The notes under the pieces: model-generated
What the model saw: the letters and a program-made list of their open reading frames with translations, nothing else
The model's database searches: none
What the model was told of the DNA's origin: nothing
In this document: piece by piece, positions 1 to 62,420 of the stretch
Numbering within the stretch: the first letter of the stretch is position 1
Layout of the letters: each line of letters opens with the position of its first letter
Program-made: the position numbers and the translations under genes
Assembly (NCBI GenBank): GCA_018652595.1
Contig: JABIBU010000008.1
Coordinates: 1-62,420 of the forward strand
Length of the DNA: 62,420 bases
Direction of reading: 5' to 3'
Origin: Candidatus Magasanikiibacteriota bacterium
GTDB lineage: Bacteria; Patescibacteriota; Patescibacteriia; Magasanikbacterales; UBA922

Positions 1-187
1 CAAACAACCCAAGATACTCGGGCTTAGCCAACTAGAATACAATCCACCAGTCTTTCAAGCTACCATAAAATTCCGTACCTCCCTACACCGCTCTTATGTA
101 AATTTTATGGAAAACAAACTAAGAGAACAATTTAATTTCTTTGCAACTCCAATAATGATTAAATTGAAGAAAAATAGACGAACATAA
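1..187 (+). CDS. der: 3' end of ribosome biogenesis GTPase Der (EngA), partial; not in ORF track
   Basis: Frame 2 reads ...YNPPVFQATIKFRTSLHRSYVNFMENKLREQFNFFATPIMIKLKKNRRT*, matching the Der C-terminal KH-like domain (PP.F...LH.SY..YLEN.LRE.F.F.GTPI). Confidence 0.85.
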   Translation, partial: KQPKILGLSQLEYNPPVFQATIKFRTSLHRSYVNFMENKLREQFNFFATPIMIKLKKNRRT

Positions 188-191
188 CCTC

Positions 192-307
192 TGTCATTGC
201 GAGGAGTCCTGATGAAATACGGGACGACGAAGCAATCCCATTGTGTTAGCAACGTAAATAATTCACTGAGATTACTTCGTCATGTATTCTCATTCCTCGT
301 AATGACA
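192..307. repeat. GTCATTGCGAG...CTCGYAATGAC palindromic REP/MITE-like element, copy 1
   Basis: Terminal inverted repeats TGTCATTGCGAGG / CCTCGTAATGACA with internal GAAGCAATC / GATTACTTC; homologous copies at 10729 and 14297. Confidence 0.85.
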
Positions 308-331
308 CACAAAAAAACATAATATAATCCT

Positions 332-865
332 ATGAAACTCATTGTAGGCCTCGGCAATCCAGGAAAAAGATATGAAAAGACACGCCACAATGTCGGATTT
401 ATGATACTTGATAAACTGCGAGAAAAACTGGGTTCATCTGGCTGGTCACTTAGCAAAAAATTTAATTCTGAAACATCTGGCCTTACACTAAATGGAGAGA
501 AGGTAATTTTGGCCAAGCCAATGACATTTATGAATGCCTCTGGTCAATCTGTACAGTTGATTGCCCACTTTTATAAGGTAGCTCCTGAAGACATCATTGT
601 TGTCCACGATGACAAAGATTTGAAGCTTGGCGATGTGCGTGTACAGGAAGACAGAAGTCATGCGGGACACAATGGAATCAAATCTATTATAGAGCACATT
701 GGCACTCAAAAATTTACTAGGGTAAGAGTGGGTGTGGCAAGTGAGAATGAAAAAAAGATGCGAGACACTGCCAAGTTTGTTTTACATAAATTTGGTTATT
801 TTGAAAAGAAGAAGGTTGAAGAGATAGTGAATAAAAGTATTGAGGAAATAAAAAAAATGCTCTGA
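332..865 (+). CDS. pth: Peptidyl-tRNA hydrolase
   Basis: MKLIVGLGNPG, TRHNVGF, KPMTFMNASG, HDD, GHNGIKSI motifs. Confidence 0.97.
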   Translation: MKLIVGLGNPGKRYEKTRHNVGFMILDKLREKLGSSGWSLSKKFNSETSGLTLNGEKVILAKPMTFMNASGQSVQLIAHFYKVAPEDIIVVHDDKDLKLGDVRVQEDRSHAGHNGIKSIIEHIGTQKFTRVRVGVASENEKKMRDTAKFVLHKFGYFEKKKVEEIVNKSIEEIKKML

Positions 866-908
866 TATACAGAGCATTTTTTTATTTAATCTATTTTCAA
901 CTCTTTTC

Positions 909-2951
909 TTAAACTGTTTCTGGAACTGTTTTTTTCAAATCATCAATTATTTGCTGGCGTCTAGCCAATTCAGCTGCTTTACCAAAGGCAGGCAACCCAA
1001 CTTCAAGATCTCTTTCCATTTCTTCAATCACCTTATTTACCCCAGTTTCAACCTCTTCGGCCTCATCAGCCTTTTTGGAAAAAAAATCTCTTTCATTAAT
1101 CAAAATACCTATCTGATCTGATAATAATCCTGCGTTTCTATCAGACCTATCTCCAAGCGTAGACAAAGAGGATTCAACGCCAGCTAATTTTTCTTTCAAG
1201 CCTGCTAACTCATCTTGTGCAATATCTTTTTCTTTTACTAAACGCTCTCCTTCATCTACAAGCCCTTCTTTCTCTGCTTCTAATTCTTGAACTCTTAGAG
1301 CGGCTCCCTCTATATTTTTTTTTCGTTCCGCTTGTAAGACAGCAATCATAGCCTCCATTTTTTCTGGTGTATCCAATTTAATAACCCCATCTTTACCCGT
1401 AGCATTATCTACTATGTCTTGTTTTGTCAATTCTCTACCCTTTATATGCTCTTCAAGCCTTTTTTTCCACTTACCCAGTTCTTTTATATCTGCATCTTTT
1501 AGATCACCACCCCTATTGGTTCTATTCTCTTCATATTTTTTAAATAAAACAGGAGTCCCGTCTTTACGTGGATCAGTTACTCCTTTGTTTCCTAATAAGA
1601 GTTCGGGACGATCAATTTGTTCCCAGATTGCTCCGACTTGGGTTGCTAATACAGATAATTCAGGATCATCATTAGGATCAAATTTTATGTCACCATTATT
1701 TTTTACTACAAAATCTTGTTGCCCCCAACCACGGACCCTATTTGTTTCAAAGTCATCTGGACTTTCATTTGCTTGTCTAAAAAATGACATTGCGTTATAT
1801 GCTTCTTTTACTGAGTCAGATACTTCATAGTCAGAGTTTACTTGATGGGTAATTGATCTTATGGCTAATATTAGTTTTGCTTCAACATGAGCAGCATCTA
1901 CTACCCAACTTGGTGCAGTTTTTTCACCTTCAAGTTCTTTCTCATTACTACCGGAGTTCAAGGCAATTACGTTACTGGATGTACCAGAAGTGGTTTCAGC
2001 AAAATGATTCTGGTGGTAAGTCCCAATTGAATTAAAAGAGTTTTCTAGACGGACAATTACCGCTTTTTTTGCTTGATCATCAGGTTGGCTAGATTCTGCC
2101 CTATCAACTAATGCGGATATTTCTTCTCTGGCCATAAAAGATAAACCCTTGGCTACTTTTTCTTGTTCTTTTGCTATGACCTCTTGTAGTTCTGTTTCTA
2201 GACCTTGACAAAATTTAATATCATCTGAGCCCCACATAGGACTTTTTCTATCATTAAACTTTTTACCATTGCTTATTAATACATTGTCTAATGCAGCATT
2301 TACCCTGTCCATCATCCTGTTTGCCAAGGTATCAATAATTCTATTTTTATAATCTTCATAACTTTCTTTTGCATACTCCACTTTACCAGGACTCATCCGA
2401 TCAGCCTCATCACGCAACCTAGCAATTTCTTCATCTTTGGTTACCAGCGAAGCTGTCTCGCCTTTAGCAATTTCTTCATAATTTACTCCCAACTCACTTG
2501 CCAATTCTCTAGCCTGCGCGACCATATCTGATTCTAATCGAGCTAACTGATCTAACACTTTTGTATTACTCTGGAGCTCCTCTGCCGATTTTCCTCTCTG
2601 GTCTACAAATGCAATAAAATCTTCTTTTGCTTGACTATAATTATCCAACTTGGCTTGTACAGCCTCTGGTATATCTTTATCGCCAAACTGACTAAATATT
2701 AAAAGATTAAAATGCGTACCTATCAGTTCTTTTTCGCTTTGCTCATCCTCTCCTTTAGCCAAATCTTGCAAATCTTTACCTATTTTATCACCTGCATCTG
2801 CAATCCAAACTTTTGACTTTTTATCAGTTTCGGCCTTAGTGACCTTTTCATTTGCCTTGTCTGATTCCTCTTTAGCGACTTCAGCCCAAAAAGCACCGGC
2901 ATCAAACCCTCCTCCTTTTGGTTCATCGCCCCCTGTTTCTCTTTTTTTCAT
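909..2951 (-). CDS. Hypothetical 680-aa acidic protein with C-terminal coiled coil
   Basis: Long ORF with its own sigma70 promoter (TTGACA 3035-3030, 17 bp, TGn-TATAAT 3012-3007); no family motif recognised. Confidence 0.75.
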   Translation of the reverse strand: MKKRETGGDEPKGGGFDAGAFWAEVAKEESDKANEKVTKAETDKKSKVWIADAGDKIGKDLQDLAKGEDEQSEKELIGTHFNLLIFSQFGDKDIPEAVQAKLDNYSQAKEDFIAFVDQRGKSAEELQSNTKVLDQLARLESDMVAQARELASELGVNYEEIAKGETASLVTKDEEIARLRDEADRMSPGKVEYAKESYEDYKNRIIDTLANRMMDRVNAALDNVLISNGKKFNDRKSPMWGSDDIKFCQGLETELQEVIAKEQEKVAKGLSFMAREEISALVDRAESSQPDDQAKKAVIVRLENSFNSIGTYHQNHFAETTSGTSSNVIALNSGSNEKELEGEKTAPSWVVDAAHVEAKLILAIRSITHQVNSDYEVSDSVKEAYNAMSFFRQANESPDDFETNRVRGWGQQDFVVKNNGDIKFDPNDDPELSVLATQVGAIWEQIDRPELLLGNKGVTDPRKDGTPVLFKKYEENRTNRGGDLKDADIKELGKWKKRLEEHIKGRELTKQDIVDNATGKDGVIKLDTPEKMEAMIAVLQAERKKNIEGAALRVQELEAEKEGLVDEGERLVKEKDIAQDELAGLKEKLAGVESSLSTLGDRSDRNAGLLSDQIGILINERDFFSKKADEAEEVETGVNKVIEEMERDLEVGLPAFGKAAELARRQQIIDDLKKTVPETV

Positions 2952-3082
2952 ATGTTTAAATTAAAACTAAATAACTACTTTTCTACTTTTAGTAGTATAT
3001 ACACCTATTATAGCACAAAAAAGCCCTTTTGTCAAGCTGATTTTTATGGTATTATATTCATATTATCCGTAAATTAGTAGTT

Positions 3083-4162
3083 ATGAAAAAAGAAATCCTC
3101 CTAGCCCACTGGCCAAAGATAACAGTGAAACGTCACCAGCAATTGCTGGGCTTTTTTTCATCTCTTGACAGTGCTTGGCGGGCAACATCGGCTGATTTTG
3201 AAAAAATGGGTTGGAAAGATGAGTTAGTAACTAATTTTCTAGATTGGAAGGATAATGTTGATGAAGAAAAAATTAAGAAAATTTTAGAACAAGAAAAGAT
3301 TTCATGCATACTAAAAGATAATGAAAATTACCCAGAACTTTTGAAAGAAATATATGATGCACCTTTTTGTTTGTTTACTCGTGGTAAATTAGATAACGAA
3401 GGTTTTACTCTGGCAGTAGTCGGACCTAGAAAATTTTCTTCTTATGGGAAACAGATCACCGAAGAAATTGTATCTGAGCTAGCAGGCCAGGGCATAGTAA
3501 TTGCCAGCGGTCTTGCTCTTGGAATTGACAGCATTGCTCACAATGCTACTTTGCAAGCTGGTGGTAAAACTGTAGCCATACTTGGGTCTGGAATTAATGA
3601 CCGTCACATTTATCCAGCCAGACACAGAGGATTGGCAAATGACATAGTTAAAAAAGGTGGTGCTGTTATTTCTGAATATCCACCTGGAGCACTGCCATCA
3701 AAGTTTACTTTTCCACGCCGGAATCGAATTGTCGCTGGTATATCACTTGGGACTTTGGTAATAGAAGCAGCCGAAGGATCTGGCGCACTTATTACCGCAC
3801 AATCAGCACTTGATAACAATCGAGAGGTATTTGCTGTTCCCCAGAATATTACATCACCAAACTCCGCTGGAGTAAATATGCTTATAAAAAATGGTGCCCA
3901 TCCAGTGACCTGCGCTCAGGATGTTATTGATGCGCTTGATCTGAAAGATATAAAAAACTTTATTTCCAACCGCGAAATTGTTCCCGACTCCCCGACCGAA
4001 GCCAAGCTTCTGGAATTCTTGTCCCGAGAACCAATCCATGTTGATCAACTAGTAAAAAACTCTAGTCTTGACAGCCCCAGTGTAAATGCTACACTTACGA
4101 TGATGGAAATGAAAGGAAAGGTGAGAAATATGGGTGGGATGATGTACGTGCTTAGTAGGTAA
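3083..4162 (+). CDS. dprA: DNA-processing protein DprA/Smf
   Basis: YPELLKEIYDAP, VVG(P)R, SGLALGID, RNRIVAG, EA...SGALITA, C-terminal winged helix. Confidence 0.95.
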   Translation: MKKEILLAHWPKITVKRHQQLLGFFSSLDSAWRATSADFEKMGWKDELVTNFLDWKDNVDEEKIKKILEQEKISCILKDNENYPELLKEIYDAPFCLFTRGKLDNEGFTLAVVGPRKFSSYGKQITEEIVSELAGQGIVIASGLALGIDSIAHNATLQAGGKTVAILGSGINDRHIYPARHRGLANDIVKKGGAVISEYPPGALPSKFTFPRRNRIVAGISLGTLVIEAAEGSGALITAQSALDNNREVFAVPQNITSPNSAGVNMLIKNGAHPVTCAQDVIDALDLKDIKNFISNREIVPDSPTEAKLLEFLSREPIHVDQLVKNSSLDSPSVNATLTMMEMKGKVRNMGGMMYVLSR

Positions 4163-4358
4163 TTTATAAAATAATCATTTGTGGTATGTTGTGAGAAAAA
4201 TTTCTAATTCACCTAATTGTCTAACTTCTAATAAAATGTCAAATATCTAAATTTGGAAATTGGTCATTGAAAATTTTATTAGAAATTAGGTGAATTATAA
4301 ATTAGGTGAATTTACAAAGCCTTGTAATTAATGATTATAATTTTATAACAAAAATTCT

Positions 4359-5024
4359 ATGTCTCAACACTTTAAGCTGACCATAATAAGTTCCATATTC
4401 ATCGCCGGCCTCCTCGCTGCCAATCTACTCGGTAGTAAAATAACTACACTTTTTGGTGTAGCAGTATCAGTTGGTATTTTTGCATATCCACTGACATTCA
4501 TGATGACGGACGCAGTTGCTGAAGTCTATGGCAAGAAAAAAGCCAAGCAACTGGTTTGGGCGGCTCTAATTGCTCAAGTTTTGGTTTTAATTCTAACTTT
4601 GGTAGCAGTAAAACTTCCAGCTGCAAGTCGTTATACTTTTAATGAACAGTATGTAACTGTTTTTTCTGGTAGTATCAGAATGATGATTGCAAGTCTTATT
4701 GCCTTTATTATTTCTCAAACTCATGACATCTGGGCATTTGAATTTTGGAAAGAAAAATTCGGTGGCAGATGGCTATGGCTTCGAAATAATGCTTCGACAA
4801 TGGTATCCCAAGCAATCGACACACTACTATTTATGTTCATTGCTTTCTACGGAATTTCTGACAAATTCACTGTCGGCTTTATATTACACCTATGTCTCAG
4901 CTACTGGCTATTCAAGATGGCTTTCGCTGTTCTCGACACCCCACTTGTCTATCTCCTAGTCAACTGGCTAAGAAAGCCAGGCAAGGAAGATGAGGTGGCT
5001 GATAATCAACCTCTACAAATTTAA
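4359..5024 (+). CDS. yhhQ: Queuosine precursor transporter, YhhQ/VUT family
   Basis: Multi-TM protein; G.FAYPLTF.MTD.VAEVYG, ASL.AF.ISQ..D, WLRNNASTMVSQ.IDT motifs. Confidence 0.9.
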   Translation: MSQHFKLTIISSIFIAGLLAANLLGSKITTLFGVAVSVGIFAYPLTFMMTDAVAEVYGKKKAKQLVWAALIAQVLVLILTLVAVKLPAASRYTFNEQYVTVFSGSIRMMIASLIAFIISQTHDIWAFEFWKEKFGGRWLWLRNNASTMVSQAIDTLLFMFIAFYGISDKFTVGFILHLCLSYWLFKMAFAVLDTPLVYLLVNWLRKPGKEDEVADNQPLQI

Positions 5025-5038
5025 ACAATCTCGAAAGG

Positions 5039-5140
5039 CCCCCCTCTCCTTAACAAGGAAAGGGGTCAGGGGTGAGGTCAATCGTTTTGGGTTTCTAGTT
5101 TTAACCTCATCCTATCCTTCTCCTTGTTAAGGAGAAGGGA
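5039..5140. repeat. CCCCTCTCCTT..AAGGARAGGGG double-hairpin MITE/REP-like element
   Basis: Two terminal hairpins CCCCTCTCCTTAACAAGGAAAGGGG and CCTTCTCCTTGTTAAGGAGAAGG, plus GGGGTGAGGT / ACCTCATCC arms. Confidence 0.7.
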
Positions 5141-5154
5141 CGTTCTAAGTAAAT

Positions 5155-6396
5155 ATGAACTTCAATCAAGCCTACAACTACCTCCTATCTTTGCAATCCC
5201 TCCCGCGCAAAGAATATATGAAAGATCCAAAACACTGCAGTGTATATTTAAAACGCCTACAGTTCTTTTTGGATATTCTTGGTAATCCTGAGAAGAAAAT
5301 TCCACACTATATTCACGTGACTGGAACAAGTGGAAAAGGTTCTACTGTAGCTTTTTTACATTCTATTTTAAACGAAGCTGGATATAAAGTGGGTTCGACC
5401 CAATCCCCTCACCCGACCACTATTACTGAACGCTGGCAAGTTGGTAATAAGTATATGAGTAAATCTGAATTCGTAGAGCTAATTGAATTTATAAAACCAA
5501 AGCTGGATGAATATATAAAAACCAGTCCATATGACATGTTATCTTTTTTTGAAATCTGCGAAGCTATTGGGTTTTTATATTTTAAGAAGAAAAAAGTAAA
5601 ATGGGCAATTCTAGAAGTCGGCCTAGGTGGCAGATATGATGCTAGTAATATCATTCCTTACAAAGATGTGGCTATCATAACAAATATTGGGCTAGATCAT
5701 ACTAATATTCTAGGGAATGATAAAAAAGTTATTGCTTATGAAAAAGCAGGAATAATTAAGAAGGGATGCATGGTATTTACTGGAGAAAGAAATAAAAAGA
5801 TTTTAGATGTGATTGAGAAAGAGTGCAACAAAAATGATGCAAGTATGCGTGTTTATAAGCATGTAAGTTCGAAATATGGATTATTAAGTGCGCACCAACA
5901 AAAAAATGCTGGACTCGCAAGTGAGGTGGCAAAACATTTAAATATTTCTGATTTAGAAATCCAAAAAGGAATCAAAAAAACAAAACTACCACTACGAATG
6001 GAAGTTATCTCAAAAAATCCCACAATAATTTTGGACGGGGCACACAACCCAGATAAGATGAAAACGACTGTTGATTCAACCAGGGATTTAAAGCCTAAAA
6101 ACTTAAACTTAGTAGTTGCTTTCAGTGCTGATAAGAATATAAACAAAATGATAAAACAACTTGCAACTCTAAAACCAAAATCAATCGCTTGTACCCAATA
6201 CACCAATAACCCCTTCCGCCAACCAGCCAACCCAAAAGATCTGTCTGATAAATTTAAAAAACTTTTACCCAAAACAAAAATCGGGATATTTTTAGATCCA
6301 CAATATGCTTTTAATTGGTCAAAAAAACAAGCCATTAAAAATGACTTGCTTCTAGTGACTGGTAGTATGTTTCTTGCGGGTGAGCTAAGAAGATGA
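5155..6396 (+). CDS. folC: Folylpolyglutamate synthase / dihydrofolate synthase (Mur ligase family)
   Basis: HVTGTSGKGST P-loop, LEVGLGGRYDASN, ITNIGLDH, EKAGI, LDGAHNP, TGSMFLAGE. Confidence 0.93.
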   Translation: MNFNQAYNYLLSLQSLPRKEYMKDPKHCSVYLKRLQFFLDILGNPEKKIPHYIHVTGTSGKGSTVAFLHSILNEAGYKVGSTQSPHPTTITERWQVGNKYMSKSEFVELIEFIKPKLDEYIKTSPYDMLSFFEICEAIGFLYFKKKKVKWAILEVGLGGRYDASNIIPYKDVAIITNIGLDHTNILGNDKKVIAYEKAGIIKKGCMVFTGERNKKILDVIEKECNKNDASMRVYKHVSSKYGLLSAHQQKNAGLASEVAKHLNISDLEIQKGIKKTKLPLRMEVISKNPTIILDGAHNPDKMKTTVDSTRDLKPKNLNLVVAFSADKNINKMIKQLATLKPKSIACTQYTNNPFRQPANPKDLSDKFKKLLPKTKIGIFLDPQYAFNWSKKQAIKNDLLLVTGSMFLAGELRR

Positions 6397-8202
6397 CACA
6401 ATATTTTCTGATTTCAAATCTTCTTTTTTTAATTTAAAACTTCCATCCTCATCAACTCTACTCTCCATAAGAGTTTTATACTCCTCATCTTCTACTATCG
6501 TACGCGCCAATTCCAAGGCGCGTTTGTAATTCTCCGTATCTCCTTTGGCTTCAGCAGCCTTAGCTAATCCACGCAAATGCCAGCCTATTTTTTTTCCCAT
6601 TATTTCATATCCCTTTTTATTTCTTTCCCTTGCGCCTTCTGCATATTTTTTTGCATTATCCACAAACTCCAAAACTCCTTTTAGATGAGAATCAAAATCT
6701 ATACAGGGCTCACTAGCCTTATCACTAGTATACTCGTCAATCCTTGCATATCCACCATCTTCAGGCTGAAAATGATCTGAAAAATTACCATACAACCCCT
6801 CACCAAAAGAATGAGCATCGAAATATTTTCTATCTTCCAAATCAAGCCTAAAAACCTCACCCTCTAATATATTTGCAGTCATTTCCTCTTTGTCTATATC
6901 TGGAATATCTAAACCGCCACTTAAAATTTGATCAATTGAAACAGGTTGCTCAGCCCTCTTAATTCTTTTGATCTTTACTCTACTTATATTTTCTGTAAAA
7001 TCATTACGCTCTAATACGGTTACGAGACAATCATCACTATGAAATGACTTGTATATATCAGTATTTGTATACTTCAAATCATCTGGCTGAACTTCCAACT
7101 CTTCCTCTTCCACGCCCTCTACCAAATAATATTGCCCATCTGACTTGTCATGATAGTACACTGGCATTTGCAATTTACCACCCTGCTCCAAAACCTCTTC
7201 CACCAAATTTCTATTACCACCCTCAGTAAAACGATCGTCTTTCACCACCCTATAGATATCTGAAGTTATAAATAATCCTGCTGCTTCTGGTTTGCGAATA
7301 GTTATCTCATTATGTTCACCTTTTCCAGCCTTTTTTTCTGTGATGATAGCATCTTTAACTTTTTTTTCTGTGTCACCACTCCCAGATTTAGCCCAACTAG
7401 AAGCACGCTCTCCACCAGAAACTACAGTACCAGAATCATATCCATGAGCATCTTGGATTTCACCACCACGCAACAAAATTCCTATATCAAAAAAAGCTTC
7501 ATCTCTTTTGCCTTCACTATCCTCAAAACCAGGCCTAACGGTGGCAGCCGCAACGACCCCCTTCCTAGCCAAAAAAGCTTCCAGCATAAGTTTCCATTTT
7601 ACACCTGGACGAATTACTGAAAATTGCCCGCCTTTTTCTTTAAAATTTAAAAGGGCATGTGTAAAAACTGCATCGTGTTTTTTTGAGACTTCTGTAACAT
7701 CTCTTGCCCTCTTCTCTTGCTCTCTAGCTTCCAATTGTTCAGTCTGATCAGTATAAAACTCACCAACCATTTTCTCAGCCTCATTAATCTCAACCCTACT
7801 TCTAGATTCTTTTTGTAAATTATCATATAATACCCACATACCATCAAACTCTCTTTGCAAATCATCCGCCTTCATTGTTTCGGATCCAATTTTTTCTCGC
7901 AAAGCTCGAATCTCTGACAGGTTAAATATTTTACTCATTGTCTTCAATTGTTTCTCAGTCAGCTGGGTTTCCAATTCTTCCAACTGCTCAACTACCTCTT
8001 CTAGTTCTAATTCCTTTTGTTTTATCTTTTCTTGGAGTCTTTCAGCCTTTTCAGCAACCTCAAGCTGGCGCTCTTCATATTGCGCTTCCAACTCATCTTT
8101 TCTGGCTTCAGTTTGCTCTAATTCTTCTGGGCTATTTTCCTGAGCAAACTGTTCCAAGTCATCTTGACTGGGCTGTTGATCTTGTCCGTCTTCTATTCCC
8201 AT
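6385..8202 (-). CDS. Hypothetical 605-aa protein, N-terminal coiled coil plus globular domain
   Basis: Long ORF with divergent promoter region 8205-8280; acidic N-terminus; 12-nt convergent overlap with folC. Confidence 0.75.
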   Translation of the reverse strand: MGIEDGQDQQPSQDDLEQFAQENSPEELEQTEARKDELEAQYEERQLEVAEKAERLQEKIKQKELELEEVVEQLEELETQLTEKQLKTMSKIFNLSEIRALREKIGSETMKADDLQREFDGMWVLYDNLQKESRSRVEINEAEKMVGEFYTDQTEQLEAREQEKRARDVTEVSKKHDAVFTHALLNFKEKGGQFSVIRPGVKWKLMLEAFLARKGVVAAATVRPGFEDSEGKRDEAFFDIGILLRGGEIQDAHGYDSGTVVSGGERASSWAKSGSGDTEKKVKDAIITEKKAGKGEHNEITIRKPEAAGLFITSDIYRVVKDDRFTEGGNRNLVEEVLEQGGKLQMPVYYHDKSDGQYYLVEGVEEEELEVQPDDLKYTNTDIYKSFHSDDCLVTVLERNDFTENISRVKIKRIKRAEQPVSIDQILSGGLDIPDIDKEEMTANILEGEVFRLDLEDRKYFDAHSFGEGLYGNFSDHFQPEDGGYARIDEYTSDKASEPCIDFDSHLKGVLEFVDNAKKYAEGARERNKKGYEIMGKKIGWHLRGLAKAAEAKGDTENYKRALELARTIVEDEEYKTLMESRVDEDGSFKLKKEDLKSENIVSSS

Positions 8203-8302
8203 ATTTTTATAAATTTAGCTTAAGTATAGTAGTATAATACCAAAAAATTGACAAAGTCGTCAAATTAATATATGCTGTAAACTAGTGTTTTTAACCTAAA
8301 AT

Positions 8303-10690
8303 ATGAGTAAAACCCTCGTAATAGTAGAGTCCCCTACAAAAGCCAAGACAATTAGCAAATTCCTAGGAAAAGACTTCATGGTAGAGTCTTCTTTTGGGCA
8401 TCTGAGAGACTTGCCAAAGAGCAAGATGGGCATAGATATTGAGGGCGGTACTTTTGAACCGGATTATGTCACTTCTAAGGATCGTGCAAGTCAAGTGAAA
8501 AAATTGAAAGATCTTGCCAAAAAGGCTGACACCATCATATTTGCTACTGATGAAGATAGAGAAGGAGAAGCCATTTCCTGGCATTTGGCATATATTCTAA
8601 AAGTAGACCCAGCGAAGGCTAAGAGGATTGTTTTTCATGAAATTACCAAACATGCTATTGAAGAGGCTTTGAAAAATCCACGTCATATTGACCAAAAGCT
8701 AGTAGATGCTCAGCAAGCTCGCAGAGTATTAGACAGGCTTGTTGGTTATGAATTGTCACCGTTCTTATGGAAAAAGGTTGCTCGAGGTTTATCAGCTGGA
8801 CGTGTTCAGTCTGTAGCTGTGCGATTGACAGTAGAACGCGAACGAGAAAGACAAGCTTTCAAATCTGATGAATATTGGACTGTTGAAGGTACTTTTAATA
8901 AAGAACATGATTTCACAGGCAAGCTTCATTCTATTGATAGTAAAAAATTAGATAAGCTAGAAATAGGCAATGAAAAACAAGTAAACGAAATTGTAAAAGA
9001 TCTAGATGGTGCTGAGTACAAAATTCACAAAATAGAAAAAAAGGAAACCAAGCGTACTCCCACAGCTCCTTTTACTACTTCTACTTTGCAACAGCAATCT
9101 AGTCACAAACTGGGCTATAGCGCCAAGCAGACTATGAGACTAGCTCAGCAACTTTATGAAGGTATAAAAGCTGGTGACGATGATGCCACTGGTCTTATCA
9201 CCTATATGCGTACAGACTCGGTAAACCTGTCTGAAAAATTTGTAAACGAAACAAATGAATTTTTGAAAACAAGTTTTGGCGATAAATATATTCTAGACAA
9301 AGTAAGAACTTTTAAAAATAAATCAAAAGGTGCCCAAGAAGCTCACGAGGCAATCAGACCAACTGACCCTGCTAAGACTCCAGAGTCTCTAGAAGCTCAC
9401 CTGGATCCACAACAATTGAAATTGTACTCTTTGATCTGGAAACGAGCAGTTGCTACACAAATGACTGAAGCAAGACTTAATAAAACAAACTTTGATATTA
9501 CAGCGAAGAAGTATTTATTCCGTGCGACAGGACAGAGCATGGTTTTTGATGGCTGGTTAAAGCTTTATCCTGAGCAAGTGAAGGAAGAGATGCTTCCAGA
9601 GCTAAAGGAAGGTGAAACAGTTGATTGCAAAGAAATAAAACCAGAACAACACTTTACCGAGCCACCTGCTAGATACAGCGATGCTACACTTGTAAAAGCT
9701 CTGGAAGAGCATGGTATTGGTCGTCCTTCTACCTATGCCCCGACTATTGGGACCATTGAAGCGCGTGGTTATGTAGAGCGCGATGACAACAAGCGACTAA
9801 AACCACTTGATATTGCTATGGTAGTGACTGATTTGCTAGTAAATCATGTTTCACAAATTGCTGACTATGAATTTACAGCCATGATGGAAGATAACTTGGA
9901 TCAAATTGCTGAAGGCAAAGAGGATTGGAAACCAATTATCTCAACATTTTATCATCCATTTCATGAAAATCTAGAAAGAAAAACAGAGGAACTAACAAAA
10001 GAAGATACAGTGGCAATGAGAGAAATTGGAACCGATCCAACAACAGGAAAACCAATCTACTCTCGCATTGGACGCTACGGACCATTTGTTCAGCTTGGAT
10101 CAAAGGATGATGAAGAAAAACCAAAGTTTGCCTCTCTAGCAAAAGGACAGAGTGTAGAAACTATTACAATGGAAGAAGCCTTACATCTTCTTACTTTGCC
10201 AAAAATTGTTGGTAATGACGAGGAAGGTAATGATATCACAGTAGACATCGGACGATTTGGTCCTTATGTAAAATTGAAGAGTAAATATTACTCTATCAAA
10301 GAAAAAGATCCATATGAGGTAGATTTGAAAGATGCCTTACAAATAATTGCTGACAAAAAGCAAGAAGAAGCTAATAAAATTATTCAGGAGTGGGAAGGAT
10401 CTGATATTCAAGTTTTGAACGGACGCTATGGACCGTACATAACTAACGGCACAAAGAATGCAAAAATTCCAAAAGACAAAAAACCAGAAGAACTAACAAA
10501 GGAAGAGTGTGAAAAACTAATCGAAGAGGCACCCGAAAAAAGATACGGAAGAAAAAAGGCCGTAAAGAAAGCCCCTGAGAAAGCAGAGAAACCAAAAAAG
10601 AAGACTGCTAAAAAGCCAGCGAAAAAACCAAAGAAGAAAGCAGTGAAGAAGACAGTCAAAAAGATAGAAAAGAAGACAGAAGAAAGCTAA
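8303..10690 (+). CDS. topA: DNA topoisomerase I with Topo-C repeats and Lys-rich tail
   Basis: LVIVESPTKAKTI, DEDREGE, SAGRVQS, ITYMRTDS (catalytic Y), GIGRPSTY; three GR(Y/F)GP(F/Y) repeats instead of Zn ribbons. Confidence 0.98.
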   Translation: MSKTLVIVESPTKAKTISKFLGKDFMVESSFGHLRDLPKSKMGIDIEGGTFEPDYVTSKDRASQVKKLKDLAKKADTIIFATDEDREGEAISWHLAYILKVDPAKAKRIVFHEITKHAIEEALKNPRHIDQKLVDAQQARRVLDRLVGYELSPFLWKKVARGLSAGRVQSVAVRLTVERERERQAFKSDEYWTVEGTFNKEHDFTGKLHSIDSKKLDKLEIGNEKQVNEIVKDLDGAEYKIHKIEKKETKRTPTAPFTTSTLQQQSSHKLGYSAKQTMRLAQQLYEGIKAGDDDATGLITYMRTDSVNLSEKFVNETNEFLKTSFGDKYILDKVRTFKNKSKGAQEAHEAIRPTDPAKTPESLEAHLDPQQLKLYSLIWKRAVATQMTEARLNKTNFDITAKKYLFRATGQSMVFDGWLKLYPEQVKEEMLPELKEGETVDCKEIKPEQHFTEPPARYSDATLVKALEEHGIGRPSTYAPTIGTIEARGYVERDDNKRLKPLDIAMVVTDLLVNHVSQIADYEFTAMMEDNLDQIAEGKEDWKPIISTFYHPFHENLERKTEELTKEDTVAMREIGTDPTTGKPIYSRIGRYGPFVQLGSKDDEEKPKFASLAKGQSVETITMEEALHLLTLPKIVGNDEEGNDITVDIGRFGPYVKLKSKYYSIKEKDPYEVDLKDALQIIADKKQEEANKIIQEWEGSDIQVLNGRYGPYITNGTKNAKIPKDKKPEELTKEECEKLIEEAPEKRYGRKKAVKKAPEKAEKPKKKTAKKPAKKPKKKAVKKTVKKIEKKTEES

Positions 10691-10694
10691 TAAA

Positions 10695-10723
10695 AAAATC
10701 CCGCTGATATGGCGGGGTTTTTG
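10695..10723 (+). terminator. Intrinsic terminator after topA
   Basis: CCCGC-TGATATG-GCGGG stem flanked by A- and T-tracts. Confidence 0.8.
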
Positions 10724-10728
10724 TATGC

Positions 10729-10844
10729 GTCATTGCGAGGAATCCTGATGAAATACAGGATAACGCAGCAATCTCAGCCATCAACACATTAGTCGTTCAA
10801 AGCATGGGATTGCTTCGTCGTGTATTCTCACTTCTCGCAATGAC
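10729..10844. repeat. GTCATTGCGAG element, copy 2
   Basis: GTCATTGCGAGG...CTCGCAATGAC; internal homology to 192-307. Confidence 0.85.
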
Positions 10845-10854
10845 ACTACTGCAA

Positions 10855-10951
10855 TAAAAAAACCATCCTTCTCAGGATAGTCTCTCTAGACAGCAGGGAG
10901 GAGGTAACCTCAATGCCATTGGTAATATAAAGGCTCTCGACCCGCTGTCAT
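10855..10951 (-). ncRNA. Candidate small RNA or 13-codon leaderless ORF (RNA1)
   Basis: Promoter TTGATT(10984-10979)-17-TATAGT(10961-10956); 5' GACAGCGGG pairs with CCCTGCTGTC; terminator ACTATCCT/AGGATGGT plus U-tract. Confidence 0.4.
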
Positions 10952-11011
10952 ATAAACTATATAGCAAAGATACTGAAAAATCAAGGTTTTTGCTCAAATT
11001 TGGCTAAAACA

Positions 11012-11081
11012 AAAGAAAAACTCCCGTCTTACGACTGGAGTTTTCCTTAGGCCTTGAAAGTACCTAACCTTTATATTACCT
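11012..11081 (-). ncRNA. Candidate small RNA (RNA2)
   Basis: Consensus promoter TTGACA(11115-11110)-17-TGn-TATAAT(11092-11087), then about 70 nt ending in terminator GAAAACTCC..GGAGTTTTTC; no ATG. Confidence 0.5.
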
Positions 11082-11219
11082 ACTGTATTATAGCACATTT
11101 TGGCACTTTTGTCAAGATCTCTTAGTAAATGTCCCTCCCCTACGATAGGAGGGATTAAAAAACTTGCATTTTTACGCAAAAAATGGGAGAATAAGTAGTA
11201 CAAATAATATCATCCAAAT

Positions 11220-12695
11220 ATGGGCAAAAAACCAACAATTGAATCCCTTGTAAAGAAAGTCGGCAACTACGCACCAGATGCTGATTTGGATTTACTAAAA
11301 CTAGCATATGACTTTGCTGATTCTGCCCATAAGGGACAAAAAAGAAAATCCGGCGAACCATACATTATCCACCCACTAGCAACCGCCCATATACTGGCTG
11401 ATCTTAGAATTGATGTTGCCATTGTGATGGCGGCACTCCTGCACGATGTCCCAGAAGACACCAAGGTTACATTGGAAGAAGTAGAAAAAAACTTTGGCCC
11501 AGAAGTTGCTAGCATGGTAAAAGGTATTACCAAACTAGGAAAACTAAAATATCGCGGGGTAGAAAGATATATTGAAAATCTAAGAAAGATGTTTGTCGCC
11601 ATGGCCGAAGACATTCGTGTTATGATTTTGAAATTTGCTGACCGTATTCACAATCTGAGCACACTAGATGCCCTACCACCACAAAAGCGTTATCGTATTG
11701 CACTCGAGAGTCTAGAAATTTACGCCCCAATTGCTGGTAGACTTGGTATGGATGAATTTAAAGGGCGCTTGGAAGATCTATCATTTCAATACGTTTATCC
11801 AAAAGAATTTCAAAAAGCAAAAAAGATTAGGGACGAAAGACTAGAAGGAAAAGAAGTATTTATAGAAAATATTCAAAAAACTGCCAAAAAGGAATTGGAG
11901 GCAGCTGGAGTAAAAATTAACTTTATCCACGGCAGAAAAAAACGCCTCTACAGCTTTCACATGAAGCTGCAACGCAAAAATAATGAAACTGCAAAAATAT
12001 ATGACATGGTGGCTTTGCGTATTATAGTCCCTACTATTGCCGACTGCTATGCTGCCTTAGGAATTCTACATACCATTTGGAAGCCGATGAAAGGAAGAAT
12101 TAAAGACTATATTTCTCAGCCAAAGCCAAATGGTTATCAATCTCTGCACACTACTGTATTATCTGATACAGGAGAAATTGTAGAATTTCAAATTCGTACT
12201 ACTGACATGCACGAAGAAGCCGAGTTTGGTGCGGCTGCCCACTGGCACTATGATGAGACTGGAGCAAAGCGACCAGCCAAAAAAATCCAATGGGTAAAAG
12301 AACTGGCTGAAATACAAAAAGATGTTTTGAATAAATTGTCAGACTTGGAAGAAATAAAAGTAGACTTCCTCCAATCCCGTATTTTCGTCTTCACCCCAAA
12401 GGGCGATGTGATAGACCTACCAGAAAATGCTACACCAGTAGACTTTGCTTATCACATCCACACAGAGGTAGGTAATAAATGCAATGGAGCTATAGTAAAC
12501 GAACAAATGACCAGCTTAGACACAGGACTAAAAAATGGCGACGTAGTAGAAATTCTAACCGATAAAAATCGCAAAGGCCCCTCCAGAGACTGGCTCAAGT
12601 TTGTAAAAACCCACACCGCCAAAGGACATATTAATAATTACTTGAAGAGTCAAGGTGGTTTGCTTCCGGCTTGGTTTAAGAAAAATAAAGAATAA
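11220..12695 (+). CDS. rel: RelA/SpoT homolog (HD + SYNTH + TGS, no ACT domain)
   Basis: RKSGEPYI.HP, LLHDVPED, KFADRIHN, RIKDY (RxKD), PKPNGYQSLHT, EFQIRT, TGS motif TPVDFAY.IHTEVG. Confidence 0.93.
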   Translation: MGKKPTIESLVKKVGNYAPDADLDLLKLAYDFADSAHKGQKRKSGEPYIIHPLATAHILADLRIDVAIVMAALLHDVPEDTKVTLEEVEKNFGPEVASMVKGITKLGKLKYRGVERYIENLRKMFVAMAEDIRVMILKFADRIHNLSTLDALPPQKRYRIALESLEIYAPIAGRLGMDEFKGRLEDLSFQYVYPKEFQKAKKIRDERLEGKEVFIENIQKTAKKELEAAGVKINFIHGRKKRLYSFHMKLQRKNNETAKIYDMVALRIIVPTIADCYAALGILHTIWKPMKGRIKDYISQPKPNGYQSLHTTVLSDTGEIVEFQIRTTDMHEEAEFGAAAHWHYDETGAKRPAKKIQWVKELAEIQKDVLNKLSDLEEIKVDFLQSRIFVFTPKGDVIDLPENATPVDFAYHIHTEVGNKCNGAIVNEQMTSLDTGLKNGDVVEILTDKNRKGPSRDWLKFVKTHTAKGHINNYLKSQGGLLPAWFKKNKE

Positions 12696-12800
12696 CTCAG
12701 CCATAAGTCATAAGCTATAAGTTGTGATTGGAAGTTTTTAATAAAACACTAAAAAACCCGCCTACTTGGCGGGTTTTTTAATATATAATTTATCGATTTT

Positions 12801-13346
12801 TTATTTACTAAGCCTAACACTGTTAATAATTTGGAAGGCAATATCCTTATTAGACACCCAAACATCCTCATAATCAATTACAGTACAACCATGAATAGAA
12901 TCATCTATTCCAGACACCGCAACAAAAGCAATTTCTGGTTGGTTAAGTTTGTTCATACCATCATAGCGCACCAATCTACTACCATATACTTCATCAATAA
13001 TTTCTGATTTTAGCCCAAGCCAATTACGTGAGGAAAGATCACATCTACCAATATCATGAAAACGTCCATCTAGATAGGTAATACTAACTACAGCATGGTC
13101 ATCAATTGGCTGTCTTATTTCCATTAGACCGCCACTCTCATTGGTAATCGTTCTCCAATCCTCTGGATAGTCGATAACAAAAAGTCTATTTATGTGAGTT
13201 TTAGTTAGAATTGAGGATTTTTCTTTTGGTGTTTCTTTTAAGTTATTTTTTATTGTTGAATATTTATTTTGCCAAAGATAAACACCGCCTCCTACAACGA
13301 TAGTTGTAATTACCACAGCAATAATAATTTTCCATGTTTGAGACAT
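12801..13346 (-). CDS. Hypothetical membrane-anchored/secreted protein (possibly PsbP-like fold)
   Basis: N-terminal hydrophobic segment IIIAVVITTIVVGGGVYLW; F.IDYP.DW motif. Confidence 0.65.
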   Translation of the reverse strand: MSQTWKIIIAVVITTIVVGGGVYLWQNKYSTIKNNLKETPKEKSSILTKTHINRLFVIDYPEDWRTITNESGGLMEIRQPIDDHAVVSITYLDGRFHDIGRCDLSSRNWLGLKSEIIDEVYGSRLVRYDGMNKLNQPEIAFVAVSGIDDSIHGCTVIDYEDVWVSNKDIAFQIINSVRLSK

Positions 13347-13404
13347 AAATTTTATTATAAGTTTGGCGAATTAAATAATTATAAATTTTATTATTCCTTA
13401 TCAC

Positions 13405-14265
13405 CTAAGATAATTCCGAAATCAATTTCTTTAGCTCGTCCTTAGAATAATAATCAATCACAATTGTTCCCTTGTCTCCCCGTCCTGTAATATGAACCTT
13501 GGTGCCGAGACGGTCTTCTAAGAGCTGTTCTGAGGCGACTAGATTGGGATCACGGCGGACTGAGCCCTTACGAGATTGTGACCCCTTTGATGCCACAGTA
13601 CGCTCTACATCACGCACAGTCATACTCTCCCCCATCATACTGTCGAAAACTTGCTTTTGTTCCTTTTCATCTTTTAAACTTAATAACGCCTTGGCCTTAC
13701 CAGCACTGAGCTTGCCGTCAACTAAAGCTTTTTGGACTTCTTCTGGAAGATCCAGTAAGCGAACAAAATTAGCAACAGTAGAACGGGCCTTACCAACTTG
13801 CTCAGCTACTTCTTCTTGGGTCAAACCAAACTCATCCATTAGTCGGGCGTATGCAAAAGCTTCTTCAATTGGGTTTAGATTCTGTCTTTGGATATTCTCA
13901 ATCAATGCTAATTCTAACTTTTCTTGCTGAGTAGCACTGCGAACCAAAGCTGGCACAGTGGCAAGCCCAGCAATCTGAGAAGCACGAAGGCGTCTCTCCC
14001 CTGCTATTAGCTCATAACCACCATCGTCTTTTTCTGTTACTGTTATTGGTTGCAAGATACCGTGTTTTTTTATTGATACTACAAGATTTTCCAAATCTTG
14101 ATGCGAAAAATCACGCCGAGGTTGCTCGGTGTTTGGTACTATTTCTGACAGAGGAATCTGCCAGACCTTTTCTCCGCTATCGCCATTGTTACCAGTCTGC
14201 TTGCGAATAGTCTTGCGAGATTTATTTTGTGGAATCAAAGAGTTGAGTCCTTTGCCTAAAGCCAT
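13405..14265 (-). CDS. parB: Chromosome partitioning protein ParB/Spo0J
   Basis: PN.EQPR..F, GILQPI, ELIAGERRLRA, ALIENIQR.NLNPIEEA, HTH. Confidence 0.96.
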   Translation of the reverse strand: MALGKGLNSLIPQNKSRKTIRKQTGNNGDSGEKVWQIPLSEIVPNTEQPRRDFSHQDLENLVVSIKKHGILQPITVTEKDDGGYELIAGERRLRASQIAGLATVPALVRSATQQEKLELALIENIQRQNLNPIEEAFAYARLMDEFGLTQEEVAEQVGKARSTVANFVRLLDLPEEVQKALVDGKLSAGKAKALLSLKDEKEQKQVFDSMMGESMTVRDVERTVASKGSQSRKGSVRRDPNLVASEQLLEDRLGTKVHITGRGDKGTIVIDYYSKDELKKLISELS

Positions 14266-14296
14266 ATTATATTAAGTTACAAGTATTTTTATTTTG

Positions 14297-14397
14297 TGTC
14301 ATTACGAGAAGTCCCGACGAAGTAATCTCAGTGTACCAGCAACGTAATTAATAAACTGGGATTGCCGCGTCATTGCTACGCATTCCTCGCAATGACA
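14297..14397. repeat. GTCATTRCGAG element, copy 3 (between parA and parB)
   Basis: TGTCATTACGAG...CTCGCAATGACA. Confidence 0.85.
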
Positions 14398-14414
14398 GAA
14401 TTCTTTTTTTATTT

Positions 14415-15182
14415 TTAAACCGAATGTTTTTCCAAAATTTCCCTCGCCAACCTCTCATAAGCTCTTGCACCTTTTCCTTTTGGATCGTAATGCAAAATTG
14501 ACTTACCAAAACTAGGTGCCTCGGCTAAACGAACTGTACGAGGAATAACCGTGCGGAAAATTGTATCTGGAAAATATTTATAAAGCTCATCCATTACATC
14601 ACCCGAAAGTCTGGTGCGCTTGTCAAACATGGTGATAACCGCTCCCAAAACACTCAGCTCTGGCTTGATATGTTCTTGGATAAGTCCAATGGTCTGCAAA
14701 AGCTGTCCCAAACCCTCTAAGGCATAATATTCAGACTGGACTGGAATAAGAAGCTCGTCAGCGGCCACTAGACTGTTGATAGTGAGAAGTCCTAAAGATG
14801 GCGGGCAATCAATTATAATATAATCATACGCATGCTTTACCTCTTCTAATAGATCATGAAGCTGAAACTCACGGCGTTCCATATCTACCAACTCAATATT
14901 TGCCCCAGCTAAATCTGGAGTGCTTGGTGCGACTCTTAATCCTTCGTGGGCAGTATTTACAATAATATCATGTAATCGCTTTTTTTTGGATAGAGCTTCA
15001 TAAATACCATGTGACAAATCCTCACGACTAAAGCCCAATCCACTAGAAGCATTACCCTGAGAATCCATATCCACCAGCAACACAAAATTGCCCAGCTCTG
15101 CCAAATAAGCAGCCAGGTTCATGGCAGTAGTGGTCTTCCCCACTCCTCCTTTTTGATTTACTACGGATATTACACGAGCCAT
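14415..15182 (-). CDS. parA: Chromosome partitioning ATPase ParA/Soj
   Basis: NQKGGVGKTTT deviant Walker A, VDMDSQGNAS, IDCPPSLG, PVQSEYYALEG, LAEAPS.G. Confidence 0.97.
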   Translation of the reverse strand: MARVISVVNQKGGVGKTTTAMNLAAYLAELGNFVLLVDMDSQGNASSGLGFSREDLSHGIYEALSKKKRLHDIIVNTAHEGLRVAPSTPDLAGANIELVDMERREFQLHDLLEEVKHAYDYIIIDCPPSLGLLTINSLVAADELLIPVQSEYYALEGLGQLLQTIGLIQEHIKPELSVLGAVITMFDKRTRLSGDVMDELYKYFPDTIFRTVIPRTVRLAEAPSFGKSILHYDPKGKGARAYERLAREILEKHSV

Positions 15183-15354
15183 AAAGCATTGATTTAAACT
15201 GATTTTAACCCCAAAATAACCTTATATAAATAATCAGTTTTAATCTGTATTAATCAATGCTTATTATAGCACATATTGACAAAAAGATGAATATTTTGTA
15301 TAATGTATACGTTATTTATAAGCTCAAGTGCATAAGTATTATATAAAAAACTAC

Positions 15355-15603
15355 ATGTTTTACATATATATACTAAGATTATCTAACGAAGATTTATATA
15401 TAGGCCGAACAGATGACCTAAAGAGGAGGTATAGCGAACACCAACAAGGAAAAGTGAAATCAACCAAAAATTATAGACCTTTAAAATTGATCCATTACGA
15501 AGCTTTCTCAAACAAAAAAGATACCACAAGAAGAGAAGGCTATTTAAAAACTAGCACAGGAAAAAGGATGTTAAAATTAATGATAAAAGAATCATTAAAA
15601 TAA
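15355..15603 (+). CDS. Small GIY-YIG nuclease (UPF0213-like); probable start at ATG 15355
   Basis: YIYIL....LYIG.TDDL.RR..EH..G....TK..RP..L..YE.F......RE..LK motif; promoter TTGACA-17-TATAAT at 15277-15305. Confidence 0.88.
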   Translation: MFYIYILRLSNEDLYIGRTDDLKRRYSEHQQGKVKSTKNYRPLKLIHYEAFSNKKDTTRREGYLKTSTGKRMLKLMIKESLK

Positions 15604-15685
15604 GCCGCTGTGGTGAAATTGGTAGACACGCACGACTCAAAATCGTGTGAGGCAACTCATGTCGGTTCGATTCCGACCAGCGGCA
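15604..15685 (+). tRNA. tRNA-Leu(CAA)
   Basis: GCCGCTG/CAGCGGC acceptor, CACGA-CT-CAA-AA-TCGTG anticodon arm, long variable arm, GTTCGATTC; CCA not encoded. Confidence 0.95.
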
Positions 15686-15688
15686 CAA

Positions 15689-15816
15689 GTATACACGACT
15701 CACCCACGAAGTAGAGCAGAGCTCACTTCGGGGTGTCCAGCAGTGAGCCCTGCTCTACTGCAGGACAAAATCGTGTTCCTTCGGGAGTGAGAGTTCGATT
15801 CTCTCCTCGGGCACCA
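15689..15816 (+). pseudogene. 5'-truncated second tRNA-Leu(CAA) with a 65-nt hairpin insertion in the anticodon loop
   Basis: GTATA-CACGA-CT-[15701-15765]-CAA-AA-TCGTG, UUCG variable arm, GAGAG-TTCGATT-CTCTC, CTCGGGC-A-CCA; no matching 5' acceptor strand. Confidence 0.8.
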
Positions 15817-15827
15817 CTTAAGAAAGT

Positions 15828-16793
15828 ATGAACTTCTTTGATATACTAATTATCCTACTTATCACAATAACTGCCTTACCTGCGGTTATTTTGTTATATT
15901 CCAGAAACCAAAGGAGGCACTCTTGGGAGCACAAAAATAAAAACTTAAGTTTAATCTTAGCTTTGATTTTGTTATTGGGAACGTGCATAGTCACTTATGG
16001 AAGTTTTATTGAGCCAAATTTGGTTGTTACCAATTACCAAGAAGTTGATCTAGAAAATATTGAACCCCCTATCAAAATTGCAGTGATATCAGATTTTCAG
16101 GTAGGTTATTTCAAAAAAGAAAAATACGTAGAAAAAGTAGCAAATAGAATATTGAATTTAAATCCTGACCTGGTATTTATTGTTGGTGACGTAGTGGATA
16201 ATGCTGTTTATGTAGAAGGTGAAGCAAAGTATCTAAGCCCCATGAAAAAAGTAGCTGATATTATTCCAACTTACGCCATTCATGGAAATCATGAATATGG
16301 TATTGGTGGAGGTAAGTCTATTTTAGACCCAAATTACAGGACTAGCAACGTAAGTGCTGAGACAAAAGAAATAGTTGAATCTTTTGGAATAAAATATTTG
16401 GTAAATGATCTGGAAAAAATTGCAGTTGAGGATGAGGAACTTTATCTATTTGGCGGAGACTCTATCTGGGCAGGAAAGCTGGACTATTCAGCTTTGAATA
16501 ACAGAACAGAGGACTTGGCAACCATAGCCCTCATACACAATCCTTTGGCCACTTTTCAGGCCCACAAACACAATATTGACCTAATGCTATCAGGCCACAC
16601 CCATGGTGGACAAATCAGACTACCTTTTATTGGTCCTATCGGAAGAGTAGACGACATTTTACCAGCCGAGTGGTATCAAGGTTGGAATGAATTTGAAGAA
16701 ATGAAATTTTTTGTAAGCTCTGGAATTGGTGAGTCTGGCACTAGGGCGAGATTATTTAATCCTCCGGAGATTGTGATTATGACTGTAAAGTAA
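15828..16793 (+). CDS. Membrane-anchored metallophosphoesterase (YkuE-like)
   Basis: Two N-terminal TMs; ISDFQ, GDVVD, GNHE, LIHNP, GHTHGGQ motifs. Confidence 0.9.
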   Translation: MNFFDILIILLITITALPAVILLYSRNQRRHSWEHKNKNLSLILALILLLGTCIVTYGSFIEPNLVVTNYQEVDLENIEPPIKIAVISDFQVGYFKKEKYVEKVANRILNLNPDLVFIVGDVVDNAVYVEGEAKYLSPMKKVADIIPTYAIHGNHEYGIGGGKSILDPNYRTSNVSAETKEIVESFGIKYLVNDLEKIAVEDEELYLFGGDSIWAGKLDYSALNNRTEDLATIALIHNPLATFQAHKHNIDLMLSGHTHGGQIRLPFIGPIGRVDDILPAEWYQGWNEFEEMKFFVSSGIGESGTRARLFNPPEIVIMTVK

Positions 16794-16827
16794 TTTGGGG
16801 TTTTTAATTCAAAGTAAAAACCGCCAG

Positions 16828-17430
16828 TTAGGCGGATTTTTTCTTGGTAAATGCTTCTACAAAAGAAGACTTGTAATGATGGTAAACAGACGACGTCTTT
16901 CTTATTTTAATAACTTCAAAATCCTCTAAAACCTCATTCATGTATTCTTTCGAGAAAAAGTGTCTAATATGTTTTTTCTCAAACATATCTTGTCCAACTT
17001 GCTTGCCCTGTCCATAAAGCGCATCATCAATTGACTTGCATTTTACAAAAAAATAACCTCCTGGTTTTAAAATTTTAAATATATTTTCAAATAGCTTCTT
17101 TGTATTTTTATCATCAAAATAATGTAAGCTCAAATGAGCATAAATAACATCAAAAGAATTATTTTTAAAATCTATTTCAGACAAATCCTTTTTTATACAT
17201 TTTATTTCTGGAATACATTTTTTTATACCACACAAAGCTTCTTCAGAAAAATCCAAAGCTGTAACGTCATATCCTTTTCTAAAAAAATAAATACTGTCCT
17301 TTCCTTTTCCGCTACCTAGATCCAATACTGTTTTCGCCTTTTTATCTTTTAAAAAAACACAAACCCTCTTAGCAAAATTATTTGCCGACTCGAGTTCTCT
17401 TCCTTTCCATTTTTTATCCCAGTTATTCAC
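16828..17430 (-). CDS. Class I SAM-dependent methyltransferase (probable GTG start at 17430)
   Basis: VLDLGSGKGKD, VTALDFS, FDVIYAHLSLHYF, LKPGG; the longer track start overlaps the upstream gene. Confidence 0.85.
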   Translation of the reverse strand: MNNWDKKWKGRELESANNFAKRVCVFLKDKKAKTVLDLGSGKGKDSIYFFRKGYDVTALDFSEEALCGIKKCIPEIKCIKKDLSEIDFKNNSFDVIYAHLSLHYFDDKNTKKLFENIFKILKPGGYFFVKCKSIDDALYGQGKQVGQDMFEKKHIRHFFSKEYMNEVLEDFEVIKIRKTSSVYHHYKSSFVEAFTKKKSA

Positions 17431-17447
17431 AATTCTTAATTCAAAAA

Positions 17448-17951
17448 TTAAAACAACCACCGCAATGTTCCACCAGCAGAAAGAGTTATAATTGTCATAA
17501 TGGTAGCGGCCAGACACACACCAATCAAAATAAGTGGAAATGATTTTTTGAATGGGATTTTGAATATAAAAGCAGCCAGACTACCTGTCCAAGCTCCAGT
17601 AAACGGCAGAGGAACGCCAACAAATAATATGAGGGCAATTGCTCCATATTTGGCATATCTCCCAGAAAAGTATTTTTCTGCATCTTCTAATTTCTTCTTT
17701 AGTATTCCACCAAAAAATCTCTTTTCTATTAGCCAATCATGTAGTCGAGGTAACAACAATAATACAAAAATAGTAGGTACCATATTGCCAGACACAGCCA
17801 TAATCCAAGTCTTCATGACAGATAATCCATAGACCTCGAGACCAATAGGTACTGCCGCACGAAGCTCTGTGATAGGAAGCATAGAAAGAAAAAAGACTGC
17901 CCAATCAGCTGAGAAACCCTGAAACCATAGCTCTGGATGAATACCAAACAT
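17448..17951 (-). CDS. Small multidrug export family membrane protein (COG2426-like)
   Basis: SMLPITELRAAVP.G, LILFVGVPLPFTGAWTGSLAA. Confidence 0.85.
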   Translation of the reverse strand: MFGIHPELWFQGFSADWAVFFLSMLPITELRAAVPIGLEVYGLSVMKTWIMAVSGNMVPTIFVLLLLPRLHDWLIEKRFFGGILKKKLEDAEKYFSGRYAKYGAIALILFVGVPLPFTGAWTGSLAAFIFKIPFKKSFPLILIGVCLAATIMTIITLSAGGTLRWLF

Positions 17952-17955
17952 AATC

Positions 17956-18519
17956 TTAAAAATTTACTAAATGAAAAAAACCAAATGCTGCCAAACTATT
18001 AAATACTAAATTACCAACAAATAAAGCGAGGATCATGTATCTAAACTTGTATCCCAAAAATGCCATAGGTATAACAATAATTTCATTTGGCAATGGAACA
18101 AAAGCAGCATAAAACAACAAAACAATAATAAGTGCTCGCGGGTATCTATTGTGAATCTTTTCAAGTCGTGTAAATATCTTGAAATTCTTTTTTTTCTCCA
18201 TTGCAAAATCCCTACCAGCCTGCCCAATTAAAAATCCAAGCACATCACCCAGCATCATACCAGACGAAATAATAATAATAAGCAAATAAGATGTAAAACC
18301 TGCGTCTAGAAAAAATGGATAAAAACCAATAATAGGAACTGGTACTACCAAGTTAAAACCACTAATAATTGAAGCAATAAAAATTCCAAGATAACCAAAC
18401 TTCATTGCCAGCTCTTGGGCAGCTCCATTCCCTATTGCCCATTTATTCAGCAACACCACAAAAGCAAAAATGGCAATAATTGCTGTGATTTTTAGATAAA
18501 GTTTTAGATGTTTTTTCAT
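17956..18519 (-). CDS. DedA/VTT-like membrane protein (probable start 18519)
   Basis: Hydrophobic; G...GD.LGF.IG and F.PLPNE motifs; the longer track start overlaps the upstream peptidase. Confidence 0.65.
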   Translation of the reverse strand: MKKHLKLYLKITAIIAIFAFVVLLNKWAIGNGAAQELAMKFGYLGIFIASIISGFNLVVPVPIIGFYPFFLDAGFTSYLLIIIISSGMMLGDVLGFLIGQAGRDFAMEKKKNFKIFTRLEKIHNRYPRALIIVLLFYAAFVPLPNEIIVIPMAFLGYKFRYMILALFVGNLVFNSLAAFGFFHLVNF

Positions 18520-18526
18520 ATACAGA

Positions 18527-19570
18527 TCAATTTTCTGGCCATGTGTAATTATCAAATACCCACTCGGCCACATCTCTGGCTTCGGTAAATCTTGCTTCAT
18601 GAGAGTCTGCCCCCAATATAACCACATCCAAAATATGATTATCTTCGTTTTCTACACGAGTAGTAAAATTATATCCAGAAGCCACTATATATCCTGTCTT
18701 GCCACCATAGAGCTTATAAAAATCATTTGTTACCCAGCCCAGTAACATCCAATTAGTATTGTACATGTGATGACTTTTTTGTCTTTCATTTGAGTACAGA
18801 TTGTATTCAGGAGTAATGAGGGTCTGCCAAATCTTTTCTTGTTTCATTGCCTCATTTAAGAGCATTACGATGTCGGATGCTGTAGATACATTTTCTTCTT
18901 CTAGACCAGATGCATCAGCAAACACAGTGTCTGACATGCCCAATTCCCTTGCCTTGCCATTCATACGCTCTACAAAAGCTGGTTCTGGCCAACCCAATGC
19001 ATTTGCGAGACTCAAAATTGCTTTATTGGAAGATGCAATAAGGGCGGCGTTCCACAATTCTTCCAAGGTATACACATCTCCAGCATACATATGAGTGTCT
19101 AATGAATCTGGTCCTATTACAACCGTACTAGTTGTCCAATCAGGACTTTTTTCCAAAATAACTAATGCACTCATAAGTTTGGTTATACTCGCCATTGGCC
19201 ATTTGTCATATTCATTTTTTCTATATAACACCATCCCTGTCTCGTGATCTTTTACTATAATCGAATGTGCACTAAACTCTGATGCGATTAACATTTCGTT
19301 TTGTAACTCTGGAAGCTGGGGTCTCACTTCTATTGGAGGCTCCACCACCACATCTCCACCCTGTCCACTAAAAAAATCTTCCACTTGTGAAAATGGCTCG
19401 ATAAAGTTTTTTATTACTGATACCTCACCAACACTTTTTATATTTTTTTGTATAAAAAAACCACCCACAGTAAACACAAGCAAAAAAACTGCCAAAATAC
19501 TTCGCATGCGACCAGCTCTATCTTTTACAGGATCTCCCCCGTCAATATTTTTTATAAAATTAGGACCCAT
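18527..19570 (-). CDS. D-alanyl-D-alanine carboxypeptidase/endopeptidase (peptidase S11)
   Basis: SxxK (ASITKLM), SxN (SSN), KTG, G..DT.F.DASGL; N-terminal TM. Confidence 0.9.
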   Translation of the reverse strand: MGPNFIKNIDGGDPVKDRAGRMRSILAVFLLVFTVGGFFIQKNIKSVGEVSVIKNFIEPFSQVEDFFSGQGGDVVVEPPIEVRPQLPELQNEMLIASEFSAHSIIVKDHETGMVLYRKNEYDKWPMASITKLMSALVILEKSPDWTTSTVVIGPDSLDTHMYAGDVYTLEELWNAALIASSNKAILSLANALGWPEPAFVERMNGKARELGMSDTVFADASGLEEENVSTASDIVMLLNEAMKQEKIWQTLITPEYNLYSNERQKSHHMYNTNWMLLGWVTNDFYKLYGGKTGYIVASGYNFTTRVENEDNHILDVVILGADSHEARFTEARDVAEWVFDNYTWPEN

Positions 19571-19577
19571 AATTTAT

Positions 19578-20126
19578 TTAATTATTTTTTTCTAAACCTT
19601 CTAATGCTTTTTCTACGAACTCATGAGCGTGAAGTGTCTCGTAGTCTGGTAATTCAGACGCCACACTAACACCCAGATGTCGCAAAGCATTGGTAGACAG
19701 ATTATAGACTGGTAAAATTTTATCTTGTGCATCATTTTGTTCTGTGAGACCCCTCATCTGCAGATTACGCAATATCAAAGTACAATTAACCCCCCTGATC
19801 TGTTCTAGCTCTGGTTTGGTAATAGGACCTCTGTAAGCAATCACGGTAAGAGTCTCTAGCTGAGCCTTGGTAAGCTCGCCACTAACCTCATCTTTTACAA
19901 ACAGATCTACCACATCAATATTTTCTGGATTGGTAGCCATTTGAAATTGATTTGCTTCGTGCAAAATATGCACACCCTGATCTTCACGATTATACTTCAT
20001 TTTCAAAGTCTCCAAAGCCTCTTCTACTTCGGATACATTCTTTTTAGTGGCTTTTGCAATTTGTTTGGCTTCCAAAGGCTTGGAAGCAACAAATAAGATT
20101 GATTCGATTTGAGAAATTAAATTCAT
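19578..20126 (-). CDS. scpB: SMC-Scp complex subunit ScpB
   Basis: IESILFVA.KPL, LTKAQLETL.VIAY..PITK.ELEQIRGVN. Confidence 0.95.
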   Translation of the reverse strand: MNLISQIESILFVASKPLEAKQIAKATKKNVSEVEEALETLKMKYNREDQGVHILHEANQFQMATNPENIDVVDLFVKDEVSGELTKAQLETLTVIAYRGPITKPELEQIRGVNCTLILRNLQMRGLTEQNDAQDKILPVYNLSTNALRHLGVSVASELPDYETLHAHEFVEKALEGLEKNN

Positions 20127-20127
20127 A

Positions 20128-20820
20128 CTAAACTTTGTTTATTAAAATATCACTAAAATTCTTATTTTGTTTCAGGGCGACAGACTTACCCTTTACCAGC
20201 TCTAGCAAAGCTAGAAAGCCAATAATAACCTCTGTGCGATTCTTGCTATCTTGCAAGACTGAACTAAAACTTGTGTTTTTACCACTGTTCAAAATTTTTC
20301 TAATGCGCTCGATGGTCTCTTTTACACTTACATTCTTATCAATATGCGTCTTTGGCAAAGGTTTTGGTGGTTCTATCTTTTTTAGTAGATTTGCAAAGCT
20401 CTCTAGCAAATTATTAGTAGCTAGATTTTCTGAAGCCACAAATTCTTCTATTTTGCGTGGTGGCTCTGATCTAAAGACTGATCGATTTGGACTAAGCCAT
20501 AATTTGTTCAGTTTCTTGCTTGCATCTACAAATGCTCTATATACTCGCAACTGATCTTCCAGACTAGGACCTTCTTCTTCCTCTATTGCAAACTGAGGCA
20601 ATAGACGATTTGATTTTATAAACAAGAGTCTTGTGGCAACCACCAAAAAATCAGCAAAATCTTCTGGTTTTTTGTCCTCGATCTTATCCAGATGAACCAA
20701 AAACTGCTCTGTGACTTCTGACAAGGACAACTCAGAGACACTAAGTTTCTTATCATCTATAAGAGACAGTAGTAGGTCTAATGGTCCTGAAAATTGTTGT
20801 AGTTTGAATTCTGCATTCAT
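20128..20820 (-). CDS. scpA: Segregation/condensation protein ScpA
   Basis: F.GPLDLLL.LI, FLVVATRLL.IKS..LLP, FLALLELVK. Confidence 0.95.
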   Translation of the reverse strand: MNAEFKLQQFSGPLDLLLSLIDDKKLSVSELSLSEVTEQFLVHLDKIEDKKPEDFADFLVVATRLLFIKSNRLLPQFAIEEEEGPSLEDQLRVYRAFVDASKKLNKLWLSPNRSVFRSEPPRKIEEFVASENLATNNLLESFANLLKKIEPPKPLPKTHIDKNVSVKETIERIRKILNSGKNTSFSSVLQDSKNRTEVIIGFLALLELVKGKSVALKQNKNFSDILINKV

Positions 20821-22529
20821 AACTTTGGTGCAAATATCTTGTAATCTTTATTATCAAATTTTTCTTCGAAAAAATTATCGTCTATCAAATCTTGTGGAAT
20901 ATCAATTAATTCCTCTCTCATCTCATTTGGAAAGTTATCCAAATTGAAAAATAAAGAATATTTATCTTGATTTTTGAAAAGTATTAACAAGTCAATTCCT
21001 CCAAAAGGAGTATTTACTATTTTATCATAAAATTCCTCTTTTGTCTGTACCAATTCTAGACTCTTTAGATAATAAAATCTTTGAGAAAAATTAGCAGCCG
21101 GATGAGAGTTATGTTGATTAAAATAAATAAAATCATTTATAGGCAAAAATGCATGTAATTCTGGAATCCCCGACTGCAATATTGTCATCTGATAAATATC
21201 TTCGTAATTATTATCCAAAAATTCCACTATCTCGCCAGCCTCTCTGCCTGGCACAGAAGATCTATCACGAATTGCCAACACCCTGCTATCATCTACAAAA
21301 GTTCCAAACAAAAGCTGAGTGGACAAAAGTAAAACACCTACTATAGCGAGGCTTGCTTGCCACTTATTGGTTGGATATTTTTGTGTAAAATAATCAAACA
21401 ACCTCCCAATACCATAGGCAGCAGCCAAAGCCAGAATCGCTTGATCCCAAAAATGGAAACCTTTTGATTCTTGTAATGGCGAGGCAAAAAATAAAATAGT
21501 AACTAGCCCCATCAATTGCCACACATAGGAAGCGACAAATAGACTAAGCAATGCTCTTATATAAAAACGCCCACGATAAAATATCAAAGTGCAAAATCCA
21601 AAAAAAGACAAAAGCCCCACCAAACTAAAATCTAAAAGTGGTGCATGAGTAGAGAGCCATGACACAACCAAAAAACCCAATTGCCAATTTTCTGCACCAT
21701 AGAGAGAATAGCTTTTTGCCAAAGGCAACCAAAAAGGAGACGCTAACAAAATTGTAAGAATTGCAACAGAAATAAGACTAACATAATTTTTTAGACTTAC
21801 TCTTTTTTCAAATAAATTGAATAGTGCCACACCAATAGCAGCCAAGAAAAACCAAAAATAAAATAACAAAAATAAAACTGCTCCAGTAACACCAAAAATT
21901 AAACCTGATCTCCAATTAAAACCACGCTTCAATTCACTTAGCAAAAACACTGTCCAGAGAATTACCAAGCTAGCACTTATAAGTTCGTAAGGCTTTATAA
22001 TTATTGCGTCCCAACTAACAAAGATAAATAAAAAGAAAGTACCAAGCATCCATACCAAAGAAGTAATTTTATCACTATCTTGAGCCTTTCTTTTTAACCA
22101 ATAAAATTTTTGAGTTAGATAAAAAAAGATTGGAAATACCAAAATTGTACTAAAACTAGCTATTTTTGCAATCTGTATACCGTTCAAATCTAACAATCTA
22201 CCCACTAAACCAAATAGCCAGAAAAATAATGGTGGATAAAACGGAGGTAAAGCTGCATAAGCAAAGTCTCCCCAAAAAGGACCATGAGCAAACATCTCAT
22301 ACATTGCAGCAATAGTGATCTCATCTGCTCGTAACCCCCAAAACATCAAAGCGGTTCCTCTGACCAAAAAATAATAAGCCAAAGCAGAAGTAACGCTCAT
22401 TAAAATTACAAAAAATATTGGTTTCCATTTTTTGTAAATTCCAATAAGCCCAAGAGATACAAATAGAAAAAAACATAGCTTAACCAAAACTATGTGCTGA
22501 ATATCTGAATAAGAAAAAATAAAATCCAT
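20817..22529 (-). CDS. GT-C membrane glycosyltransferase, AftA (arabinofuranosyltransferase)-like
   Basis: About 12 TMs; GL..DE, D..Y..LPPFYPP.FFW..G, KPY and C-terminal H.SHP.A.F resemble actinobacterial AftA motifs. Confidence 0.65.
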   Translation of the reverse strand: MDFIFSYSDIQHIVLVKLCFFLFVSLGLIGIYKKWKPIFFVILMSVTSALAYYFLVRGTALMFWGLRADEITIAAMYEMFAHGPFWGDFAYAALPPFYPPLFFWLFGLVGRLLDLNGIQIAKIASFSTILVFPIFFYLTQKFYWLKRKAQDSDKITSLVWMLGTFFLFIFVSWDAIIIKPYELISASLVILWTVFLLSELKRGFNWRSGLIFGVTGAVLFLLFYFWFFLAAIGVALFNLFEKRVSLKNYVSLISVAILTILLASPFWLPLAKSYSLYGAENWQLGFLVVSWLSTHAPLLDFSLVGLLSFFGFCTLIFYRGRFYIRALLSLFVASYVWQLMGLVTILFFASPLQESKGFHFWDQAILALAAAYGIGRLFDYFTQKYPTNKWQASLAIVGVLLLSTQLLFGTFVDDSRVLAIRDRSSVPGREAGEIVEFLDNNYEDIYQMTILQSGIPELHAFLPINDFIYFNQHNSHPAANFSQRFYYLKSLELVQTKEEFYDKIVNTPFGGIDLLILFKNQDKYSLFFNLDNFPNEMREELIDIPQDLIDDNFFEEKFDNKDYKIFAPKL

Positions 22530-22533
22530 AATA

Positions 22534-22833
22534 CTATTTAAAAGGCAGTTTTTCTTGTCCTTGAGATAGGATAACTAGGGCCTGTTTTTTGCCTTTTTTG
22601 GTTAATTTTACATGCGTGATAAACCATTTGTGTGGGGTACGTTTACCAAAACCAATCATCAGCTCGCGGTCAATTAGACTTTCCAAGCTTTTTGTAATAA
22701 TACTTTCTTGATATTTTGGTAGAGCCTTTTGTTCTGGTGTTTTATAAAATTCCCGAAAAATTTTCCGATGAATTCTTCCCCCTTTTTCATAACATTGCAA
22801 AACAATGTATTTTTGAAGAGAGCTAAACTTCAT
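22534..22833 (-). CDS. Hypothetical 99-aa basic protein, possibly winged helix
   Basis: Compact ORF in operon context; C-terminal LTKKGKK typical of wHTH wings. Confidence 0.6.
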   Translation of the reverse strand: MKFSSLQKYIVLQCYEKGGRIHRKIFREFYKTPEQKALPKYQESIITKSLESLIDRELMIGFGKRTPHKWFITHVKLTKKGKKQALVILSQGQEKLPFK

Positions 22834-22961
22834 AAATTCACCTAATATCTAATTCCTAATTACTAACAAAATGACAAATATCTAATTTCAAATAGTCATT
22901 AAACTGGACATTGAAAATTTTATTAGAAATTAGGTTAATTAGAAATTAGAAATTCTCCGCC

Positions 22962-24734
22962 TCATTTATTACCGCCATCTTTCTTAATAATACTAATACC
23001 CAATTCCTTTAACTGACTATCATCAACGTAAGCCGGGCTTCCCATCATTGGCTCTTCGGCTTTTTGATTCTTTGGAAATGGAACTACTGTGCGGATATTC
23101 TTCTCACCAAGAAGGACCATTACCAAACGCTCAATTCCTGGAGCAATACCACAATGTGGTGGTGCACCATACTCAAACGCATCTATCATATGACCGAATT
23201 TTTCATCCACCTGTTCCTTGGTGTATCCAGCAATTTCAAAAGCCTTGTACATGATCTTTGGATCCTTGTTTCGAACTGCACCTGAAGACAATTCGAGTCC
23301 GTTGGCGATAATGTCATATTGGTAACCCAAAATGTCTAAAGGATTTTCATTTTCTAGAGCTTCCATGCCACCTTGTGGCAGTGAAAATGGATTATGAGAA
23401 AAATCAATCTTACCACTCTCTTCGTCTTTCTCATACATTGGAAAGTCTACTATCCATGCCCAACCAATAGTGTTTGGGTCGGACAACTCAAACTTCTCCC
23501 CCACTAGAGTTCGTACTGCACCCAAAGCCAAGCAACTTGTTTCCCATTTGTCGGCCACAAAAAATAGTATACAATCTTTTGTTACCCCAGCCAACTTGGA
23601 AAGTTCTGATAATTTCTCCTCATCAAAAAACTTACTCACTCCTCCATCAAATTTACCACCCTCGTACTTCATCCAAGCCAGCCCCTTAGCACCATGACGC
23701 TTTGCCCTGTCTTCAAACTCATCAATTTCTTTGCGAGTAAACTTCTCTCCGCCTGGTATCACTAAGGCACGAACAAATTCCGATGAGCTAAATACTTTGA
23801 AATCAGTTCCGCCTGCCCAATCACTTATGTCTTGTAATTTTAGATCGAAACGCAAATCTGGTCGGTCAGATCCATACTCTTCCATTGCAGTCTTAAAAGG
23901 AATTCTTGGGAAAGGTTTTTGCATTACTTTTTTGTCAGACACCTTTTCGGTAAGCTCGATAAACAACGGTTCAATTTCTTCAAAAAATTCTTCTTGTGTC
24001 AAAAAGCTAGTTTCCAAATCAAGCTGATAAAATTCGCCCGGAGATCTGTCGGCTCTGGCATCTTCATCGCGCATACAAGCCGCAATCTGATAATAACGAT
24101 CAAAACCAGCGACCATCAAAAGTTGCTTATACTGCTGTGGAGCCTGTGGAAGAGCATAAAACTTGCCTGGATGGACTCGGGACGGCACGAGAAAGTCTCT
24201 TGCGCCCTCTGGTGAGCTGACAGTCAAAACTGGTGTAGCAATATCTATAAAATCTCTTGCTTCCATATAGTCTCGAATATACTTTACAACCTTTGCGCGA
24301 AATAAAATATTATTTCGGAGTTTCTCACGACGGAGTTCTAAATAACGATATTTCAACCGCAATTCCTCGTCTTCATCACCTTTTTTGGTCTCAAAAATTT
24401 CAAATGGCATTGCCTTTGCAGTACTAAGAATTTCCAAGCCTGTTGCATGAATTTCAATCTCACCAGTAGACAAATCCTTGTTTATGTTCTTTTTATCACG
24501 CTTCTCAACCAAACCAGTAACCTTGATAACAAATTCGTATTTTAATTTTTCTGCCAAATCAAAGCCAACAACCTCATCTGGATTGAAGACTATCTGAGTC
24601 AGACCATAGCGATCACGCAGATCAACGAAAATAAGACCACCGAGGTCTCGGCGCTTATGAACCCAGCCAGACAGAGTAACTTCTTTTCCAGCATCTTTTT
24701 TGGATAGTTCCCCACATTTGTGTGTACGATACAT
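22962..24734 (-). CDS. aspS: Aspartate--tRNA ligase (probable start MYRTH at 24734)
   Basis: RTHKCGEL, RDLGGLIF.DLRD, LRLKYRYL, SPEGARDF, LPQAPQQYKQ, GAD domain, PPH.GIAPG. Confidence 0.97.
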   Translation of the reverse strand: MYRTHKCGELSKKDAGKEVTLSGWVHKRRDLGGLIFVDLRDRYGLTQIVFNPDEVVGFDLAEKLKYEFVIKVTGLVEKRDKKNINKDLSTGEIEIHATGLEILSTAKAMPFEIFETKKGDEDEELRLKYRYLELRREKLRNNILFRAKVVKYIRDYMEARDFIDIATPVLTVSSPEGARDFLVPSRVHPGKFYALPQAPQQYKQLLMVAGFDRYYQIAACMRDEDARADRSPGEFYQLDLETSFLTQEEFFEEIEPLFIELTEKVSDKKVMQKPFPRIPFKTAMEEYGSDRPDLRFDLKLQDISDWAGGTDFKVFSSSEFVRALVIPGGEKFTRKEIDEFEDRAKRHGAKGLAWMKYEGGKFDGGVSKFFDEEKLSELSKLAGVTKDCILFFVADKWETSCLALGAVRTLVGEKFELSDPNTIGWAWIVDFPMYEKDEESGKIDFSHNPFSLPQGGMEALENENPLDILGYQYDIIANGLELSSGAVRNKDPKIMYKAFEIAGYTKEQVDEKFGHMIDAFEYGAPPHCGIAPGIERLVMVLLGEKNIRTVVPFPKNQKAEEPMMGSPAYVDDSQLKELGISIIKKDGGNK

Positions 24735-24744
24735 AAATTTCAAC

Positions 24745-24773
24745 TGTCATTCCGAGCGTAGCCGAGGAATCCC
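24745..24773. repeat. Half copy of the GTCATT element in the aspS 5' UTR
   Basis: TGTCATTCCGAGCGTAGCCGAGGAATCCC about 10 nt upstream of the aspS start. Confidence 0.6.
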
Positions 24774-24900
24774 TTTCCACTGCAATTACATTCGGATTAT
24801 TACTAAATTATGTATGTATTTTACCAATTCTAGCCTTTTTTTGCAACCAAAAAGCCTGTTTTTGGCAGACTTCATTTTTTTGGCTTATTTTAGCAAAATT

Positions 24901-26199
24901 TTATGGCTTCAAACGATTCACCAACCTAGGAAAAGGAATACATTCGCGTATATGCTCGGTACCAGAAATCCAACGAACGGTTCGCTCTAACCCAATACCA
25001 AAACCACTGTGTGGTACACTGCCATACTTTCGCAAGTCTGTATACCATTCATAATCTTTTTCATCCAGATTCTCATCTTCGCGAATACGAGTCATAAGCA
25101 ATTCAAAATCGTCCTCGCGCTGAGACCCACCTATTAGCTCCCCCGCGCCCTCAATTCCGATAAGATCATTATTTAGTACGCGCTCAGGATTTTCTGGGTC
25201 TATTTTCATATAAAATGGCTTTATTTTTTTTGGCCACTTTTCAATAAAGACTGGAACTGCGCTGTCTTTGGTGAGAAGGCCCTCATCATCATTTCCCAAA
25301 TCTTCTCCATACTTAATATCACTGCCAAGTTCGTTTAATTTCTTTATTGCTTCTTCATAAGTATAACGGGTAAACGATTCTTCCAACATTTTTTGGAGGG
25401 GTGCAGTATCCCGCTCTAATACTTTTAATTCTTCTGTACAATTTTCCAAACATTTTTTTACAATTGCTTTCAATAGATCTTCCTGTATTTGCAAATTCTC
25501 ATCATGCTCTATAAAAGCACCTTCGGCATCCATCATCCAAAACTCAGTTAGATGGCGTTTGGTAGTAGATTTTTCGGCGCGAAATACTGGACCAAAATCA
25601 TAACAACGACCAACAGAAGCAATCGCTGCCTCAGCATAAAGCTGGCCTGACTGTGACAAATAAGCTTCCCCCAGATCAAAATATGGCACTGGAAAAAGTG
25701 TAGTAGTTCCCTCGCAAGCATTAGGGGTAAATATTGGCGAATCAGCCCTGATAAAACCTTGATCATGCAAGTATTCGTTGATAGCAGTCTCGATTATGTC
25801 ACGAATCCTAAGAATCGCCCATTGTTTTTTTGATCTCAACCACAAATGTCTATTGTCTGACAAAAACTCAGGACCATGCTCTTTCAACGCTATCGGGTAC
25901 TCATGCGCCACCTGTATACTTGTGAGCTTGCTAACTTGCAACTCATATACACCCTCTTTTTTTGGATGCGCTGAAACCTCGCCCACAACCTCTAAAGACG
26001 ATTCTTGTGTTAATGCCTCAATCTCTGCCCAAATATCGTCTGACAAGCTATCCTTGACTGCTACAGCCTGTATAAAGCCGGTACCGTCACGTAGCTCAAG
26101 AAAGGCGATTTTACCAGATGATCGCTTATTATATAGCCAACCCTTAAAGACTACCTCTTCTCCTACCTTACTAGATAAATCTTTGATAAATGTCTGCAT
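24901..26199 (-). CDS. asnS: Asparagine--tRNA ligase
   Basis: GWLYNKRSSGKIAFL.LRDG, RHLWLRS, CEGTT.LF, LSQSGQLY, RHLTEFWM, PHSGFG.GLER. Confidence 0.96.
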   Translation of the reverse strand: MQTFIKDLSSKVGEEVVFKGWLYNKRSSGKIAFLELRDGTGFIQAVAVKDSLSDDIWAEIEALTQESSLEVVGEVSAHPKKEGVYELQVSKLTSIQVAHEYPIALKEHGPEFLSDNRHLWLRSKKQWAILRIRDIIETAINEYLHDQGFIRADSPIFTPNACEGTTTLFPVPYFDLGEAYLSQSGQLYAEAAIASVGRCYDFGPVFRAEKSTTKRHLTEFWMMDAEGAFIEHDENLQIQEDLLKAIVKKCLENCTEELKVLERDTAPLQKMLEESFTRYTYEEAIKKLNELGSDIKYGEDLGNDDEGLLTKDSAVPVFIEKWPKKIKPFYMKIDPENPERVLNNDLIGIEGAGELIGGSQREDDFELLMTRIREDENLDEKDYEWYTDLRKYGSVPHSGFGIGLERTVRWISGTEHIRECIPFPRLVNRLKP

Positions 26200-26309
26200 A
26201 AATTAGTTTATTGATTTATTAGTATTATTTTACTAAATTTGGCTAAATTATGCAAGTTTAAAACAAAAAACAGCCTTTTTAAGACTGTTTTTTTATTTAG
26301 CTAATTCAA

Positions 26310-29300
26310 TTAGTTGGACTCTAGAACTTCACTACCAAATCTAAATGCTCTGGTAACTGGGACAAAGAAAGAAACAAAATCTTCCCAAAGATCTACACCC
26401 AGACTAACTCTACCCCCACGAACAGCCTCTGCTACAGTTATTCTAACCGAAGAGCAATTGTTGGTCTCATCTGTTTCAACTATTACGTCTAGTGCGTCAG
26501 AACATACCTGTGCAGTGTAATCACCTGCTGTAGCCGGCCATACAGAGCTCCAAGTCAAAGATTGACTAGCTCCGCTTACAATAGTCCTAGTAGACAAAGA
26601 ACCCTGAAGTCTTCCGTCTATATATAGGTAAGCGGTAGAAGCACCGGCATCACCCTCGGCCTGATTGTAAATCGTAGCATAAAAAGTCACGCTATCGCCA
26701 TCTGTCACAGAAGCCGGATCATAAGTAAGTGAAGTGATAGTAAGATCTGGATTCCTTGTGACCTCCTCCGGCTCTGGATCTGGCTCTCGTGGCGTACAAC
26801 TTTGTGTTTGGTCTGGTGTAGCCGAGCGATCATTCTCACAATCATAGCTCATTCTACAAGTTCGAGTCTGCTCACCAGAGTCTGAACAATCTGACCAATC
26901 TTCACATTCCCAAGTATCTTCTGTACATGTTGGCGCACATGATTGTCTAGTGTCTGGCGAAGGAGTACTTGCATAACGACAATCATCACTCATTCGACAG
27001 GTTCTATCCTGAGTACCAGATTCTGAACAATCACTCCAATCACCACACTCCCAAGTATCTTCTGTACATGTTGGCGTACAACTCTGTGTCTGTGTTGGTG
27101 TTGCTGTGCGAGCAGTAGGACAATCATAACTCATTCGACAAGTACGTGTTTGTTCGCCTCTTTCGGAACAATCTGACCAGTCTGCACATTCCCAAGTATC
27201 TTCGGTACATCTAGTCTCTTCTACTATTACAGTAGGCTCTTCTTCTCTCACATCTCGTTCGACTGGCTCGTCTACCCTGATTTCTTCAGTAGCCTCTCGA
27301 ACATCTTCGGTTGTGCGACGAACTTCAGTAGTCGCATCTTCTGTGTTATGTGTAGCAGAATCTCCTGTTGTTTCAGGCTCCTCATAAGTTCTCGCTTCTT
27401 CTCTAGCTTCTGTTTCAGGCTCTCTTGTGGTGGTTTCACGGTCACTATCCACTTCCGCATGAGTTGCACTTCCTGACTCATCCGACAAGGTCTCATCCAC
27501 AGCCTCAGCTGTAGTACCAACACGAGCGGTCCTAATACAATCAGTACCTAATAGATGATGATATTCAAGATTATTACCCTTTGCTATCTGAACCCTCTCT
27601 CCATCCTTGGCCCAGCCAGCTATCCCATCTTCTATCAACCATACAAATCCATCGCCATAGGAAACACAAACTGTGTTTTCTGGTCTAGAGCTACAATCCC
27701 TTGTAAAAGAATCTTGCTCAACAAAACCACTAGGACAAGAGTATGATTCTATAACATCTCTTCCTGAAGTACTAGCTAGTGGCAATCCTTCTTCCTCACG
27801 CCTTTCTTCTACATCCTGTTCCAATTTCTGTCTTACTTCCCTAACAGAAGCAGATAACTCAGAACCAATTCTACTCTCAACATCTCTTATTACGCGCACA
27901 CTTCCTTCACTCTCATCTGAAGTAGTACCTAAAATTTCTCTTATGGCTTCTCCTCTATCGCGCTCTCTTACTTCTTCAATTTTATTTTCAATACGACTAA
28001 TGACCCTATCTCTAGAAGACTCAATTTCTTCTATAACCGCTTCGTCTACAACCGCTCTATCTCTTACTCTATCTTCCAGATCATTTAACACTTTCATATT
28101 ATTAACCTCGTTTCCAGAAGCCCCAACATAATCCCTCAACAAACTACTATCAATCTTTGCCAATTCAACAACTTGTTTTTCTAATCTACGACCATACTGC
28201 TCTTTTAAATCTCTAAGTGTGTCCCTAGTGGCTTCTGATGGCCCAGACTGTTCCATTGCTTCTAAAATTTCCAAATTACGCACAGAACTTATTGGATTTT
28301 TACTAACATTCATTGCAACCTCAAACACCCTTCTCACTTCTCTAGGATCTTCGATAGCTTCAGCATTTGCCTTTATATCCTCCAAAGCAACTCTTCTAGC
28401 TTCTCTTACTCTATCTAATCTGTCTACAGGCGCTTCTCTTTCTACTTTACCCAAAAGCACTTGCTCTTTTAATGTCAAACGCATAGCTAGGACCCTCAAT
28501 CGCATTGCTTTTTCCGCATCATTCTTTTCTACTTTAGTTAATGTCTTTTGTAATTTTTCTACATCTCTTCTATATCTGCGCATATGCTTAGCAGCCGTAT
28601 CAGGGTCAACTAACTTAGCTTCTAGCATTTTTTCAGCGGCATAACGCATTCTAAGCTTTGCCTTTTTCTCTTTATCAAAAGTTAGCCAAGAACGAACACC
28701 TTTTCCGGCTAGCTTAAACACATAAAGAGGATTGTCTGGCAATATCTTTGGGTTAAGGGCCTTATTTATCTTACCTAATTTATTTACTTGTTCACCATAA
28801 TTATATCCGTAGCCATATCCTCCACCTGAACCACTACTGCCAGCATAATAACCATAACCATAAAAATCAGACCCTTGTTCATCACCATAATAACCATAGC
28901 CGTATCCTACACCACCTCCGAAAGTTATATCACCAACAAGATCTCCTGCATTAAAACAGACCTGCCCACCTTCTGGAATGGACTCTAATACCTCTGGGTC
29001 TATATCACTTACCACTCCTGTGACACTTTCAAACCAACTATAATAAACATCTTCACTTGGTATTTCATACTTATATCCACCATATAGATAATAAACTTTT
29101 GGTGTCAAAACAGATGTTACGACTGTGCCATCAAAATTAGTGTCTGTTAACTGCAATAAATCAACACAACGACCTAAATATTCATCTTCTAAATCTACTA
29201 TCTCTCCTGCCAAATCTTCAGCAGCATCTTGTTCTTCTTGATCAATCAATTCCTCTGCCGACATGTCTACATCCAACGGATATATATTAATCACATTATT

Positions 29301-30509
29301 AGACTGATTAATATCGTTTGATGTCACTATAAACAATTGTAAATAATCCCAATTAGTAACGTATTGTGTCAACCAATCATAGAAATTGCTATAATCATTA
29401 AAATTACTATCAAGCATAAAACTATAATAACCATTACCCAGAACATCCAAATCTGTGCCGGCAATTTGATAATCATTACCTACCTTGAAACAGTCCGCTC
29501 CTTCTTGATCAGGACAATTATATTTCCTAACATTAACATAAAGATTACTTAAATCTACAGATCCACTGTCTAGATTATTTATACTAAAAGCTAAATAATT
29601 ATAAGTTAAAATCATTGCATCAAATTTCCAATCAACGAAAGCTAGGGTTGAGGTAGGAGCAGCTACACAGTGACCATTAGGCAAACAAGTATGATCTTGG
29701 GGGCAATCCATTTCTTCACTAAATAAAACATTATCTTCACAAAAGAATTCTTTAACACCAGTAGCTTTGCCATCTACCCAATTAATACAACCATCATAAT
29801 TATTGTTGTTTATATAGACTCCATCTTCATTGTATCCCAAAGCATACCCTTGTTCTAGCAAATTAATGCCACCATCACTATCATAACAATCTGGGGTTGA
29901 AGTTGGGGTAGCTGCACAACGACCATTCTCACATCCATCATCACATTTTATATAATTTTGATCAAACAGATTATTTTCATTACAGTAATTTTCAAGTAAA
30001 AAATCCTCTGAACAGCTATCAGTCGCCACGGTAGAAGAAACTACAATACCGTCCACATAAATATCTAAAGATGTTACACCAGTAACAAATTCATTAATAC
30101 CATTATCGCTGTCTTGGCAAATAATCGAAATATCATTATAGTCGGTACATATACCGGATATGCATACATCATCACCCTCACAAACAAATGTTGATGCACT
30201 TGATTTATTATCATCTTTACAAAAATAATCCCGGGCAACCTTTTGTAAACCATTAGTTTTACCATAAAACTGACCGTCTTTGTGGCTTCCACATGAATCA
30301 TAACTTATATAGCTAGACTCTACCCCATCAACATCTTTAAACACTTCCACCTCTCCAAATGAATTAAAATTATTCTGACCATCTGAATCAGTACAATCAA
30401 GATAAGTCGTAACAGCCTGAGCTGTCGAGCCAGTTAATAAAAAACCGCAAGCCAAAACAAAAAGACCCACGATCAAAGTCGCCCTACCGATAAAATTACG
30501 ATTAACCAT
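26310..30509 (-). CDS. 1399-aa secreted mosaic surface protein (Cys-rich CxDSD repeats, DUF5667-like, coiled coil, 3 TSP1-like repeats, CARDB)
   Basis: Signal peptide; three C.DSD.G repeats; G/Y-rich linker; ILPDNPLY.FK; three CTEDTWEC.DWSDCS..G.Q.RTC repeats; PDL.I...CARDB with E.DE.NN. Confidence 0.8.
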   Translation of the reverse strand: MVNRNFIGRATLIVGLFVLACGFLLTGSTAQAVTTYLDCTDSDGQNNFNSFGEVEVFKDVDGVESSYISYDSCGSHKDGQFYGKTNGLQKVARDYFCKDDNKSSASTFVCEGDDVCISGICTDYNDISIICQDSDNGINEFVTGVTSLDIYVDGIVVSSTVATDSCSEDFLLENYCNENNLFDQNYIKCDDGCENGRCAATPTSTPDCYDSDGGINLLEQGYALGYNEDGVYINNNNYDGCINWVDGKATGVKEFFCEDNVLFSEEMDCPQDHTCLPNGHCVAAPTSTLAFVDWKFDAMILTYNYLAFSINNLDSGSVDLSNLYVNVRKYNCPDQEGADCFKVGNDYQIAGTDLDVLGNGYYSFMLDSNFNDYSNFYDWLTQYVTNWDYLQLFIVTSNDINQSNNVINIYPLDVDMSAEELIDQEEQDAAEDLAGEIVDLEDEYLGRCVDLLQLTDTNFDGTVVTSVLTPKVYYLYGGYKYEIPSEDVYYSWFESVTGVVSDIDPEVLESIPEGGQVCFNAGDLVGDITFGGGVGYGYGYYGDEQGSDFYGYGYYAGSSGSGGGYGYGYNYGEQVNKLGKINKALNPKILPDNPLYVFKLAGKGVRSWLTFDKEKKAKLRMRYAAEKMLEAKLVDPDTAAKHMRRYRRDVEKLQKTLTKVEKNDAEKAMRLRVLAMRLTLKEQVLLGKVEREAPVDRLDRVREARRVALEDIKANAEAIEDPREVRRVFEVAMNVSKNPISSVRNLEILEAMEQSGPSEATRDTLRDLKEQYGRRLEKQVVELAKIDSSLLRDYVGASGNEVNNMKVLNDLEDRVRDRAVVDEAVIEEIESSRDRVISRIENKIEEVRERDRGEAIREILGTTSDESEGSVRVIRDVESRIGSELSASVREVRQKLEQDVEERREEEGLPLASTSGRDVIESYSCPSGFVEQDSFTRDCSSRPENTVCVSYGDGFVWLIEDGIAGWAKDGERVQIAKGNNLEYHHLLGTDCIRTARVGTTAEAVDETLSDESGSATHAEVDSDRETTTREPETEAREEARTYEEPETTGDSATHNTEDATTEVRRTTEDVREATEEIRVDEPVERDVREEEPTVIVEETRCTEDTWECADWSDCSERGEQTRTCRMSYDCPTARTATPTQTQSCTPTCTEDTWECGDWSDCSESGTQDRTCRMSDDCRYASTPSPDTRQSCAPTCTEDTWECEDWSDCSDSGEQTRTCRMSYDCENDRSATPDQTQSCTPREPDPEPEEVTRNPDLTITSLTYDPASVTDGDSVTFYATIYNQAEGDAGASTAYLYIDGRLQGSLSTRTIVSGASQSLTWSSVWPATAGDYTAQVCSDALDVIVETDETNNCSSVRITVAEAVRGGRVSLGVDLWEDFVSFFVPVTRAFRFGSEVLESN
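26790..27215 (-). repeat. Intragenic 141-bp (47-aa) tandem repeat, 3 copies
   Basis: CCCAAGTATCTTC recurs near 26909, 27050 and 27191. Confidence 0.85.
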
Positions 30510-30712
30510 ATATTTTAGTTAATTTTTATTATAAATTATTATACAGCTATTTTAACACAAATTTCAAAAGACAACAACACCAAAAACAACCAAAGCACAC
30601 AGACCAACACCAAAAGACACAACTACTAATTCTACATACTCAAAACTTTTAAATTTATCTTTCTCAAAAAGATACACCAAACTCAACCCCAATAAAAAAA
30701 TAATTAAAAAAC

Positions 30713-32098
30713 TCATAAATTTACTCTCAATAAAAACCTATTTATATAAACACCTTCAGAACCTAAATTAAAATTAGTACCTCCCCTATAAATATACATT
30801 GGTGACATGTCATATTCTTTTAGCATTTCCAATCTTACCTCATTGTTTCCAGTATACCAAAACTTATTCCACTCTTCCTTGTTCCACTGATTATATTCAA
30901 AAAGCCCAGGCGCAATAACCTTTTTATCAGAATAACCATAGAGCCATGGAGAATATTTACTGTTTATGGACACTATATAATCGCTATCAGTCACCAAATC
31001 AGGAATGCTTTTTATCGACTCTAGTTCAGCTGGATAAATCAAAGGCTTCTTATTTACTACATGAATAGTTGCCCTACCTAGACAAACAACCACTAATAGA
31101 ACAATTCCTATATGGATCAAAAGACGATGTTTTTTGCCTCTCACCTTTTCCCATACATCTCGCAAAAAGACAGCCACAAATATTATTAAAGCCAAATCAA
31201 CAAAAACAAAAAAACGACGATAAAAGACCATCTTAAACAAAATTAATAAAATATTAACCAGTAAAAAAATGGTAAGTAGTTTTTGCTTTTTAAAATATCT
31301 TACTAGCCCAACCAAACCAAAAGGTAAATAAAAGGCGCTATATCTCAACCAATCACCCCAGCCAATGAACTGCCCAGTAAACTCATGATATCCAGCTTGG
31401 GCAAAATTCTCAGCCAACCCCCTGTAATGAAGAAAATCTTGAGCATAAACCAAAAGCTCTCTCCAATTCAAAACTAATAACAAAATAAAAGATGTTCCAC
31501 CGCTGATAAATAAAAATTTTCTAGTCTTTTTGTCTGCGAAAAATAAATAAACTATCAAACTTAGACCCAGAGGAATCAATGATAGGGGGTGAATTATTCC
31601 TATTGCCAGTAATATGAGAATTAATAAATAAGAACGATAGTGAATAAACAAAAAAGCTAGTAAAATAAAAAACAATGTCAAAAACTGACGGTAGTAATAC
31701 CACCAAAAAAATTCAAACTGGACTATAGAGGAAACAAATAATAAAACAGCGAGCAATGCAACTAACGCACTTTGAAAGTATTTTTTTACTACAATATACA
31801 GAGCAAGCAAAATAAAAACTGATATTAACAAATACCAGCCAAACATTATTGTGTATACACTATCCCCAAAAAGCATCAACCAATTGGAAAAAGCTGAAAA
31901 ACCAAAAGGTATGACACCTGGTGAATTAAAATAACCCAGAATATGATGTCGATAAATACCTGTATCATAGCCAAATCCAGCCATGCCGTATTCAAACCAC
32001 ATCCACAAATGGGTAAAGAGATAAAAAAACAAGCCAAAGCCTAGAATTAGGTATTCTTGCCAAGATTGTAATTTACTTTTTTTAAACAAGCCAAGCAT
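30713..32098 (-). CDS. Multi-TM GT-C-type glycosyltransferase-like membrane protein
   Basis: About 11 TMs; early loop GYDTG.Y; C-terminal soluble domain with W.Y..S; own promoter TTGCTA-17-TAAAAT near 32121-32149. Confidence 0.6.
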   Translation of the reverse strand: MLGLFKKSKLQSWQEYLILGFGLFFYLFTHLWMWFEYGMAGFGYDTGIYRHHILGYFNSPGVIPFGFSAFSNWLMLFGDSVYTIMFGWYLLISVFILLALYIVVKKYFQSALVALLAVLLFVSSIVQFEFFWWYYYRQFLTLFFILLAFLFIHYRSYLLILILLAIGIIHPLSLIPLGLSLIVYLFFADKKTRKFLFISGGTSFILLLVLNWRELLVYAQDFLHYRGLAENFAQAGYHEFTGQFIGWGDWLRYSAFYLPFGLVGLVRYFKKQKLLTIFLLVNILLILFKMVFYRRFFVFVDLALIIFVAVFLRDVWEKVRGKKHRLLIHIGIVLLVVVCLGRATIHVVNKKPLIYPAELESIKSIPDLVTDSDYIVSINSKYSPWLYGYSDKKVIAPGLFEYNQWNKEEWNKFWYTGNNEVRLEMLKEYDMSPMYIYRGGTNFNLGSEGVYINRFLLRVNL

Positions 32099-32185
32099 AG
32101 TAATAATTAATTACCTACTTATTTTACTAATTTTGGCTTATTTTAGCAAGTCATAGCATGTTAGGCACGACGAAGTGAATACTAG

Positions 32186-32286
32186 CTCCCAGACCAGGGC
32201 TCGCCATAAAATAGAGCTCCACTTCGACAAACTAAGTGTCCCTCACTTCAAGGCAAAAACCTGGAACCTATGCGTTAACAATCCCG
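32186..32286 (-). pseudogene. tRNA-Asn 3' remnant with a 54-nt insertion in the T-loop
   Basis: TT-GTT-AA..TAGGTT-CCAGG-TT-[32257-32204]-CGAGC-CCTGG-TCTGGGA-G. Confidence 0.7.
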
Positions 32287-32293
32287 ACAAAAG

Positions 32294-32365
32294 CTCCTTG
32301 GGCAGGATTCGAACCTGCAACATCGGCATTAACAGTGCCGCGTTCTACCATTGAACTACCAAGGA
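32294..32365 (-). tRNA. tRNA-Asn(GTT)
   Basis: TCCTTGG/CCAAGGA acceptor, CGGCA-CT-GTT-AA-TGCCG, GCAGG-TTCGAAT-CCTGC; CCA not encoded. Confidence 0.96.
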
Positions 32366-32371
32366 ACACTT

Positions 32372-32432
32372 GTCGTGATTCTACCAATTGCCACCCTACG
32401 GGTGGTCAGCCTTGGGCTGAAACTACCTCGGA
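32372..32432 (-). pseudogene. tRNA-Asn-like 5' remnant with a 30-nt double-hairpin insertion in the D-arm
   Basis: TCCGAGG-TA-GTT-[TCAGCCCAAGGCTGA CCACCCGTAGGGTGG]-CAATTGGTAGAAT-CACGAC. Confidence 0.7.
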
Positions 32433-32436
32433 ATAT

Positions 32437-32590
32437 AAACAAAAACACCCGTTTTAGCGGGTGTAATTAATGTTTTTACTAAGAGAAAAACTACACTCCG
32501 CTTTCGGGTGAATTATTATTACTATTATTATTTTTCACGTGTAATCTTATCATATAATTGTATTATAGCACATTTTAGCCATTTTGTCAA
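32437..32590 (-). promoter_or_regulatory. sigma70 promoter plus ribosome-mediated attenuator upstream of tRNA-Asn
   Basis: TTGACA(32590-32585)-17-TGn-TATAAT(32567-32562); alternative helices 1:2, 2:3, 3:4; terminator ACACCCG-CTAAAA-CGGGTGT plus U-tract. Confidence 0.7.
32491..32553 (-). CDS. Putative Asn-rich leader peptide MIRLHVKNNNSNNNSPESGV
   Basis: 20 codons with six AAT; ATG about 2 nt from the predicted TSS; stop codon overlaps attenuator segment 2. Confidence 0.65.
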   Translation of the reverse strand: MIRLHVKNNNSNNNSPESGV

Positions 32591-32641
32591 GGACCACTAA
32601 TCTTAACACGAATCAACACAAATATCTAAATACGAAAATTT

Positions 32642-33262
32642 TTAAAAAATAAAACAATTTTTCCAATCCTCCACCTTCCTCTCAGTCTGAAACACTAAGT
32701 AATTATAAATCTTATCGTGCACTCTTTTTTGTTCATCACCCTCAAAATGCAAATTGTTTATCAATTCCCAGCTACCGTGTGATAGAATCTCTAAATCTTT
32801 TTTTATTTCCTCACTTCTCAAATCTGAAGACAAAATATCAAAACCGAGCAAAGTTAGAAGTTTTACTACATAGCCACCAACCAGCATTGATTTAAACTGA
32901 TTTAAACTGACGTGTTCTAGCCAAGTTTTCAGCAGCTGAAAAATCCTCTCATCCACTTCACCACCATGAACCAGCTTGTCTGTCAGGCTAACTATATAAC
33001 TTGCTGATAAACTTTTTTGCAGATCTTTTCTAATTTCTGAAAAATAATTTATTGGCTGGACTTTGGTAAGGTGATCTATTTCTTTACCAGGTACTATTTC
33101 TACTTCAACGAAAGAAAACGGCTCAAGATGAGCCGAATTCTTACTAGTTATTTTTTTTACTCCTCGTGCGAGAACTTCTTGCTTACCTTTTTCTAATGTA
33201 TAGAGTGAAATTATCTGATCTGATTCGCGGAAGTCACGACGGTAGAGGATGATTGTTTGCAT
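32642..33262 (-). CDS. recO: DNA repair protein RecO (probable start 33262)
   Basis: IIL.RRDFRESDQIISLYT.E.GK..VLARGVKKI.SK...HLEPF. Confidence 0.9.
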   Translation of the reverse strand: MQTIILYRRDFRESDQIISLYTLEKGKQEVLARGVKKITSKNSAHLEPFSFVEVEIVPGKEIDHLTKVQPINYFSEIRKDLQKSLSASYIVSLTDKLVHGGEVDERIFQLLKTWLEHVSLNQFKSMLVGGYVVKLLTLLGFDILSSDLRSEEIKKDLEILSHGSWELINNLHFEGDEQKRVHDKIYNYLVFQTERKVEDWKNCFIF

Positions 33263-33293
33263 ATTTAAACATTGAAACTTAAAATCCAAAATC

Positions 33294-34505
33294 CTATCTA
33301 GATTTATTCATAAAATAGCTTACAAATCCTATTGCATCTCCATATTCTCCACTCATCCTACCAATCATTCGTGAGTTAGGCATGTCACCTTTCTTTTCTT
33401 GTATAACCTCCAAAAAAATATCTTTTGCTAATTCTGACAGATTATCTGACTTCAAAAAGGAAAATTTAGACATTTCTGCATTCACTTCTTCTTTATCCAC
33501 GACATCACCCGAAATACGCGCTTTTCCAAGTACAATGATCTGATCTACAATCTTGGTCATTATATCACGAGCAATGCTCTCCATTTCAATACCAGCTTTT
33601 TCATATATTTTATCTATATCAAAATCTAAATTCTTTTGCATAGATCTCAAGCTCTTGTCTGCCTCAAACATGTACGCGTAATCTTGGCTAGCCCTTTCCA
33701 AATCAACTATTTTTGAAATAACTTTTCCCGCATCACAATCTATTTTATTTTCCTTAATTTTTTTGAGTAAATTGTCTAGAAGTCCTTTGACACCACCCCC
33801 AATAACTTGATCTATGACATCATCTACAGCCATCTTACCTTCTTTTATAGAATCTAAATAAGATTCTATTACAGCCATGTCTTCTATGTCACTTCTTACT
33901 ATATCACCCACATTATTTTTCTGTTCTGACACCATAACAGTAGCAGATATACCCTCAAATCGATCTACTGAAACACCAGCCATAGTTGTATTTACAATTA
34001 TTCGCAAATCAACTTGATTGTCAGGATTATCTTCGTTCCATTTTGTCACCGCCTCACCTAAAAATATCATAGATTCTTCTCCATTCCCACCAAAAGGCAT
34101 ACCACGATTTTCCGTTGGTATCTCCATATCTTCAATAACCATAAGGACTCCTCCAGCACTAGACTCTATCAACGCAGGAGCCTTCTCTTTCACATCCGAA
34201 AGATTAGTGAAACTAAGAATTTCAGCATCCTGTCCACTTTCAGGCATAACACCCTTTAGAGAAGCTGTTGATTTCATAATAGCACTCGGGTCATCTTCCA
34301 CTATAAAAATTGTAGTTTTATCCCAGACTCTCTGTTTACATACTTCTAATTCCGCTGGATCCAGACCCTCTTGTTCTAATCCTGCCAAAGCCTCACCTGC
34401 TTCCCCTTCTTGATCAGTAAGTCTCTGCTGTTGGGCTAATTGCTCTGGACTTAAACCTTCCTTGCTCGTATCTTCTTGTTTATTTTTCTCTTCTTCTGTT
34501 ACCAT
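33294..34505 (-). CDS. Hypothetical 403-aa protein with a receiver-like domain
   Basis: IFIVEDDP...LMVIEDMEIP...IIVNT pattern after an acidic N-terminus. Confidence 0.6.
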   Translation of the reverse strand: MVTEEEKNKQEDTSKEGLSPEQLAQQQRLTDQEGEAGEALAGLEQEGLDPAELEVCKQRVWDKTTIFIVEDDPSAIMKSTASLKGVMPESGQDAEILSFTNLSDVKEKAPALIESSAGGVLMVIEDMEIPTENRGMPFGGNGEESMIFLGEAVTKWNEDNPDNQVDLRIIVNTTMAGVSVDRFEGISATVMVSEQKNNVGDIVRSDIEDMAVIESYLDSIKEGKMAVDDVIDQVIGGGVKGLLDNLLKKIKENKIDCDAGKVISKIVDLERASQDYAYMFEADKSLRSMQKNLDFDIDKIYEKAGIEMESIARDIMTKIVDQIIVLGKARISGDVVDKEEVNAEMSKFSFLKSDNLSELAKDIFLEVIQEKKGDMPNSRMIGRMSGEYGDAIGFVSYFMNKSR

Positions 34506-34521
34506 ATATTTTAGTTTAAGA

Positions 34522-35361
34522 TTAAAATTTATTTATTAATTCACTTATTTTTATATTATTACCATAAGGATAATAAATAGCGGCTTTAAATTCAGCAAAC
34601 CCAAATCCTTCAAAAGCACCTAATAGAGCAGAGTTAAAAACCCTTAATCCTCCTACCCAATTCTCCCAACCGACCTCATTATAATTATAAAACACTTCAT
34701 CAAATTTGTAAAATACCACAAGTAATTTATTGCGTAATTGTTCATTGTATATTTTGTAACAAAGTTCTTTACGAAAAGTCTCCTGCAAAGGAATGAAAGC
34801 TGGTAAATTCCCAGCTTTTACCTGAAGACCATCTTCTAATAATTTTTTCTTGTCTTCATCTGACAAATTATTCATTTCATACATTACCTGAAGTGTATAT
34901 TCTAATACATAAAAAATCCCAATCTTCTGTAAAGTATCTAGATCAGCTTTTTGTTTATCATTATCAGACATTTCCTTAGCTTTTTGGTTCAGATTTTCTA
35001 AAGCTACATGATGTTCTAGTAATTTTTTCTTGGCACTATTTACTTTGGAATCAAGCTCTCTAATTAATTCATCAAGATCTTCATTCAAATCAGTCAGGCG
35101 ATATATTTCTATTAAATTTGATAAGTGCTGTACAAACGCCAAATCATCAAAACCCGACTTTATATCTGATTCCAAAAAAACCAAAACTTTATAAGCTTTG
35201 GTTTCGATTAATTCTTTTTTTTCTAAAGACTTTTTTAACTTTTCGACGGACTCTCTTGCTTTACCATTCAATTTACCTTGAATTTCAGTATCCAAAAACT
35301 CAACTGGTCTTTTTTCTATAAAAGAAGCAACTTCCAAAAAATTTTTCAATGGTGAAGGCAT
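34522..35361 (-). CDS. Hypothetical 279-aa helical protein
   Basis: Uninterrupted ORF in operon context; no family recognised. Confidence 0.7.
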   Translation of the reverse strand: MPSPLKNFLEVASFIEKRPVEFLDTEIQGKLNGKARESVEKLKKSLEKKELIETKAYKVLVFLESDIKSGFDDLAFVQHLSNLIEIYRLTDLNEDLDELIRELDSKVNSAKKKLLEHHVALENLNQKAKEMSDNDKQKADLDTLQKIGIFYVLEYTLQVMYEMNNLSDEDKKKLLEDGLQVKAGNLPAFIPLQETFRKELCYKIYNEQLRNKLLVVFYKFDEVFYNYNEVGWENWVGGLRVFNSALLGAFEGFGFAEFKAAIYYPYGNNIKISELINKF

Positions 35362-35369
35362 ATCATTTA

Positions 35370-35744
35370 TTACTCTTCCAAATAAGTTTGTAAAATTAGC
35401 ATAGCTGCCTTTTCGTCAAGAGTGGCGTCTCCACCCATCTGTCTAGCTTCGGATGTAGTCAAGCGCTCGTCAGCAAAATCTATTTCTACACCAGTTTGCT
35501 TTTTTACTTCATCTGCAAACTTTCTAATTCGCTTTGTGTTATCATTTTCTGTCATTTCTTCCATATCTAGTGGGAGACCAAGCACTACTTTATCAATTCT
35601 TTCTTTTTTTATAAACTCTACCAATTCTTCCAATGACCCTACCACACCATAGGGCAAAACAACATCCAGGCCTTCTTGAACCCAAGCCAAACCAATGCGT
35701 TTTCTTCCGTAATCTACACCTAATATGTTCATATTATTTTTCAT
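35370..35744 (-). CDS. ruvX: Pre-16S rRNA nuclease / Holliday junction resolvase-like YqgF
   Basis: LGVDYGRKRIGLA, VLGLP, DERLTT.EA, D..AA.LILQ.YL. Confidence 0.93.
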   Translation of the reverse strand: MKNNMNILGVDYGRKRIGLAWVQEGLDVVLPYGVVGSLEELVEFIKKERIDKVVLGLPLDMEEMTENDNTKRIRKFADEVKKQTGVEIDFADERLTTSEARQMGGDATLDEKAAMLILQTYLEE

Positions 35745-36546
35745 TAGATCTCCTAGTAACAACTACTGGACCATCTTTTGCAATTACAACGGTATGCTCC
35801 TGATGTGAACATAGCTTACCATCAACTGTAGAAATTCCCCATCCGTCTGGAGCTGTCTTTATATTATAGTCTCCAATAGTTACCATAGGCTCAATGGCAA
35901 TTACCACGCCTTCCTTCAAAATCCAATCTTCCATATTCTTATCATAGTAATTTGGCACGCGTGGATCTTCGTGTACACCATGACCAACACCATGACCAAC
36001 AAGATCACGCACTATGCCATAACCCTGAGGCTCTACATAGTTTTGAATTGCTTTGCCAATATCAGCTACAGTATTGCCAACTTTGCACTGTTCAATTCCA
36101 ATTTCCAAAGCTTTTTTTGTCACACTGAGTAATTGCTTGGTCTTTTCTGGAACCTCTCCTACAATTACTGTAATGGCAGTATCAGTAAAAAACCCGTTAC
36201 CATTCTCACCCTCACCACAGTTTAATGGCCACTGCATGCCAATGTCTATACTAAAAATATCTCCGTCTTTTAAAACTTTTTCTTTGGTCGCAATACCATG
36301 CACTAGCTCGTCATTGCAAGACGCACAGATAGTAGAAGGAAACGCTGGTTCACTTTTTCTACCCCTATAACCCTTGAAAGCCGGACGTCCACTAGCTTCT
36401 TTTATTAATTTTTCAGCTTCCTCATCTATATCCAAAGCAGTGATACCAGGATTTACCATGTCACCCAACTTTTGCAAAATCTCACCCAAAATTTTTCCAC
36501 CCTTAATGATTTGCTCTATTTCTGATTGTGATTTTATATATGACAT
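35734..36546 (-). CDS. map: Methionine aminopeptidase type I
   Basis: C.S.NDELVHGI, GD...IDIG, D.A.T, GHGVG..VHE.P, AIEPM, QEHT. Confidence 0.96.
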   Translation of the reverse strand: MSYIKSQSEIEQIIKGGKILGEILQKLGDMVNPGITALDIDEEAEKLIKEASGRPAFKGYRGRKSEPAFPSTICASCNDELVHGIATKEKVLKDGDIFSIDIGMQWPLNCGEGENGNGFFTDTAITVIVGEVPEKTKQLLSVTKKALEIGIEQCKVGNTVADIGKAIQNYVEPQGYGIVRDLVGHGVGHGVHEDPRVPNYYDKNMEDWILKEGVVIAIEPMVTIGDYNIKTAPDGWGISTVDGKLCSHQEHTVVIAKDGPVVVTRRSNEK

Positions 36547-36552
36547 ATAATT

Positions 36553-37215
36553 TTACTTTTCCAAAATATCACTAATTTTTTCATCTACTTCATCAATTGA
36601 TAACTCGCCATCAACCGTCTGTAAAATTTCCAAATCACGGTAGTAATCCAAAATTGGACCAATTGCATTATTCCCCTGCTCTGCAATACGCTGTTTGGCT
36701 GTCTCTGGATTATCATCTGATCGCACAATCAATTCTCCGTCGCATTCAGGGCATTTAGCCTTTTTCTCGTTATCAGGAGAATATGGCAGTATAAAACCGC
36801 AGGAAGGGCAAATTTTGCGCTTTGTGAGGCGATTAAAACTGGTTTCGTCACTCAAAGCGACCTCAATTGCTAGTACTTCCTCAATCAATTTTTTACTAGC
36901 AAAATACTCTTGATATTTTTTTGCCTGTTCTAGATTGCGAATTGCTCCGTCTAGAATAATACCACGATCAGAATCTAGATACTTATCCATCTCAGCAAAA
37001 GCTAATTTATAAATCAGATCATCTGAAACAAGCTTTCCAGCTTTCATATCAGCAAGTTTTTGCTTATCTTGTTCATCTGCATTTTTATCACTGCCTAATG
37101 CACGCAAAAGATCACCAGTAGATATTTGACCGTAATTATATTTTTCTACAAGTTTTCTAGCTTGGGTTCCCTTTCCACTACCGGGAACACCCATTAAAAT
37201 AATTATTTTTTTCAT
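36553..37215 (-). CDS. adk: Adenylate kinase (Zn-binding LID)
   Basis: G.PGSGKGTQA, ISTGDLLR, LDG..R, CPSC..CPEC, RSDD. Confidence 0.96.
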   Translation of the reverse strand: MKKIIILMGVPGSGKGTQARKLVEKYNYGQISTGDLLRALGSDKNADEQDKQKLADMKAGKLVSDDLIYKLAFAEMDKYLDSDRGIILDGAIRNLEQAKKYQEYFASKKLIEEVLAIEVALSDETSFNRLTKRKICPSCGFILPYSPDNEKKAKCPECDGELIVRSDDNPETAKQRIAEQGNNAIGPILDYYRDLEILQTVDGELSIDEVDEKISDILEK

Positions 37216-37232
37216 AATTTACAAACTACTAT

Positions 37233-37520
37233 TTATTTTAAAGTTTTACCAAAGACCTTCATAAGCCCATCACGATCAACCTGACTAATCTTATTCTGAT
37301 TTTTTAGCTTGGTCAATACTTCGTAGATTTGAAACAAAGAAATCTTACCATCGCCTCGTCGACGAGCAGTAACAATTTCTTCTACTAAAAGCTCTTCGGT
37401 AGAATCCAAGCTCTGGACTTTATATCGAGAAACTAACTCTTTTATCTTCTCTGCTGAGAGAGGATACTCTGTTTTGGAGTACTTTGTAGACGAACCAAAA
37501 TATGAATCAAAAAATCCCAT
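37233..37520 (-). CDS. Hypothetical small protein (probable start 37520)
   Basis: ORF directly upstream of adk; no motif recognised. Confidence 0.6.
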   Translation of the reverse strand: MGFFDSYFGSSTKYSKTEYPLSAEKIKELVSRYKVQSLDSTEELLVEEIVTARRRGDGKISLFQIYEVLTKLKNQNKISQVDRDGLMKVFGKTLK

Positions 37521-37658
37521 ACTCGTGTGATTAAGTGATCTAGTGATCAAGTGATTAAGTATTTTTGTGCTTATTTAAGCGATTTTATTATAGCAAAACA
37601 GGCTTATCTTGACAAGAGGGCGATAACTTAGTAAAATGCACAAATAAAGGAGGTGTCT

Positions 37659-37850
37659 ATGGGCTGGTTTTGGAAATGGACACAGGATGGACTGACGGAG
37701 TTCTTCACCGGTATTTTTACCACCAAGGAGGGCATTATAACCCTCGTAATTACGGCCACAGGCATAGCAATTGCTGCTGGCCTGTCCTATGCCAGCTTAC
37801 AACTGGTCTTAAGTCTGATACCCAAAGACCCCAAGGGAGACCAGAAGTAA
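37659..37850 (+). CDS. Orphan 63-aa single-TM protein with own promoter and strong SD
   Basis: TTGACA-17-TAAAAT starting near 37611; AAAGGAGG upstream of ATG 37659; one hydrophobic helix. Confidence 0.65.
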   Translation: MGWFWKWTQDGLTEFFTGIFTTKEGIITLVITATGIAIAAGLSYASLQLVLSLIPKDPKGDQK

Positions 37851-37980
37851 ACCCTTCATCGGAACGAGACTGGTGCCCCCTTTCCAGCTCTCAATCCGCA
37901 TAGCATCTGACTTAGGTCCGATCCTGTGCGGAGCTGGGAAGTTCAATTGAAAACACTCGCTTTAATGCGAGTGTTTTTTT

Positions 37981-38131
37981 ATCCCCTTCTCGTGGAAGAG
38001 GAGCATACATGACAAGTGGAGTGGTGGGGTGGTGCATTCTATGGGCATTTAGTATCGCATTAATGCGAACACCACCCCACCCGTCCCGACTGCGGTCGTG
38101 ACGAGGTGCCCCTCCTCCACAAGGAGGGGAC
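37981..38131. mobile_element. About 150-bp MITE-like element, copy A
   Basis: Terminal palindromes TCCCC..GTGG..GAGG / CCCCTCCTCCACAAGGAGGGGA; core TCGCATTAATGCGA; inverted homolog at 55507-55650. Confidence 0.75.
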
Positions 38132-38172
38132 AAATTTAAAAACCACCTCGCGGTGGTTTTATTTGTATTTTA

Positions 38173-38200
38173 TCCCCGCAGAGGGATGCCCTGTGGGTAT
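38173..38200. repeat. 28-bp repeat downstream of secY; inverted partner at 39523-39550
   Basis: TCCCCGCAGAGGGATGCCCTGTGGGTAT, 26/28 identical to the reverse complement of 39523-39550. Confidence 0.85.
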
Positions 38201-38224
38201 TATGTGTATCTTGTATCGTGTCGA

Positions 38225-39496
38225 CTACATTCGATCATACTCATGCACCTCTATCTGAGCGTCAATCTGCTTGGCGGTCTCAATAGCCACTGATACCACG
38301 ATCAAAAGTGAGGTACCACCAATTACCAATGATTGAGTACCTGTGACAGCTCTCAAAAGTAAAGGTAACACAGCAATAAGAGCCAAAAATGAAGCACCAA
38401 TAAAGATTATTCTACTCATAGTGTGACCAAGATATTCTTCGGTCTGCTTTCCTGGACGAATACCAGGAATAAAACCACCTTGTCTCTGCAAATTCTCGGC
38501 AATCTTTTGGGGATGAAAAATAACAGCAGTATAAAAATATGTAAAACCAAATACTAATATAAAATATACTGCTCCGTAAAATATCTGATTATTAAACAAG
38601 CTTACAACGCCCTGAGATAGGGTGGCAAACCAACCAGTTCCAGCTACAAAAAATTGAGCAATCATTGGCGGAAATAAAATTACTGAAATTGCGAAGATAA
38701 TTGGGATAACACCAGCCATATTCACACGCAAAGGCAAGTGGGTATTACTACCACCATACGTCTTATTACCACGAATCTGCTTAGCATAGCTAACTGGAAT
38801 ATTTCTCTGTCCTTCGCTGATAACAACCACACCTACGACAGTAGCGATGGCAATAGCGATAAACAATCCGTAAGTATATAAGTCTGATGAAGTATAGTTC
38901 AAAACAGCTCTTTGGACTACACCTGGCAATGCAGATACGATACCAGCAAAAATCAAAAGTGAAATTCCGTTTCCGATATTTTTTTCAGTAATAAGCTCAC
39001 CAATCCACATTAGAAATACTGTACCAGCTGTAATTGTCAGCATGATTGTAATAAGTTTATATGTATTTAGATCTGGAATAATTTGATTTTGTGATTGAGT
39101 AAGAAGTTGGATCATGGCAAAGGCCTGCAAAAAAGCCAAAGGCACAGTAGACAATCTTGTATACATATTTATTTTTTGCTGACCTGCTTCACCTTCTTTT
39201 GATAATTCTTCTAGACGAGGAACTACCATTGTAAGAAGCTGGAAAATAATAGAAGCTGTAATATATGGAGCAATACCAAGCATGACTATAGAAAAGTTTT
39301 CCATAGTACCGCCAGAAAACACATTCAACAGTCCCAAGATCTGATTACCTGCCAAAAATTGACCCAAAGCCTCTGTATCTACACCAGGAATCGGAATATG
39401 AGCAGCCAATCTAAAAATAACAAGCATCCCCAAAACGAAGAGGACACTTTTTCTTAAACTTTTTATTTTCCAAATTTTTCTAATTTTTTCCCACAT
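38225..39496 (-). CDS. secY: Preprotein translocase SecY
   Basis: FRLAAHIPIPG, LGIAPYITASII, GIGNGISLLIFAGI, GFIPGIRPG, GGTSLLIVV. Confidence 0.98.
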   Translation of the reverse strand: MWEKIRKIWKIKSLRKSVLFVLGMLVIFRLAAHIPIPGVDTEALGQFLAGNQILGLLNVFSGGTMENFSIVMLGIAPYITASIIFQLLTMVVPRLEELSKEGEAGQQKINMYTRLSTVPLAFLQAFAMIQLLTQSQNQIIPDLNTYKLITIMLTITAGTVFLMWIGELITEKNIGNGISLLIFAGIVSALPGVVQRAVLNYTSSDLYTYGLFIAIAIATVVGVVVISEGQRNIPVSYAKQIRGNKTYGGSNTHLPLRVNMAGVIPIIFAISVILFPPMIAQFFVAGTGWFATLSQGVVSLFNNQIFYGAVYFILVFGFTYFYTAVIFHPQKIAENLQRQGGFIPGIRPGKQTEEYLGHTMSRIIFIGASFLALIAVLPLLLRAVTGTQSLVIGGTSLLIVVSVAIETAKQIDAQIEVHEYDRM

Positions 39497-39590
39497 ATTT
39501 TTTAAGATACAAGTTATAAATTATACCCACAGGGCATCCCTCTACAGGGACAAACAAAAATTTCAAATTACAATTTTATATCTTGTGTCC

Positions 39591-40034
39591 TTAGAATTTA
39601 ACACTACCGCCAGCCTTCTCTATCAATTCTACCGCATTTTTACTAGCCATGCAACCTTCAATTTTTAATTTCTTTTTTAGTTCACCTCTTGCAACAATCT
39701 TTACTCCATTTTTTGGTGTACGAATAATTCCAACTTTTGTCAAAAAAGCCGGGTTAACAATTTGTTTTTCATTGGCAAACTTTTCTAAGATAGCCAAAGT
39801 AACAGTCTCTTTTCTTGGATAAGGACTATTAAAACCACGGAGCTTAGGAATCTTTTGTAGAGATGCCTTAAATCCTCGTTTTTGACCGCCACTCTTACCA
39901 CCCGAACGAGATCTCTGACCCTTTAGACCACGAGCAGAGTAGGTACCCTTTCCAGAAGCATTACCACGCCCAAGTCTCTTAGGTTTTCTACGAGATTTAT
40001 TTGCAGATTTGATTGTACTAGGACTTAATGCCAT
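39591..40034 (-). CDS. rplO: 50S ribosomal protein uL15
   Basis: RLGRGNASGKGTYSARGLKGQRSRSG. Confidence 0.96.
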   Translation of the reverse strand: MALSPSTIKSANKSRRKPKRLGRGNASGKGTYSARGLKGQRSRSGGKSGGQKRGFKASLQKIPKLRGFNSPYPRKETVTLAILEKFANEKQIVNPAFLTKVGIIRTPKNGVKIVARGELKKKLKIEGCMASKNAVELIEKAGGSVKF

Positions 40035-40062
40035 ATAATTTAAATATTTTTTGTAATACTAA

Positions 40063-40644
40063 TTACTTCTTAATCTCTTCTTTTACTACAACCTTTTTCT
40101 CATTGTCAACTTTCTTAACTTCAACTTCCTTCTTTTCTTCTATTTTCTTTACTTCTTTCTTTGGCTTAGCCTTTACTTTGAAAGACTGCAAAGCTACGAA
40201 AGTTGCTTTTACATTATTCATCTTGTTGCCAGTCTTACCCATGATCTTGGCAGATGCATTTGGCACACCACCCAATTCCAATACTACTCTAACAGCACCA
40301 CCAGCAATAATACCAGAACCCATAGGGGCTGGTTTGATCATTACCTTACCAGCTTTGTACTTGCCTTCTGTTCTATGAGGCACGGTCTCTTTGAATAGAG
40401 GGATAGTAATCATGCTCTTCTTGGCTTGATTAACAGCCTTTTCTACGGCTATTTGCACATCCTTACCCTTATCAACACCATAACCTACTCTGCCTTTTCT
40501 ATCACCAATCACAACCAAAGCACGAAAGCTCAATTGCTTACCACCTTTTGTAACACGAGTAACACGAGCCAAATCTACAATCTGCTGATCAAACTCAGGT
40601 TTCTCTCTTTTAAATTTTGATTTACCTTTTCCTCTGAATGCCAT
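40063..40644 (-). CDS. rpsE: 30S ribosomal protein uS5 with K/E-rich C-tail
   Basis: RVTRVTKGG, ALVVIGD.KG.VG.G, G.GIIAGG. Confidence 0.97.
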   Translation of the reverse strand: MAFRGKGKSKFKREKPEFDQQIVDLARVTRVTKGGKQLSFRALVVIGDRKGRVGYGVDKGKDVQIAVEKAVNQAKKSMITIPLFKETVPHRTEGKYKAGKVMIKPAPMGSGIIAGGAVRVVLELGGVPNASAKIMGKTGNKMNNVKATFVALQSFKVKAKPKKEVKKIEEKKEVEVKKVDNEKKVVVKEEIKK

Positions 40645-40670
40645 ATAACTTTGATAATTTCTAAATTATA

Positions 40671-41045
40671 TTAAAATTCCAAACCACCTTCACGAGCACC
40701 ATCAGCCAACGCCTTTACTCTACCATGATATTGAAAGCCAGCTCTATCAAAAACAACTTTTACAATTTTTTTGTCTTTGGCTTGCTTCGCTAATTCCAAA
40801 CCAACCAAATAAGCAGCAGCTGTCTTACCTTTTCTCTCACCAACATCTGCTTTTGTGTCATTTTTTTTGCTGTGCACAGACAACAAAGTCTTTCCAGTAG
40901 TATCATCGATCAACTGAGCAAAAATATTTAACAAACTGCGGTGTACAGCAAGCCTAGGTCTATCAGCGGTACCAGAAATCTTAGCCCTTACTTTGACTCT
41001 TCTTCTTGCTCTTTTTTCTCGTCTTGTAGTATTATTTTTATTCAT
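40671..41045 (-). CDS. rplR: 50S ribosomal protein uL18
   Basis: RPRLAVHRS, VFDRAGFQYHGRVKALADGAREGGL. Confidence 0.97.
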   Translation of the reverse strand: MNKNNTTRREKRARRRVKVRAKISGTADRPRLAVHRSLLNIFAQLIDDTTGKTLLSVHSKKNDTKADVGERKGKTAAAYLVGLELAKQAKDKKIVKVVFDRAGFQYHGRVKALADGAREGGLEF

Positions 41046-41059
41046 ATTTATTCAAAACT

Positions 41060-41605
41060 TTAAGCAGCAGCTTTTGCAGCCTTTCCTGCTTTACGTCTGA
41101 TTACTTCATCAACGTATTTAATACCTTTTCCTTTATAAGGTTCTGGTTTGCGAACTTTTCTTATTTCAGCGGCTACCCTACCAACCAATTCTGTATCAAC
41201 ACCAGTAACTTTTATGCGGTTCTTTTCAGTAGAAATAGTAATTCCTTCTGGTACTTTATAGAGTACAGGATGTGAATATCCTACTTCTATTTTCAAATCA
41301 GCCCCCTGCATTGCAACTTTATAACCAACGCCATTTACTTCCAACTCTTTCATAAATTCTTCAGTCACACCTTTTATCATATTTATGATATGAGCACTAA
41401 AAGTACCCCACAATGCTCTTTCTTTTTTTTCTTCAGGTTTTGCCACGGTTACCTTTACTTCTTTGTCTTGCACCTCAACATTGACCAGATCATTCAGCTT
41501 ACGAGTTAATTCCCCTTTTGGTCCTTTTACCTTAACAGCGCCATCTTTTACTTCGATAGTTACACCTTCAGGGATTTCAATTTTTTGTTTTCCTATACGT
41601 GACAT
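41060..41605 (-). CDS. rplF: 50S ribosomal protein uL6
   Basis: MSRIGK, VKGPKGEL, RKPEPYKGKGI. Confidence 0.97.
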   Translation of the reverse strand: MSRIGKQKIEIPEGVTIEVKDGAVKVKGPKGELTRKLNDLVNVEVQDKEVKVTVAKPEEKKERALWGTFSAHIINMIKGVTEEFMKELEVNGVGYKVAMQGADLKIEVGYSHPVLYKVPEGITISTEKNRIKVTGVDTELVGRVAAEIRKVRKPEPYKGKGIKYVDEVIRRKAGKAAKAAA

Positions 41606-41631
41606 ACTTTTTTATTAATCTATGAAAATCT

Positions 41632-42024
41632 TTAGTAAACGGAACAAATAATTTCTCCACCAACACCCTTTTTGCGAGCTTCTTTGTTGGTCATAAGACC
41701 ACCAGAAGTAGATACAATAGCCACACCATAATTGTTCAAAATTTTTGGCATCTCATCTGCTTTGCAGTATACTCTACGGCCTGGTTTGCTCTCTCTTTTT
41801 ATTGAGCGTATTGCAGATTGTTTATTACTGTACTTCAATTCCACTACCAACTTATTTACTGGTTCGGCTTCAACTTCTTCCACCTTACCCAAATAACCTT
41901 CTCGATTCAAAATGTCGGCAATACTTTTTTTCAATTTTGAAAAAGGTATCTCAACACTGCCCCTTCTTGACATTTGGGCATTTCTAATGCGAGTTAGCAT
42001 ATCAGCAATTGGATCAGTCATCAT
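41632..42024 (-). CDS. rpsH: 30S ribosomal protein uS8
   Basis: DPIADMLTRIRNA, SKPGRRVY, GVGGEIIC. Confidence 0.97.
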   Translation of the reverse strand: MMTDPIADMLTRIRNAQMSRRGSVEIPFSKLKKSIADILNREGYLGKVEEVEAEPVNKLVVELKYSNKQSAIRSIKRESKPGRRVYCKADEMPKILNNYGVAIVSTSGGLMTNKEARKKGVGGEIICSVY

Positions 42025-42065
42025 AAGTTACAATAATTATATTATTTTATAGTTTGTTTAAAAAT

Positions 42066-42251
42066 TTACCAGCTTGATTTACGAATGCCTGGCAATTTGC
42101 CATCGTTGGCTAATTCTCTAAAACAAATACGGCAAAGACCAAATTTTCTTATGTATCCACGTTCACGGCCACATTTCCAACAACGTTTTACAATTCTGGT
42201 GCTGAATTTTGGCTTACGACTTGATTTTGCTATTTGTGCTTTAGTTGCCAT
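42066..42251 (-). CDS. rpsN: 30S ribosomal protein uS14, Zn-binding (type Z)
   Basis: [21 protein letters not shown]. Confidence 0.96.
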
Positions 42252-42262
42252 ATTTAATTTAT

Positions 42263-42805
42263 TTATTTCTTGAATGGAAAGCCTAGCTTTTCTAAGAGTG
42301 CCTGTCCTTCTTCTTTTGTATTTGCACTAGTATTGATTACAACTTCTAGACCATGAATCTTTTCAATAGAATCACCCTTGATTTCTGGAAAAGCAATATG
42401 CTCTTTGAAACCCAAAGTAAAATTACCTGTTTTATCAAAACTCTTGCTACTAATACCACGAAAGTCCCTTACACGAGGCAGAGTAACAGAAGTCAACTTG
42501 TCGATAAAATCATACATTTTTTGACCACGCAATGTTACAGAAATTCCAATCTTCATACCCTCTCTAATCTTAAAGTTTGAAATGGATTTCTTTGCCTTGT
42601 TGTGTACTGGACTCTGTCCTGTGATAGAACGCAAAGTCTTTTCTACATTTTCTATGAAACCAGCATCTTTCAAATGACGACCGTATCCAACATTAAGTAC
42701 AACCTTTTTCAATTCTGGCACTTGCATTATATTTTTGTAGCCAAACTGTTCTTTCAAAGCTGGGACTACTTGTTCTTTATATTGTTTTTTCAATCTTGAT
42801 TCCAT
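42263..42805 (-). CDS. rplE: 50S ribosomal protein uL5
   Basis: ITGQ.P....[22 protein letters not shown]. Confidence 0.97.
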
Positions 42806-42834
42806 ATTATTTGTTTGCTTTTCTTAGAAAAAAT

Positions 42835-43155
42835 TTAGTTTAAAAATTCACCACTCTTTTTTGCCATACGCTTTTTTTCTTTGCCCTCAGTCTTATAGCC
42901 CACTCTACTTGCTTTACCGCTCTTTGGGTCAATTAGCATTACATTACTAATATTCAATGGGGCTGGCAATTCAATAACTTGGCCTTTTTCACCCTGACGA
43001 CGAGCCTTCATATGCTTTTTCAAAACATTTACATCCTCTACTACGACAAAAGATTGAGCTGTTTTTTTGTTACGCAAAATCTGAATGACTTTACCAGTCT
43101 TACCTTTGTCTTTACCAATCAATACTTTTACTTTGTCGCCTGTTTTTATTTTCAT
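42835..43155 (-). CDS. rplX: 50S ribosomal protein uL24
   Basis: IKTGDKVKVLIGKDKGKTG KOW motif, ISNVML. Confidence 0.96.
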   Translation of the reverse strand: MKIKTGDKVKVLIGKDKGKTGKVIQILRNKKTAQSFVVVEDVNVLKKHMKARRQGEKGQVIELPAPLNISNVMLIDPKSGKASRVGYKTEGKEKKRMAKKSGEFLN

Positions 43156-43200
43156 ACTTTTAATCTGTGTAATCTTTTAAAAATCTGTGTAATCTGTGTC

Positions 43201-43572
43201 TTATAATACCTCAGGAGCCAGAGAAACAATCTTTTGGAAACCTTTGGTTCTAAGCTCTCTTGCTACTGGGCCAAAAATACGTGTAGACTTTGGCTCTTTG
43301 CTTTCTCTATCGATAACAACAGCTGCATTTTCATCAAAACGAATATACGAACCGTCTTTACGACGCATCTCTTTTCTTTGTCTTACAATAACAGCATGAA
43401 TCACATCACCTTTTTTGATGGCTGCACGTGGAGCAGCTTCCTTTACTGCACAGGTAATAACATCACCGATTCTAGCGAATCTTTTTTTATAACCACCCAA
43501 AACTCTAATACACTGGAGCTTTTTGGCGCCGCTATTATCTGCTACTTTTAACATTGATCTATGCTGAATCAT
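43201..43572 (-). CDS. rplN: 50S ribosomal protein uL14
   Basis: [28 protein letters not shown]. Confidence 0.98.
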
Positions 43573-43594
43573 ATCAGTTACTTTTTGAAAAAAA

Positions 43595-43864
43595 TTATTT
43601 AACTATTTTTACTAAACGCCATCTTTTAGTCTTGCTAAAAGGGCGACAACCTTCGAAAACAACCTTATCTCCTACTTCCGCTTGATTCTTTTCATCATGT
43701 ACAGGGTACTTTCTAGTTGTAGTATATTGCTTTCGGTATTTTGGGTGCATCTTAATACTTGCTACCAAAACATGTATTGTCTTGTTTTCTGCAACACTAA
43801 CAACCTCGCCTTCAAAACGACGACTTGGTACCTTTTTCTCTGTTGTTTTCTTTTCTTCACTCAT
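43595..43864 (-). CDS. rpsQ: 30S ribosomal protein uS17
   Basis: [20 protein letters not shown]. Confidence 0.96.
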
Positions 43865-43875
43865 AATAATTTAAA

Positions 43876-44076
43876 TTATTTTTGCTCTGCTTTGTTACTC
43901 GCTTTAATTATGGTAAGAACTTGAGCAACTGTCTTTCTTACTTTTTTAATTTCAGACACATTTTTCAATTGCTTTTCACTAACTTTGAACCTAAGCTCAC
44001 GCAACTCATTGCGTTTTTCAGCCAAAAGCTCGTGTAATTCTCTTATGCTTTTATTTTTTAAATCTTGAATATCCAT
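43876..44076 (-). CDS. rpmC: 50S ribosomal protein uL29
   Basis: Position between rplP and rpsQ; L..LRF....QL.N...IK.VRK.VA..LT. Confidence 0.92.
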   Translation of the reverse strand: MDIQDLKNKSIRELHELLAEKRNELRELRFKVSEKQLKNVSEIKKVRKTVAQVLTIIKASNKAEQK

Positions 44077-44080
44077 AATA

Positions 44081-44494
44081 TTAAACTTTTCTTACAAATC
44101 TTGCCTTCACTGGTAATTTGTGGGAACATAAAATTAAGGCTTCCTTTGCTTTTTCTTCTGAAACACCTTCCATCTCAAACAGTACTGTACCTGGCTTTAC
44201 CGTAGCAACATAATAATCAGGGGCACCCTTACCACCACCCATAGGCACTTCGCTACCCTTTTTGGTCACAGGACGATCTGGAAAAATACGAATCCAAACC
44301 TTTCCACCACGCCTTACATATCTAGTCAAAACTCTACGTCCGGCTTCAATCTGTCTGGATGTAACCCAACTATAAGTTTCGGCAACTAAACCGTAGCTAC
44401 CAAAAGCAACTGTATTTATTCTAGTAGCAACACCCTTATTTCCTCTACGTGGTTTGTGCCACTTTCTGTGTTTTACTTTCTTTGGTAACAGCAT
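44081..44494 (-). CDS. rplP: 50S ribosomal protein uL16
   Basis: [31 protein letters not shown]. Confidence 0.97.
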
Positions 44495-44496
44495 AA

Positions 44497-45216
44497 TTAC
44501 TTTTGCTTAACAAAATTATTTCTATCTCTTTTTTGGGGTCCTTTTTTATTTGCTTCTTCTGTAACTGCAAACTTATCTTTTCTACCAAAAACCTCACCAT
44601 GATAGACCCAAACCTTAATTCCGATCACACCATATATAGTGTGGGCTTCTACAAAAAAGTAATCAACATCACTACGCAATGTAATAAGTGGTACCTTTCC
44701 AGCTGACAAAGTCTCACGGCGAGCAATTTCTACACCATTTAAACGTCCGGACAACATAATTTTTATACCCTTTGCGCCAGCCTTCATCACTCTATCCCTA
44801 CTTTGTTTCATTACTCTGCGAAAAGGAATACGGCGTTCAATATCACTAGCAATAGTCTGAGCTATAACAGCAGCAGACAGTGCTGGAGATTTTACTTCTC
44901 TTACGTTTAGCTTAGCCTTCAAAGACATTTTCAAAAACTTTCTTTCAATTTCTTTTCTAATTTCATCAATACCCTTACCACCACGGCCGATTATAAAACC
45001 TGGCTTGGCAGCTAGAATAGTAATGGTCATATCCTTTGCACCACGCTCAACACTAATAGCATCAATATTCGCATCTTTGAATTTCTTTACCAAAAACTCA
45101 CGGATTTTTATATCTTGCTCAGCAAATTGAGAGTAATTATTTTTTGAGTACCATTTGGAATCCCAAGTATAAATTACCTGTGTTCTGTGAATTTTCGGAT
45201 GGACTTTATGACCCAT
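44497..45216 (-). CDS. rpsC: 30S ribosomal protein uS3
   Basis: [33 protein letters not shown]. Confidence 0.97.
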
Positions 45217-45225
45217 AGTGACAAA

Positions 45226-45651
45226 TTATTTATTATCTTTATCTTCTTTTGTTTTCTTTTCTTTTTTAGCTTCAGTTGTTTTTTTATCCTTCTTAGTTTT
45301 CTTTTCTTCCACTTCACCCTCTAATACCAAAGTAATATGAGAACTTCTCTTACGAAGAGGAGTAGCTCTACCCATAGCACGTGGCATCCAACGGTGCAAT
45401 GTTGCACCTTCATCTACCATAGCTTCTTTGATTACTAGAGTTTCAACTTTCATTTCATGATTGTGCTTTGAATTGGCAACAGCTGAGTTCAACAATTTTA
45501 GCACTGGACGAGCTGCTGATTTTTTGGAATTCTCCAACTGAACAACAGCATCCTCTACTTTTGAACCACGAATAAGGCCAATTACCAAACGTACTTTGCG
45601 TGGTGCTATTCTCAAGTGTTTTAATTTTGCAACTGCTATTGCTTTTTCCAT
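45226..45651 (-). CDS. rplV: 50S ribosomal protein uL22 with K-rich C-tail
   Basis: [25 protein letters not shown]. Confidence 0.96.
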
Positions 45652-45659
45652 ATAGATTA

Positions 45660-45941
45660 TTATTTAGCTTGTTGTTTGGCCATCTTACCACCATGACTAA
45701 CAAATTTCTTGGTTGGAGAAAATTCACCCAACTTATGACCTACCATGTTTTCTTCTACAAAAATGTTTATAAAATCTTTTCCATTATGCACTAAGAATGT
45801 CATTCCAACCATTTCTGGAACAATAGTAGAAGCTCTAGCCCAAGTCTTAATTGGCTTGCTATCATTATTTTCTTTTGCTTTTGAGACCTTTTTTGCTAAT
45901 TTTTCATCAATATAAGGTCCTTTTTTCAAACTACGTGACAT
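45660..45941 (-). CDS. rpsS: 30S ribosomal protein uS19
   Basis: [26 protein letters not shown]. Confidence 0.97.
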
Positions 45942-45975
45942 AATCAAAGATTAACTTTTTATAATTTATTACTTT

Positions 45976-46821
45976 TTATCTTTTTTTACTCTTTCTCCCC
46001 TTTACAACAAACTTATCACTCCATTTACCTTTTTTACGAGTCTTTACACCCATAGCTTTCTTACCCCACTTGGTCTTAGGCCCACCTCTTAGTCCAATTG
46101 GACTATGACCTTCACCACCACCATGAGGGTGATCTACTGGGTTCATGTTTTTACCCTTTACAATAGGTCTCCAGCCTAACATTCTTCTTCTACCAGCCTT
46201 ACCCCACCTAATCAGACGATAGTCTGGATTACTTACCATACCAACAGTAGCAAAAGATTCTTTTTGTATTAATCGAACTTCACCAGAAGGTAGCTTCATT
46301 TGAGCATACTTTCCTTCAATCACTTGCAACTGAGCACCATTTCCGGCACCACGCACAATTTGTCCGCCTTTTCCAGGAGTAAGCTCTACATTGTAAACAA
46401 ATAAACCAACAGGTATTTTTTCCAAAGGCATGCGATTACCAGTAGTGGCCTCTACACCCTCTTTACTACAAACTATCTTTTGACCCACTTCTATCCCCTG
46501 TGGGGCTAGGTAGTAAGCTTTTTTACCTGCCTCGCTCTGCACCATCATGATACGAGCATTACGATTTGGATCGTATTCAATTGTCTTTACTTCAAATTCA
46601 ACATCGAGATCATAGCGCTTAAAATCTACCACTCTATACAATTTTTTTACACCACCACCACGATGTCTAACAGTAATTTTCCCTTGATTATTACGGCCAG
46701 CCTTGCTCTTCATAGGAGCAATCAATGACTTTTCAGGACGTTTTTTTGTTATATCAGAAAAATCTTGCACACTTGATTTGCGTCTTCCTGGGGTAGTTGG
46801 TTTGTAAACTTTTACTGCCAT
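45976..46821 (-). CDS. rplB: 50S ribosomal protein uL2
   Basis: GRNNQGKITVRHRGGG, EYDPNR, MNPVDHPHGGGEG. Confidence 0.98.
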   Translation of the reverse strand: MAVKVYKPTTPGRRKSSVQDFSDITKKRPEKSLIAPMKSKAGRNNQGKITVRHRGGGVKKLYRVVDFKRYDLDVEFEVKTIEYDPNRNARIMMVQSEAGKKAYYLAPQGIEVGQKIVCSKEGVEATTGNRMPLEKIPVGLFVYNVELTPGKGGQIVRGAGNGAQLQVIEGKYAQMKLPSGEVRLIQKESFATVGMVSNPDYRLIRWGKAGRRRMLGWRPIVKGKNMNPVDHPHGGGEGHSPIGLRGGPKTKWGKKAMGVKTRKKGKWSDKFVVKGRKSKKR

Positions 46822-46914
46822 ATCTTTTTAGGTATTTAGGTACTTAGATATCTAGGTTTTAGGTATTGAGCTGTTAGTTTCCTAAACAACCTAATACCTA
46901 AAACCTATAACCTC

Positions 46915-47355
46915 TTAAACTCCTTCGTGAATACTTATGCTCTGCCCCTTTGGCAAAGTAGCAATAGCCTTTTTCCAATCACTGCGTCTACCACGATTTC
47001 TACCATAACGCTTTGCTTTTCCTTCCATATTCATTACTCGAACCTTTTTTGGTTCTACTCCGTAAACTTGCTTTACTGCATTTCTTATTTCAATCTTAGT
47101 AGCTGTATCTTTTACTACAAAAGTATAAATACCATTTGTTTCAGCAATAGCTGCTTTTTCACTAATAAATGGTCTTACCAAAACTTTTCCAGCATCATTC
47201 TTATTAGATTTCTTTGTAACTTTTTTCGTAACAGTTTTACTTTCTGATTCTTTTGAGATAACCTTCTTTTCGTCTTCTTTTACAACAGAAGATACAGGCT
47301 TTGAATCCTTTACCTTATCTTCTTTTTTGATTTTCAATTTACCAAGTAATCCCAT
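46915..47355 (-). CDS. rplW: 50S ribosomal protein uL23 with an N-terminal K/S/E-rich extension
   Basis: RPFISEKA, YTF.V, K.EI..AV...YGV, WKKAI.TL. Confidence 0.93.
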   Translation of the reverse strand: MGLLGKLKIKKEDKVKDSKPVSSVVKEDEKKVISKESESKTVTKKVTKKSNKNDAGKVLVRPFISEKAAIAETNGIYTFVVKDTATKIEIRNAVKQVYGVEPKKVRVMNMEGKAKRYGRNRGRRSDWKKAIATLPKGQSISIHEGV

Positions 47356-47359
47356 ATAA

Positions 47360-47986
47360 TTATTTCAAACGATTTTCTAAAACTTCTAAACCTTTTTTTG
47401 TGATAACAACATATTGATGATTTAACAAATCTACTACATTCACATCCTTTGCTTGCTGCATATCAAACTTTACTATATTACGAGTAGCTAGATTTACTTT
47501 TTCATTTACTTTTGGAGTCAAAAATATTGTAGTTCTTCCCATACCTGGCAAAGCTTCTCTAAGTTTTGCAACTTCTTTGGCCTTACCATCAGTAGGCATA
47601 TCTTCCAAAACGACAAATTTATCATTAATAGCTTTGTCAGAAAGACACATCTTTACTGCCAGTTGATTCATTTTTTTATTAATCTTTTGTTTGTAATTTC
47701 TTGTCTTGAGTGGACCAAAAGTTACACCACCACCCACCCAAAGAGGTGAACGAATAGAACCGTGACGAGCGCGACCAGTACCTTTTTGTTTCCAAGGCTT
47801 GCGACCACCACCACGTACTTCTGATTTATCTTTGGTATGTGCCCAAGGTTGTCGTGCATTTGCAGTAAGAGCAGTATACACTTGGTGAACAACAGATTTT
47901 TTTACTTCTACACCAAAAATATCTACATTCAAATCAATAGTTCCTGTCTCTTTTCCTTGTTTATTGTATAGCTTAACTTTTGGCAT
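47360..47986 (-). CDS. rplD: 50S ribosomal protein uL4
   Basis: TKDKSEVRGGGRKPWKQKGTGRARHGS. Confidence 0.97.
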   Translation of the reverse strand: MPKVKLYNKQGKETGTIDLNVDIFGVEVKKSVVHQVYTALTANARQPWAHTKDKSEVRGGGRKPWKQKGTGRARHGSIRSPLWVGGGVTFGPLKTRNYKQKINKKMNQLAVKMCLSDKAINDKFVVLEDMPTDGKAKEVAKLREALPGMGRTTIFLTPKVNEKVNLATRNIVKFDMQQAKDVNVVDLLNHQYVVITKKGLEVLENRLK

Positions 47987-47996
47987 AATACTATAA

Positions 47997-48833
47997 TTAA
48001 TTGGCTTTTTCTTCTTTAGTATCTTCTTTTGTGTCCTCTACTTTTCCTTCCTTCACTTCTTCTTTTGGTTCTTCAGTTAATTCTTCAACTTTTTCTTCTG
48101 GTTTTACTCCGGCCTCTTCTATCACCTTTTCTATCACCTCTTCTACTTTCTCTACTTCTTTTTCATTTTTTAACATGTTTTTCAAATTTTCTACTTCAAA
48201 ATTACTTTCTGCAGTAGAAATAAACAAAATTCCATTTCTTGCACCAGGTACAGCTCCTTTTATAAAAAGAATATTTTCTTCTGGTTTTATTTCAACAATT
48301 TCCAAATTCTTTACAGTAACTTTATCATCTCCCATATGGCCACCCATACGAGTGCCCTTGAAAACTCTAGCAGCATCGGTAGCACCAATAGAACCAGGCA
48401 TGCGTAATTGATCTTTGTGACCATGACTAGCAGGAGAACCATGAAAACCATGTCTCTTTACTACACCTTGGAAACCTTTACCTTTGGATCTACCTATTAC
48501 TTGCACTTTTTCACCTTGCTTAAAAGCATCAATAGTAATAACATGACCTTTTTCCAATTTGGAACCCTCTTCTATTTTAAAATCTACCATACCTCTCACT
48601 GTTGCTGTATCATCCCATTTTATATCTTTCAAGTGTCCTTTGGTAGGCTTGTTTATTCTAAAAAACTTTTGTTTTCCATAACCAACTTGGATGGAATCTA
48701 ACCCATCTTTTTGCTTATTCTTTACTTGTGTTACCACACAAGGGTTGGTCTCTACACGAGTGACTGGCACGACCATTCCGTCGGCACCAAACACCTGAGT
48801 CATATCGAGTTTTTTTCCAACTATGAATTTCAT
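47997..48833 (-). CDS. rplC: 50S ribosomal protein uL3 with an acidic C-terminal extension
   Basis: GKK..MTQ, SKGKGFQGVVKRHGF, PGSIG, RMGGHMG. Confidence 0.97.
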   Translation of the reverse strand: MKFIVGKKLDMTQVFGADGMVVPVTRVETNPCVVTQVKNKQKDGLDSIQVGYGKQKFFRINKPTKGHLKDIKWDDTATVRGMVDFKIEEGSKLEKGHVITIDAFKQGEKVQVIGRSKGKGFQGVVKRHGFHGSPASHGHKDQLRMPGSIGATDAARVFKGTRMGGHMGDDKVTVKNLEIVEIKPEENILFIKGAVPGARNGILFISTAESNFEVENLKNMLKNEKEVEKVEEVIEKVIEEAGVKPEEKVEELTEEPKEEVKEGKVEDTKEDTKEEKAN

Positions 48834-49110
48834 AATATCTTATTTTATTCTCTGGTCTTTTTTTAACAAAAAACTAGAAGCGCGAAACACCTTTACTATA
48901 TAGCAAACAAAGTGATTCTCGCCTCTAGCCTTTAAATCCTGTCTGATAGGTTTTAATGGCTTTAAATTTATTTAAGTATTTTACACCTCTTAATATATCT
49001 ACCTGCTCGTACAGATGTTTTTTCTAGTAAAAGAAATCTTATCTGACTCACTGTTAGATACGTAATATATATAACGGCACTATTTTAACGCAAATAAAAC
49101 TAACTGTCAA
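48834..49110 (-). promoter_or_regulatory. Internal promoter and structured leader between rpsJ and rplC
   Basis: TTGACA(49110-49105)-17-TAAAAT(49087-49082); long hairpin 48928-48874 followed by a U-tract. Confidence 0.55.
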
Positions 49111-49139
49111 GGGCTAAACTAACACTTTATCCACACTAA

Positions 49140-49493
49140 CTAGCTCATCTTGATCTCTATGTCCACACCACTAGGCAAATTCAAATTCATCAAGGCATCA
49201 ATTGCTTTTGGATTAGGATTTACAATATCAATCAAACGCTTGTGAGTACGCATTTCATACTGTTCTGAAGAAGTCTTGTGCACAAAAGTAGAACGTCCTA
49301 CACTAAACTTACTTTTTTCAGTTGGCAAAGGTACTGGGCCTACAACTTTGGCACTATTGCGCTCTGCAGTATCAATGATAGTCTTAGTAGCCTTATCGAT
49401 AATTTTGTTATCGTAAGCTCTAATTTTTATTCTTACTTTTTGTTTTACGTCTTCCTTTTTTTCAGTTGTTTTAGTTGCGTTGTCTGTTGTCAT
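49140..49493 (-). CDS. rpsJ: 30S ribosomal protein uS10
   Basis: [29 protein letters not shown]. Confidence 0.97.
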
Positions 49494-49555
49494 ATTTATA
49501 AAAGAACTTATAAGAAAGCTAAGAGGGGTCCAATTTGGACCCCTCTGCTTTTAAT

Positions 49556-50746
49556 TTAATTGATAATCTTGGTTACTACACCAGAAGCTACTGTTCTACC
49601 ACCCTCACGGATAGCAAAACGCATCTTATCTTCCAAAGCGACAGGTACGATCATCTTGATATTCAAGTTGATAGTATCACCTGGCATTACCATTTCTGTT
49701 CCTTCTGGTAAAGAAACTTCACCAGTTACATCAGTAGTACGGATGTAAAACTGTGGTTTATAGCCTTTGAAAAATGGTTTGTGACGACCGCCTTCTTCTT
49801 TTGTAAGAGCATATACTTCTGCTTCAAACTCAGTATGAGGCTTAATTGTACCTGGCTTAGACAAAACTTGACCACGCTGTACTTCGTCTTTTTTTGTACC
49901 ACGAAGCAAAATTCCAGCATTGTCCCCAGCTTCACCACGTTGTAGATTCTTGTTAAACATCTCTACACCAGTAACAGTTGTTTTGGTAACTTCACTTCCC
50001 ATACCTACCATTTCTACTTCATCACCAACATTGATAACACCACGATCGATTTTACCAGTTACTACTGTACCACGACCCTCAATTGAAAATACATCTTCAA
50101 TTGGCATCATGAAATCTTTATCAAGATCACGTTCTGGTTGTGGAATATAGTCATCCAATGTTTTTAACAAGTCCATTATAGGTTGAGAGTTAGCATCATC
50201 TTCTGGATTTTCTACAGCTTTCAAAGCTGAACCGCGGATAATAGGAGTAGTATCTCCTGGGAAATCATATTTCTTTAGAAGATCCTTTACTTCTTCTTCT
50301 ACAAGATCGATAAGCTCTGGATCAGAAACTTGATCAATTTTGTTCAAAAATACGATAATATAAGGTACACCCACTTGGCGAGCCAATAGGATGTGTTCAC
50401 GTGTCTGAGGCATTGGGCCGTCAGCAGCTGAAACAACTAGGATAGCACCGTCCATCTGAGCAGCACCTGTAATCATGTTTTTTACATAATCAGCATGTCC
50501 TGGACAGTCAACGTGAGCATAATGACGAGCTTCGGTTTCATACTCCACATGAGCAGTCGCGATGGTAATACCACGAGCTTTTTCTTCTGGAGCAGCGTCG
50601 ATTTCGTCAACACCCTTGGTTTGAGCGATCAAACCCTTAGAAGCGGCTACCTTTAGGATAGCAGCTGTCAAAGTAGTTTTACCATGATCTACGTGACCAA
50701 TAGTACCTACATTTACGTGTGGCTTTGATCTATCAAAGTCTGCCAT
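49556..50746 (-). CDS. tuf: Elongation factor Tu (probable start 50746)
   Basis: [33 protein letters not shown]; own promoter TTGACT(50905-50900)-17-TATAAT(50882-50877). Confidence 0.98.
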
Positions 50747-50995
50747 ACGTCTTAAGATTCCCCGCACTACTCACGAGTGGTCGTAGTAGTTTTGTAATCC
50801 AGCGGTTTTACTCTATTTTTTGGCTTTATTTAGCCAAATATATTATTAAAAATGTGCGCCATTACAACGCTCCATCATTATACACTGTTTGATAAAGTTA
50901 GTCAAGGGGTGGAGTGGGGATAGATTGTGGGTTGTTTTTACAAAAAATACCCACCTGATGATGAATATTTAATAGTGTTTAAATGTTTATGGCAC

Positions 50996-51718
50996 TTAGA
51001 CCGGTTCCTCATAAAATACAGGTTCATCATCATCTTCTAATGGCTCTTCATCCCAACTCTCGCCTTCTAAATCTTGATTCAAAAAAGGAATATCTATTTT
51101 TGAACCTTCAATCTGCGAAAAATCAATATCAAATGGAATATCCTCTACCTTTATTTCATCTTCCAAATCTTCCTCTTTTGACAATTCAACATCACCTTCT
51201 AAAAAATCATTTGCATCAGCCAAACTATCAACACCAAAATCAAAGTCATCTTCTTCTATTTCATTCTCAAGTTCACTGGTTTCATCTTCATGAAAATCAC
51301 TATATCTATTACCTAATACACTACCAGCTCTAGACCACGGGTCTCGCCCACCAGTCAAATCTTCTGGATGGTTGTGCCAGTCAGCAGGATGATAATCCTG
51401 TTCGGCAAATGGGTCAAATGGGGATTCCTCAGAAAATTCATCTTCCATTGTTATTTCTCTATTCCACTCTTCTTCCTCTTCTTTTTCAGATCTCCAGATA
51501 GCAATATCACGATTTATTTGATCCAACATCTGATCTGATGACAAATCTCTTACATCAAAGCCACGAAAACCACTATTACCTTGATTATCCAGTAATTTTT
51601 CATACTCATCCACACTCATAATAACCGTATTTTGGTCTTCAATTGGATTGTGAACAATCAATCTATCCCCTGTCCTCTGGGCAAGGTCGATCAAACGATT
51701 ATAAGAATAATGGCACAT
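50996..51718 (-). CDS. Hypothetical highly acidic protein
   Basis: Long ORF; D/E-rich, probably disordered C-terminal two thirds ending FYEEPV. Confidence 0.7.
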   Translation of the reverse strand: MCHYSYNRLIDLAQRTGDRLIVHNPIEDQNTVIMSVDEYEKLLDNQGNSGFRGFDVRDLSSDQMLDQINRDIAIWRSEKEEEEEWNREITMEDEFSEESPFDPFAEQDYHPADWHNHPEDLTGGRDPWSRAGSVLGNRYSDFHEDETSELENEIEEDDFDFGVDSLADANDFLEGDVELSKEEDLEDEIKVEDIPFDIDFSQIEGSKIDIPFLNQDLEGESWDEEPLEDDDEPVFYEEPV

Positions 51719-52323
51719 AAAAATTTATTTTATTTAGTATTGTTGTAATTATAACTCTTATTAAAAATGTCGTCAAGACAATATTTACGGATTACGAATA
51801 ATCCTGATTTACTGATAATTCATATTGTATACCAACATTACACCTGAACCAAATAAAAAATAAATTAGAAAAAAAATCATAGTACAAACTTGGGGGTTTG
51901 GGAGTAAAACTGTTTGAGCCCCCATTCTTCTGCGAGATATATTATCATAGTGGCAATGGGGCGAGTTTTTTACCCTCAAAACTTTTTGTTACTTTTTGGT
52001 TACAAAAAGTAAAGGCACTGATGTCGCATAAGATATTATTTAAGTTGGGTTATTATTTAGATTATTTATAATTAAAAATCTTTCTTCAAGTTTCTCCAGC
52101 CCCCCTCACCGACTGACGTCGTGTGCTCCCACCGATAGAGAGAGTTTAAAAAAACAAAAACCACCCAAAATAAATTGGATGGTTTTTTAATATTTACTAC
52201 AAAAACGTGACAAAGATCAGTGAAACGTCTACTGATAATCTGATCCCGATTTATCATGTAATTATAAATAACTAAATGATCGGAACCAACTTTCTTGAAT
52301 CCAACTTCCGTTGGATTATCTCC

Positions 52324-53820
<1,497 letters not shown>

Positions 53821-54197
53821 ATGTGAAACAAGATTATTGTTTCACTGGCTATCATCACGACAGCCGATGAGAATTATCTCCAAATAAATTTGGAGTTATT
53901 GACTCTAATTGTTTTTTGATTTGAATAGACGTTCACATGTTATGTAGTCCCGTAGGATTGTACACAACTTAGATCTTTGTCACATTTTTATAGTGAACTT
54001 TTTTATGAACCTTTATACTTGATATGTATGGTTGTTGTATATTCAATTGTAATGTACGTCTTTCTACTATCTTGTACTGTCGTAGAAAGAAAAAAGAGGT
54101 ACCCAATTTTGAGTCGCTCTTTTTTCTCTCCAGTCTCTCGACTTAGTCGAGACTTAGAAAAAGATGGGTTGTGTAAAGCTTATTTAATTGCTTCCCA

Positions 54198-54226
54198 CAT
54201 TGTATACCATTCTAGAACCCTTGTCA
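54198..54226 (-). promoter_or_regulatory. Probable rrs promoter
   Basis: TTGACA-17-TACAAT about 375 nt upstream of the 16S 5' end. Confidence 0.6.
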
Positions 54227-54333
54227 AGAGAAGATATACACATAACTGTGCATAAAGTACTTAAGCTAACAAATACGCGAGTTAACGAGAAGAAAACTTG
54301 AATACTTGAACACTTGTTAACTTGCAAATCTTA

Positions 54334-55029
54334 CTACTTCGACTGGTCTCTGCGCCACTTTTTGATGAGCCCATGATCCCCACTAAGCAGTACTTCCGGC
54401 ACTTTCCAGCCCTTGAAATCAGATGGTTTGGTGTACTGAGAGTACTCTGCTGACTCCAAAGTATGAGTCTCTTCTTTTAAGGATTCTTCATTTCCTAATA
54501 CTCCTGGAATAAGACGAGACACTGCCTCAATCATTACCAGTGATCCCAATTCTCCACCAGCCAAAACATAAGGTCCAATAGAAACTTCTTCGTCCACCAT
54601 ATTATCTACCACACGCTGATCAATTCCTTCATAACGACCACAGACAAAAGTAATCTCATCAAACTTACTCCACTGCTCTGCAATCCGCTGATCAAACTGT
54701 CGTCCACGAGGTGAAAGTAAAACTGTACGCTTTTTTCTTTTTATATCGCCTGTAAAAATCTTTTTTACTTTGCTTAATCCATCTGCTTTTCGAAATGGAA
54801 TAGCATCCAGGTTTTTTAGAGCCTTAAAAATTGGTTCTGGTTTCATCACCATACCAGGTCCCCCACCATATGGAGTGTCATCCACGGACTTATGTCTGTC
54901 TTCTGTAAAGTCACGAAGATTAACTGGATTGATTTTAATTACCCCAGCTTTTTGTCCACGACCCAAAATACTCTCATTTGAATAGTGAGAGATCAGGTCT
55001 GGAAAAATTGTGATTACATTAAATTTCAT
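54334..55029 (-). CDS. trmD: tRNA (guanine-N1)-methyltransferase (probable start 55029)
   Basis: VITIFP, VDDTPYGGGPGMVMK, LSPRG, CGRYEGIDQR, YVLAGGELG, LLSGDH. Confidence 0.96.
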   Translation of the reverse strand: MKFNVITIFPDLISHYSNESILGRGQKAGVIKINPVNLRDFTEDRHKSVDDTPYGGGPGMVMKPEPIFKALKNLDAIPFRKADGLSKVKKIFTGDIKRKKRTVLLSPRGRQFDQRIAEQWSKFDEITFVCGRYEGIDQRVVDNMVDEEVSIGPYVLAGGELGSLVMIEAVSRLIPGVLGNEESLKEETHTLESAEYSQYTKPSDFKGWKVPEVLLSGDHGLIKKWRRDQSK

Positions 55030-55139
55030 AACTTCTAGATGATACCATATATTTTTATTTTTTTCAAGACCCACACCTTGACATTTTTTAAAAACCATGC
55101 TATGTTACCAGCAACCTGGATACGGAGGATGCCAAGATC

Positions 55140-55379
55140 ATGAGAGAAAAATCACAAACAAAAGAGGAGCTTCTCGAAAACTGCCTCTACCAACTAAGGA
55201 TCAACGAAAGAAGATTCTTCAATCAAAACACTGTTCTATCATCTCTAGGGATTTACTGTTGCACTTCTGTCGCAACTCTCGAAACAGGACTTTCTGTGCA
55301 GTGGATGAGCGACAATTCCACACCAACAGTTCAAGAAGTCGTTGACCAGCTCTGGAACGATTTCTACACCCCAACCTAG
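55140..55379 (+). CDS. Orphan 79-aa protein with own promoter and SD
   Basis: TTGACA(55078-55083)-17-TGn-TATGTT; GGAGG 55124-55128; GC-richer than flanks. Confidence 0.5.
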   Translation: MREKSQTKEELLENCLYQLRINERRFFNQNTVLSSLGIYCCTSVATLETGLSVQWMSDNSTPTVQEVVDQLWNDFYTPT

Positions 55380-55506
55380 CCAACTTACTGGCAATCACCG
55401 CAAACAGGTAGCGGACAACCAACCGCCCGTTCACCTGCCTTAAATCCAAAATATTGGATTTAGAGCAGGGAGGATTACGGGTGGTTTTTTGTTTTTGAAA
55501 TTATTT

Positions 55507-55650
55507 ATCCCCTCCTTGTGGAGGAAGGGCATCTCGTTCTGATCGCAATCAGAACGGGTGGGGTGGTGTTCGCATTAATGCGATACTATTTGCCCACAGA
55601 AATAACCACCCCGCCACTTCGTGTGCGCCCCTCCTCCACAAGGAGGGGAC
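55507..55650. mobile_element. MITE-like element, copy B (inverted relative to copy A)
   Basis: Reverse complement aligns end to end with 37981-38131. Confidence 0.75.
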
Positions 55651-55715
55651 AAAAAAATCCGACCTTTCGATCGGATTTTCAGTGAAATCATTTTATATGT
55701 CAGTGTAATCAGTGT

Positions 55716-57797
55716 CTATTTTCGCTTACCATCAACCAATTCCTGCTCAATACTCTTTGGCACATCAGCATAGTTTTCAAATTCCATGGTATAACTAGCA
55801 CGACCCTGAGTCATAGAACGAAGTGATGTGGCATAACCAAACATCTCTGACAAAGGAACCATGGCGCGAACAATTTTTGCTGATCCTCTATCAGTCATCT
55901 CTTGGATCTGACCACGCTTAGAGCTCAAGTCACCGATAACATCACCCATATTTTCTTCTGGGGTAATAACTTCTACTTTCATTATAGGCTCCATGACAAC
56001 CGCCTTGGCTTTCATAGCGGCAGATTTGAAAGCCATACTACCAGCCATCTTAAAGGCAACTTCTGAAGAATCAACTTCATGGTAAGAACCATCATAAACT
56101 GTGGCTTTTACATTGATAACAGGATAACCCGCTACAACACCTCTATCCATAGTCTCTCTGATACCTTTTTGAATTGGGGCAATATACTCACGAGGAATCA
56201 CACCACCCTTGATATCGTCTACAAATTCAAAGTTCTCTTCACTGTCTATTAGAGGTTCAACCTTGATCCAACAATGACCATATTGACCACGACCACCAGA
56301 CTGCTTTACATATTTACCCTCAGCTTCGGCAGACTGTTTGATAGTTTCTTTATAAGCTACTTGTGGAGCACCAACATTGGCCTCTACACCAAACTCACGT
56401 TTCATGCGATCAACCAAAATATCCAAATGAAGCTCACCCATACCAGAAATAATAGTCTGTAAAGTTTCTTCATCTGTATGAACTTTGAAAGTTGGGTCTT
56501 CTTCTGCAAGTTTTTGCAAAGCTAGGCTCATCTTTTCTGCATCCTGTTTGGTATTTGGTTCAATAGCAACTGAAATAACTGGTTCTGGAAAAACAATTTT
56601 TTCTAGAAGAACCTGACGATCTTCACCACAAAGAGCATCGCCAGTTGTAGTCTGCTTTAAACCAATGGCAGCGGCAATTTCACCAGAATAAACATCTGTA
56701 ACATCTTCACGAGAGTTTGCATGCAAACGAACAATTCTACCAATACGTTCTTTCTTTCCAGTTGTAGTATTTACAACATAACTACCAGCTGAAATTTTTC
56801 CAGAGTAAACTCGGAAAAAAGCTAATTTTCCCACAAAAGGATCGGTAGCAATCTTGAAAGCCAGCGCACAAAAAGGTTCATCATCACTAGCTTTTATATC
56901 GATCATCTTCTCTTCATCATCTACATCATGGGCTTGAAGGACAGGAACATCTAATGGTGATGGTAAATATCGCACAACAGCATCAAGCATTGGCTGAACA
57001 CCAATATTTTGTAAGGCTGTACCACAAATTACCGGATATATTTCATTATTCAAAACTAATGTTCTAATACCATCTTTAATTTCATCAATAGACAACTCTT
57101 CACCACCCAAATATTTATCCATCAAACTTTCATTGGCTTCGGCAACTTTTTCTAACATTGTTGCTCTATATTTTTCAACTTTTTCTTTCAAATCTTCCGG
57201 TATTTCAATTTCTGTCACATTAATACCATACTCTCCTTCAAATTTGAAAGCCTTCTTTTCAATCAAATCAACAACACCAATATGATTCGAATCAGCGCCT
57301 ATTGGAAGTTGTATAGCAATCGCTTTATTAGAAAGACGATCTCTGATTGAATCCAGACTCATATAAAAATCAGCACCGACCTTGTCCATCTTGTTTACAA
57401 AACAGACTCTAGGCACATTATATTTATCAGCCTGTCTCCAAACTGTTTCAGACTGAGGCTCCACACCTTGTGAACCATCAAATACTGCTACGGCACCATC
57501 AAGCACACGCAAAGATCGCTCTACTTCTACAGTAAAGTCTACGTGACCTGGAGTATCAATGATATTGATACGATGATCCTTCCAAAAACAAGTAGTAGCA
57601 GCCGAGGTAATAGTAATACCACGCTCCTTTTCTTGTTCCATCCAATCCATGTCGGCAGCACCTTCATGGGTTTCGCCGATTTTGTGCTTTTTACCAGTAT
57701 AGTACAAAACACGCTCAGTTACCGTTGTCTTACCAGCATCAATGTGAGCCATGATGCCGATATTACGAGTTTTTTCTAGTGTATATTCTCGAGGCAT
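55716..57797 (-). CDS. fusA: Elongation factor G
   Basis: [48 protein letters not shown]. Confidence 0.98.
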
Positions 57798-57898
57798 AAT
57801 AAAATGCTTTAAATGCCTGAAAGGCCGGAAAGGCCCAAAAGGCTTTGATTGAAAATTTTCAGGCTTTTCCAGCTTTTCCAGCCTTTCAAGCCTTTGTG

Positions 57899-58378
57899 TT
57901 ATCTACGACGTGCGAAGTGGGCAAAAGCTTTGTTGGCCTCGGCCATACGGTGAGTGTCTTCTTTCTTTTTGAAAGCTCCACCAACACCTTCCAAAGCATC
58001 TGTCATTTCTGAAGTAAGTCTGTCCACCATGTCTCTTCCTTTTCTAGCGCGAGCTGCAGCAATTATCCAACGAAAAGCCAAAGCATCCTGACGGTCTGAA
58101 GTAACAGGCATTGGTACTTGGTAGTTGGCACCACCGACTCTACGAGAACGCACCTCTACAGATGGACGAATAGCATTCATCACATCATCAAAAGCTTTTA
58201 GAGCATCCTCTTTTTTTATTTTTTCTTTCAAATTTTCCAAAGCACTGTAAACAATTTTTTGAGCTAAAGTCTTTTTACCATCTTTCATTATCATGTTGAT
58301 AAATCTAGATACTAATAAACTGTTGTACTTTGGATCAGGGCTTACGACCCTCTTTGGTATTTTTCTTCCTCTAGGCAT
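57899..58378 (-). CDS. rpsG: 30S ribosomal protein uS7 (probable start 58378)
   Basis: [33 protein letters not shown]. Confidence 0.97.
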
Positions 58379-58412
58379 ATTAATCAAAGTTACTTTTTAG
58401 TAAATTAGTTTT

Positions 58413-58832
58413 TTAGTTCTTTGGTCTCTTGGTACCGTACATAGAACGACTGCGTCTTCGACCTTCTACTCCTTGGGTATCATAAACACCGCGCACGATG
58501 TGATATCTCACACCTGGTAAATCTTTTACTCTACCACCACGAATAAGAACAATTGAATGCTCTTGTAAATTATGACCTTCACCTGGAATATAAGCAATTA
58601 CCTCTGTTCCGTTGGAAAGTCTAACTTTTGCAACCTTTCTCAATGCTGAGTTAGGTTTTTTTGGTGTACTGGTATAAACCTTGGTACACACACCACGTTT
58701 AAATGGCGCTCCTCGCTTTAGTACAGTCTTTTTTCTATGCAAACTGTCATAGGTAAACTGCATGGCAGGTGATGGTGATTTGCTCACCTTGTCCTGTCTA
58801 CCCTTGCGAAGTAGTTGGTTTACTGTAGGCAT
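58413..58832 (-). CDS. rpsL: 30S ribosomal protein uS12
   Basis: [35 protein letters not shown]. Confidence 0.98.
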
Positions 58833-59108
58833 AATCTTTATTTAAGATTAGTTATTAATAAAAAAATTTGGCCACTTGTGCCAAATCATACTTTCATCTA
58901 AACGAAGATAAACGTATAAATCGACAAGAGCGATTATTCTTCACCCCCAAACTTGGGAATTACTACGTTCGTAATTTTTACGATGTGGGCATTATAAACC
59001 AAGTTGAAATATTTGTCAAGTAATTTTGTCCACCACCTTGACAAAATGTAAAAAATAATGTATAAATTAACTAACTACAAACTGGCCACAGCGCCGAAGG
59101 AAAAGCCC

Positions 59109-59549
59109 ATGAAACGTTTTGTTGTCGCCCTTTTCTCGCTCCTCCTGCTCTCCTGCATCCCCCAGGATCAACTCATCACGCACGACAGCGCGAAGATCCT
59201 CAAGGACACCCGAAAGGTGGAAGTGCCCCCCTACTTCACAGTCTCGTTCTTGGATCACTCCTGGTTCAAGTGGGCCACAGAAGTCGCCGGTGCAAGCCAC
59301 CTAGAAAAGGAACTAGACAAGTGCCAACGCCTGCTTCGCAAGCCCACCAACAAGCTGGTGGACACCTGTCGACGCGCTTGGATGTTGGAAGTCTGGATGA
59401 CTCACGAACCAGAAAATCGCCGGCATCTGGCCATCCAGAAACTAAACTCCATGCACGCCCTCATGCAGGTGAACGGCTGGAGCTCGGACAAAATCCAGCG
59501 CTATCTAGAACCGTTCGAGGTTGAGATCGATCTTTCTCCCACCCCATAG
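59109..59549 (+). CDS. GC-rich orphan, probable lipoprotein (probable start 59109)
   Basis: MKRFVVALFSLLLLS-C lipobox; TTGACA(59038-59043)-17-TATAAA; AAGGA SD; 35/60 G+C in 59161-59220. Confidence 0.65.
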   Translation: MKRFVVALFSLLLLSCIPQDQLITHDSAKILKDTRKVEVPPYFTVSFLDHSWFKWATEVAGASHLEKELDKCQRLLRKPTNKLVDTCRRAWMLEVWMTHEPENRRHLAIQKLNSMHALMQVNGWSSDKIQRYLEPFEVEIDLSPTP

Positions 59550-59654
59550 GCGACCTCTCTATTCTTGAGACCCAGGTCGCCTTCCCCAGTTCTCAAATAT
59601 TTAAATATAAATATTTGAGAATAATAAAAAACCCCATTAGGGATTTTTTATTTG

Positions 59655-59677
59655 TCCCCTCCTTGTGGAGGAGGGGA
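59655..59677. repeat. Solo terminal palindrome of the MITE A/B family
   Basis: TCCCCTCCT-TGTGG-AGGAGGGGA. Confidence 0.75.
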
Positions 59678-59683
59678 TGAATA

Positions 59684-60298
59684 CTAAAACAATCCATTCC
59701 CCCCAGTCAAAAATAAATAAATTACATTAATAATTGGATGGATCCAAGAAAAGCCCACCATGATAAATGCGAGTAGAATAAAAAATCCATACTGCTCCAA
59801 GATTTGTTTTACTTTCCACATAGAGTCTGGCAACACAGCATAAAGCAGTTTTGAACCATCAAGTGGTGGAATTGGTAATAAATTGAATACTGCTAGCAAA
59901 ACATTGGCATACACGACTACAGACAATAACATACTAAGTGGTCCACCTGGAACATATCGCATCAGCTGACCAAAAACAAAGGCCAAAAACAAATTAGAAA
60001 TTGGTCCAGCAGCTGCTACTGCGGCTGGTCCCCACTTTTGACTTTTCAAGTTATAAGGATTATAGGGTACTGGCTTTGCATAAGCAAACATAAAACTACC
60101 CTGAGTTATAACGAGTAATAACAAAGGCATAATTAGTGTGCCCCACTTGTCTATATGAACTATTGGATTCAATGTAAGTCTGCCAGCATACTTGGCAGTC
60201 GGATCACCCAGCTGATTGGCCATCCAGCCGTGGGCATACTCATGAAATATTGCCGAGGGAATAATAATAAATAAGAAAAATACTGCCATCATGCCCAT
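59684..60298 (-). CDS. Site-2 protease family M50 metalloprotease
   Basis: HEYAH (HExxH), AAAGP.SN, FNLLPIPPLDG. Confidence 0.93.
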   Translation of the reverse strand: MGMMAVFFLFIIIPSAIFHEYAHGWMANQLGDPTAKYAGRLTLNPIVHIDKWGTLIMPLLLLVITQGSFMFAYAKPVPYNPYNLKSQKWGPAAVAAAGPISNLFLAFVFGQLMRYVPGGPLSMLLSVVVYANVLLAVFNLLPIPPLDGSKLLYAVLPDSMWKVKQILEQYGFFILLAFIMVGFSWIHPIINVIYLFLTGGNGLF

Positions 60299-60388
60299 AG
60301 AATTTATTTTAAATATTAATAGCTTGACAAAATTTTAATAATATTGTATAATTTCGCCGTTATTCAATTATACTAAATTTTTAATAAT

Positions 60389-60556
60389 ATGGGAAGAACA
60401 TGTGCAGATTGTGGCAAAGGGCCAAAAAAAGCAGCTAATCGTAGTCATGCTAAAAACAAGACCTTGCGTACACAAAAACCAAACCTACAAAAGAACGAAA
60501 AGGGTGATATGACATGTAATACCTGTCGTAGAACTGATGCAAAAAAAGCAAAATAA
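60389..60556 (+). CDS. rpmB: 50S ribosomal protein bL28, 55 aa, four Cys; below the ORF-track cutoff
   Basis: MGRTCADCGKGPKKAANRSHAKNKTLRTQKPNLQ...TCNTCRR. Confidence 0.9.
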   Translation: MGRTCADCGKGPKKAANRSHAKNKTLRTQKPNLQKNEKGDMTCNTCRRTDAKKAK

Positions 60557-60613
60557 AGAATAAAAATCAAAAATTAAAAAATCCCTCCAACTAAGGAGGG
60601 ATTTTTTATATTT

Positions 60614-61057
60614 TTAATGTACTGTCTCCCCTGACTTAGACACACTCAATAGTCGAGAGATTTCGTCTTTGGCAACAGTAGTTCCAAAACTCTTCAAATT
60701 TCCACCACAGCCAACCATTTTTTTTGCTAAACTAGCAAGACTAGAAACATCTTCGTTGTTGACAATACAATCATGAGCATCGAAGTACTTAATTTTATCA
60801 CCAACCCTATAAACAACAAGTTCCCCTTCTCCAGAAGAAAAGAAAAAGAAATCCTTATTTCCACTCAAAACTTTTGTTATCTCCGCAACATCGACCAAAT
60901 CGTCAGCGCCATCTTGTTCGGAAATAGATATTAGGTCTACAGCTACCACGTCCCTACCCAAAACATCTGACAAGGTCTCTGCCAAGTTTTCTATGTCCAC
61001 TCGTCTATCCTTTTCAGGAAAAACCCCAGGCTGAATTTCAAAACTTGATTCTGCCAT
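60614..61057 (-). CDS. Hypothetical 147-aa protein
   Basis: ORF bounded by terminators; no motif recognised. Confidence 0.6.
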   Translation of the reverse strand: MAESSFEIQPGVFPEKDRRVDIENLAETLSDVLGRDVVAVDLISISEQDGADDLVDVAEITKVLSGNKDFFFFSSGEGELVVYRVGDKIKYFDAHDCIVNNEDVSSLASLAKKMVGCGGNLKSFGTTVAKDEISRLLSVSKSGETVH

Positions 61058-61178
61058 ATTTTTGTATTTAAATAATATTTTCTATACTATGGCCTAGTAT
61101 AGAATTAAATTGAATAAAAATCAAGAAGTAAAAAACTCTCCGAATATCGGAGAGTTTTTTTATATTTGACTTTGCTTG

Positions 61179-61550
61179 TTAGATATTCAAATCATCAACA
61201 GCGCTAGTATCAATTTCTTCTTCTACAGCAGTAGCTGGAGCAACTGGATCAGTAGCTGGAGCAGCAACAGGATTAATAGGATTAGCTGAGTGTCTACCGC
61301 CTTCTGGTTCATTGATCTTCAAGTTAACGCGAGCGTTATTCTTGGCACCAACGATACGCAAAAGAGTGCGGATAGCACGAGCTGTCTGACCTTGGCGTCC
61401 AATGACATAACCGATGTCGCTGACATCAACGTCCAAAGTTAGTAATACTCCACGCTCATCTACTGTGCGTTCTACTTTAACGACTTCAGGCTTTCCTACG
61501 ATTGCCCTAACGACGCTTTCAAGAAATGCTTGATCTTCCATACGATACAT
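61179..61550 (-). CDS. khpA: KH-domain RNA-binding protein KhpA (YlqC)
   Basis: V.AIV.KP..V.V, D.GYVIGRQGQTARAIRTLL; follows rpsP. Confidence 0.9.
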   Translation of the reverse strand: MYRMEDQAFLESVVRAIVGKPEVVKVERTVDERGVLLTLDVDVSDIGYVIGRQGQTARAIRTLLRIVGAKNNARVNLKINEPEGGRHSANPINPVAAPATDPVAPATAVEEEIDTSAVDDLNI

Positions 61551-61753
61551 TTTTTAAGTACTCTAAGGTACATGATTTAAACACCGAATTCGACTAAATC
61601 CGGGATTGGCGATATTATATCACAAGAAAATCTACGGGTCAAGATGGCTATCCACAATGAACTAGGTCGTCTTCCAGCGACTCAGTACACCGCAAGCACA
61701 AAATATAAAATCCTCCGACATTCGGAGGATTTTAATATTCAATCTTTGTTTTT

Positions 61754-62335
61754 TTACTCTTTTGATTCTTCCTCTTTCTTTTCTTCAGTTTCAGCTTTTG
61801 GTTCTTCGGCAGGAACTTCATCAACTTTTTCTTCGGTCTTCTCTTCAACTTTTTCTTCTTTTGGTTCTTCTGCTGGAGCCTCTTCTTTTACTTCTTCGAC
61901 TTTCTCCTCTACCGGAGCTTCTTCGGTCTTAACAACTTCCTCTGCTTTTGCAGCTTCGGCAGCAGCTTTTTCTTCTTCTACTTTGGCTTTTTGAGCCACC
62001 TTCTTTTCTTCTTCGGCCGCTTTAGCAGTCTCATCTTTTTCATTTATTTTTGCTTTGCGTTTGTCGCTGATAGCCACAGATTTTTTCTTTTCTCCAGTTA
62101 TAACACCAGCTTTTACAAGCAAGTTATTAACTGTCTCAGAAGTCTGAGCACCTTTTGATAACCAATATTTGATTCTATCCTCTTTTAATTCTAAAACTTT
62201 AGCAGAATTAACTGGATTGTAGTGACCCAAAATCTCCAAAGCGTGTCCTTGGGTATCACGAGCCTTTTCAGAAATAACCAAACGATATGTTGGTTGCTTC
62301 TTTTTTCCTAGACGTTGTAGTCTGATCATTAACAT
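61754..62335 (-). CDS. rpsP: 30S ribosomal protein bS16 with a long E/K/A-rich C-tail
   Basis: IRLQRLGKKKQP.YRLV, LG.YNP, WLSKGAQ.SETV. Confidence 0.96.
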   Translation of the reverse strand: MLMIRLQRLGKKKQPTYRLVISEKARDTQGHALEILGHYNPVNSAKVLELKEDRIKYWLSKGAQTSETVNNLLVKAGVITGEKKKSVAISDKRKAKINEKDETAKAAEEEKKVAQKAKVEEEKAAAEAAKAEEVVKTEEAPVEEKVEEVKEEAPAEEPKEEKVEEKTEEKVDEVPAEEPKAETEEKKEEESKE

Positions 62336-62420
62336 AATTTTTTTTATTTTATCTAATAAATTGTGACGGTTATTAGAGAGTAGCCATATTATAGAGTAAA
62401 ACTATTTTTTTGTCAAGGGC

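Follow-up and report, generated by a model that had tools for sequence, protein, structure and literature searches.

The closest described counterparts of the locus reported here are pairs of a small RNA and a sponge, or anti-sRNA, such as SroC-GcvB (PMC4474525) and the sponge RNAs of Vibrio and Caulobacter (PMC9732341, PMC12559287). In such pairs, two independently made small RNAs meet, and one neutralises or remodels the other via short conserved complementarity; known sponges are usually derived from mRNAs or tRNA spacers and act on sRNAs with large regulons. The present locus resembles them in the short conserved complementarity between two predicted small RNAs, each with a promoter and a terminator of its own. 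It differs in that its two genes are adjacent and co-inherited, that the pairing sequence drifts and is restored by compensatory changes, and that neither an mRNA target for either RNA nor Hfq was detected in the host genome.

Type I toxin-antitoxin loci with separate antitoxin RNAs, among them tisB/istR-1, zorO/orzO and shoB/ohsC, have neighbouring units, a short (~13-20 nt) antisense 5' pairing region and a stronger antisense promoter, all of which recur here; the target at this locus, however, is a 60-nt non-coding rod with no conserved ORF. CopA/CopT and RNAI/RNAII are antisense systems of plasmid copy control in which an exposed loop or a single-stranded tail makes the first contact and the duplex then grows as intramolecular stems give way. 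The RNAs described below likewise have hairpins built on one stem sequence, CCUU/RAGG and AAGG/CCUU, between which strands could be exchanged, but they are trans-encoded, non-overlapping and chromosomal, with no replication or mRNA target.

We analysed a 62,420-nucleotide stretch (the window) of a Candidatus Magasanikiibacteriota genome whose assembly comprises 27 contigs and 965 kb at 37% G+C, with an estimated completeness of 95%. A literature search returned no paper on regulatory or non-coding RNAs in Magasanikbacteria, and the RNA pair found between topA and rel is apparently undescribed and apparently restricted to one order of Patescibacteria.

Two predicted transcription units between topA and rel

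The gap between topA and rel contains two minus-strand units, RNA1 and RNA2 (Table 1). The initial annotation had assigned to RNA2 a perfect promoter and to RNA1 a TTGATT-17-TATAGT promoter, an end-to-end fold and, as for RNA2, a terminator; all of these assignments held. The terminator scan listed neither terminator, yet both are evident in the computed folds.

Table 1. Coordinates of the topA-rel locus within the window.
Feature	Position	Strand	Basis or remarks
topA	8303-10690	+	Pfam Toprim, Topoisom_bac, C-terminal repeats
RNA1 intrinsic terminator, CUAUCCU GAGA AGGAUGG then U7	10855..10880	-	fold
Predicted RNA1: rod of 60 nt (stems P1, P2 and P3 with a conserved apical loop) and terminator	10856..10949	-	fold
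RNA1 site II, GGCAUUGAGG, nearly invariant	10908..10917	-	GAGG closes P3 with CCUU; candidate partner of RNA2 block
RNA1 site I, CCUUUAUAUUACC: 5' strand of P3 and 5' half of loop	10921..10933	-	pairs with RNA2 5' end
RNA1 promoter, TTGATT-17-TATAGT	10956..10984	-	9/12 matches
RNA2 intrinsic terminator: long A/U-flanked hairpin and U run	11011..11048	-	fold
RNA2 transcript (predicted), ~70 nt: 5' pairing segment, small hairpin, conserved block, terminator	11011..11081	-	fold; ends placed by promoter and terminator
RNA2 conserved block, CUUUCAAGGCC, consensus CYUNAANGCC; candidate strand of helix II	11050..11060	-	80% paired with RNA1 GGCAUURAGG
RNA2 5' segment, GGUAAUAUAAAGG: RNA2 strand of intermolecular helix I	11068..11080	-	pairing over 43 genomes
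RNA2 promoter, TTGACA-17-TATAAT, TG before -10 (extended)	11087..11115	-	12/12 matches
rel (compact)	11220-12695	+	domains HD, RelA_SpoT and TGS only

The two sets of promoters differ consistently among orthologues. The -35 box is TTGACA in all 48 RNA2 copies and the spacer is 17 nt long in 47 of them, and the RNA1 promoters, with 7-11 of 12 matches, are weaker than those of RNA2. The RNA2 pairing segment, GU(R)AU, begins 6-9 nt past the -10 box in every orthologue and therefore represents the very 5' end of RNA2; in the host genome the predicted start lies at ~11081/11080 and the transcript would open with the segment given in Table 1. At 37 of 49 RNA1 loci P1 begins 7 nt after the end of the -10 box, a placement of its first base that puts the transcription start on that base (G10949 here, with the predicted 3' end at ~10856). 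Downstream, 44 of the 49 RNA1 orthologues have a T run of at least 5 within 60 nt, and the RNA1 terminator hairpins are unrelated in sequence between genera. The RNA2 terminator hairpin has a z score of -4.33 in the fold and is conserved, with compensatory changes at 3 pairs. The signatures of both transcription units are thus retained in other genomes, and transcription of the two units is probable from this DNA evidence.

The extended promoter consensus of the lineage, TTGACAAAA...AAAATGTGCTATAAT, occurs ~20 times in the host genome. The 29-mer of the RNA2 promoter, TTGACAAAAGTGCYAAAATGTGCTATAAT, recurs ~20 times genome-wide with 1-6 mismatches, for example at C1:51807(+), C3:13315(-), C25:91335(-) and window 32590-32562(-). 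Three one-mismatch copies head very short terminated transcripts (~45 nt), and downstream of one of these three come a second promoter and a small GC-rich gene that has a strong SD. A search for partner RNAs of the 5' ends of the short transcripts under near-identical RNA2-type promoters found none.

Several features of the surroundings deserve mention in their own right. Rel has only 491 aa, without the C-terminal ribosome-sensing domains of long RSH enzymes, and rel and RNA2 are divergently transcribed in most genomes. Between the RNA1 and topA terminators lies a ~116-bp element (window 10729-10844) with perfect inverted repeat ends, GTCATTGCGAG / CTCGCAATGAC; because the host genome and its two congeners contain dozens of copies with 70-95% identity, the element appears to be a miniature transposable one. 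A GC-rich hairpin, GTCCCTCCCCTACGATAGGAGGGAT, is located between the RNA2 promoter and rel (window ~11125-11150). A similar hairpin is found between RNA2 and RNA1 in one congener (L011) and is absent from the other, and this may be a small mobile hairpin.

RNA1 forms a conserved rod

In the computed structure of RNA1, GACAGCGGG pairs with CCCUGCUGUC end to end, followed by the terminator hairpin and U7 (-33.5 kcal/mol, z = -3.96). Phylogenetic comparison establishes this fold. All 8 pairs of P1 show compensatory changes and 99.5% of P1 is paired; the 3 pairs of P2 are also all compensatory, and P3 is formed by CCUU with RAGG. Overall, the rod is 94% paired with compensatory changes in 12 of 17 pairs, no shuffle out of 500 was as good, and slid controls reached 37-53%. 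The apical loop carries the nearly invariant AUYACC-N3-4-GGCAUU, which is followed by RAGG. RNA2 has a small hairpin of its own, AAGG-loop-CCU(U), which is located upstream of the conserved block CYUNAANGCC and is weak, with 71.5% paired.

RNA1 and RNA2 co-evolve as pairing partners

The sequence GGTAATATAAAGG at 11080-11068(-) finds its exact 13-nt complement in RNA1 at 10933-10921(-). At up to 1 mismatch the window contains no match besides these two, against a chance expectation of 0.15, and they are the sole exact copies in the whole 965-kb genome. A repeat finder also listed the same 13-nt inverted repeat, which extends to 15 pairs with one G-U. The 13 Watson-Crick pairs and their extension, on which the initial annotation had based its proposal of an sRNA/anti-sRNA pair, are therefore exact and unique to this site in the genome, and the proposal itself fits the data: two promoter-to-terminator units whose mutual complementarity is kept across orthologues. 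The same annotation had named covariation in related genomes as one check, and loss of the 13-nt complementarity there as the mark of a decayed repeat; the opposite was found, with compensatory changes keeping the pairing.

Helix I joins nucleotides 1-13 of RNA2 with CCUU-NNN-AUYACC of RNA1. Across 43 genomes, 92.7% of cells are paired, compared with 29-50% in slid controls. Double-sided changes occur in 75 cells vs 22 in shuffles, none of 500 shuffles reached the observed value, and 6 of the 13 pairs carry compensatory changes. One pair is either A-U (15) or G-C (28) with no exception, and others appear as U-A, C-G, A-U and G-C. Cognate combinations form 11.4 of 12 Watson-Crick pairs vs 9.0 of 12 for non-cognate ones, and the cognate seed/site pairs were better than permuted pairs in 20000 of 20000 trials (0/20000 permutations as good). 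In predicted dimer energy the advantage of cognate combinations is only modest (-4.4 kcal/mol vs -1.4 kcal/mol for non-cognate dimers). The substitution pattern shows that helix I has co-evolved. In one genome (G012) RNA2 is inverted relative to RNA1 and the genes are divergent, so that the DNA repeat turns into a direct one, and complementarity at the RNA level is kept.

The RNA1 CCUU covaries both with RNA1 RAGG and with RNA2 AAGG. In a family where CCUU has become CCCA, the RNA1 partner (UGGG) and the RNA2 segment (UGGG) have both changed with it. As P3 and helix I use the same CCUU, they are mutually exclusive.

A second contact, helix II, would join RNA2 CYUNAANGCC with RNA1 GGCAUURAGG. 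It is 80% paired with 15 double-change cells vs 5.4 in shuffles, figures to be read with the caveat that both strands are nearly invariant and that one position is usually mismatched. One of its pairs appears as C-G (14), U-A (9) and A-U (1), but is unpaired in 16 cells, and helices I and II together require an unusual side-by-side geometry. Its covariation is weak to moderate, and on these alignments helix II is plausible, weakly supported and not established.

The central positions of helix I drift, which indicates that the main partner of each RNA is the other and that neither strand serves many other targets; with each RNA mainly devoted to the other, a classical multi-target sRNA is unlikely. 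Consistent with this, a genome-wide scan of this genome for other targets of either pairing sequence, or for matches to the complement of GGCAUUGAGG, gave nothing beyond chance, and no complementarity to the rel leader was seen by eye.

Distribution and gene context of the module

Comparison with 40 relatives by BLAST recovered the two units, their order unchanged, in two congeners and in four further genera. Covariance models were then built from seven sequences each. With models R1 and R3, RNA1 was detected in 44 of the 107 family genomes, which represent 33 of 56 genera, and in 76 of the 240 genomes available for the order, always as a single copy; the numbers of genomes are lower bounds given the strict filters. 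With model R2, RNA2 was found to adjoin RNA1 at 29 of 30 family loci, and at the remaining locus a contig end intervenes; RNA2 is also found at most loci of four other families, with a spacing between the two of 24 to >900 nt. Copies of RNA2 missed by the model were recovered with the complement of each genome's own RNA1 site; these lie 410-920 nt upstream, each immediately behind a TTGACA-17-TAnnnT promoter and set apart from RNA1 by additional DNA.

Public records with the RNA1 core motif are mostly from Candidatus Magasanikbacteria, Magasanikiibacteriota or Patescibacteria. Beyond the order, a class-wide sample of 401 genomes yielded matches from the order itself only, plus one doubtful RNA1-like sequence without RNA2, and no copy of the module was found on viral contigs.

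The arrangement of topA, the RNA1 and RNA2 genes on the opposite strand, and rel is kept at 27 of 30 loci. In fourteen genomes of this family or order that had scored negative, neither RNA turned up near rel when the filters were removed, and in six of them the topA-rel gap is ~25 to ~250 nt, too short for either RNA gene, and represents an empty site. Where the module has been relocated, both RNAs are found together with no common protein gene; at one such locus the neighbours are a DNA methylase and YidC, at another they are a tRNA and ClpP. The empty sites in relatives and the relocation of both RNAs without a protein gene mark the module as self-contained and dispensable, an accessory element whose two genes stay adjacent; it looks mostly vertically inherited, with losses.

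In genus g103 of another family, a ~300-nt promoter-led stretch with its own terminator is situated between RNA2 and RNA1 (L094 of genome G202, ~1180-1500; also L090 and L104). This insert had no Rfam match and its fold was no better than that of shuffles; a third RNA is conceivable here, as is a small gene.

Comparison with known RNA families

The initial annotation had recognised no Rfam family. Indeed, neither the window nor any of 20 orthologous loci matched an Rfam 15 family at the gathering score, and relaxing the limit to E = 10 brought up only chance matches of the terminator type, none over the RNA1 core.

Specific resemblances were also considered and set aside. A tmRNA or tRNA-like reading of RNA1 fails on A3-U70 instead of G3:U70, the lack of a T arm and the simple three-stem rod. 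A normal tmRNA is located beside smpB on contig C5:37741-38143(-), where the Rfam tmRNA model scores 134.8 bits; ARAGORN reported no tmRNA in the host genome, and thus the tmRNA of this lineage escapes that program. ARAGORN listed 41 tRNA genes in the host genome and no tRNA-Cys, the gene for which may be atypical or fall within the ~5% that the assembly lacks. A tracrRNA:crRNA pair is not in keeping with flanks of topA and rel at 27 of 30 loci and with a region that has no repeat array. The RNA2 seed as a mimic of the 16S 530 loop was rejected because only GGUAAUA is common to the two and most lineages have GUGAU. Pairing of RNA1 GAGAGCCUU with 16S helix 44 (-30.5 kcal/mol, with 0.7% of shuffles as good) was discarded since it uses the lineage-variable strand of P2.

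Discussion

Comparative sequence analysis confirms that the topA-rel gap harbours a real, well-supported and self-contained module of two separate genes for predicted small non-coding RNAs whose products would pair with each other. For its function, the reading that we favour, at a level of confidence that divides evenly for and against, is that RNA2 serves as a dedicated antisense RNA by which RNA1 is opened and masked. The RNA2 promoter is much stronger than that of RNA1, and the first ~13 nt of RNA2 are complementary to the 5' strand of P3 and the 5' half of the loop. Pairing would initiate in the RNA1 loop through the single-stranded 5' end of RNA2, which would then invade P3 and displace its RAGG strand in competition for the same CCUU. 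The freed GGCAUURAGG might be exposed or, should helix II form, captured and masked by the RNA2 block CYUNAANGCC. The RNA1:RNA2 duplex could be handed to RNase III for degradation; the host genome encodes RNase III, and neither Hfq nor CsrA was found in it. In such a scheme the RNA2:RNA1 ratio would set the amount of free RNA1, with its conserved loop exposed and available to a partner.

Several considerations weigh against this reading. The search found no downstream target or protein partner of RNA1, including its invariant loop, and the cognate dimer energies are only modestly better than the non-cognate ones. Moreover, the near-total mutual devotion of the two RNAs fits a constitutive bipartite RNA or an RNA-only addiction system equally well.

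In the latter case, which we consider improbable though well short of negligible, free RNA1 would be harmful or active via its exposed loop and RNA2 would be the neutralising antidote, in a toxin-antitoxin-like system with no protein. RNA2 would be strongly transcribed, less structured and presumably shorter-lived. The patchy occurrence of the module among the genera of the family, the clean empty topA-rel sites of relatives and the joint relocation of both RNAs without a common protein gene all speak for such a role, as does the invariably stronger antisense promoter, which matches antitoxin kinetics. Against it stand the same chromosomal site in several families and the single copy per genome, which indicate vertical descent with losses and not mobility, and the absence of copies on viral contigs.

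A doubtful prospect of the same rank is that RNA1 and RNA2 constitute one bimolecular structure, such as an RNP scaffold, a split ribozyme or an aptamer, in which helices I and II would be architectural. Most of the conserved non-terminator sequence of both RNAs is indeed spent on each other, the helix sequence drifts with pairing kept, as in structural RNAs, and the invariant nucleotides (GU.AU/AU.AC and GGCAUU) flank the helices in the manner of a junction or binding core. However, neither an Rfam family nor a known ribozyme core fits, many close relatives do without the module, no protein gene travels with it, and unequal promoter strengths would be unexpected in a 1:1 complex.

The initial annotation had also raised a type I toxin-antitoxin-like pair. 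In such a system RNA1 would be the mRNA of a tiny toxic peptide, either the possible leaderless ORF MTAGREPLYYQWH or the plus-strand MPLVI, and RNA2 would be the antisense antitoxin. The layout resembles that of trans-encoded type I pairs, with a separate antisense RNA complementary to its target and covariation between the two, and an ATG overlaps the RNA1 start in this genus only. In the other genera checked, by contrast, RNA1 starts with GUAGCG, GUGGCG or GCAGG and has neither a start codon nor a conserved frame; the peptide lacks hydrophobic character, and substitutions follow the paired stems and not codons. The individual elements fared alike. The leaderless ORF is present here and its frame is absent from other genera, and the GGAGGAGG-ATG mini-frame that encodes MPLVI exists here and is not conserved in orthologues. 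The anti-SD-like run, ACCUCCUCC, is also real in this sequence, but it is the 3' strand of P2, which covaries and changes freely among lineages (UCUCUC, CUUCUUCC and others), so that an anti-SD function was rejected. The two 11-nt palindromes of this genome lose their symmetry in orthologues, and ACCTCCTCC, present here, is not kept either. Because none of these elements (small ORFs, anti-SD-like run, palindromes) is conserved beyond this genus, the type I reading was rejected as highly improbable.

Practically negligible is the alternative of an inverted repeat in the DNA that arose by chance or is decaying, or of a site that works at the DNA level (for example a cruciform, or a palindrome bound by protein), amid fortuitous promoter- and terminator-like sequences: AT-rich intergenic DNA is rich in promoter-like matches (5 in the promoter region scan vs 4.0 expected), but the exact 13-mer pair is unexpected by chance, compensatory substitutions maintain complementarity over ~45 genomes, and one arm always lies at the predicted +1 of RNA2, which, together with the inverted arrangement in G012, excludes a DNA-level palindrome.

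Whichever role RNA2 plays, whether the dedicated antisense RNA that we favour or another, the locus offers phylogenetic proof of RNA-RNA pairing in trans that is unusually clean. Drift is open to the pairing sequence, and hence the partnership itself is the selected feature. With ~130 nt of RNA, the locus is also a compact, testable system for antisense control without classical chaperones. More speculatively, and with rather little confidence, we suggest that Patescibacteria possess a class of protein-free RNA-RNA modules, each composed of a stable structured RNA and a private, strongly expressed and co-evolving antisense RNA, that would act in addiction, as toxin and antidote, or as switches via hairpin strand exchange, and of which this locus would be a new, non-tRNA-like family. 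If this is true, the topA-rel locus may indicate a wider class of protein-free RNA modules in ultra-small bacteria.

Follow-up and report, generated by a model that had tools for sequence, protein, structure and literature searches.

The tRNA-Leu(CAA) locus of this Candidatus Magasanikiibacteriota genome is probably the footprint of a small selfish nuclease-hairpin-tRNA cassette that lives in tRNA genes, its host staying viable through the tRNA that the cassette supplies. This reading builds on the observed anatomy of the locus, on the ancestry of its two tRNA copies, and on the recurrence of the hairpin at the same site beside related nucleases. The window, i.e., the whole stretch of DNA analyzed, spans 62,420 nucleotides, and the features discussed here are collected in Table 1. 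Throughout, the locus was compared with L056, a metagenome contig from a related species that represents an independent assembly.

Table 1. Features of the tRNA-Leu(CAA) and tRNA-Asn loci in window coordinates
Feature	Position	Strand	Basis or remark
Sigma-70 consensus promoter TTGACA-17-TATAAT (12/12) of the resident tRNA gene	15276..15304	+	
9-nt decayed 5' relic GCTCAAGTG of resident tRNA-Leu(CAA), positions 1-9	15322..15330	+	L056 comparison
82-aa GIY-YIG nuclease gene	15355..15603	+	Stop codon abuts tRNA position +1
Intact tRNA-Leu(CAA), N type	15604..15686 (end 15685/6)	+	ARAGORN; Rfam tRNA 60.4 bits
Cassette-to-remnant spacer AAGTATA	15687..15693	+	Variable; AAGCAGCATA in L056
Resident tRNA positions 27-36: anticodon-stem 5' strand and loop CTCA	15694..15702	+	Matches family tRNA exactly
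63-nt double hairpin insert with CA/CA repeat at its flanks	15703..15765	+	Fold, pairing, recurrence
Resident tRNA-Leu(CAA) 3' half including encoded CCA	15766..15816	+	Identity to family tRNAs
Scar downstream of tRNA-Asn	32170..32292	-	Partial tRNA-Asn copy plus ~54-100 nt of hairpin-forming extra sequence
30-nt zero-gap double hairpin TCAGCCCAAGGCTGA CCACCCGTAGGGTGG	32391..32420	-	Splits 5' tRNA-Asn fragment upstream of intact tRNA-Asn

The locus lies between parA and a phosphoesterase gene, both syntenic with relatives, and the whole insert amounts to ~440 bp. Its intact tRNA-Leu(CAA) has the acceptor stem GCCGCTG/CAGCGGC and does not encode CCA. The remnant of a second copy follows, starting with GTATA (15689-15693), CACGA (15694-15698), CT (15699-15700), and CA (15701-15702). 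After the insert come CA (15766-15767), AAA, TCGTG (15771-15775), a UUCG-type variable arm (15776-15788), the T arm GAGAG-TTCGATT-CTCTC (15789-15805), CTCGGGC (15806-15812), A, and CCA (15814-15816), which together make up the rest of the anticodon loop, the 3' stem strand, the variable arm, the T arm, the acceptor strand, and CCA. An earlier note on this DNA had described the second copy, and its sequence statements were all correct when re-checked base by base: the acceptor strand of the remnant is unable to pair with GCCGCTG of the intact copy, CCA is encoded by the remnant only, and the insert has two nearly isoenergetic alternative folds (two hairpins versus one long hairpin). The 65-nt insert of that description corresponds to one copy of CA plus the 63-nt insert defined here. 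The second copy had also been called headless, which does not fully apply, since a 9-nt 5' relic of it lies upstream of the GIY-YIG gene.

Neither ARAGORN nor Rfam called the second tRNA copy. Rfam searches over 15550-15900 (gathering threshold; E <= 10) returned the intact tRNA only, plus meaningless miRNA-hairpin matches, and no intron, ribozyme, tmRNA, or Y-RNA-like model matched in this interval. The GIY-YIG gene, the tRNA, and the remnant are now all under control of the old (predicted) tRNA promoter; the promoter region is 97% identical in L056, against a synonymous divergence (pS) of ~0.5 for the flanking genes, and no terminator was found between the tRNA and the remnant. A lookalike of the spacer, GTATATA, occurs after the tRNA of a paralogous cassette on contig C27.

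Comparison with orthologous tRNA-Leu loci, which the earlier note had proposed, identified the remnant as the old gene and the intact copy as the newcomer. The 3' half of the remnant (15766-15813) shares 94-100% identity over 49-51 nt with eight other genera of the family, all of which carry a single intact tRNA-Leu(CAA) directly after a divergent parA, at the same position as here; it is identical to G007 at 49 of 49 positions and 94-98% identical to six other genera of the family. Because of this match to the family's single intact gene at the same parA-adjacent position, the remnant is evidently the ancestral resident tRNA-Leu(CAA) gene (R type, acceptor GCCCGAG/CTCGGGC). In L056, the segment between promoter and nuclease gene contains GCCCGAGTG, which corresponds to positions 1-9 of the R-type tRNA and equals the 5' end of the family's tRNA. 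The intact copy shows 91-93% full-length identity to tRNA-Leu(CAA) of at least seven other families of the class (f90, f75, f51, f13, and f23 among them). Compared with tRNAs from its own family and order, it reaches only 76-86%; similarity between tRNAs of 83 nt is a weak phylogenetic marker. Since it is closer to other families than to its own, the intact N-type tRNA appears to be a foreign import. The two copies differ in variable arm, T arm, and acceptor strand. In G001, of the same genus, the roles are swapped: a different nuclease gene is preceded by an N-type 5' relic (GCCGCTGTG), and downstream of that gene come an intact R-like tRNA and, after it, an R-like remnant split by a hairpin. 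This role reversal suggests serial replacement.

The GIY-YIG gene abutting the intact tRNA, overlooked in the earlier note, is the common denominator of these loci. Its 82-aa product matches Pfam PF01541 (E = 2.7e-15, model positions 1-74 of 78), and residues Y5, Y15, G17, H29, R60, and E61 (with the Y15-x-G17 spacing) are invariant in 8 homologs. The protein is a predicted member of the GIY-YIG nuclease superfamily consisting of the catalytic domain only: no domain was detected besides the catalytic one, and a separate DNA-binding domain of the SegB type, which confers long-site specificity, is absent. Among solved structures, the UPF0213 proteins 1zg2 and 1ywl come nearest to it. Eight small GIY-YIG ORFs occur in the 965-kb genome, and six of these eight paralogs have a same-strand tRNA gene no more than ~100 nt away (Leu-CAA, Leu-GAG, Thr-UGU, Gln-CUG, Lys-CUU, and Arg-UCG), accompanied by tRNA fragments that hairpins have split; an estimated ~1.6% of the genome lies as close (~100 nt) to a tRNA. 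Among relatives, a tRNA or tmRNA is present within 250 nt at 21 of the best 29 nuclease loci, and nuclease copy number is patchy, ranging from 0 to 9 with the gene present in 41 of 61 genomes. Nuclease genes are linked to tRNA genes genome-wide.

The 63-nt insert consists of hairpin H1 (15703-15733), a single T, and hairpin H2 (15735-15766), the apex of the second hairpin being the reverse complement of that of the first. Folded as DNA, it reaches -22.1 kcal/mol (z = -6.5; 0/200 shuffles equally stable), and when the region is folded as RNA (z = -4.4), the anticodon stem closes a three-way junction. The alternative fold, which had been read as a bistable switch specific to this locus, arises because of the dyad symmetry of the hairpin apices and is common to the whole hairpin family. 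Nuclease homologs carrying the hairpin were found in L056 (90% identity), L054 (70%), L053/L055 (60%), L079 (59%), and L024 (48%), which represent at least five lineages, the last two belonging to other families. At all of these loci the hairpin sits in the anticodon loop of an adjacent tRNA-Leu(CAA) copy, between ACTCA and CAAAAT and with CA repeated, and has a common frame in which a CC-arm-GG hairpin is joined by a short linker to a second one. In a covariation test limited to five sequences, 98.5% of cells in the hairpin arms were paired and 9 of 27 pairs had changed on both sides, a result matched by 0 of 500 shuffles; these compensatory changes support the predicted hairpin fold. In a second nuclease clade (34-37% identity; G001 L018 and G031 L028), the module is another one, namely, the palindrome CCTGCCTGCCGGCAGGCAGG, and hairpin type appears to follow nuclease clade rather than to form one hairpin family.

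Within the CC..GG family, a 2-nt flank repeat is present at four independent sites, namely, CA in the Leu(CAA) anticodon loop and in the T loop of C27, and CG in the T loop of L056 and in the T loop of tRNA-Arg(TCT) in G258. The repeat was rejected as a universal rule, given that other hairpin types lack it or replace 8-11 nt. An anticodon stem with two hairpins was likewise rejected as a family-wide unit, homologous loci keeping only 2-4 nt of the 3' stem strand. The hairpin studied here lies on the 3' side only, 99 nt after the nuclease stop codon. In L024, L053, L054, and L079, the double hairpin is on the 5' side of the nuclease gene, and the paralogous cassette of C27 has related double hairpins on both sides. 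There, the 5' fragment and the 3' end of an old tRNA-Leu bracket a double hairpin, the nuclease gene, a new tRNA, and a double hairpin.

Related structures are found elsewhere in the genome. Partial self-copies accompany about ten further tRNAs, and hairpins split several of these copies. Of the 7 strict zero-gap GC-rich double hairpins, 5 have a tRNA within 300 nt, in agreement with the expectation of the earlier note that hairpin modules are concentrated in tRNA-gene loops. The parallel that had been drawn with the tRNA-Asn locus also holds, as the intact tRNA is flanked by hairpin-split fragments there too. The scar downstream of tRNA-Asn includes CGAAGTGGAGC and its partner CACTTCG, and no nuclease gene was found near it. 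In G002, of the same genus, the downstream partial Asn copy is present and the extra 54-100 nt insert is absent. The hairpin type found upstream of the intact tRNA-Asn also occurs beside tRNA-Arg(CCT) and tRNA-Met elsewhere in the genome.

A genome search for CGAAGTRGAGC, the motif said to be shared by the Leu and Asn inserts, gave exactly two occurrences, at 15707 and at 32226 (minus strand), both downstream of tRNA genes. As for the claim that the two inserts form one family, the link consists of the shared 11-mer and its matching 3' arm and is thin. A second shared motif, GAGCCCTGSTCT, is probably coincidental, since its copy at the Asn locus corresponds to part of a tRNA-Asn remnant (T loop, T stem, and acceptor strand) and the Leu hairpin of L056 reads GAGCTCTGCTCT. 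When CGAAGTRGAGC..GAGCCCTGSTCT was searched in GTDB representative genomes, two matches were obtained in GC-rich coding sequence with no tRNA nearby, both due to chance. The double hairpin itself is single-copy, its apex GAGC-N3-GCTC in stem context occurring at this locus only in the genome. A dispersed REP/MITE-type repeat was rejected on the grounds that no scattered near-identical genome copies exist and that CGAAGTRGAGC occurs only twice.

Could the parts of the locus have come together through independent events? In such an account, a tandem tRNA-Leu(CAA) duplicate would have decayed and later received an unrelated palindromic MITE/REP-like insertion, the GIY-YIG gene being a mere neighbor with a preference for tRNA promoters. 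The double hairpin is indeed not inside a unit bounded with the nuclease gene, and hairpin-split tRNA fragments without a nearby nuclease gene do exist, e.g., at the Asn and Met loci. However, the two tRNA copies are not duplicates, their 3' halves coming from different lineages, and no other copy of the hairpin is present in the genome. Moreover, the same hairpin family occurs at the same site beside related nucleases in six lineages, with a type that tracks the clade. We thus consider this account unlikely.

The layout of L056 is the same as that of the present locus, and its divergence allows the parts to be compared. The pS of parA, parB, and the phosphoesterase gene is 0.48-0.56 between the two, whereas the nuclease gene has a pS of 0.31 and a pN/pS of 0.14. 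The imported tRNA is identical at 83 of 83 positions, the double hairpin shows 1 change in 63, and the adjacent R segments are unchanged up to the T loop; the 9-nt head, the tRNA-remnant spacer, and the 3' end have diverged. Hairpin, anticodon stem, variable arm, and 5' T stem together amount to ~118 aligned nt, in which a single change is seen. Purifying selection thus acts on the nuclease, as shown by its pN/pS and invariant catalytic motifs, and on the hairpin, as shown by its single change in 63 nt set against the pS of the nuclease and host genes, together with the compensatory changes in its arms. The hairpin and, unexpectedly, the adjoining part of the remnant have changed far less than neutral sites. 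A pure scar model does not account for the 0 changes relative to L056 in the variable arm and 5' T stem of the supposedly dead remnant. In L056, another double hairpin interrupts the T loop of the remnant (TTCG, then CC..GG, then CGATTC), and the 3' end of this remnant has decayed.

Such conservation would also be expected if the remnant were a functional RNA, serving either as a 3' processing or stability element of the nuclease-tRNA transcript or as a guide or scaffold for the nuclease. The near absence of change over ~118 nt despite a pS of 0.31-0.56 in the coding neighbors, the lack of a terminator between the tRNA and the remnant, and the RNA fold (z = -4.4) with its three-way junction closed by the anticodon stem all point in this direction. 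We nevertheless hold a functional RNA to be about as improbable as a series of independent events, as SsnA, a hairpin-associated nuclease considered below, does not bind RNA (PMC11893778). Furthermore, the commoner layout keeps just 2-4 nt of the 3' stem strand, so that the junction is not conserved, and the 3' end of the remnant decays in L056.

That the remnant represents an attL/attR-type trace of an integrase-borne island, later deleted, is very unlikely. While integration into tRNA genes is classical, with crossover known to occur in the anticodon loop, there is no integrase at the locus, the flanking parA and phosphoesterase genes are syntenic with relatives around an insert of ~440 bp, the displaced fragment is not a copy of the 3' end of the intact tRNA, and the micro-architecture of the locus, nuclease gene included, is seen again at many tRNAs. 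The earlier note had already argued against a simple att duplication, which is borne out by the differences between remnant and intact copy and by the absence of a recombinase gene at the locus. Finally, an intron-containing, split, or permuted tRNA whose transcript loses the insert is barely credible, and so is an assembly chimera: the insert does lie in the anticodon loop and the remnant has a perfect T arm and an encoded CCA, but a genome-wide search for a GCCCGAG 5' half with D arm, which refutes the splicing and split-tRNA ideas raised earlier, found none beyond the mutated 9-nt relic 373 nt upstream of the anticodon stem, Rfam gave no intron or ribozyme match, the insert is, as had been stated, too short for a group I intron, an intact isoacceptor lies 3 nt upstream, the T loop of L056 is further disrupted and its 3' end decayed, and the same layout in the independently assembled L056 led us to reject a chimera or artefact.

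The reading that we favor, a selfish nuclease-hairpin-tRNA cassette, would account for the locus as follows. The ancestral tRNA-Leu(CAA) of this Patescibacteria (CPR) lineage, between parA and the phosphoesterase gene, would have been broken in two places. Its D-arm region (R positions 10-26) would have been replaced by a 24-nt leader, the nuclease gene, and a foreign-type tRNA-Leu(CAA), and its anticodon loop would have received the 63-nt dyad-symmetric double hairpin with duplication of CA. The old gene would then be left as a 9-nt head, a 9-nt anticodon-arm piece, and a 3' half, all transcribed from the old promoter, and the host would have kept a working tRNA-Leu(CAA) only thanks to the cassette-borne copy. 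The nuclease may have the double hairpin as its cognate partner, by analogy with the Ssn nucleases and their NTS/SRM hairpin repeats (Chenal et al. 2025, Nat Commun; PMC11893778). By analogy with Ssn and with SegB of phage T4 (PMC2330249), the nuclease, directed by the hairpin or by the loop, might cut tRNA-gene DNA at a C-purine dinucleotide of a loop, leaving the 2-nt stagger that GIY-YIG enzymes typically produce. A donor bearing the cassette could serve as template for repair of the break, with homology provided by conserved tRNA segments, and this repair would copy in the nuclease gene and its linked tRNA. Installation of the hairpin module at the staggered cut would leave the 2-nt repeat. 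The hairpin would be tolerated only in non-essential partial copies and would, for that reason, always mark a dead copy. For these steps, we infer who cuts what, whether the substrate is ssDNA or dsDNA, and in which order the events took place.

The presence of the cassette at this conserved site is sporadic, the tRNA being uninterrupted in eight genera, and the linked tRNA is of foreign type. Several observations sit less easily with the selfish cassette. The anticodon arms of the imported and resident tRNAs are the same, and the import is not obviously immune to an arm-directed nuclease; the C27 layout predicts a left hairpin, which this locus lacks; and the hairpin is single-copy, unlike the Ssn repeats. 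The order of nuclease gene, intact tRNA, and hairpin-bearing remnant seen here also differs from the commoner layout elsewhere, which is hairpin-bearing 5' copy, nuclease gene, and intact tRNA. With two different layouts, one simple insertion rule fails to cover all loci. With other hairpin types, tRNA segments are replaced and no repeat is left at the flanks.

A more far-reaching proposal, which we advance tentatively as a possibility to be taken as a whole, sees in the double hairpin a minimal DNA module, ~50-65 bp long, that would be mobile. Instead of the usual terminal inverted repeats it would have dyad symmetry only, so that both strands show the same hairpin. The 82-aa nuclease would install this module at 2-nt staggered C-purine cuts in tRNA-gene loops; nuclease, hairpin, and linked tRNA would constitute a self-sustaining cassette; this cassette would spread between CPR lineages by using conserved tRNA segments as homology arms; and resident tRNA genes would be replaced by foreign ones during its spread. 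On this view, the remnant would not be debris but would have a conserved function within the element, as a structure for recognition, immunity, or guidance.

If true, the tRNA genes of ultra-small (CPR) bacteria would be subject to routine invasion and exchange by a self-contained genetic element that ranks among the smallest known. This would explain many of the tRNA pseudogenes, tandem tRNA fragments, and contig breaks that metagenome-assembled genomes show at tRNA loci. The cassette would also offer a route for horizontal tRNA gene replacement and give hairpin-directed single-domain GIY-YIG nucleases a natural role as mobile-DNA engines. The present locus is of particular value because its resident and imported tRNAs differ, so that donor and recipient sequence can be separated base by base; in addition, the sister species provides a selection test for each part, and the hairpin site recurs across families.

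A full-text literature search found no description of a tRNA-nested GIY-YIG/hairpin cassette, but several known systems share some of its traits. The double-hairpin elements or GC clusters of fungal mitochondria are GC-rich, ~30-70 nt long, and located in or beside structural RNA genes of an AT-rich genome. They are organellar, and their likeness to the hairpin described here is one of description; no dedicated nuclease is known to be linked to them. In the REP/REPIN-RAYT and IS200/IS605 systems, short palindromic DNA modules are recognized as hairpins by a small nuclease or transposase encoded beside a copy of the repeat. Such hairpin elements are also raised in the discussion of the Ssn paper (PMC11893778). 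They differ from the present case in relying on HUH-type tyrosine chemistry rather than on GIY-YIG chemistry, and they are not known to target tRNA loops or to carry a tRNA.

In phage T4, SegB is a free-standing GIY-YIG homing endonuclease of the tRNA gene cluster that is reported to cut a tRNA gene region, leaving 2-nt 3' overhangs, and to promote its own co-inheritance with flanking tRNA markers (PMC2330249). It resembles the present system in being encoded by a GIY-YIG gene among tRNA genes, and its co-inheritance with markers is analogous to the imported tRNA. Unlike the bare catalytic domain found here in a cellular CPR genome, where partial tRNA copies and hairpins are integral to the locus, SegB is a multi-domain phage protein and is not known to leave tRNA fragments or to have a hairpin module.

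Together with SegB, the Ssn nucleases (cd10448) are the closest published systems, and they resemble the present protein in size and domain make-up; its nearest solved structures belong to UPF0213. Ssn proteins, a class of ssDNA cutters of biotechnological interest, are single-domain GIY-YIG nucleases flanked by cognate hairpins and cut next to them, and their hairpin-gene-hairpin layout was called IS-like by the authors (PMC11893778), in whose paper tRNA has 0 occurrences. In both cases, the nuclease is a single GIY-YIG domain of ~80-95 aa without a DNA-binding domain (~94 aa in the Ssn family and 82 aa here), and Ssn genes are flanked by cognate hairpin-forming repeats of 20-50 nt that differ from one homolog to another. 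In contrast to the Ssn repeats, which are dispersed in tens to hundreds of copies, the hairpin described here is single-copy, double, and dyad-symmetric; it resides inside the loops of tRNA gene copies, and its cassette carries or duplicates a tRNA.

Besides the CC...GG double hairpin of the tRNA-nested cassettes, which combine a small GIY-YIG nuclease gene with a tRNA and the hairpin, the genome carries a second double-hairpin family, 30 nt long with zero gap and built on the core CAGCC-TTG-GGCTG. Three of its copies adjoin tRNA genes (Asn, Arg-CCT and Met); the remaining two are distant from all called tRNAs and may mark other structured-RNA genes or be free copies. At window 32366-32450 (minus strand), 5' of tRNA-Asn, the sequence may represent the 5' part of a tRNA-Asn copy (TCCGAGGTAGTT...CAATTGGTAGAA) that the 30-nt double hairpin interrupts.

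Copies of the 30-nt zero-gap double hairpin with the CAGCC-TTG-GGCTG core (C, other contigs of the same genome)
Position	Strand	Locus
window 32391-32420	minus	tRNA-Asn
C17:2268-2297		
C25:96273-96303		
C3:97161-97190		
C25:19422-19451		

A possible third family consists of hairpins whose loop, CGCTAAAGCTA, is constant while their GC-rich stems vary; such hairpins occur in several copies around the tRNA-Arg(TCG)/GIY-YIG locus (C21:12700-13260, minus strand) and also in the same-genus genome G001 (L018:1120-1150). Partial tRNA copies are also present upstream of the intact tRNA-His(GTG) gene, where two degenerate copies (C18:38965-39125), 60 and 33 nt in aligned length, retain 93% identity; the BLAST table showed no nuclease gene at these copies. 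Furthermore, tRNA-Ile(TAT) and tRNA-Val(TAC), whose sequences are repeated by hairpin-split partial copies, coincide exactly with contig breaks (C15 end/C10 start, C13 end/C24 end), and tRNA-nested cassettes probably fragment the assemblies of such genomes.

In genome G031, the GIY-YIG ORF at the tRNA-Leu(GAG) locus (L028:1501-1780) lacks a stop codon of its own and runs about 40 nt into the tRNA gene, so that cleavage by RNase P would shorten the mRNA within the ORF. In the present genome, the Leu(GAG) cassette is followed after about 100 nt by an RNase P RNA gene (C27:39075-39200), recognisable by its GAGGAAAGTCCGGAC signature, which contains a small hairpin, tcccgatttaatcggga, similar to the tRNA-Ile insert.

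The region between parA and the tRNA at the main locus (window 15183-15354) is about 97% identical to that of a sister-species contig (L056) and about 90% identical to that of G001, despite a synonymous divergence of about 0.5 in the flanking genes. This comparison indicates that conservation extends to something besides the consensus (12/12) sigma-70 promoter; candidates are a parS-like site and a divergent promoter for parA.

Finally, two longer GIY-YIG paralogs without tRNA linkage (C23:18800-19260 and C3:62600-63010) have inverted repeats of the GTCATCCCGAGC...TCGAGGGATC type on both sides, and this repeat is also present in an unrelated metagenome contig with a nuclease homolog (L054:7010-7045). 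The arrangement of these two paralogs resembles the classical hairpin-gene-hairpin layout of Ssn systems.

Follow-up and report, generated by a model that had tools for sequence, protein, structure and literature searches.

How does the only tRNA-Asn gene of a bacterial genome assembly come to lie between the broken parts of another tRNA-Asn gene? On the minus strand of the window, the whole 62,420-nt stretch of DNA analysed here, positions 32186-32432 hold a single intact tRNA-Asn(GTT) flanked by a 5′ part (nt 1-24) and a 3′ part (nt 32-73) of a second tRNA-Asn. A preliminary description, made from the sequence alone, had proposed that small hairpin insertions inactivated a resident tRNA and that a different functional allele was then inserted inside it.

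Architecture of the nested tRNA-Asn locus

Every element of the nest in that description was found at its place on the minus strand. The elements are, in the order in which that strand is read:

32441-32590, minus strand: upstream context with a TTGACA/TATAAT promoter, a leader ORF and a terminator hairpin, by sequence inspection
32553-32491, minus strand: 20-codon leader ORF rich in Asn codons, MIRLHVKNNNSNNNSPESGV
32464-32441, minus strand: terminator hairpin upstream of the nest
32432-32421 and 32390-32372, minus strand: the two pieces of the outer tRNA-Asn 5′ remnant, TCCGAGGTAGTT and CAATTGGTAGAATCACGAC
32421-32432, minus strand: outer tRNA-Asn nt 1-12 (acceptor 5′ strand TCCGAGG, TA, GTT), matching the intact gene of the sister species G001
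32391-32420, minus strand: 30-nt double hairpin, TCAGCC-CAA-GGCTGA followed by CCACCC-GTA-GGGTGG
32379-32390, minus strand: outer tRNA-Asn nt 13-24, remainder of the D arm, CAATTGGTAGAA, by comparison with G001
32366-32378, minus strand: 5′ arm of the closing stem, TCACGACAAGTGT, an inverted repeat pairing with 32282-32294
32294-32365, minus strand: inner intact tRNA-Asn(GTT), called by ARAGORN (Rfam tRNA, 73.6 bits)
32282-32293, minus strand: 3′ arm of the closing stem, CTTTTGTCGGGA, from the inverted repeat and cross-genome covariation
32258-32281, minus strand: outer tRNA-Asn nt 32-55 (anticodon loop TTGTTAA, anticodon stem 3′ strand CGCAT, variable loop, T stem CCAGG, TT)
32204-32257, minus strand: 54-nt insert in the outer T loop, between nt 55 and 56 (GTT^C)
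32186-32203, minus strand: outer tRNA-Asn nt 56-73 (CGAGC, T stem CCTGG, acceptor 3′ strand TCTGGGA, discriminator G)

The outer gene lacks nt 25-31, the 5′ strand of its anticodon stem. In their place stands a module of ~98 nt, a complete and different tRNA-Asn inside a 13-bp closing stem (TCACGAC.../...GTCGGGA) that extends the inner acceptor stem; the outer fragments lie 6-12 nt from the intact gene. With this strand replaced the old gene is dead, and its work falls to the inner gene, the only tRNA-Asn of the assembly. The outer acceptor strands TCCGAGG and TCTGGGA pair at 6 of 7 positions, one of them G-U, as originally described, with a G.G opposition at the seventh. The predicted minimum-energy fold of the nest is a cloverleaf within a cloverleaf.

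Upstream, the promoter, leader ORF and terminator hairpin are predicted to act jointly in feeding transcription into the nest, and Asn-codon leaders of like kind precede tRNA-Asn in most relatives. A Pfam scan of eight neighbouring ORFs returned RecO, RuvX, an M24 peptidase, a CARDB protein and unknown proteins, with no integrase gene among them. No att-type repeat is common to the two junctions, GGTAGAA^TCACGAC and GTCGGGA^TTGTTAA. Two kinds of intron were considered and rejected: an intron, split or permuted tRNA of the bulge-helix-bulge type, as removing all three inserts restores no tRNA in ARAGORN, and a group I or other intron family, as Rfam returns tRNA alone in 32100-32520 at E up to 10.

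Origin of the outer and inner genes

The same leader upstream and the same terminator downstream are found at the tRNA-Asn loci of G001, G002 and this genome (G000), which are therefore orthologous. The uninterrupted ancestral allele that the preliminary description proposed to look for exists in G001, a sister species of the same genus. The outer pieces are identical to this intact gene at 62/67 positions and the inner gene at 56/72, which identifies the outer gene as the old resident and the inner gene as its replacement and supports the earlier proposal that a resident tRNA-Asn was disrupted and now encloses a different functional allele. The inner gene differs from both the outer gene and the G001 gene in three stems.

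The inserts were removed in silico, as the preliminary description had suggested. The joined outer pieces alone gave no ARAGORN tRNA, either in this genome or in G014, but after restoration of 6 nt of the G001 anticodon stem they were called as tRNA-Asn, a result reached by 0/500 shuffles. ARAGORN likewise accepted the outer gene as tRNA-shaped when the closing stem replaces its anticodon arm. Judged by these comparisons, the likeness of the outer remnants to tRNA-Asn is not due to chance.

The hairpin inserts

Both hairpin inserts are placed cleanly after GTT. The 30-nt double hairpin lies between outer nt 12 and 13 (GTT^C) in the D stem, with no target duplication, and the 54-nt insert in the T loop. 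With multiple dispersed copies and a conserved hairpin structure, the 30-nt insert belongs with small palindromic repeats of the REP/MITE-like kind: its first hairpin recurs in the genome at least nine times, stems of the family covary around CAA/TTG loops, and G002 carries an insert at the same D-arm site. The family also splits remnants of Met, Val, Arg-CCT, Arg-TCT, Gln and Leu-GAG tRNAs, and of the strict double hairpins found by scanning the genome (10), half (5/10) lie within tRNA remnants. The 54-nt insert has no other copy in the genome by blastn-short. Of the pairing proposed between CGAAGTG in this insert and CACTTCG past the remnant 3′ end, both sequences are present, but the minimum-energy fold pairs the 54-nt insert with itself and not with CACTTCG.

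That small hairpins inactivated the resident does not follow from the locus, since insertion of the inner gene itself removes nt 25-31. The same nest occurs without hairpin inserts in other genera, with G014, G025 and G074 as examples, and the outer pieces of this genome still give no tRNA once both hairpins are removed in silico. What broke the gene is thus the inserted module, and the small hairpins are accessory or came later. The 30-nt double hairpin is also found in frame within coding sequence.

The closing stem

Across nine genomes, the 13 pairs of the closing stem are 91.5% paired and 8 pairs are changed on both sides, a covariation reached by 0/500 shuffles. The sequence of the stem differs widely between genomes yet stays complementary, and only the distal TCCCGA/TCGGGA is widely shared; over its whole length the stem is therefore not a fixed protein-binding terminal repeat. 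A transposon with fixed terminal inverted repeats was rejected on the same ground, as the flanks vary widely with complementarity kept. A stem persists without outer remnants in G006 and around a tRNA-Thr of G010. In a genome-wide search, TCCCGA...TCGGGA pairs 70-110 nt apart yielded only the Glu nest. Mismatches in the stems of the Asn nests, read on the tRNA-sense strand, are G.T in 12 cases and A.C in 0, counts that are not independent of one another, and the stems of the Glu nests contain 2 A.C pairs. The bias is suggestive for the Asn nests but absent from the Glu nests, and we do not take it as proof of a stem acting at the RNA level. The preliminary description had not included the 13-bp stem in its account of the locus.

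Recurrence in relatives and at other tRNA genes

Full tRNA-Asn nests are present in 11 genomes from several genera. Nests with their own sequence differences occur in the independent assemblies G002, Ga0265594_1001999, G014, G115, G116 and G025, of which G002 and the metagenome contig Ga0265594_1001999 come from a sister species and have the same nest as this genome. The nest of G074 has different junctions and, like those of G014 and G025, is free of hairpins. The outer acceptor strands pair 7/7 in G014, G074, G093 and G115, and G115 and G116 show gene conversion between the 3′ parts of the inner and the outer gene. Relatives also carry remnants of the 3′ part only, starting in the anticodon loop in G116 and G130, or of the 5′ part only. 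The outer halves are decayed or missing next to an intact inner gene in G002, G086, G129, G013, G116 and G112, the last of which has only a G014-type inner allele (71/72) and no remnants. Most tRNA-Asn genes of the family have neither shell nor stem.

The design extends to other tRNAs. A TCCCGA...TCGGGA stem also encloses tRNA-Glu in this genome, G084 and G086, and "empty" hairpins occupy the same replaced segment in copies of tRNA-Ile and tRNA-Lys. At tRNA-Glu of G084 and tRNA-Lys-CTT of this genome the inner and outer copies are nearly identical, which fits local duplication as well as import. When 185,000 species genomes were scanned for the pattern of the 3′ junction, real matches came solely from Magasanikbacteria/Patescibacteria assemblies and the rest were chance, as were all four matches in viral contigs. 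A metagenome scan for the inner allele returned one contig only, of the G002 type.

GIY-YIG nuclease genes beside other tRNA genes

This genome contains eight small GIY-YIG ORFs, six of them within 107 nt of a tRNA (P about 1e-10), and among relatives 27 of 32 such ORFs lie within 150 nt of a tRNA. Four ORFs of 79-88 aa, none at the Asn locus, match PF01541 over their full length (E 1e-15 to 1e-18) and are thus single-domain proteins; the nearest solved structures to these nucleases are UPF0213 proteins. One example lies in the same window, within a related locus spanning 15355-15816:

15355-15603, plus strand: GIY-YIG gene abutting the intact tRNA-Leu(CAA)
15604-15686, plus strand: intact tRNA-Leu(CAA)
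after tRNA-Leu(CAA), plus strand: headless tRNA-Leu copy with its anticodon split by 65 nt

The tRNA-Leu(GAG) locus shares the architecture of the Asn nest but has the nuclease inside it. A 5′ part of the outer gene, its D arm holding a double hairpin, is followed by a GIY-YIG gene, the intact tRNA and a 3′ part of the outer gene whose T loop holds another double hairpin; the outer acceptor strands pair 7/7. Hairpins of several sequence families flank the nuclease at the Thr, Arg-TCG, Leu-GAG and Gln loci. We found no inverted repeats enclosing the nuclease ORFs of this genome, and no GIY-YIG ORF within 1.5 kb of tRNA-Asn in this genome or in ~50 related loci. As no nuclease gene stands beside tRNA-Asn, the Asn locus is linked to GIY-YIG proteins by analogy with the other loci. 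The nuclease ORF expected of a Seg-like homing endonuclease cassette is absent from the Asn locus; a GIY-YIG ORF is present at six other tRNA loci of this genome. The association of GIY-YIG genes with other tRNA loci had not figured in the preliminary description.

Discussion

We consider it probable, at roughly 0.6, that a disrupt-and-replace cassette rebuilt the tRNA-Asn gene at this locus and that it was mobilised by GIY-YIG proteins encoded elsewhere. The resident tRNA-Asn, still intact in G001, was broken in this genome between nt 24 and 32. The module in the break would belong to a family of cassettes, bounded by hairpins, which enter tRNA genes and carry a spare copy, the Asn member being one that lacks a nuclease. 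Small single-domain GIY-YIG nucleases (YhbQ/UPF0213-like, possibly Ssn-like) may move such cassettes, and those from the six other tRNA loci could act in trans at Asn, on single-stranded DNA folded as a hairpin or cloverleaf. The dead halves would later be shed by recombination or deletion, leaving a new tRNA allele; the unusual diversity of tRNA-Asn alleles in the family would follow from such turnover. That this design recurs in the group of uncultured bacteria, in many cases together with a very small nuclease gene, suggests a selfish DNA cassette that swaps tRNA genes and has apparently not been described before.

The first alternative, to which we assign a low but appreciable probability, holds that the nest is a selected RNA architecture and not a relic, its outer shell and stem scaffolding the folding, protection or processing of the inner tRNA, for example through RNase III cutting the 20-bp helix before RNase P acts. 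The covarying closing stem, the cloverleaf-within-cloverleaf fold, the tRNA shape that ARAGORN accepts with the stem as anticodon arm, the 7/7 outer acceptor pairing of four genomes and the remnant-free stems of G006 and G010 all agree with it, and RNase III and RNase P RNA are both encoded. A shell under selection is nevertheless hard to reconcile with outer halves that decay or vanish around intact inner genes in six genomes, with D-stem and T-loop hairpins that disrupt the outer fold in this one, or with the absence of shell and stem from most tRNA-Asn genes of the family; the G.T mismatches that favour it are non-independent counts, and the Glu nests contain A.C pairs. Ranked behind this, and unlikely, is a purely local rearrangement without any mobile element, by tandem or nested tRNA-Asn duplication, template switching at the palindromic acceptor stem, gene conversion and decay. 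Quasi-palindrome template switching is an established mutational process, and the near-identical copies at tRNA-Glu of G084 and tRNA-Lys-CTT of this genome, together with the conversion tracts of G115 and G116, are what local events would leave. Local copying does not predict an inner gene unlike both the outer and the sister-species genes in three stems, the reappearance, at Asn, Glu, Ile and Lys alike, of the distal TCCCGA/TCGGGA motif with replacement of the same segment, or the tight association of remnants with repeat hairpins and GIY-YIG genes.

It is improbable that the fragments are attL/attR-type partial duplications from integrase-mediated islands in tRNA-Asn that were later lost. 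tRNA genes are classic integration sites where integration leaves partial tRNA copies (PMC9897764), and the 3′-only remnants of G116 and G130, running from the anticodon loop onward, have that form. At the present locus, however, 5′ and 3′ fragments both lie within 250 nt with no element between them, no integrase or other mobile-element gene is nearby, the junctions lack a direct repeat and have lost 7 nt of target, and junction positions vary between genomes; the earlier view that the locus is unlike a simple integrase 3′-end duplication stands. An assembly chimera of two tRNA-Asn alleles from co-assembled strains is unlikely, and we rate it the least probable reading of all: this is a metagenome-type assembly in 27 contigs, but the locus is placed centrally on a contig of 62 kb, and nests with their own sequence differences appear in independent assemblies and in other genera.

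The disrupt-and-replace cassette can be extended into a more general scheme, which we put forward tentatively and think more doubtful than not. Closing-stem tRNA modules, "empty" hairpins and double hairpins would be the non-autonomous components of mobile elements of a new, structure-guided class, driven by GIY-YIG proteins and repeatedly replacing tRNA alleles. DNA extruded as a hairpin or cloverleaf where tRNA genes are transcribed would be recognised by single-domain GIY-YIG nucleases, which would either take out the anticodon-stem 5′ strand or cut behind the GTT of the D stem and T loop. Hairpin-bounded modules carrying a spare tRNA, a nuclease gene or nothing would then be pasted in, repeated rounds would give rapid tRNA allele replacement in reduced genomes, and the dead halves might serve as homology arms or silent gene-conversion donors.

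Several known systems share single aspects of the locus. Paquin et al. (2000; cited in PMC3787672) reportedly found that in fungal mitochondria mobile endonuclease ORFs supply a new end for the gene they enter and leave the displaced original as a pseudogene, and Allomyces mtDNA contains short mobile double-hairpin elements. As proposed here, the gene is disrupted by a selfish insertion that brings its own substitute, and two-hairpin mobile elements occur in the same genomes; the fungal cases differ in concerning organelle protein genes whose C-terminal coding end is replaced, whereas here a whole tRNA gene lies within a stem. Small palindromic repeats that insert in frame into genes include Rickettsia palindromic elements and REP/REPIN. 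The 30-nt double hairpin resembles them as a palindromic repeat that is also found in frame, but is much shorter and strongly concentrated in the loops of dead tRNA copies.

Ssn proteins are single-domain GIY-YIG nucleases that cut ssDNA at hairpin repeats (NTS/SRM) flanking their own genes, repeats that modulate transformation (Nat Commun 2025, PMC11893778). Common to both systems are small single-domain GIY-YIG proteins and a core motif of similar style (ATTCCC..GGGAAT in Ssn, TCCCGA..TCGGGA here). The Ssn repeats are 20-50 nt long and also scattered genome-wide (PMC11893778); here hairpins of several sequence families lie beside the nuclease at four tRNA loci. For Ssn there is no description of a spare gene being carried or of nesting inside genes, and PMC11893778 makes 0 mentions of tRNA. 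Phage T4 SegB is a free-standing GIY-YIG gene between tRNA genes whose product cleaves its rivals in their tRNA region, so that tRNA genes are preferentially inherited and can even be amplified (PMC2988022; PMC13096335). SegB is larger, has a DNA-binding part, is phage-borne and has no nested or hairpin-split tRNA copies, and the Asn locus has no nuclease gene. Integrase-derived fragments also place an intact tRNA beside a fragment of the same tRNA, with breakpoints often in the anticodon or T loop (PMC9897764; Williams 2002, cited there), but the present locus has no integrase, island or att repeat and combines two-sided fragments, deleted target bases and hairpin modules at the breaks. Disrupted tRNA genes of archaea and red algae have intervening sequences in the D arm, anticodon region and T loop (PMC4390854, PMC3978253). 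There, bulge-helix-bulge splicing restores the tRNA, whereas here 7 nt are missing and none is restored; the host is a bacterium with a bacterial 16S rRNA.

If the cassette reading is true, essential single-copy tRNA genes of very small genomes are not static and are repeatedly overwritten by a selfish element that breaks a gene and supplies another, which would explain the very different acceptor, anticodon and T stems of tRNA-Asn among close relatives. It would also give a biological role to the tiny GIY-YIG (UPF0213/YhbQ-like) proteins, a large family whose function is unknown, and extend the pairing of hairpin repeats with a GIY-YIG ssDNA nuclease to gene-nesting mobile DNA. For annotation, tRNA-like fragments and hairpins near tRNA genes in candidate-phyla bacteria may be neither att sites nor introns. 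Within the genus this one locus is found in three natural states, with the old allele intact, with the nest, or with the nest and additional hairpins, which makes the order of events directly testable.

The tRNA-Asn locus and its upstream leader

All parts of the locus reported in the preliminary description are present on the minus strand at 32432-32186. A broken outer tRNA-Asn, represented by nt 1–24 and nt 32–73, encloses an intact inner tRNA-Asn(GTT) that is itself framed by a 13-bp closing stem:

Features of the tRNA-Asn nest (ARAGORN and Rfam for the inner gene)
32432-32421, minus: outer 5′ piece, TCCGAGGTAGTT
32420-32391, minus: 30-nt double hairpin, TCAGCCCAAGGCTGA + CCACCCGTAGGGTGG
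32390-32379, minus: outer piece, CAATTGGTAGAA
32378-32366, minus: closing-stem 5′ flank, TCACGACAAGTGT
32365-32294, minus: inner intact tRNA-Asn(GTT)
32293-32282, minus: closing-stem 3′ flank, CTTTTGTCGGGA
32281-32258, minus: outer 3′ piece, TTGTTAACGCATAGGTTCCAGGTT
32257-32204, minus: 54-nt insert
32203-32186, minus: outer 3′-terminal piece, CGAGCCCTGGTCTGGGAG

The inner gene is the sole tRNA detected at the locus (73.6 bits; ARAGORN and Rfam). Of the 41 tRNA genes in the assembly (0.96 Mb, 37% G+C), no other is a tRNA-Asn. Directly upstream (32441-32590, minus), a perfect TTGACA-17-TATAAT promoter precedes a leader ORF of 20 codons, in which a run of seven codons includes six for Asn (MIRLHVKNNNSNNNSPESGV); alternative hairpins and a terminator come next. 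This arrangement resembles attenuation of a tRNA gene by a leader peptide, and the nest transcript enters from this Asn-codon leader and attenuator; most relatives have a comparable leader, rich in AAT/AAC, ahead of tRNA-Asn. The gene downstream of the nest in the window encodes a 461-aa protein for which a Pfam search gave no match. In G002, a sister-species genome, the start of the gene 3′ of the nest resembles the OB-fold N-terminus of Asn/Asp-tRNA synthetase (L156 440-620, L002).

Origin of the outer and inner genes

An uninterrupted ancestral allele, for which a search had been proposed, is present in the same-genus genome G001: a tRNA-Asn at the orthologous place, sharing with the window the upstream Asn-codon leader and terminator as well as the downstream hairpin. 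It matches the outer pieces at 62/67 positions and the inner gene at only 56/72. The outer gene is therefore the older resident and the inner gene the newcomer, as the disrupt-and-replace scheme of the preliminary description had it. The outer acceptor strands form pairs at six of their seven positions, the same count as reported there. Both hairpins and the inner gene were removed in silico, a check also proposed there: the joined outer pieces gave no tRNA, and nt 25–31 (anticodon stem 5′ strand) are absent from them, while restoring six G001 bases led ARAGORN to call tRNA-Asn (shuffles, 0/500). The outer pieces represent a genuine tRNA-Asn gene, now dead. Right behind the intact ‘outer’ allele of G001 (L020 about 1400-1490, minus) lies the 3′ remnant of yet another tRNA-Asn allele, consisting of ACAGGTTC, a double hairpin and GAGTCCTACCTCCGGAG, which means that rebuilding of this locus has happened at least twice.

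Recurrence of the nest in relatives

Nests were sought in 61 relatives and then in 107 genomes of the family, and the loci were read. Full nests occur in several genera (G002, G014, G115, G025, G074, G086, G093, G032 and G129, besides the window's own genome, G000), with a decayed one in G013. The records of nest-bearing genomes carry the label Candidatus Magasanikbacteria / Patescibacteria, and a pattern scan of one genome per species (185,579 species) found the 3′ junction confined to records so labelled. Because the nest recurs across genomes, and that of G002 was recovered also from an independent metagenome contig, an assembly artefact is very unlikely as its cause. The G002 contig CAYXGV010000023.1 (L102 / L002) is titled ‘uncultured Gammaproteobacteria bacterium’; its sequence is clearly from the window's Patescibacteria genus, and the record is probably a mislabelled bin.

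The nests of G014, G025 and G074 are free of hairpin inserts, with unbroken outer D and T arms, which together with the loss of nt 25–31 argues against the earlier proposal that small hairpins inactivated the outer gene. The outer acceptor stem is fully paired (7/7) in G014 and G074, and nonetheless also in G093, which has hairpins in the D and T regions like the window. Junctions differ in G074, where the outer 5′ part ends at about nt 29 and the 3′ part begins in the variable loop. G116 and G130 retain the 3′ part alone. In G028 and G108 just a 5′ part survives, and a double hairpin interrupts it at GTT^C, as in the window; G112 lacks remnants altogether, and its tRNA-Asn agrees at 71/72 positions with the ‘inner’ allele of G014, a congener. 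Gene conversion between inner and outer 3′ parts is seen in G115 and G116.

The closing stem and its module at other tRNAs

A different, working gene, held in a covarying stem, occupies the break at nt 24/32 of the old gene. The stem forms between the flanks of the inner gene, 13 nt on each side, which pair from position −1 (opposite the discriminator G73) and bring the acceptor helix to about 20 bp. When nine nests are aligned, standard pairs fill 91.5% of the cells of the 13 pairs and eight pairs are changed on both sides; none of 500 shuffles and no slid register came near. The distal stem, TCCCGA(T)/(A)TCGGGA, is common to many nests and the proximal stem is hypervariable (e.g. TTCTGATATAAGC/GCTTATATCAGAA in G129). 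At non-nested tRNA-Asn genes the stem is absent except in G006; one tRNA-Thr, in G010, also has it. Mismatches in the Asn nests comprise 12 G.T on the sense strand and no A.C, counts that are not independent, and the Glu nests contain two A.C pairs. The G.T-not-A.C bias suggests that the sense strand folds, as RNA or displaced DNA.

The module extends to other tRNAs. In G000, tRNA-Glu(CTC) is framed by TCCCGAGACTTCT/CGAGTGTCGGGA and lies 3′ of a 5′ remnant, and complete Glu nests with the stem TCCCGAT.../...ATCGGGA occur in G084 and G086. ‘Empty’ hairpins in copies of tRNA-Ile(TAT) (TCCCGATACATCGGGA) and tRNA-Lys(CTT) (TCCGTTAGCCAACGGA) replace the D stem 3′ strand to nt 31–33, the same segment that is replaced in nests. 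BLAST of the 41 tRNAs against G000 gave more than 15 tRNA remnants. At C18:17330-17380 of G000, a TCCCGAT...ATCGGGA closing stem has for its loop one hairpin unit from the double-hairpin family, suggesting that the two module types combine.

Small hairpins

The secondary hairpins come from a family of repeats that is enriched in the remains of dead tRNAs. The 30-nt insert belongs to this double-hairpin family, and its first hairpin occurs at least nine times in the genome. Five of the ten strict double hairpins in the genome lie within tRNA remnants, so that the suggested search for other tRNAs hit by the same inserts added Met, Arg-CCT, Gln and Leu-GAG to Asn; imperfect copies occupy remnants of Arg-TCT, Val-GAC and a second Leu-GAG. 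Within remnants they almost always directly follow GTT or GTTC, in the T loop or D stem. Compared with G001, the 30-nt and 54-nt inserts went in cleanly, and neither duplicated its target. The longer one is single copy in the genome and folds on itself; its supposed pairing with the downstream CACTTCG is absent from the minimum-energy fold.

GIY-YIG genes beside tRNA genes

Reading of the remnants revealed small ORFs between intact and broken tRNA copies. They encode single-domain GIY-YIG proteins of 79–88 aa (Pfam PF01541, E 1e-15 to 1e-18), and the closest solved structures to them are UPF0213 proteins. Six of the eight small GIY-YIG genes in G000 lie ≤107 nt from a tRNA gene (chance probability about 1e-10), namely Leu-CAA (in the window), Thr-TGT, Arg-TCG, Lys-CTT, Leu-GAG and Gln-CTG. 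Such genes are found in 83/107 genomes of relatives, where 27/32 copies examined are ≤150 nt from a tRNA. The nuclease ORFs of G000 have no inverted repeat around them, and none of about 50 tRNA-Asn loci examined has a nuclease gene beside it.

The same design with a GIY-YIG gene is present at other loci. Its nearest parallel, tRNA-Leu(GAG), is the Asn-locus architecture plus a nuclease gene: read 5′ to 3′, an outer 5′ part GCGCGAG... whose D arm holds a double hairpin is followed by the GIY-YIG gene and then by the intact tRNA; last comes an outer 3′ part that has its double hairpin in the T loop and terminates in CTCGCGC. The outer acceptor ends GCGCGAG / CTCGCGC are 7/7 complementary. This nest and its GIY-YIG gene lie directly 5′ of the RNase P RNA gene (39070-39476; G000 C27:38490-39476). 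At 15355-15816 (plus) of the window, the end of the GIY-YIG gene coincides exactly with the start of tRNA-Leu(CAA), and downstream is a headless second tRNA-Leu whose anticodon is split by a 65-nt self-complementary insert. In the G000 assembly (95% complete), tRNA-Cys is missing from the ARAGORN calls; in the relative G009 a GIY-YIG gene adjoins tRNA-Cys, so in G000 this gene may be concealed by disruption of its locus or by a contig break.

Proposed mechanism and comparison with known systems

The Asn module is probably a nuclease-free passenger, one of a family of cassettes that would invade tRNA genes and supply a spare copy. Acting in trans, the small GIY-YIG nucleases would work on single-stranded DNA in hairpin or cloverleaf form. 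Homologous halves would later recombine and erase the dead pieces, as in the series G014 to G116 to G112, leaving a new tRNA-Asn allele; if so, such leftover alleles would account for the diversity of tRNA-Asn alleles. The main rival reading gives the closing stem a processing role. G000 encodes RNase III as well as RNase P RNA, so the inner tRNA can be released, and RNase P is expected to be slower on a stem pairing −1 with 73 (PMC9433436), which leaves room for such a role. We call the Asn locus a kind of selfish element and infer its mechanism.

The locus lacks the defining features, tested in each case, of an integrase att duplication (a reading from which the preliminary description had already set it apart), of a split or intron-bearing tRNA and of a group I intron, and all three were rejected. 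The Ssn/NTS system shows that a GIY-YIG protein of a single domain can cut ssDNA site-specifically in connection with hairpin repeats flanking its gene (PMC11893778, which makes no mention of tRNA), and T4 SegB is a GIY-YIG homing enzyme active within a tRNA cluster (PMC2988022, PMC13096335). The Asn locus is like homing-type elements in its ‘break and bring a spare’ behaviour. It also works similarly to the gene-end-replacing mobile ORFs and double-hairpin elements that fungal mitochondria reportedly carry (Paquin et al. 2000, cited in PMC3787672). We found no published account of tRNA genes nested in tRNA genes via hairpin modules. Two 30-nt double hairpins of G000 (C25:19422-19451 and C3:97161-97190) lie in frame within apparent coding sequence, adding 10 residues each, and in this in-frame addition resemble Rickettsia palindromic elements.

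Follow-up and report, generated by a model that had tools for sequence, protein, structure and literature searches.

The minus strand of the DNA analysed here, a 62,420-nt stretch from an uncultured Candidatus Magasanikiibacteriota bacterium (the window), carries an element that we read, with a probability of roughly 0.8, as a ribosome-mediated (leader-peptide) transcription attenuator. It would regulate tRNA-Asn, the very tRNA by which its own regulatory codons are read. Conserved before tRNA-Asn are an in-frame run of Asn codons, a leaderless start, a terminator and an antiterminator that overlaps the leader's stop codon. Most likely, more tRNA-Asn is made when ribosomes read its codons slowly.

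Promoter, leader ORF and RNA segments

Direct reading of the sequence recovered the promoter, the Asn-rich ORF, the four RNA segments and the terminator on the minus strand, all at the places given for them in the initial annotation (Table 1). The promoter matches the consensus at 12 of 12 positions and is the sole such match in a 2-kb promoter scan from 31500 to 33500. Together with its spacer, it is repeated at many sites in the same genome and in related genomes. The −10 box and the leader ATG are separated by 8 nt, a spacing from which the 5′ end of the transcript should fall at the AUG or 1–2 nt before it. Asn accounts for six of the 20 codons of the leader ORF, each of them AAT (codons at 32532-32524 and 32520-32512). 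The leader RNA has a folding energy of −28.3 kcal/mol (z = −3.7), which was equalled by none of 200 shuffled sequences, and segment 1 is paired with segment 4 in its minimum-free-energy fold. The hairpin formed by segments 3 and 4 was detected, with its T-run, at 32464-32437 by a terminator scan.

Table 1. Coordinates of the leader, the terminator and the tRNA-Asn sequences in the window
Feature	Position	Strand	Sequence and remarks
Promoter, sigma-70-type	32562..32590	minus	−35 TTGACA 32590-32585; 17-nt spacer; extended −10 TGcTATAAT 32570-32562
Leader-peptide ORF, leaderless, 20 codons	32491..32553	minus	MIRLHVKNNNSNNNSPESGV, then stop; read from the sequence and its translation
Regulatory codons	32512..32532	minus	AAT x3, AGT, AAT x3; read from the sequence
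Segment 1	32505..32511	minus	UCACCCG; partner is segment 2, or segment 4 in untranslated RNA
Segment 2, antiterminator 5′ strand	32486..32501 (core 32501-32492)	minus	GCGGAGUGUAG + UUUUU; overlaps the stop codon 32493-32491
Segment 3, antiterminator 3′ strand and terminator 5′ arm	32457..32477 (core 32465-32457)	minus	AAAAAC...UACACCCGC
Segment 4, intrinsic terminator 3′ arm	32437..32451 (segment 32451-32445, U-tract 32444-32437)	minus	CGGGUGU + U-tract UUUUGUUU
Disrupted tRNA-Asn, 5′ remnant	32366..32432	minus	TCCGAGGTAGTTTCAG, double-hairpin insert, ATTGGTAGAATCACGACA; starts 4 nt past the U-tract
Intact tRNA-Asn(GUU)	32293..32365	minus	ARAGORN and Rfam tRNA, 73.6 bits
Disrupted tRNA-Asn, 3′ remnant	32185..32288	minus	Anticodon loop; T-arm interrupted by about 60 nt of inserted sequence; acceptor strand TCTGGGAGC

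The tRNA-Asn gene and its remnants

tRNA-Asn(GUU) is a single-copy gene in this genome (0.96 Mb, 37% G+C, 41 tRNA genes). The initial annotation had placed the tRNA-Asn locus about 10 nt past the U-tract, which is correct if the 5′ remnant is counted and incorrect for the intact tRNA, which lies 71 nt from the end of the U-tract. The 5′ remnant is a portion of the read-through transcript and no functional tRNA. It is orthologous to the beginning of the intact tRNA-Asn in the sister genome G001, and the 3′ end of the 3′ remnant matches that of the same G001 gene. Judged by their sequences, the two remnants are the 5′ and 3′ parts of an older, disrupted tRNA-Asn that flank the intact copy.

A separate promoter downstream of the terminator had been thought absent. 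In agreement with this, a promoter scan of the 71 nt between the terminator and the intact tRNA-Asn found no promoter matching at 9 or more of 12 positions. Since the gene is single and no promoter of its own is recognisable past the terminator, tRNA-Asn must be expressed by read-through. A weak internal promoter may be present in the 71 nt of tRNA debris, which would be a point against expression by read-through only in this genome.

Conservation and distribution in relatives

With a DNA search of 60 relatives we retrieved 22 further tRNA-Asn loci, each from another genome and most of them via the tRNA alone. All 23 loci (same genus, family and order, the window included) share one layout. 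Each has a TTGACA/TATAAT promoter, followed by an ATG ORF of 13–27 codons with 5–7 Asn, a terminator 17–35 nt past the stop codon and a tRNA or tRNA remnant 2–30 nt past the U-tract. In most relatives it is the intact tRNA that lies at this place, 6–30 nt past the U-tract. A Kuenenbacteria MAG carries the same element.

For the wider class we used a specific pattern consisting of three AAY codons, 60–99 nt and then the 5′ end of tRNA-Asn. The genomes with this pattern, 34 of the 401 in the class, come from about 19 families, and the reversed control pattern gave zero matches. Although the pattern demands neither, in-frame ATG ORFs and terminators were present in the matched loci that we examined. 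Of five pattern-negative genomes with a retrievable tRNA-Asn, three had the leader, one had a degenerate leader and one had none; the pattern therefore misses many true cases. A covariance model built from 42 leaders recovered the element in 34 of the 41 genomes of the family, usually with one strong match each, and the match adjoined tRNA-Asn wherever this was checked. Across the class (Magasanikbacteria/Kuenenbacteria-type Patescibacteria), the model found it in at least 67 of 401 genomes, a lower bound obtained with strict filters. A loose pattern run over the phylum returned only coding-sequence noise outside the order; finding leaders outside the class took the covariance model. In the relatives, 3–10 Asn codons stand at the equivalent place of the leader. 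Altogether, the comparison proposed initially, a search for an in-frame Asn run upstream of tRNA-Asn in related CPR genomes, came out positive not only in the family and the order but also in many families of the class.

Signature of translation

All 48 distinct related loci have an ATG ORF that reads through the AAY run in the Asn frame. The alternative open frame (ATA) has an ATG ORF in only 3 of the 48, and the third frame reads TAA. Where other codons split the Asn run, its parts keep one frame in 16 of 19 loci. In 38 of 48 loci, 6–10 nt separate the end of the best promoter's −10 box from the in-frame ATG, a distance that implies a leaderless mRNA. Besides the initiator Met, often followed by Lys as the second residue, conservation of the peptide is confined to the Asn run, and the remaining sequence and the length vary freely. 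These patterns of frame and spacing suggest that the mini-ORF is translated.

Terminator and antiterminator

To model the switch, the ribosome was represented as masked RNA, covering the A-site codon and 9 nt. With the ribosome on an Asn codon the median terminator probability over 45 loci was 0.00, compared with 0.96 with the ribosome at the stop codon. The terminator of the window behaves in the same way: the arm next to the U-tract has a pairing probability of 0.07 with a stalled and 0.96 with a stop-bound ribosome. It is 0.86 with no ribosome, and because segment 1 pairs with segment 4, termination is still expected in untranslated RNA. Stalling on the Asn codons would place the ribosome over segment 1. 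The switch logic first put forward, in which stalling frees the pairing of segments 2 and 3 and permits read-through, is thus reproduced by the ribosome-masking fold models, which open the terminator on Asn codons and form it at the stop. At equilibrium 35 of the 45 loci switch and about 10 do not. In 40 of 45 loci, co-transcriptional folding sequesters the 5′ arm of the terminator before the 3′ arm is made, and in the roughly 10 loci that do not switch at equilibrium only this folding order is predicted to favour the antiterminator. The sequestering segment lies between −11 and +22 nt relative to the stop codon, about 11 nt past the last Asn codon.

The three alternative helices that had been proposed differ in how well the comparison bears them out. 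The 3:4 terminator helix covaries, with compensatory changes at 7 of 7 pairs in 58 aligned leaders realigned to the covariance model. Its covariation score was 0.42 against 0.20 in shuffles (reached by none of 500) and at most 0.17 when the pairing was slid. No consensus structure emerged from RNAalifold on a plain MAFFT alignment, as the stems are out of register there by 1–2 columns, and the realignment was used instead. A simple finder detected the terminator in 45 of 48 loci. Segment 2 is inconsistently aligned and hence unsuited to a column-wise count, so that covariation of the 2:3 helix was assessed by permutation of cognate and non-cognate duplexes. The mean duplex energy was −12.4 kcal/mol for cognate, −8.1 for non-cognate and −5.9 for shuffled partners (cognate vs non-cognate: permutation p<1e-5, Wilcoxon p=6e-13). 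Across families, arm and partner change together, as in CCCGC/GCGGG, CCGGCC/GGCCGG, CTCTCC/GGTGAG and GCCAGTC/GACTGGC. The 1:2 hairpin is the weakest part of the proposal. It has 4–6 bp, follows the Asn run directly in about 25 of 45 loci, and is short and statistically indistinguishable (median z −0.8).

These results also bear on the possibility that the mini-ORF and the hairpins are kept for another purpose, for instance as a small-RNA or micropeptide gene with a constitutively leaky terminator, and that the tRNA is co-transcribed by unregulated read-through. The unit of about 115 nt from promoter to terminator does resemble a stand-alone small-RNA gene, its weak, sub-threshold resemblances are to sRNA families only, and about 10 of 45 loci do not switch in the equilibrium model. 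However, co-variation of the stop-codon segment with the 5′ arm of the terminator would be needless for a plain terminator, the peptide is conserved hardly beyond its Asn run, and similar leaders elsewhere precede asnS and an asparagine synthetase. We therefore consider this explanation improbable.

Downstream genes and the sensed signal

In the phylum-wide search with the covariance model, Asn leaders with terminators outside the class were found before asnS, tRNA-Asn or an asparagine synthetase A gene. The asnS gene, from another class of Patescibacteria, directly adjoins its leader and was identified as NCBIfam asparagine--tRNA ligase with 529 bits. The AsnRS-like asparagine synthetase A gene matched NF005054 with 335 bits (cut-off 309). 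As the genes behind similar leaders are specific to Asn-tRNA supply, they identify this supply as the signal, independently of the codon argument. Two further matches of the model are doubtful: L249 is without any Asn run, and L250, which precedes an unknown gene, shows no more than scattered Asn codons.

Such leaders raise the question whether the attenuator serves the downstream protein genes asnS-aspS, with the tRNA as a passenger in the operon leader. Part of the gene order would suit this, as Asn leaders stand directly before asnS in another class, asnS directly follows tRNA-Asn in 3 of the 23 family and order loci (G001, G002 and G006), and asnS (24901-26199) and aspS (22962-24743) of the window lie 6 kb downstream of tRNA-Asn on the same strand. 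In the window, however, the tRNA is separated from these genes by an ORF of 461 aa and one for a CARDB protein of 1399 aa, both unrelated. In 20 of the 23 loci unrelated genes stand behind the tRNA, several times past a second terminator of its own. Where asnS does follow, in the sister genomes, it has its own TTGCTA-17-TAGAAT promoter. All this makes control of asnS-aspS very unlikely as the function of the element. The same gene order led us to reject, for the class, the earlier suggestion of a relic attenuator whose original asn gene had moved away, as the tRNA is the constant partner and asnS adjoins in only 3 of 23 loci.

It had further been suggested that exclusive use of AAT could make the leader a sensor of queuosine. 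This was not supported: the relatives' leaders use AAC for 17–30% of their Asn codons. AAT makes up 83% and 70% of the leader Asn codons in two sets, against 79% genome-wide, and because codon choice in the leaders mirrors genome usage the data do not point to queuosine.

A translation-independent switch or a chance repeat

The run of Asn codons is complementary to the GUU anticodon, and terminator and antiterminator alternatives exist, both of which would also be expected of a T-box-like, translation-independent RNA switch that binds tRNA-Asn with AAU/AAC as specifier codons. Against such a switch, a search of the window with all Rfam families (cmscan, E<=10) gave tRNA and sub-threshold noise only, with no match to T-box RF00230 or to the His, Leu, Thr, Trp or Phe leaders. 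The leaders also lack a conserved element pairing with the NCCA end, and a T-box would have no use for the conserved 5′ AUG, the conserved frame or a stop codon placed within segment 2. We give a mechanism of this kind very little credence.

Within the genome the element is rare. At least 5 Asn within 9 codons were found in 2 of 10,940 ATG ORFs of 8–30 codons, and of these two only the ORF of the window combines this with a leaderless-spaced promoter and a downstream terminator. Of the 41 tRNA genes, tRNA-Asn alone is preceded by a leader enriched in its cognate codons. The scan for cognate-codon mini-ORFs before other tRNAs, which had been proposed at the outset, found none enriched in this way upstream of the 40 remaining tRNA genes of this genome. 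A chance AT-rich simple repeat (AAT)n beside an ordinary terminator of the upstream recO gene, although AAT is a common triplet in a genome of 37% G+C, is refuted by this rarity and by the comparative data, as at least 60 genomes have the same design before tRNA-Asn, against zero matches of the reversed control pattern.

Proposed mechanism and its meaning

The mechanism that we propose is a leader-peptide attenuator acting on tRNA-Asn; we infer the transcription start, the termination efficiency, the translation of the leader ORF, the processing steps and the response of read-through to Asn-tRNA-Asn from the features described above. Transcription would start at the consensus promoter, at the AUG or 1–2 nt before it, giving a leaderless mRNA on which a ribosome could load once the 5′ end emerges. 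When charged Asn-tRNA-Asn is plentiful, the ribosome would pass the six Asn codons and reach the stop codon inside segment 2. There it would mask this segment, the 3:4 terminator would form, and RNA polymerase would halt at the U-tract before the tRNA gene. When charged Asn-tRNA-Asn is scarce, the ribosome would stall on the Asn run, covering segment 1 and leaving segment 2 free. Segments 2 and 3 would then form the antiterminator, segment 4 would stay unpaired, and the polymerase would continue into tRNA-Asn, which would be released from the read-through transcript by RNase P and 3′ processing. The net effect would be a negative feedback fitting the supply of tRNA-Asn to the decoding demand. 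The physiological logic presumably holds where tRNA is limiting, as extra tRNA would help little where free asparagine, not tRNA, is in short supply.

More broadly, we think it probable that the element is a self-sensing tRNA homeostat: throughout a class of Patescibacteria, the sole tRNA-Asn gene would be transcribed solely by attenuator read-through, with charged tRNA repressing its own gene via the speed of the ribosome. It would be one member of a regulon of Asn attenuators, whose targets elsewhere in the phylum are asnS and an AsnRS-like asparagine synthetase. The gene content allows a further, bolder proposal. The genome has GatB, and its only Asn_synthase family hit is a 34-bit partial match; tRNA-dependent Asn synthesis is therefore possible in this organism. 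With GatB and without a genuine AsnB, tRNA-Asn may also be the scaffold for Asn synthesis, in which case the attenuator would in effect control Asn biosynthesis.

If this interpretation is true, decoding speed would be linked to tRNA supply by a direct cis-acting feedback, and a textbook mechanism would reach a new class of targets. It would also mean that ultra-small, regulator-poor CPR genomes retain protein-free regulation. The element would be the first candidate for an Asn-responsive leader, with a regulon of tRNA-Asn, asnS and an asnA-type synthetase, and would offer a compact and portable sensor of Asn-tRNA charging. As it is short and self-contained, it is directly testable in vitro.

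Comparison with known systems

Leader-peptide attenuators are known from the amino-acid operons of E. coli and Salmonella, where they include trpL, hisL, pheL, leuL, thrL and ilvL. The element described here resembles these classical leaders in its short ORF with a run of regulatory codons, its intrinsic terminator and an antiterminator 5′ strand that is free on stalling and masked with the ribosome at the stop codon. It differs from them in its leaderless mRNA without a Shine-Dalgarno sequence and in that the regulated gene is a tRNA instead of a biosynthetic enzyme. Classical attenuators control genes for making or charging the amino acid that they sense, a rule followed by the similar leaders before asnS and asparagine synthetase A. 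The novelty of the present case lies in its departure from this rule, as the gene behind the terminator is tRNA-Asn itself, not a gene for synthesis or charging. Bacterial tRNA genes are generally regarded as growth-rate-controlled, without gene-specific feedback, and to our knowledge no leader has been described for Asn. A full-text search of the literature found neither a leader-peptide attenuator of a tRNA gene nor an Asn leader. By its sequence, the element thus appears to extend a known mechanism to a tRNA-gene target, for which the literature search gave no precedent.

The pheM-pheST attenuator of E. coli, in which a leader peptide controls an aminoacyl-tRNA synthetase, is similar in that charged tRNA is sensed via cognate codons and that the target belongs to the charging machinery rather than to amino-acid synthesis. 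Its direct analogue is the Asn leader before asnS in another Patescibacteria class, whereas in the window and its class the tRNA gene itself stands behind the terminator. The E. coli tRNA-Phe genes pheU and pheV, whose product feeds the pheA leader-peptide attenuator, were considered as a precedent and rejected, as a plain promoter abuts the tRNA there, without leader ORF or terminator. T-boxes bind tRNA directly and do not need translation. They share with the element the purpose of sensing tRNA charging to control read-through of tRNA-charging genes, but their defining motifs (specifier loop, T-box sequence and stem I architecture) are unmatched in the window.

The polycysteine leaderless short ORFs of mycobacteria have been described as Cys-responsive attenuators of downstream genes in the same operon (bioRxiv 10.1101/834739). 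As the preprint describes them, they encode runs of Cys, unlike the Asn run of the window, and can be likened to it by ORF form and amino-acid response only. On the same account, with a leaderless 5′-AUG short ORF, a run of a single codon type and amino-acid-responsive attenuation, they appear to be the closest published relative of the tRNA-Asn leader in form.

Possible succession of tRNA-Asn gene copies

The intact tRNA-Asn(GUU) gene of the window lies between the two halves of an older tRNA-Asn, which is broken at the anticodon stem; these halves can still pair (CACGAC/GTCGGG). For their tRNA-Asn fragments, L002, L004, L005, L016, L186, L205, L213, L216, L233 and L251 from related genomes were grouped with the window. 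Pairing potential between the halves is kept in L004 and L005 (CCCGAT/ATCGGG) as well as in L002 (CCTAGC/GTTGGG), and the intact tRNA-Asn of the sister genome G001 is the counterpart of the "outer" copy. Because 5′ fragments of tRNA-Asn recur upstream of the live gene in many families, these results suggest that the gene was replaced repeatedly via insertion of a new copy.

In several genera, tRNA remnants contain a double hairpin of ~27 nt, GCCCAAGGC-TGA-CCACCCGTAGGGTGG, that interrupts the D-loop or T-loop. Its variants show compensatory changes, and copies also adjoin other tRNA genes of the window's genome (G000). It may constitute a tiny mobile or processing element targeting tRNA loops.

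Features of the window and of related loci (L numbers, local coordinates)
Feature	Location	Strand
Conserved promoter region of the Asn leader	Window 32624-32561; also numerous further sites in G000 and in related genomes	minus (window)
Double hairpin	Window about 32419-32390	minus
Double hairpin, further sites	G000 C25:96270-96310; L003, L016, L216, L233	
Halves of the split older tRNA-Asn	Window 32432-32366 and 32288-32185	minus
Interval with the 461-aa ORF and CARDB-domain protein	Window 26310-32098	minus
Predicted Asn leaders before asnS or the AsnRS-like asparagine synthetase A gene	L243, L244, L247, L248	
Second Asn leader of G014, then LysE-family translocator gene	L005 1667-1780 and 1790-2386	
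Second complete Asn leader of G598	L196 279-391	

Genomic surroundings and further Asn leaders

Conservation of the promoter of the Asn leader, i.e., of the proposed attenuator with its Asn-codon mini-ORF, covers the spacer (TTGACAAAATnGCnAAAATGTGCTATAAT) and about 35 nt upstream. Copies at 80-97% identity occur at many loci in the window's genome and also in other genera; promoter, spacer and upstream stretch together look like a shared strong-promoter cassette. Downstream, the interval between tRNA-Asn and asnS is occupied by a 461-aa ORF without Pfam match and a gene for a 1399-aa CARDB-domain protein. The tRNA is immediately followed by asnS in sister genomes of the genus. The surface-protein genes in between look like a recent insertion.

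Some genomes of the class possess two neighbouring tRNA-Asn(GUU) genes, one behind an Asn leader and the other without (L187, L208), which may represent an inducible and a constitutive copy, respectively. In another class (families f55 and f40), predicted Asn leader-peptide attenuators precede asnS and a gene for an AsnRS-like asparagine synthetase A; our literature search found no published description of Asn leaders at either position.

Additional leaders were identified in two relatives. In G014, a second, weaker one (MKHLYTNNNNQNNIFSYGM) with a degenerate terminator lies just 3′ of the tRNA-Asn cluster, directly followed by a LysE-family translocator gene (PF01810, 68.6 bits) that may also belong to the Asn regulon. 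In G598, the leader preceding tRNA-Asn has a second complete one (MIYHVTKENNINNNRLTLA with terminator) 1.2 kb upstream. Judged by eye only, the piece behind it may be a decayed tRNA, and the following 255-aa gene looks like one for a SpoU-type RNA methyltransferase. Possibly, leader and tRNA are duplicated together as one module.
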